Positions 1 through 20,000 of a stretch of DNA of 20,000 nucleotides are shown here, piece after piece. The notes under the pieces were generated by a model. The model was given only the letters and a program-made list of their open reading frames with translations. It had not been told where the DNA came from and did no database searches. The first letter of the stretch is position 1. Every line of letters starts with the position of its first letter. The position numbers and the translations under genes were made by a program. This DNA is from Craspedostauros australis (taxonomy: Eukaryota): positions 47,618-67,617 of the forward strand of contig JALAGF010004049.1 in NCBI GenBank assembly GCA_030167865.1. Reading direction: 5' to 3'.

Positions 1-2938
1 GGAAGCAACGCAAAGGCAAAGCACAGTGCTCCACGTATCTTTGGCATGGAGAAATGGATAGAGTAGCGCAGAGCAGAGGAGCTTGTGTCTCCACCCGTTT
101 CTCCACTCCATCCCACTCCACTCTCGCTTCTACTCTCATTTTTCATGGTACTGGTGCTCTTGCAAACACTGCAGCTGGAGCGGACGCAGCTTGGAGATTG
201 ATCATAGCATAACAGCACTCACCCGCAAACCTGTCGAGGAGAGTCCTCGGCGACACTTTCCATTTCCCCAGGAGCCGACTGGCCTCCACGAGCACAGCAA
301 CAGCTGCCCTGCCGTGTGCTGCACTTCCATTTGCTCCACTCTTCTCGTATCCGTACCGTACCCTACCGCACTCCACCAACATGATGATCGCATCCTCGTG
401 TCTGTTGTTGTCCGTGATTCCATTGCGAGAGGCAAGGGGAGGAGAAGCGAGACCAAGCGTCATGGGAGAAGATCATAGATCGTCATGGCCTGCGTGAACG
501 TCATTGGCCCGCTTTTGCAGGGGATGGCGAATGATGCGCGCAGGGCGTCCTCATGGTCGATCGGGTGGTTCGTCATTTGACTGGAAACCGAGGCGAGATG
601 TCAATGGATCGCGCTGACATTTGACGAAGTTGTTGACGACTCCAGAGGAACGTTCTCCCGGTACCATTTCGTTCTGCATCCGCAAACGCCGCGATGGTGT
701 TTGTGAGGTTTAGCCCGACTAACCACCGAAGATGATTTCGACCACAGATCAACGAAGATGCTTGGCCCAGATAGTAGTACCATCGCCATACACGCACACT
801 CTGCGGACATGCACCGCGCATCTTGGAACACAGTTCGAGACACGTTGCCATCATGTGACAGTGACCCACGACCTCTTCGCCGACTGGCACCTGCGGGTAT
901 CCCTCGCAAATAGCCACAGAGGCAGGTCTGTCACATCGCAAGACAGATCTGTCCCAGTATCCTCCCTCTCTCCTTCTCTCCATCTCTGTCTTTGAATTGG
1001 CACATCTGGCAATGAGAATACAACCAATTGCACCGATTGGTTCTGCTGCAATTGAAACGGGAAGACTTGCGGTACCATTTGAACCACTTCATTTATTCAT
1101 CACCTTCGCACGTAGAATATGATACGTCGTTGCAACGGTGCGATACGATCACGAGTGTACGTATTATCACTTGTTACTTGTCATTATTATAATAGTTGTT
1201 AGTTGTCATCCCGCAAAGCGTACGCCATATAATACAACCCGTACTATTGCATGACTCGTTGTGCCGCCTCCTCGAGCACTTCCAGAGTTGCTGGGAATGG
1301 CCATCATCATTGGTCTGAGCTGGCATGTGAGTGTGGGTCTCAATGTGTGCGAAAGCCGCACGCGCAACTTCGGAAGACGATATCGCAATGCCCCTCCTGT
1401 GTGTAACGGCGTGGCGCGCCATCATGGTGACTGTTTGGTGAAGTGCTCTGATACTCCTCCCTATTGGTTCTCGGCGCCATTGTCCTTCCTTGCCACCACT
1501 CGTTGCCATGAACATCGCGCGAGTACGCACACAACTGGAGTGACATCGACATCTTCCTTCGAACTGGAAATGTGATGGCAGTGTGTGGATGGTACGAGCA
1601 TGAGTATGTATTGTACGAATACCATGCACTGCGGGTCCTCATCCAGCAGACGTCTGGGTCTACCCTGCTCTGCTTGTGCTATTGTCCATCAATGACAAAC
1701 CATAGTCCGAAGGAAAGAGAGAAGTTCTCACCTTCTGTCATACCTCGGACCAGGGCGAAACATCGGATACGCTTTACCGCCAAAACATCCCTTGTGCCAA
1801 ACACCTCGGAGCACAAGCACTCGTACGTCTGGTACGAGGAGACGGAGGACTTATCATGCCCACGATTGATGGGACGCAAGCCAAACACACGAAATTCAGG
1901 TGGACGTGCAAGAGGAGGAATTCCCATTGTGGGATCTTGTGAACGGCGGTGGACAAGGCGGGAAGGAGGCAGGGATCGGGCTTGTGTTTTGAGAGGATGT
2001 GACAGCTGGATGGGGCCATACGTATAGTAGTGTGATGCGAGCATGGCAAAATGCTGTCAAAAGATCATTGCACGATCAGCCACGAACTTCTCGTTTCACA
2101 GGTTCGGAGGTGGAAGTGCCGACCATCGCAGTATGCTCGGAGGATCACAAGTACAAACAGAAGCACAAATGGACGCAGGAATAGGAGTTGGAGGATATTC
2201 GTTGAGCAGTAGCGCTCTGGCCCTCCTGCTCTTCCAACACGAGTGCGCAGCTCCGCTCCTTCAGAGAAAGGAGCTTGGTGAACTGAACCCCAGGCCAACT
2301 CGCTGCTTGGCCAGCCAATCGATTGCACTTCCAACTTGGTCGGATTGACACGGCTCCTCAGTGAAACATACTGGTAGCGCGGTATGACGGCACAGCTGAT
2401 GTCGCTGCCGGAAAGGATGAGACTCGCCGCGACGATACCTTGCGAACAACACGCGTGATGAAGCGAAATTCTCATCGCCCAGCATCAAGCTCGGAATGTC
2501 CTCATGCTTCATCTTGTGATCTGTTTTCTGCGCCGTGGCTTGTACGCAGAGCGAGTGTGCCGAAAAGCCCTCTCGGCTGATGATGATTCAATCGTTGTGG
2601 GCACGTATTGATTCGCCGGACAACTCAAACGCACCAAAGTGACGCAGGAGGCGAACACATCAACAATAACGAAACTGCAATTGGGACCACATTTATGGCT
2701 CCAACCTTGTTGACCAACCATCTGTTCCCCTTGCGAACGACCGCATCATCACACTTGTGATAGGAGTTGGAGGCGGGGGGAGAAACGTGCAAAGTCCACC
2801 TGTTACCGAACACGACAGACTATTTGCATTTATGGTACATGTCAACCAAAGAACAATGCGAATCAGTGGCCTGTCGCAGTAGAACCCACCACAAGCAGGT
2901 CTGGATGCGATCATGGTTTGTCTAACATCTCGCCGACA

Positions 2939-2967
2939 GTTTGGGCTATGGCCAGCATAGCCCAAAC
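2939..2967. repeat. Perfect 12-bp inverted repeat with a 5-nt loop
   Basis: GTTTGGGCTATG-gccag-CATAGCCCAAAC. Confidence 0.9.
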
Positions 2968-5168
2968 AAGGAGGACAAGGGAAGATTGTGAACAACTGCG
3001 AAACTCTCTTCTACCCTTTGTATTCTACAATCCTATACCATACTCCATCAAACGTATGTATCTCTCCGTCTCAGAGGAGCGCGTCTCTTTCGACGAAGAG
3101 GTCCGGACAAGCGATGAGAAAGAAAGGGGAAGCTCATTGCGACACAACCAAGACCAAGTCGAAGCACGAGAAAATAGCATTATGCGCACGAGTCGCCTTT
3201 CCTTGCCGGATCAAGGCCATGGCCACGGTAGTGTACAAGGCATCAAACAAACAAGCAAGGGTGCAAACAGACGCACAACTAACATCCGTCCTCGCTTTGT
3301 GGCTTCAACAGCCATACAATATTATCATAGCCAAACACAAAACAGTGTAGGACTGTACAGAACAGAACAGCCTCGCGATGTCTGCGATGATGCTGGAATG
3401 AGGCTACACAAGCCCAATGACGCCTTCCTCATTCCGTTGCACCAGTCGCTTGTGAATGATGCCCGCAGCAACGAAGACTGACGTCACAGTAACATAGAGT
3501 ACTGTTCCATCTAAGAAATGCACACAAGGCGGTGATGCTTGCCAAGCTCACGATAAATGCGAGCATGTGTGGCCGTGGTAATATCGCGTGTCTGGAACTC
3601 GATATGTCTCTCCCTTTGTGCAAACCTCCTGGGCGAACGCACAATGGAAGACCATTATTCGCTTCCCCATCCGCTGACGGCGCGCGAAAGCGATGATTGC
3701 GCTTGTGTGTCAAGTTGCTGTGGGGCGGTTGTTTTGGGGGGCATGCACACACCATCACAACACCTTGGCGGAATACCTCCCATGTACAAACGTGGCAGAA
3801 ACGAACTATTCCACGCACTCTGCTCTATGTTCCTGAAATCTTCATCGAAGATGACATCTCCCAACACAAACGCTGTTATCACCATGAGCAGTGGACAATC
3901 TCATTTCTGTTGTACCAGCGACACCATCAGCGCCAACGGCACGAAGCAGCTCCCCATGGCTGCAACACCTACCGTATGAAGCAGCTCCAAGGGTGCAGCT
4001 CAAGCCGCCGTCCAAACTCCACCTCGTGCATCATCAATCACTCACCGGAAGGGTTTGGAGGAGTATCGCTGCGTTTCCGTAACCACAAGTCGGCGGTGCA
4101 TTGAGAATGATGGCTACTTAGAGCGGACGTGCCAGCCAAGATCCATTTTGCGGACCACGAGCAACATCTGTGCTCTGAAAACCCTGCATTCTCCCCAGGA
4201 GCGTTTGGTTACTCGCCTATCTTAAGTCATGGGTGTTTGGGAACTGCGGTGCATAAAGGACAAATCCTCTCGTCGGAAGTTGGTTGCCTTTGCTATTATT
4301 GGATGGTATCTTGGGAGGTCGGAGCGAAACACGTGTCTGATTACCAGTTTCGTTTGGGCATTTGTCGGACTTCTTCCCCTTGCCACTGTGTTGTGCCGAA
4401 CGTGCAGTCAGCCTTTCCTGTTGACAACTGCCTGCTGGTACCGCGTTGCGTGGTGTGGCTCGTGGAGTATGGCCTTGTGTGGTTGTGTGGTTGCGTGGGG
4501 TTTCTCTCGCATTGTTGTCTCGTTGTCTCACTGTCTCAGCGATGTGGTGCCTTGGCCATTCTTCCCTCTTCTGTTTCGCATCACATTCCACACACTCCGA
4601 TCGTATCACACAGCACCGTCGGCCTTTCTTTTATCCAAGCTAACAGCCATCCTCCAAACTCGCTTCGGAAACACGTGAAGTCCCACGCACACATCGGAGG
4701 CTGGTGACGTGATCCATTCTCAGTTCTCACAATTCCTTTGTAGCGCCAACGTTGCTTGTGCCCTCTCTTTCATCACATCGACCATCATCACGTTCATCAT
4801 CACGTTCATCATCATCATCTCTACGATCTCAGCAGGGGGGAAGCAACCACACTGTAAACAATACACATCCATACACATCCATACACCCACACGCACATCC
4901 ACACCCGCACCAACCAATCCAACACCACAACATCACGACATCACATCACAACGCAAACAGATTGCTTTCATCCCCTCTCATCTTGTGCTCAATCCACAAC
5001 ATCCACAAGACGACATTGTGCACATCATTACCAAAAACGTCAGTGCTATCACGTTCAACTTCAACAGCCCTCCTCACGATTTGCAACAGTTCATCAATAG
5101 TCGATCACCGATCATCCTAACCCAGTGGCTCCATTACCCACGGCCGCTCATACAACCAGGGCGACAGC

Positions 5169-7130
5169 ATGATGCAGACGATGAACTTCACACACGGAGA
5201 TCTCCATGAACGTCCACAATCACGGCCACGCACGCAACCAGGCCACCAGGCATCACCATCAACAGTCACAGTAACATCATCATCCACAGTTGCATCAGCA
5301 GCACCAGCGTCTTCAGCAGATTCGGGATATCCAACAAAGGTAGATGCGACGCATGCCATCAACCGCCAGCTACCCTTCGACGCGTGGGCCATGCCCGTAC
5401 CGTCCGACTCGTTCCATCTCGGGGCGTGTCTGGAGCCAACCCCCATCGCGAGCGACGGCATGAAGGTCGTCAACTCCCTCCCCCTGGCCTCGGGTTCATC
5501 GCTGGGCCCGGACCTTTCGTGCTTCCGCGACGTGGCGCAGGACATCTTGCTGCTGCAGGACGTCCTCGTTTGCCGCAACCCTGATGATGGGCATGATCAC
5601 TGCCATCCTCCTCACGAATGCGCCATCCCCTTCCAACCGACTTCTTCGCAGCTCCTGTCTCGATCTCCATTCGATCCTCTCTCAATGGCGAACTGCGCAG
5701 CATCCCATGGAACTCACATGCCTTCCACGGAAAGGCCTGCCAAGGCTCCGATGGCGCTGCCTCATCCTTCGCACACGCAGTCACACACTTCTATACCTCC
5801 AAATGCACATACATATGCACATGCACATGCACATACATATCCATATCCATTCGATCATTCATTCGACCAATCATATCCATACGCACGCACGCAGATGAAT
5901 ATGCACGAGGAAAATCTATCACAGGAGGTCCGAACGATCGCAGCACAGGCCTGCCACCACCCAACACACAACGAGGCTTTGGCGCATGCCACGGGGCTGC
6001 TGCAGAAGCACCAGCCGCAACGCCACCAAGACCAGCACTGGAGGAGCATGGTCAATGCCGTCGCCGATGTCAACCCGGCCGTCCACGCAGGCGACAGCCG
6101 CAGCTGTCTGGAGCCGGCGACGCTTCGCAAGGAGCTGGATGACTGCAACGACATACTGGGTGGTGAGGAGCTCTTGGGAGAGCACCAACACCATGACCAT
6201 CAACGCCAGCAGCAACGCTCCACTGCGTCTGCTGGTACTGCCACCACACAGCACGCCCATCCCGCCATGCTATCGCAAGCAGCTGGCAACATCGAGAATC
6301 ACAGAAGCCCGCTGCCACCGAACGGCACTGACGTCCCTCTTCACGTGGCCAGCGCATGCGACGAGAAGATGCCGATTCGCAAGGATGGCAGCGATGTGGA
6401 TCTGGCGAGCGCAGCAGACGCCGGCGCCACGAACTCTCACGATCCCAACGAAGGGCTCCAGTCCACCGGCCCTGCCAGAGCCGCCAAGAGACGCAAGATC
6501 TGCGACAGCGATAGCAGCGTTGGCTCCGACAGCAACGCTGCGCCCACCACGAGCATGTACGCGGAGAATTGGAACCGACGGTACAAGCAGCTCGTGGCAT
6601 ACAAGCAGCGCTTCGGGCACTGCCATGTCCCCCACATCACAGGCGGTGCCAACGGCAACAACAGCGCCTCGACTGATGACAGCGGCGGAGACAATGGCAA
6701 CGCTAACACCACCAACTGCGGCACCGGCACCGGCAAGAACTCCTCCCACCAATCCAGCCTCGCTCACTGGGCTCGCCGCCAACGCCATCAGTACAAGCTC
6801 AAGATGCAAGGCAAGTCCTCGAGCCTCAGCAACGAGCGACAGGAGGCGTTGGAGGCGCTTGGCTTTGTTTGGGACCCCAACAACGCGGCCTGGGAGGAAA
6901 AGTACCAGCAGCTCGTGGACTTTGCCAAGGAGCACGGCCACAGCCAGGTGCCACGCTGGTTCGAGCAGAATCCGCCCCTGGCGATTTGGGTCAAGTGCCA
7001 GCGTCGACATTTCGCGCGGATGAAGAAGCAGGCGGGGTTAAGGACGTCTCTCACGCCGGATCGAATCCGAAGGCTCGAGATGCTGGGCTTCGTTTGGTAC
7101 GCGAAGGCCAATCCATGCCGAAGGAAGTAA
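5169..7130 (+). CDS. Helicase-associated (HA) domain tandem protein without a helicase; probable nuclear DNA-binding regulator, 653 aa
   Basis: Uninterrupted ATG-TAA ORF. The C-terminus has two copies of the HA pattern W..RY..L..YK...GHC.VP...L..W...QR......ER...LE.LGFVW (NWNRRYKQLVAYKQRFGHCHVP...LAHWARRQR...LEALGFVWD and AWEEKYQQLVDFAKEHGHSQVP...LAIWVKCQR...LEMLGFVWY). A basic NLS-like AKRRK precedes the domains, and the N-terminal ~460 aa are low-complexity. The exact start is uncertain (ATGs at 5169, 5172, 5181). Confidence 0.92.
   Translation: MMQTMNFTHGDLHERPQSRPRTQPGHQASPSTVTVTSSSTVASAAPASSADSGYPTKVDATHAINRQLPFDAWAMPVPSDSFHLGACLEPTPIASDGMKVVNSLPLASGSSLGPDLSCFRDVAQDILLLQDVLVCRNPDDGHDHCHPPHECAIPFQPTSSQLLSRSPFDPLSMANCAASHGTHMPSTERPAKAPMALPHPSHTQSHTSIPPNAHTYAHAHAHTYPYPFDHSFDQSYPYARTQMNMHEENLSQEVRTIAAQACHHPTHNEALAHATGLLQKHQPQRHQDQHWRSMVNAVADVNPAVHAGDSRSCLEPATLRKELDDCNDILGGEELLGEHQHHDHQRQQQRSTASAGTATTQHAHPAMLSQAAGNIENHRSPLPPNGTDVPLHVASACDEKMPIRKDGSDVDLASAADAGATNSHDPNEGLQSTGPARAAKRRKICDSDSSVGSDSNAAPTTSMYAENWNRRYKQLVAYKQRFGHCHVPHITGGANGNNSASTDDSGGDNGNANTTNCGTGTGKNSSHQSSLAHWARRQRHQYKLKMQGKSSSLSNERQEALEALGFVWDPNNAAWEEKYQQLVDFAKEHGHSQVPRWFEQNPPLAIWVKCQRRHFARMKKQAGLRTSLTPDRIRRLEMLGFVWYAKANPCRRK
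6570..6872 (+). other. HA domain 1, with a ~34-aa G/N/T/S-rich loop insertion
   Basis: Runs from W (6570) to the end of GFVW (6872). There are 42 residues between VP and the L-x-x-W helix, versus 8 in domain 2. Confidence 0.85.
6891..7097 (+). other. HA domain 2
   Basis: WEEKYQQLVDFAKEHGHSQVPRWFEQNPPLAIWVKCQRR...LTPDRIRRLEMLGFVW matches the HA pattern at canonical spacing. Confidence 0.9.
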
Positions 7131-7628
7131 CGGTTCGCACGCGGCAGCACCTTCAACCCAAGAACAGAGTGGATCCGATTGTCGATCGTCGATCGTCGTG
7201 GACGCTATTTTACGAGTATTCGTAGCCACCATGATGATCGAAGAACGATGACGGAACAGCAAGTGCAGTCGCTCGCCCATGAAGAGGCGGCAGGCTTGAC
7301 CGCCGACCATGACCGTCGATGCATTCGCACGTCCCTTGCATCGGTTCCCATATTTGACCATCTCCCATCATTCTATTTCATAAATCCATGATTAGCACTA
7401 TCAATCATCATCACTCTACGACTCTACCATACCAGTACCATACTTCGCTGTACCATCCTTTGGCAATGCTCCGCCAAACGATTGATCATGCAGGGATGGC
7501 AGAGCATCGATACTCTACGACTTGGACAAGTGCCGGCACAATTGGTGGGACCGCATTCTTGCATGAGTGTGCATACGTGGCTTGTGGTGGTATGGCACGA
7601 CGATGATGCACCGCACACGTCATACGAA

Positions 7629-7661
7629 CGTGTGTGTGTATGTGGGTGCGTGTGTGTATGT
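7629..7661 (+). repeat. Imperfect (GT)n microsatellite between the convergent 3' ends
   Basis: cgtgtgtgtgtatgtgggtgcgtgtgtgtatgt. Confidence 0.8.
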
Positions 7662-7953
7662 TGACTCACTGCGCCTTAATTTGCTTACCAGGATGCAGCA
7701 GCTTTCTCTGCAATTGTGGCAGAGTATTTGTGCTGTGTGTATTCGCGCTATACCCACGGTCTGATTCGTCGTGCCGGAGTGCGAATGGGCATCCCGACCC
7801 GGTATTATCGCACCATACGTGCCGTACGTAGCATTCTTACCGTGTGTGTCTGCCATGCTTTCCTACCTTGCTACCTGTTGAACTCGAAGATGTTGCAGTA
7901 TTGGAAACCACTCCAAACCACTCCACTCCACGATACTCGCTAGCTCTTTGGTC

Positions 7954-9378
7954 CTAGTATATCCCCGGTTGGTTGTACAGACCCGATGTCACGGCCGACG
8001 CACCCATGAGGTGGTATCCATGATCATCGGCCATGTAGAGCCAGGCGACGGATAGCAGCATGAGGCTAGCCAAGACGTAGAAAGTGGTGGAGACGATTCG
8101 CAGCGGCGCCTTGATGAAGACCGTGTTGAGAGTCCCGAAGACGATGTAGAAGAGCAGCCCGATGAAGATCGACATCACGTCTGGACCAGGATCGGACGGT
8201 GGTGGCGACGACGGCTTCTTTTCCTTTGGCTTCTTCGTCTTCTTGCCCTGCTTTGCGGCAGCCGCATCTTCGGTGGTGGGGACATCGATGTCGTTGGGAA
8301 CCGCGAGGTTGCCCGTTCCGACGCCGACCTCTCTGACGTCCTTGGGAGGCGACATGGAGGGTGGGGCCATCGAGGGGTCCATGCCAGCGGGCGGTGCTGA
8401 TTGCACTGCCATCTGCACCTGCTCTTCCACCTGTCGCTGAGCTTCCTGCTGCATCTGCATGAGCTGCTGTTGCTGCTGGTAATGCTGCTGCTCCAGCTGC
8501 TGCTGATGGAAAGACTCGAGCTCCTGTGTGACCTGGGATATCTGCTGCTGGACCTGGTCCTGCACCTGGCTGTGCGTTTGCATGAGTCCCATGGCCGTGC
8601 TGAAGAGGCTGGCGCAGTAATGCTCGCGGCACATCATTGCACCTTCGTAGACCTCGTCCAAGGAGTAATCCTTCTCGTTGGCATTCTCGTCGATGTAGGT
8701 GACGTTGCCGAGCGGCCTGTCGAGTTCGTCGACGTTGCCCGCGACCTTCCATGACTGCGGGTTGTCGATGGCGTTGTTCCCGTTGGCAACGAGGTTGTTG
8801 GGGGCATTGAAGGCATCGTCGCCAGGTCCAGATGCCACGACGGATGGAATGACGCCGTCGACGGCGGACTGGATGAAGTATCGAACCGCGGCTTCATTGC
8901 TGAGGCAGAGCAAGGAGCCGTCCGCGCTGATCTTGGCCACAACCTCCAGGCTGGATGGCGTGGAGACGTGGGCCTGCTTCCCGTAGGATGACGAGTCTGA
9001 TGTGGAGGCCAGGTGGAAGAGGTCTGGTTCGGTCTCGATTCCGTAGGGTCGGCGGATGACGAAGGTGGCGACGTCGGTGGAGTATTCGTAGGGGATGCAG
9101 TTCGCCGCCTGGACGAAGTGTCCCTGGAGCTTGCGCTCGGTGGCCTGCCTGTTGGTCAAACCTGACTTGGCGCTGGATTGATCGTCACCGAGCATCGCAC
9201 CGGACGCATCTTCCCCGCCCTGCTGCGTGATGGCGGCAGCATCTTCGCCGTTCTGATCCAACAGCTTGTGACGAGGATACGGAGTGGCCATGCGCCGTGG
9301 GCGTGCCTGTTGCTGATCAGGTGTGAAGATACCACCACGGGGCGTGGTGGGACCGCCAGGTGGTGACATGAATCCAAA
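7954..9378 (-). CDS. Exon 2 of the minus-strand membrane-anchored hypothetical protein (474 aa plus stop)
   Basis: Part of ORF 7954..9549 downstream of the CAG acceptor. It is GC3-rich and protein-like from FGFMSPP onward, and ends NQPGIY-TAG. Confidence 0.85.
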   Translation of the reverse strand, partial: FGFMSPPGGPTTPRGGIFTPDQQQARPRRMATPYPRHKLLDQNGEDAAAITQQGGEDASGAMLGDDQSSAKSGLTNRQATERKLQGHFVQAANCIPYEYSTDVATFVIRRPYGIETEPDLFHLASTSDSSSYGKQAHVSTPSSLEVVAKISADGSLLCLSNEAAVRYFIQSAVDGVIPSVVASGPGDDAFNAPNNLVANGNNAIDNPQSWKVAGNVDELDRPLGNVTYIDENANEKDYSLDEVYEGAMMCREHYCASLFSTAMGLMQTHSQVQDQVQQQISQVTQELESFHQQQLEQQHYQQQQQLMQMQQEAQRQVEEQVQMAVQSAPPAGMDPSMAPPSMSPPKDVREVGVGTGNLAVPNDIDVPTTEDAAAAKQGKKTKKPKEKKPSSPPPSDPGPDVMSIFIGLLFYIVFGTLNTVFIKAPLRIVSTTFYVLASLMLLSVAWLYMADDHGYHLMGASAVTSGLYNQPGIY

Positions 9379-11176
9379 CTGTACCACGTAGAATGCAGTG
9401 TGCAACATGCAGCATGGTGATGGAGTGGCAGATGACAAAGAGATAGAAGGTGAGGGGAAGCGAGAAGATTCATGAATGTGAGTATTTGGCAGGTGGGAAA
9501 ATTCACGATCTCCGCTGCCCTCAGTCGTGTGTGACCCCGTCCAACCCACTCCACATCATTTCCACTCCAATCCACACCATTTCGCTTCATTCAAGTACAC
9601 GATCCAAGTCAATCAGTCAACCAATTGATGTTCTGTGACTCACCTGTCCTGGCATATTGGACGTGGGTGTTGTCGCGCTGCCCGATGCGACCATGTTCTG
9701 AAGCTGCGCCCTCGCCCATTTGACGGCAACGGCTTCTCCTTGGGTGTCGGCGAGATCGACCATGGTCTTGAATTCCATGGGCGAGGCGGAGGCATCCGTC
9801 TGCTTGGCGAGGACACCTGCGAGATGCGCCTCGAGCTCTGCTTCTCGGCGCATGGCATCCTGCTTTTCCTGTTCCACTCGTTTCCACGCGTCCTCGAGAC
9901 GCTTGATGGTCTCCGACTGCGTTGCGGCGGGCTGCACGTCGGGAGTGGAGACGGACGCTGGATCGGAACCGGAAGGCGGTGCCTCGTCTGGTTGCGCTTC
10001 GAATTTGGTGGGCGAGGCAACGAGAGGCGGGACCTGCTGCTGCGCGAAGGCGTCCGCGTGATCATCGCGCAAGGATATCTTCTTCATGGTGGGCGGGGTG
10101 TTGGCCACGGAGCGCATGGCGGTGATGAATTCCTTGCGCGCGGTGCTGGGCGGTGCGACGCTGCCTCCAGGCGCGACGGATGGCGTCTTTCTGACATCCG
10201 GCGTGGACGCAGACGCCATGGTCGTCGCGGGTGTGGACGGTGGGTGTCCCGATGCGACGGGCGCGTCCTTGGTGGCATCGTAGTTGGCGTCTTCGGATGG
10301 GTCCGTGAGGTTCCTTGGCGAAGAGGATCGTTGGCGCGCCTCCTGGGAGACCTTGGGCGCCTTGACCTGGGGCGGGCTGAGGAGGCTGGAGGCGGAGATT
10401 GGCTGCGGTCGTCCGCGTGGATTCTTTGGCTTCGCAGCAGTTGCAGCTGCTGGTGGGAGGGACGCAGCGGTCGTCGCTGGTGGGGCGGCGGAGGATCGCG
10501 TGATGCGGAGATTGCCGCTGCCCGGGGCCGGCGGCACCTTGGTCGGTGACTTGTTCGCTGCCCTCGGAGGTGGCGGAGGAGGGCGCGCCGGTGGAGCGGA
10601 CTTGGCGCGTGTGCGCTTGGGTGGGCTCGGCGGCAAGTTGTTGGTGCGACCGGCCTGGACCGTCTCCGGTGCTGCGGATGCCGATCCCCTTGCGGAAGAA
10701 CCTCCACCGAAGGACTGTTCCAAGCGGCGTGCCGTGGGAGGAGGACGCGGCCCACCGGCTGGGACTCTGCCACGCGAGGTTGCCGACACGCCGCTGCGGC
10801 TGCGACTCGCGCTCTGGCTTCGCCTGGAGGATGGCGCGGACGAAGACGAAGACGATGACGCAGTGGCAGAGGTAGAAGTGGAGGTAGAAGCAGACGAGGA
10901 GGAGGAGGACTTGGGCACGCGGGGGAAGAGATCGGAATTGCGAGTGGGTGGCGGGGCTCTGCGCGATGGTGGCTGCAGTCTGGATCGGCGCAACGGATCG
11001 CCAGGTGCTGCGGAAGATGATCTGCCTGCTGAGGCGGCGGCAGGTCGCAGGGGAGGACCAGAATCCGCCGACGTGACAGCCCCGGTCGTCAATGCCTGCA
11101 AGCGACGCAGCTCTGCACGGCGACGCGCCATGTTGTCATCGGTGGTGTTATCGAACCTGGCGGCGGCTGCGGACAT
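7954..11176 (-). CDS. Two-exon gene (exon 1 11176-9644, exon 2 9378-7954) for a ~985-aa hypothetical protein: S/P/R-rich disordered N-half, short coiled coil, globular middle, Q-rich stretch, two C-terminal hydrophobic segments
   Basis: Two long same-strand ORFs are joined in frame by CAG|GTGAGT...TACAG|TTT (junction SNMPGQ|FGFMSPP). The ORF-track start at 11629 is GTG; the first in-frame ATG is at 11176 in an AACAAGATG context. The frame stays open upstream to about 11640, so an extra 5' exon is possible. Coiled coil: ETIKRLEDAWKRVEQEKQDAMRREAELEAHL. Hydrophobic segments: VMSIFIGLLFYIVFGTLNTVFI and IVSTTFYVLASLMLLSVAWLYMA. Confidence 0.82.
9379..9643 (-). other. Spliceosomal GT-AG intron, 265 nt, phase 0
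   Basis: Donor GTGAGT begins at 9643 and the CAG acceptor ends at 9379. The minus strand has no AG dinucleotide for about 130 nt upstream of the acceptor. There is a pyrimidine-rich tract and a branch-like TACTCAC near 9478-9484. Splicing preserves the frame. Confidence 0.85.
9644..11176 (-). CDS. Exon 1 of the minus-strand membrane-anchored hypothetical protein (511 codons from ATG 11176)
   Basis: Part of ORF 9617..11629. It ends at the consensus donor CAG|GTGAGT in phase 0. Confidence 0.8.
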
Positions 11177-13182
11177 CTTGTTGTTGCTGCTGCTATGGCT
11201 GCTGCTACTGCTGTTCTTGCTGCTTCTAATGGGAGCGAAGGCTGAAGCCTGTGAAGTGAGGGACGGCGGGAATGCTGATGATGATGCTGATACTGTTGTG
11301 AGACTGGTGGATGACCGATGTCTGCGTTGGGCTGTGAAGTGCTGCGGCGTTCCTCCACTCCTCTGCTTCTTCAGAGGTGGCGCAACTGGTCGAATGGGTG
11401 AAGCGTAACCGTGCAGACGTTGCTCCAGAGCGTCTTCTCCTTGTTGTCGCGGCTGTCGTTGTTGCTGCGAGTGCTGCTGAACCGAATCAATGGCGGTCTC
11501 GAGCGTGATTGCGATTCCGTTCGTCGTGGTTGCCTTCTTCGATAACTTCGTGGTCAAGCCTATCCTCTCCAGATGGTAGAGTGATTGCGTTCTTGGCAAC
11601 CTTCGGACGTGGTCTGAATGCTGTTCCACCTCTCCAACTCCTCAGAGAGAGACGTATTTTATTAGAATATATAATAGGATCGACCTGGTCTCAAATGAGG
11701 AGTATTCTGTGGTAGTATATGATATGATATGATACAATACTACTGTGTGTATCTGTGGTACGAGTATTGGTAGTCGTACGGACCACCAAGAATGATACAG
11801 AATTGCGCCAAGAGGGTCGGTGTCTGGATCGCAATGACTGGATCTGTTGGATCTGTTGGACTCCGACGGTGGCTAAGGCAATACTGTCCGAGGTCTTGCT
11901 GTTTGAGATGCCTCTCGTTGATGATCTAGATGGATACGACGGGATGATTGCGTCTCACTCGAGAGTGTCGTTATCTTTGTCTCGGTCTCCTTCCGCTGTC
12001 TTGCGTTGGTGCTCGCATGGATGCTTGAATGCCGACGGCGTTGAGCAAAGTGGTTGCGAGTGCGGTTGTGGTTGGTTGTGTCCAATAAACTCCATCCGAT
12101 GCCAACCCTGACGATTTTGGTCGTCCGTTGACTCCGCACGAAGGTTCGCGCCATGTTGTTGTCCACGTCGTGTCGGCGAAGACTTCATGAATCGACAACT
12201 TCGACCACAACTGTCATTCTTGCGTGCTGACACTGCCGTTTTCAACAAGCACAAGAACACGCATGTCATGCGTACGATGGCAGCGACAACAATGAACATG
12301 GTCCAAGTGGCGTTGGCCAATTGAATCATGTTGGTTGCACCACTCACGAGGTGTTGCGCCAACATGTCACAAACGCGAGAGACAAGGGGAGGAGGCGAAA
12401 GAAAAACCATCACCGGTCAGTCATTTGCATGAGCATCAACTCCATACCCATACTCCCAGGTCGCGGAGCACTTGAGCTATTATACTACTACTACAGGACT
12501 CTGCACTCTCCTCACGAGTATTATAGAATATCTTCCAAGAGGATGCAAACCCTCGTTGCGACTATGTGCAGAGGAGGGTATACTAGTTCGATGGCAGAAC
12601 TTCTGTTTCGTCCTGCTGTAGCTGTCACAAGTTCGTGCTGGGATTGATGTTTAGGGGCTGAATATACAATGATAGAATAGTAGAGCAGAGCAGAGTACTT
12701 CGCTCCACCCCGACATCATTTGGCAAGATTGGATTCGATGAATTCGCTGCTTCAGATCTTGGCGCCAAATCATGCCTCCACACCAGCCAACTTCAGCATG
12801 CTCCAGGTGTCGGAGGCAACAAAAGGGGTGCGGCCATGTGTGGGTGTTCATGTCAGGAGATGACAACGTTCACGTCCAGACCCACGCCAATGGAGGAAGA
12901 GGATGGAGACTTGCCCACTGCGGTTGCTGTTGTGGATGCACGTGCCGAAATGGAAGTGAGATTCGGTGCTCGTTTCACACAGTGAATGGAAAATGGGTGT
13001 CGCATCAGGTGTCCGCGGGACACTTGTTTCCCTATTCATCAGCTGCGGCAGTCACACACCGACTCAATCAATCAGTCACAGAGACACGAAAGTGGACGGC
13101 TTGAACGGAAAAGAAAGATCGCAACCAACAGAGACGAAGGGATCAAAAGGTGGAGACAGAGGCACAAACTGTACGAGCAGTA

Positions 13183-13211
13183 TCTCTCCCTCTCTCCCTC
13201 TCTCCCTCTCT
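13183..13211 (+). repeat. (TCTCTCCC)x3.6 pyrimidine tract upstream of the HSF gene
   Basis: tctctccc tctctccc tctctccc tctct, read directly. Confidence 0.85.
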
Positions 13212-13390
13212 GAACCCATGGCGACTTGCTCGTAGTACTTGAACAAGCAAGCGCTGTATCAATGCTCGGACAGTGATCGTGTTGACGACAGTGCCAATAC
13301 ACAAGCCAGAGTGGTTGGATGGCCAAATCTCGCTCCGCATGCCCATTGTTCGCATGACACACCAAACTCATTTCTCGCGCCATAATCACA

Positions 13391-13491
13391 ACACAACAAC
13401 AGTAACAACAGCCAACAACAGTAACAACAGCAACAACAGCAACAACAATAGTAGCAACAACAGTAACAACAGTAACAACAATAGTAGCAAC
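13391..13491 (+). repeat. Compound AAC/AGC/AGT microsatellite (AGYAACAAC units) directly before the HSF start codon
   Basis: acaacaacagtaacaacagccaacaacagtaacaacagcaacaacagcaacaacaatagtagcaacaacagtaacaacagtaacaacaatagtagcaaccATG. Confidence 0.9.
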
Positions 13492-13492
13492 C

Positions 13493-15496
13493 ATGACGAC
13501 TAATCAGCACAAGAAGAAGCGCTCGCAACAACGCAGCACTCCAACCATGCTCAACAACCTGGACCTCAACCTGATCAACAGCGGCAAGAAGAAGCGCACC
13601 AACGTCCTCCTGTCATTCCCTCAGAAGCTGCATCAGATGCTCACTGACGTGCACAACGAGGGAATGGAGGAGATCGTCTCGTGGCTAGGATCCTCCAACG
13701 CCTTCCGCATCCACAACCCCGATCACTTCGTCAAGTACGTCATGCCAAGGTACTTCAAGCAATCGCACATCCGCTCCTGCCAGAGACAGTTCAACAACTA
13801 CGGCTTCAAGCGCATCATCGGCGGTCCTTACGACGGGGCCTACCAGCATCCGCAATTCCTGCAGGGACGTCCCGATTTGGCCAAGGAGATTGTGCGCATC
13901 GCTGCGATACAGAACAAGGCCAAGTCGGCCACCACCAAAGGAGCCTCGTTCAGCAACTCATTCTCGTCGTCGATGGTGCCCAAATCGTCTGTCTCCAATC
14001 TTGTAGCGACGGGATCGACGACCCTGGGCGATGTTGGCTTCACCCTGGCGCAGATCGTCATCCCGGAGCGACCAAAGGGCCTCGATTCATGGAGATCTGG
14101 CGTTACCGATGGCGCTGCAGCCAACAACAACAACAACAACAACAACACAACCAACGGCAATGGCATCACTATGAATGGCATGAATGCAAACTCATTGCAT
14201 TCTCAGAGCTTCAATACGGAGAATTCCATGCAGGGACTCGCTGGCGTCGAAGGATACGAGCACGGTCGCGGAAATCAGCACGTGCCTTCCTACTTGTACG
14301 GCGCACAAAATCCCGCTACCACAGACCTCATGCGCAATGCAACAACTCCGATGGAAAATCACAGCGACTCTGCCACCATGTCCAGCGCACCAGTCTCCAT
14401 GTATCAATTCACGACCACCACCAAACGTCTCAAAGGTGGCAGCGAAGATGACGATGACGATTGTGACACTGGCACAGGTCGGCGCAAGAAGCAGAAGCGA
14501 TCGCCGTTGGATATTCCGCCATCTGAGGAATTCGGTGACAATGACTTCGCCATGGCATTCCATCCAACCCCGTTGGCAAGATTGCAGAGCACCATCAGCG
14601 CCTTTGGAAGTCACGCATTCCGTTTTGGTCGCAGCGCAGATCACGAGGACAGCAGCACCAATCATAATGACAGCAACAGCAACAGCAACGCCAAGAAATC
14701 GGCATTGCGGTCGCAGCCAAAAATGGGAGTCGATGCCACGATGCCGAAATTGAATCCTCAGGAATCCGCGGCCAGCTTTTCGGGAATGCAATTTCATCCA
14801 CCTCCTCTGACGCGCCTGATCAGCCAAATCTCATCTTCCTTCGGCATTGTGGTGCAAGAGCTGAAGGCCACTGCCAAGGGTGTATCTGCACAGTCCGGAG
14901 GCGGCGCGGCGTCCACCAACCCCGCGAGAGCCGGTTTGTTCCGATCTGCCAACAGTGCAGCAGCAGCAGCAGCAGCAGCAGAAAGGAAGACAACAACACT
15001 ACCAGTACCATCCATGCAACGAGCGTACGGAAAGCGCTTCGTCGTCAGGCAAGATGGAAAGGAGACGAGGGAGGCGGCCACATCCGATCCAAGCACGAAG
15101 AGCAACAAAAGTGCAAACCCGCTGCAGGGGCGCAAGATGACAGCGCAACAGACCATCTCCCGAATGTCGGTGACATCCACTACGTCCCTAATTGACGATG
15201 ATGATGACGACTTCAAGATCAACGACGACAGCGACCAGGAGCAGACGGGCAAGAGCCTCAGCAGCATGAACACCACCAGCAACGACAGCCAGGCGCCCAC
15301 GGAAACCAACGACACCGAACTGGCCCCGGAACCTCCACGATTGTTCTCTCGTTTCTCTTCGTTGCTGAAAGGGCACCTGCCCATCTTGAATCGATTCGAT
15401 ACCAGCGCGACTTTCGGCGAGCTGGGACTGGAGCCGATGGCCGATGGCTCGCAACCACCATCTTCTGACCAACCCTTCACAACAGCCGAGATATGA
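13493..15496 (+). CDS. HSF: Heat shock factor (HSF)-type DNA-binding domain transcription factor, 667 aa
   Basis: FPQKLHQML...IVSW....NAFRIHNPDHFVKYVMPRYFKQSHIRSCQRQFNNYGFKRI..GPYDGAYQHPQFLQGRPDLAKEIVR is an HSF winged-helix DBD. Basic NLS-like clusters: KKKR (twice) and RRKKQKR. The C-terminus is long and low-complexity with no evident HR-A/B heptads. An alternative start is possible at ATG 13547. The symbol is family-level only. Confidence 0.93.
   Translation: MTTNQHKKKRSQQRSTPTMLNNLDLNLINSGKKKRTNVLLSFPQKLHQMLTDVHNEGMEEIVSWLGSSNAFRIHNPDHFVKYVMPRYFKQSHIRSCQRQFNNYGFKRIIGGPYDGAYQHPQFLQGRPDLAKEIVRIAAIQNKAKSATTKGASFSNSFSSSMVPKSSVSNLVATGSTTLGDVGFTLAQIVIPERPKGLDSWRSGVTDGAAANNNNNNNNTTNGNGITMNGMNANSLHSQSFNTENSMQGLAGVEGYEHGRGNQHVPSYLYGAQNPATTDLMRNATTPMENHSDSATMSSAPVSMYQFTTTTKRLKGGSEDDDDDCDTGTGRRKKQKRSPLDIPPSEEFGDNDFAMAFHPTPLARLQSTISAFGSHAFRFGRSADHEDSSTNHNDSNSNSNAKKSALRSQPKMGVDATMPKLNPQESAASFSGMQFHPPPLTRLISQISSSFGIVVQELKATAKGVSAQSGGGAASTNPARAGLFRSANSAAAAAAAAERKTTTLPVPSMQRAYGKRFVVRQDGKETREAATSDPSTKSNKSANPLQGRKMTAQQTISRMSVTSTTSLIDDDDDDFKINDDSDQEQTGKSLSSMNTTSNDSQAPTETNDTELAPEPPRLFSRFSSLLKGHLPILNRFDTSATFGELGLEPMADGSQPPSSDQPFTTAEI
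13616..13897 (+). other. HSF DNA-binding domain
   Basis: Spans FPQKL to EIVR and contains all the usual HSF DBD blocks. Confidence 0.92.
14123..14146 (+). repeat. (AAC)8 encoding poly-Asn in the HSF
   Basis: Eight perfect AAC units in frame. Confidence 0.95.
14957..14980 (+). repeat. (GCA)8 encoding poly-Ala in the HSF
   Basis: Eight perfect GCA units in frame. Confidence 0.95.
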
Positions 15497-17402
15497 ATCC
15501 GATGCCAAACACAGGGTGGGGAGAGAAGTACCCCAGTGCGAAATGTACAATACCATACATGCAATACGAGTACATACTTATGTCCATAGTTCGAGTCCAT
15601 CACAGTATTCTCTGGTGTAAATAAGGCCGGGAGATGCATTGATATCCACACAAGGTAGTCACGGGCATGGCATGTTACGGTATGGATTATGGAACTCATC
15701 ATCATCGTTGTCGTCACGGAGAACTCTGGTCTGTCTCTATTCCGTCTTCTAGCTTTAACCGTAGCCTGTCCAACGTTCCAATCAACACTCTATCAGTTTG
15801 TCTGATACTTGGGACGTGTTGAAAACGATTTGAAGGACGGATTTATGCAAAACACAGACGCACGCTTCAACTCGTGACATACGTGATATACGGCAATATA
15901 CCTATAATATGTAATATTGATGGATGGAGTTGTATCGACATTTCAGAAACCCCATGTCACATCCATGTCGTGTACGAAACGGAAGCGAAGAAACGATAGT
16001 ACCGCTTCAAGGAATTGGGACTATTGCAGTACGATTGACAAACACGGATATACACGTCGGCAGGTAATGATCCAAAGTGTTTTCTGGATGGTGACGCAAC
16101 GGCTGTCACAAGACAGATTCGAGATCGTGGTTCAAGGTTTGAGCAATTATGAGTGATAAGCGAGACCCATTCGTGATGTTTCGTTGGTCATGTCCAGTCT
16201 TTGCTAGTGACAAGAATTGTTGAAAGTGTTTTTTGTGTCATCCAATGCCCGATTATGTCTGTTCGTGAATTTTGGGTCGCTGCGAGCCGCACGCGTACTT
16301 GTTAGTACGGAGATGCGGAGCTTTTGGGCATCACGCGAAAGGAGTTGGTACCAGAAACGGCGGCTTCTGGCGCTCATGCGGATGCGAACATGACGCCGCC
16401 AGGGAGAGAGAAATGGGGGAGAAAGACACCCAACCGAATAGCTGTTGTACCGGAGACGATGAAGCATGTTTGGTTTTGTGAGCTCCGTTGTGTCGAATCC
16501 GTTGCGGCTTGTCTGTGTGTCCACACGTGCCTGGAGAAGGGGGAAGAGCTCTTGTGTCTCTCGCAGATGCAAGCCGCGCTGCGAAATCACTGTTTGGCAC
16601 AGAGGTACAGAGACACGCAGAGCAGAACCAAGATAGCGCATGAACACGGGGCAGGATGAGAGGAAGAGAAACCGAAACACGGTGAAGCAGAGCAGAACAG
16701 AGCAAGACAGCGTGGACGAGTGCGCGCGTCCACGCACACATTGGCGCCACCGAGAAACACGACAGCGCATAACAGTGCACGCACACACGAGCAAACAAGT
16801 GCCCACGAAGCCACGTGATCCCTCGTGGAGTGAAGATCGCATCTGTGGATCGTCGCATACAATCAGCCACGGAATCAAGTTCTACCCTGATTGTACTTCA
16901 CATCGAGCATTATAGACGCACAACGATACTTGTTGTAGCGTATCCATCGACATTGCCATCACAGCAGCATCAAAGCAGAGCATCTCCATCGACATTGAGC
17001 GTGTTGGTTGGAAGAGAGCGAAAAAGAGCACCAAGAAGCATCAAAAGTCGTGGTAACCGGCGACTCCTGAATTGATCAGAAACGTCTGTCTGAGGCTGTG
17101 CATTGGGACCTGTGACGAGATCAGCATTGAGGTTGAGATCGAGATTGAGGCTGAGGTTGGCACAAGAGCAGAGACACAATACCAATAGGAGCATTACAAG
17201 CACGAGGTTGCTCTCTGTCTGGCATCCAGAACTCCCACTCAAGGCAACTCGGTTTGACTCCACGGCGGCCGTGCTTGCACCTGTCTCAGTCCCATTTCCA
17301 TACTGCTCCGCCACATCGAAGCACCAATCAAGCACCATTGCATACTCCAAGTTGTTTACTATTCTATTATATTATATAAGTTGTTTGGAAGAGCACAGAA
17401 CC

Positions 17403-19172
17403 ATGCCGGGACCACGCATCACAGCGCAGCAACTGGAGCAGCACCAGCGACATCGGTTGCTGAGGCAGATCATGAAGGGTGATAGCAGCGGCAGTGGTGC
17501 CAAGGATGGCGCCAACGACAGTGTCAAGACCAGCAAGAACAAGAACAAGGGGAGCAGCAGCAGCAAGAACAAGAACAATGGAACCAGCAGCAAGGGAACC
17601 AGCAAGGGAACTAGCAAGGGGAGAGAGAAGAGGGTGGGCCTGGGAGCATGGCTGAAGAAGAACAACATGTCGGGAAGCATGAACATTGGCATCAGCATGA
17701 TGAGCAAGGGAAGTCGCAGCGACCACACCAGCGGCTACACGAAGGGAGGCGGTAACAGCAAGGGCAGTATTGGCAACAGCAGCAGGTACGGCTCTGCTTC
17801 CACGAGAGACAGCTGCAACAAGTCCGTCTCTTCGAGCAGAACAGCCAAGACGGTCGCATCCACGGAGGAATCCAGCTTCTCAGTTTCGGAACTCGCAGGA
17901 CCCTCGACGGCGCCATCCACTCCTTCGGCGCTCTCCACCCTGTCCACCCATTCATTGCCACCTCTGTCTGCCTCCAAGAATGTCACCCCAGGCAGCAGCA
18001 GCAAGCGACGCACGAACAACCACAACCACAATGACACCCACAATGAGAACATCAACGTGAGCGTGAGCGTGAGTCTGCATGACGCTGTGAATGTTGATGT
18101 GAGCTCCAATGTGAATGGTAGCAACAGCAACAACAACCAAAGAAGAAGGCACAAGAACGTTCGCTTCCATTCCGATCGCAACCTGGTGTCCGTGCGGCGC
18201 ATCGCCGGCCTCGACTCCTACAGCAACGACGAATGGGGCGCCTGCTTCTACTCGCGGCCTGAGTTCGACGCCATCACCCAGAAGGCCCACAAGGTCATCG
18301 CCAAGTACACCAAGCAGTTCCACAAGGCCAAGCAGACGGACGGCCGCCGCAGGAGCAACGAATCGGGCGACGACGGCATCCCCACCACGGACCCCTCCTC
18401 CCTCTTCAACTACACCAGCAGCAACAAGAAGCTCTGCATCCGCGGCCTAGAGAAGTTCTTCACGCAGCGACAGAACGAGGTGGACGACATCCGCATCAAG
18501 GCCATCGACATCGTCATGGACATCCAGGACGAGCAGTGGCAGTGGGGCCATGACGATGGCAACGAGCAGATCGCCAAGCAGTACCATCAATGCACCAAGC
18601 ACTGCTTGCTGCAGGCGCAGGAGCGGGCGAATCATGATGCCCGGGCCATCCAGAAGTACATCAAGAGGAGCAGGAGTCGCAGCATGGACAGGATCCAACA
18701 TCAGGATCCAGCCAACGATGCGCCTGCCAAACCGCTGCATCTCTTCATGGAACAGCAGACCTCCTCCCTGGTTCCCACCGATGATGATGAGGACACCATC
18801 GTCACGGCGGAGTCGGACCTCCTGGACACCGTCCCCTTGCACAGACCCCTCGCAGACGTGCGCGATCCCACGCGACGCCGGCGACCCCAGCTGCCACAGC
18901 AGGCCAAGCTCATCGCGATGCAGCGACGCCTCTCGGAAGAGATCGAACGCTTCGATCCCAACCTCCTGCTTGCAACGAAGGATGACTGCGCACGCGACGC
19001 GGCTCCACGTGCCCGCCGCAATGCGGTCGTCGTGCTCACCAAGAGCGAGATGAAGCGATCCATGGCGCCGGGGCAGGTCAAGATCACCAAGGATGTCAGA
19101 CGCAATCTGTCGCAGCAGATCGTGCAGTTCGATGCCAAGAAGTTGAAGCAGATGGTGCGATCCAATCAGTGA
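17403..19172 (+). CDS. Hypothetical protein of the diatom 'VxF...Y/W-S..E...C.RGLE...VL..Q...IA..Y' family, 589 aa, with an RVxF-type motif and C-terminal beta-thymosin/WH2-like repeats
   Basis: Long ORF. The track start at 17103 is TTG; the first ATG is at 17403 (AGAACCATG), after an AT-rich stretch. Core 18153-18650: KNVRF...VSVRRI..LDSYSNDEWGACFYSRPEFDAI...LCIRGLEKF...AIDIVMDIQDEQ...EQIAKQYHQCTKHCLLQAQERANHDA. I recognise this pattern from recalled diatom hypothetical proteins, not from a search. Confidence 0.88.
   Translation: MPGPRITAQQLEQHQRHRLLRQIMKGDSSGSGAKDGANDSVKTSKNKNKGSSSSKNKNNGTSSKGTSKGTSKGREKRVGLGAWLKKNNMSGSMNIGISMMSKGSRSDHTSGYTKGGGNSKGSIGNSSRYGSASTRDSCNKSVSSSRTAKTVASTEESSFSVSELAGPSTAPSTPSALSTLSTHSLPPLSASKNVTPGSSSKRRTNNHNHNDTHNENINVSVSVSLHDAVNVDVSSNVNGSNSNNNQRRRHKNVRFHSDRNLVSVRRIAGLDSYSNDEWGACFYSRPEFDAITQKAHKVIAKYTKQFHKAKQTDGRRRSNESGDDGIPTTDPSSLFNYTSSNKKLCIRGLEKFFTQRQNEVDDIRIKAIDIVMDIQDEQWQWGHDDGNEQIAKQYHQCTKHCLLQAQERANHDARAIQKYIKRSRSRSMDRIQHQDPANDAPAKPLHLFMEQQTSSLVPTDDDEDTIVTAESDLLDTVPLHRPLADVRDPTRRRRPQLPQQAKLIAMQRRLSEEIERFDPNLLLATKDDCARDAAPRARRNAVVVLTKSEMKRSMAPGQVKITKDVRRNLSQQIVQFDAKKLKQMVRSNQ
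17531..17620 (+). repeat. Coding tandem duplications (SKNKN x2; SKGT/SKG x3)
   Basis: cagcaagaacaagaacaa occurs twice, followed by agcaagggaacc agcaagggaact agcaaggg. Confidence 0.85.
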
Positions 19173-19440
19173 ACGGGGTGTCTATCAGCGCTCATAATTG
19201 AAGAGTATGGTGGAACTTAACTTAACTGGGCTCTGCTTGGCTAAGCTTGGCTTCTTTAGAAAGAACATCGACCACACATGTCAGCATGGCACTTTGTATG
19301 AGTATGTTGGATGGCGGATAGTAGATGGTGGTTCAGATCGATGTTCTCTCCAGCGAGGCTAACTGGGAGACAGATAGGAGGTTTTGTGCAGCACACTGTG
19401 ATATCCACGAGGAAATTCTGTCGCGATAGAGGACCCCTGA

Positions 19441-19495
19441 TGTCTCAGGAGACAAACTTTTTGACCTTTGTGCGAGGACCTTGTCTCCTGAGACA
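19441..19495. repeat. Perfect 15-bp inverted repeat whose arms each contain a TGTCTC-NN-GAGACA palindrome
   Basis: TGTCTCAGGAGACAA (19441-19455) and TTGTCTCCTGAGACA (19481-19495), with a 25-nt spacer. Confidence 0.9.
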
Positions 19496-20000
19496 AAACC
19501 AAAAATAACACGACGTTTCCTCGCGATGGGAAAAGTGGTCGACCAGTTGGACTAAAACTAGAATTGGACACTCGTCTCGTCACACATTTTCTTCGTGTAT
19601 TTTCTTCGTACATTTTTGTTGTCCACGTTTTCACGTAGTAATGGCGTAGTTTCGGACACTCGGTAGGTGTTGTCGTTGTTTGCATTCAATATAAAGTTGC
19701 TTGCTCTCTAATTTTAAGCAATGCTATTGCGAATAACACACTGGCGACTACCATAACAAGAATAACACAGAGATTAAACCCACTTATGAGGCTGCGCTGG
19801 TGGCGCTATTCTCCGTCTCCTTTCAACTTCGTGCGGGGCACGAAGGGAGCACGGAATCTATGCTTTGTGTGTGTATGCTGTTTATGTGGTTTTCTCCTTG
19901 TGTGCTGCCAAGGGCGTCTTTGCCAGTGGGGGAGGGGGGTTGGGTGAGCTTGTTGTCTGCATTTCAGCCACTTGAGCAGGGCGCCAGAGGCGGCCGGTTT

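Follow-up and report, generated by a model that had tools for sequence, protein, structure and literature searches.

The gene at the centre of this analysis codes for a protein of an unnamed family that appears to be confined to diatoms and whose conserved unit is, on the strength of motif conservation and a predicted complex, a PP1-binding module, a reading to which we assign a probability of roughly 0.6. PP1 takes its specificity from partner proteins, and to our knowledge almost nothing is known of such partners in diatoms. The sequence comparisons and modelling, all of them computational, suggest that the family is probably a new, lineage-specific set of RVxF-type PP1 regulators. The gene lies in the window, the whole 20,000-nucleotide stretch of Craspedostauros australis DNA that was analysed, and had been put forward as a regulator that joins PP1 docking to actin sensing through two beta-thymosin/WH2-like repeats. 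The PP1 part of that proposal gained support, while its beta-thymosin/WH2 part did not.

Gene layout and family membership

KNVRF, CIRGLE and two tail repeats were all located on one intron-free open reading frame of 589 aa (17403–19172, forward strand), each where the original prediction had placed it (Table 1). The protein begins with MPGPRI, which resembles the MPGLRI that opens the transcript-derived orthologue P0002. The first 245 residues, of which 54 are serine, 27 asparagine, 25 glycine and 21 lysine, are little conserved, except for the patches LGAWLKKN and CNKSVSS-RTAKT that are common to P0002. No second RGLE gene was found in the window, and regular expressions returned neither a SILK nor a MyPhoNE motif in the protein. 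Two sets of weak protein-level matches were set aside. The Pfam hits were inconsistent, with EF-hand_like at E = 0.01–0.18, under its cut-off, and DUF5333 in 3 of 42 members; the whole protein gave a single match among PDB sequences, to an unrelated DUF386 protein at E = 0.71.

Table 1. Features of the RGLE gene in the window, with nucleotide positions counted from the first letter of the window
Feature	Residues	Positions	Strand	Basis
Coding sequence P0001, complete, single exon	589 aa plus stop	17403..19172	+	start agrees with P0002
N-terminal Ser/Asn/Gly/Lys-rich low-complexity region	1–245	17403..18137	+	composition
Basic run QRRRH, then RVxF-type KNVRF	246–255	18138..18167	+	family conservation; predicted F255–PP1 291 contact
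LVSV, candidate phi-phi strand	261–264	18183..18194	+	family V-x-V; predicted PP1 293–297 pairing
EWGACFY, candidate Trp-motif equivalent	277–283	18231..18251	+	F282 at family W position
Helix 1 of the domain	285–316	18255..18350	+	AF2 model helix 40–71
Linker, variable length, low confidence	317–344	18351..18434	+	block pLDDT 52–61; indels in relatives
C-x-R-G-L-E signature (CIRGLE)	345–350	18435..18452	+	alignment conservation; predicted G348–PP1 128
Helices 2 and 3 of the RGLE domain	354–381 and 386–432	18462..18698	+	AF2 helices 109–136 and 141–187
Tail repeat 1; core RRLSEEIERFDPNLL, aa 508–522 (18924–18968)	493–522	18879..18968	+	local self-alignment; partly kept in P0002
Tail repeat 2; core RNLSQQIVQFDAKKLKQM, aa 567–584 (19101–19154)	551–584	19053..19154	+	local self-alignment; missing from P0002

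A HMMER search of 1.84 billion representative sequences returned 59 relatives at E ≤ 1e-3; the matches fell chiefly on the RGLE helices, and many of them also reached the upstream V-x-F/W-Y stretch. Significant similarity across the V-x-F/W-Y/C-x-R-G-L-E/helical unit places the window protein in this diatom RGLE family, for which public data contain at least 59 clusters (50% identity). A further search with the family profile scored 8000 candidates and returned 16 proteins, a figure that is no measure of family size. The 30 nearest clusters in the protein atlas are all unnamed, and the top three are mostly Bacillariophyta, in line with a diatom origin. We found no account of the RGLE family in the literature on diatoms, RVxF motifs or PP1 regulatory subunits.

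Seven positions are invariant in a 42-sequence alignment of the diatom family (alignment A1), namely F255, R347, G348, E350, V371, A405 and D412, and the window protein has all of them. Within the C-x-R-G-L-E signature, R, G and E are present in 42/42 sequences, C in 95% and L in 98%. The helices that flank the signature are mostly modelled with confidence by AF2: helix 1 has block pLDDT values of about 89–94 for model residues 41–60 and 78 for 61–70, and helices 2 and 3, which carry the invariant V371, A405 and D412 together with a near-invariant Q375, have values of 75–94. A Foldseek search of the domain model against the PDB gave nothing at E ≤ 0.001 (best E = 4.7), and VIA-align against 48,161 chains recovered only generic helical hairpins and bundles, among which no PP1 regulator stood out; its best match (Z 7.6, rmsd 6.8 over 96 residues) falls under the tool's level for helical models. 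The lack of a good match in these searches does not imply a new fold.

A family-wide RVxF-type string precedes the RGLE domain

The RVxF docking motif follows the pattern [RK]-x(0,1)-[VI]-{P}-[FW] and sits in an accessible, non-globular stretch. A loose RVxF expression was present in 34% of 5000 shuffles of the protein, so its occurrence alone means little; a stricter one was present in 4.6%. KNVRF occupies aa 251–255 (18153–18167), and comparison with the orthologue and the family alignment confirmed that it heads the conserved domain. The motif phenylalanine is invariant (42/42), V or I stands two positions before it in 41/42 sequences of alignment A1, and basic residues occur at F-4 in 25/42 and at F-5 in 22/42. 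Thirteen further members were taken from outside the alignment, 12 of them compared as far as the motif region; 10 of the 13 carry [RK]-S-I-x-F upstream while 2 have I replacing F. The V-x-V positions behind the motif are kept in 26/42 and 32/42 members, and the position downstream of them is W in 36/42 and F in 6/42. The window protein departs from the family consensus in having F at this last position (F282), three extra residues between the motif F and V-x-V, and a KNVRF that lacks the serine found inside the consensus motif. These departures weigh against the PP1 reading, as does the I of the two members outside the alignment.

The conserved V-x-F, W-Y and RGLE elements might instead form a self-contained folded domain that is unrelated to PP1, for instance a helical module that binds protein or nucleic acid, in which V-x-F would have a structural role as a strand and the PP1 model would be an artefact of motif-likeness. 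We consider this unlikely, although two features of the family speak for it: the 42 sequences keep V-x-F at a nearly constant distance from the helices, as would fit a strand of a fold, and the whole unit is duplicated in P0031. Against it, the AF2 monomer gives no confident packing for the V-x-F stretch, which is coil with no secondary structure and a block pLDDT of 58–70 beside helices at about 90. A low-confidence coil next to confident helices has the look typical of a partner-binding string.

A predicted complex with PP1 buries the conserved surface

The complex was predicted for aa 246–446 and a PP1 catalytic subunit encoded at a metagenome locus (L064), which matches PP1-gamma at E = 1.7e-180 and served as a stand-in for the diatom's own. 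It reached an ipSAE of 0.92 in each of three runs, which shared at least 82% of their contacts with a partner pLDDT of at least 72, and the best of three controls, like both kinds of control, scored 0.00. In a calibration from which peptides, disordered chains and predicted chains were excluded, 51 of 78 solved complexes attained the 0.92 mark, compared with 2 of 108 mismatched pairs (39 of 65 and 2 of 126, respectively, for eukaryotes).

In the predicted complex F255 contacts PP1 residue 291, aa 261–262 contact residue 293, aa 265 and 267 contact residues 296–297, and G348 lies against residue 128. Both aa 277–283 and PP1 132–135 fall within the predicted interface, and the specific Trp-motif pair is not among the listed contacts; the Trp motif of RVxF-type regulators contacts PP1 I133/Y134. 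Thirteen PP1 residues are named for Phactr1 in excerpts of PMC7599070, as contacts of its Arg motif, Trp motif, groove helix and alpha7-alpha8, and 12 of these fall in our predicted interface. In the model the RGLE helices cover the PP1 hydrophobic groove, and the RGLE domain itself, which had no place in the original prediction's account of docking, is part of the predicted interface.

The ten most conserved family positions are all among the 67 of 201 residues that form this interface (hypergeometric p = 1e-5), as are 21 of the top 25, and the same proportion is found when the comparison is limited to the 139 structured positions (p = 7e-7). The complex predictor made no use of the family alignments, although a language-model predictor that senses conservation may produce such an overlap. 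A predictor may also place RVxF-like strings because it has memorised the many solved complexes that contain them, a caveat that speaks for the domain unrelated to PP1. Three observations argue against that domain: the lowest-error contacts come not from the RVxF string but from helix 3, where A405 and its neighbours meet PP1 193–196; both kinds of control scored 0.00; and the ten most conserved positions all face PP1. A family-wide motif and a predicted complex whose controls score zero support KNVRF as a PP1 docking site, and give this part of the proposal better backing than when it was first argued.

The modelling used one canonical PP1, and the module might bind another PPP-family phosphatase or a diverged PP1 paralogue in its place. 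Metagenome ORFs that resemble PP1 and have long N-terminal extensions and altered motifs (L007, L056) indicate that eukaryote PP1 paralogues of differing form exist. Nevertheless, canonical PP1 scored 0.92 while the best control stayed at 0.00, and the RVxF pocket is a hallmark of PP1, which leaves this alternative extremely improbable in our estimation.

Two weak, independent pointers to PP1 were noted along the way. The sole match of the family profile to a PDB sequence at E ≤ 10 was CASC5/KNL1 (6czo chain B, in what we take to be a PP1 complex), aligned without gaps over RRVSFADTIKVF (RRVSF-ADT-IKVF) at E = 0.26, which is not significant; KNL1 lacks the RGLE domain. The nearest atlas cluster that bears a Pfam family carries PF10488 (PP1c_bdg) in 16% of its members, at a score of 0.87 that lies below the tool's 0.9 line and makes this a lead only. 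PF10488 itself had no match at E ≤ 10 in the window protein or its domain, and none at E ≤ 1 in the 42 relatives, among the 25 most-matched of 35 families.

No support for the tail repeats as actin-binding modules

The internal repeat reported for the tail exists, although it is weak. Aligned locally, the tail halves score at best 44 over about 31 residues (aa 493–522 against 551–581), a score reached by 0.15% of 2000 shuffles; when repeat 2 is set against all other parts of the protein the corresponding value is 2.2% of 1000 shuffles. Each repeat holds an R-x-L-S site. A single-sequence fold of low confidence (mean pLDDT 57.5) makes repeat 1 helical and repeat 2 one long helix.

In the beta-thymosin/WH2 consensus, a basic LKKT/LKKV-like motif comes after an amphipathic helix. 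Under the proposal as first made, KNVRF would dock PP1 while the two repeats sense G-actin, giving an independently assembled subunit of the Phactr or PPP1R15 kind. The supported PP1 part counts in its favour, as do the helical predictions for both repeats, low in confidence as they are, and the use of G-actin by PPP1R15 and Phactr (excerpts of PMC4394352 and PMC7599070). Repeat 2 also recalls the thymosin motif in its short predicted helix and F-D-x-K-K-L-K, with LKQM after the helix, and its I-x-x-F-D-x-K-K-L-K shares 6 of 13 positions with a thymosin beta-4 string taken from the original prediction. Profile, PDB and orthologue checks, however, all went against it. The whole protein, the 95-aa tail and 26- and 30-aa pieces that hold the single repeats gave no Pfam match to Thymosin (PF01290) or WH2 (PF02205) at E ≤ 10, and RPEL (PF02755) likewise had none at that threshold, in searches whose HMMER filters may conceal matches weaker than E of about 0.1. 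Among 177,635 PDB sequences the tail matched no thymosin or WH2 chain at E ≤ 10, and among 5.8 billion proteins it matched nothing at E ≤ 1; two weak PDB matches were both to unrelated proteins.

The motif is also not conserved. Of the 61 family proteins stored, that of the window alone contains the pattern L-S-x-x-I-x-x-F-D. In the single orthologue available, P0002, repeat 1 has 27/45 identities and I in place of F (LSEEIQQID), and the protein stops before repeat 2. Repeat 1 of the window protein has no LKKT-like part, in agreement with the earlier remark that it lacks the basic LK. We therefore judge the combined PP1–actin subunit very unlikely; its actin half is unsupported, and at present there is no support for the suggested connection with actin, gliding and valve formation.

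Discussion

The PP1-binding module that we favour has the same order of elements as spinophilin/neurabin, PNUTS, PPP1R15A/B and Phactr1, in which basic residues are followed by [VI]-x-F, a hydrophobic strand, W/F and a groove helix. We detect no sequence or profile homology between these RVxF-phiphi-R-W regulators and the window protein, and the absence of a significant tie to known PP1 regulators also counts towards a domain unrelated to PP1. The three-helix domain that follows the string, with its invariant C-x-R-G-L-E loop, is found in the RGLE family and in none of these regulators. The PPP1R15/GADD34/viral DP71L-ICP34.5 group (PF10488) is docked through RVxF with V-x-V directly after the motif, as is seen in the PPP1R15A sequence; in contrast to that group, the RGLE family shows no link to eIF2-alpha, and the PF10488 model matches the window protein nowhere. 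The distance from the motif F to the W position is 24 in the RGLE family consensus and 27 in the window protein, compared with 19–20 in PPP1R15B and Phactr1 (excerpts of PMC4394352 and PMC7599070). PPP1R15 recruits G-actin through a short amphipathic helix (excerpts of PMC4394352), and Phactr couples PP1 docking to G-actin sensing through RPEL motifs and has a groove-covering helix analogous to the predicted placement of the RGLE helices (excerpts of PMC7599070). RPEL repeats are absent from the window protein by Pfam, and we found no sign of actin binding.

In the mechanism that we propose, the conserved unit would act in two parts, an extended string that runs from basic residues through [VI]-x-F and V-x-V to W/F-[YF], and a three-helix domain opened by the invariant C-x-R-G-L-E loop. 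V253 and F255 would enter the RVxF pocket, which lies on PP1's back face, LVSV would add a strand beside PP1 beta-14, and the chain would then pass over the C-terminal groove, bringing the RGLE helices to rest on the hydrophobic groove for substrates and on the catalytic cleft's rim. Helices in that position would restrict or re-specify the range of PP1 substrates, and the protein would be an inhibitor or a specificity subunit. The conservation of the motif and the predicted complex are what the analysis shows; real binding is inferred from them, as is an effect that would either inhibit PP1 or re-target it. Lineage-specific roles in targeting or regulation would fall to the S/N-rich N-terminus and to the tail with its two weak helical repeats.

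A bolder version of this reading, for which the odds seem to us slightly short of even, is that RGLE proteins form a diatom-specific, expanded class of PP1 regulatory subunits with an undescribed PP1-binding domain, in which an RVxF-phiphi-W string is joined to the three-helix module; they would be the diatoms' own large PP1 targeting toolkit. The invariant R-G-x-E loop at the cleft rim might then serve as a pseudosubstrate-like gate or as part of a composite substrate surface, and in the window copy a thymosin-like tail helix might add G-actin control, converging on Phactr and PPP1R15.

If the PP1 reading is true, an unannotated family that lacks a Pfam entry would gain a testable biochemical role, and PP1 substrate grooves would be covered in a structurally new way. 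For diatom biologists, the family would then offer a direct handle on phosphatase signalling.

The gene and its neighbourhood

An uninterrupted ORF contains the whole candidate, and its translation confirmed that KNVRF, RGLE and the two tail repeats occur in one protein, with every motif lying where the original prediction had placed it. The N-terminal 245 residues are Ser/Asn/Gly/Lys-rich, and only two patches there are common to P0002, the sole close orthologue. In an AF2 monomer model built with the family alignment (mean pLDDT 80, pTM 0.56), aa 246-265, which carry the RVxF and V-x-V strings, are coil (block pLDDT 58-70), the linker ahead of C-x-R-G-L-E has low pLDDT, and three long helices (aa 285-316, 354-381 and 386-432) reach a pLDDT of ~90.

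HSF factors are expanded in diatoms, and the HSF-type ORF of the window fits that expansion. The inverted repeat downstream of the gene may form a 3′-UTR hairpin.

Features of the 589-aa protein and of the surrounding window
Feature	aa	Nucleotides	Strand	Remarks
Candidate ORF	589 aa	17403-19172	+	uninterrupted
LGAWLKKN	80-87	17640-17663		shared with P0002
CNKSVSS-RTAKT	139-151	17817-17855		shared with P0002
KNVRF	251-255		+	translated ORF
CIRGLE	345-350		+	translated ORF
Repeat 1	508-522		+	translated ORF
Repeat 2	567-584		+	translated ORF
ORF	653 aa	5169-7130	+	two helicase-associated (HA, PF03457) stretches, E = 1.3e-34
Long ORF	484 aa	7954-9408	-	no Pfam family at E ≤ 0.01
Long ORF	519 aa	9617-11176	-	no Pfam family at E ≤ 0.01
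ORF	667 aa	13493-15496	+	HSF-type DNA-binding domain, PF00447, E = 1.9e-18
Inverted repeat		19441-19455 / 19481-19495		perfect, 15 nt, 25-nt loop, ~270 nt 3′ of the stop codon

An RVxF-like string is shared across the RGLE family

KNVRF alone means little, because a loose RVxF pattern arises in 34% of shuffles of the protein; a stricter pattern arises in 4.6%. Its relatives, apparently diatom proteins, join a V-x-F string to a helical domain opened by C-x-R-G-L-E. HMMER, run exhaustively over 1.84 billion representatives, returned 59 proteins at E ≤ 1e-3, none named beyond ‘hypothetical protein’. Except for P0002, the matches were confined to the domain, within query residues ~2-258 and for the most part over the RGLE helices at ~95-200, and left the tail unmatched. 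P0002 (528 aa, derived from a transcript) is identical at 120 of 200 residues over the domain (60%) and carries KTVQF in place of KNVRF. The nearest protein-atlas clusters are mostly from Bacillariophyta, and the family is not covered by any Pfam model.

The family alignment holds 42 sequences, 41 of them RGLE-containing proteins picked from the 59 hits, most shorter than 400 aa; the remaining hits were mostly long or without an exact RGLE. Its invariant columns are F255, R347, G348, E350, V371, A405 and D412. Counting from F (42/42), a basic residue occupies F-5 in 22/42 sequences and F-4 in 25/42, S occupies F-3 in 20/42, and F-2 is V/I in 41/42; on the C-terminal side come V at F+4 in 26/42, V/I at F+6 in 32/42 and [RK] at F+7 in 25/42, and a further aromatic position holds W (36/42) or F (6/42), followed by Y or F. 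KNVRF is thus the window's form of a family-wide [RK]-x-[VI]-x-F ... V-x-V ... W-Y. Among 13 later-found members, none used for the alignment, 10 carry [RK]-S-I-x-F and two (P0064 and P0065) have I replacing F; the portion of P0069 that was covered stops short of the motif position. The strict pattern occurs 40-115 residues upstream of RG[LMIV]E in 40 of 68 collected proteins, 19 of which 68 offered a slice of fewer than 60 residues.

Family architecture varies. P0031 carries the whole unit in two tandem copies, one with KSVHF...RGLE and one with RSVDF...RGLE, so that string and helical domain duplicate as a single block. Many longer members (P0046, P0055, P0064 and P0068) have N-terminal Y-G-Y-G-D-A-(A/S)-P-D repeats and a conserved R-R-A-S-I-G...E-V-x-L-P-G immediately before the RVxF-like motif; both features are missing from the window's protein.

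A predicted complex places the RGLE module on PP1

A short degenerate motif, scanned across metagenome contigs, recovered complete PP1 ORFs, and one of 330 aa (locus L064; PP1-gamma match, E = 1.7e-180; PP1-alpha numbering common over residues 2-311) served as a stand-in partner. Some PP1-like ORFs (L007 and L056) have long N-terminal extensions and H-E-S-A-G-I-N replacing H-E-C-A-S-I-N, and apparently represent a diverged subtype of PP1.

PP1 residues 1-300 were modelled with aa 246-446 without family alignments. The complex scored an ipSAE of 0.92 in three of three runs, against 0.00 for the best of three controls; in calibration 51/78 solved complexes and 2/108 mismatched pairs attained this mark (39/65 and 2/126 for eukaryotes). 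Contact agreement among runs was at least 82% and partner pLDDT at least 72. The model supports PP1 binding by the RGLE module, although the pass may partly be memory of likeness, since many RVxF-string complexes are already solved.

In the model, F255 contacts PP1 291, L261 and V262 contact 293, and R265 and I267 contact 296-297, the predicted route of the RVxF and phi-phi strand along beta-14. The interface continues over PP1 23-27, 70-71 and 270-271, then 128-129, 132-135, 150-151 and 189-202. The lowest-error pairs join A405 and its helix-3 neighbours to PP1 193-196, and G348 of RGLE to PP1 128; RVxF pairs are not among them. Through contacts with PP1 96-99, 222-223 and 270-275, the modelled RGLE loop reaches the edge of the catalytic cleft; R96, R221 and Y272 line the active site.

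Conservation tracks this interface, which takes in 67 of the 201 construct residues. All 10 of the most conserved alignment positions fall inside it (p = 1e-5), as do 21 of the top 25, and restricting the count to the 139 structured positions again gave 21/25 (p = 7e-7). Interface columns carry 2.27 bits of information on average, columns elsewhere 0.98. Two weak pointers agree with the PP1 reading: the only PDB sequence match of the family profile at E ≤ 10 is the CASC5/KNL1 chain 6czo_B, over RRVSFADTIKVF (weak, E = 0.26), and the nearest Pfam-bearing atlas cluster (score 0.87) has PP1c_bdg on 16% of its members, a weak lead only.

The tail repeats give little reason to expect actin binding

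The internal tail repeat is real but weak: the tail halves align over ~31 residues with a score of 44, matched by 0.15% of 2000 shuffles, and when repeat 2 was compared with the remainder of the protein the figure was 2.2% of 1000 shuffles. Both repeats were predicted helical, at low confidence, in a single-sequence fold. The original prediction had read them as beta-thymosin/WH2-like, G-actin-binding segments. Pfam returned no Thymosin, WH2 or RPEL match at E ≤ 10, whether the query was the full-length protein, its last 95 aa or either repeat alone; at the same cut-off no thymosin or WH2 chain came up among PDB sequences, and 5.8 billion proteins gave no relative of the tail at E ≤ 1. Among 61 collected family proteins, L-S-x-x-I-x-x-F-D is kept only in the window's own. 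In P0002, repeat 1 is retained as RRLSEEIQQIDPKILL, where I replaces F, and the protein ends 24 residues later, therefore without repeat 2. Repeat 2 does resemble the quoted thymosin string, a likeness that stays a resemblance because the single orthologue does not have this repeat. With no profile match and the motif not kept, the actin-sensing part of the original prediction is unsupported and very improbable; the PP1-docking part is supported by the family-wide motif and the predicted complex.

Both repeats contain R-(R)-x-L-S (RRLS and RNLS), and R-[RH]-x-S occurs within the last 10 residues of 11 of 61 family proteins, mostly as the C-terminal ending (e.g. RRLSM, RRMSM or RRLSV), which looks like a conserved basophilic phosphosite. 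The shared element may thus be a basophilic kinase site.

Relation to known PP1 regulators

The RGLE module looks functionally like the RVxF-phiphi-R-W class (spinophilin, PNUTS, PPP1R15 and Phactr1); by sequence and profile it lies outside each of these families, and no relative of its three-helix C-x-R-G-L-E domain was identified. Thirteen PP1 residues are named for the Arg motif, Trp motif, groove helix and alpha7-alpha8 loop contacts of Phactr1 in PMC7599070, and all of these except W149 (12/13) fall in the predicted interface. Among known partners of PP1, PPP1R15 (PMC4394352) and Phactr (PMC7599070) are the ones that make use of G-actin as well. The literature searched held no description of the RGLE family or of diatom RVxF proteins. 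We consider PP1 docking likely, with a probability of roughly 0.6, and a property of the whole family, and on this computational support the RGLE proteins are candidate, lineage-specific PP1 regulators of the known RVxF kind.
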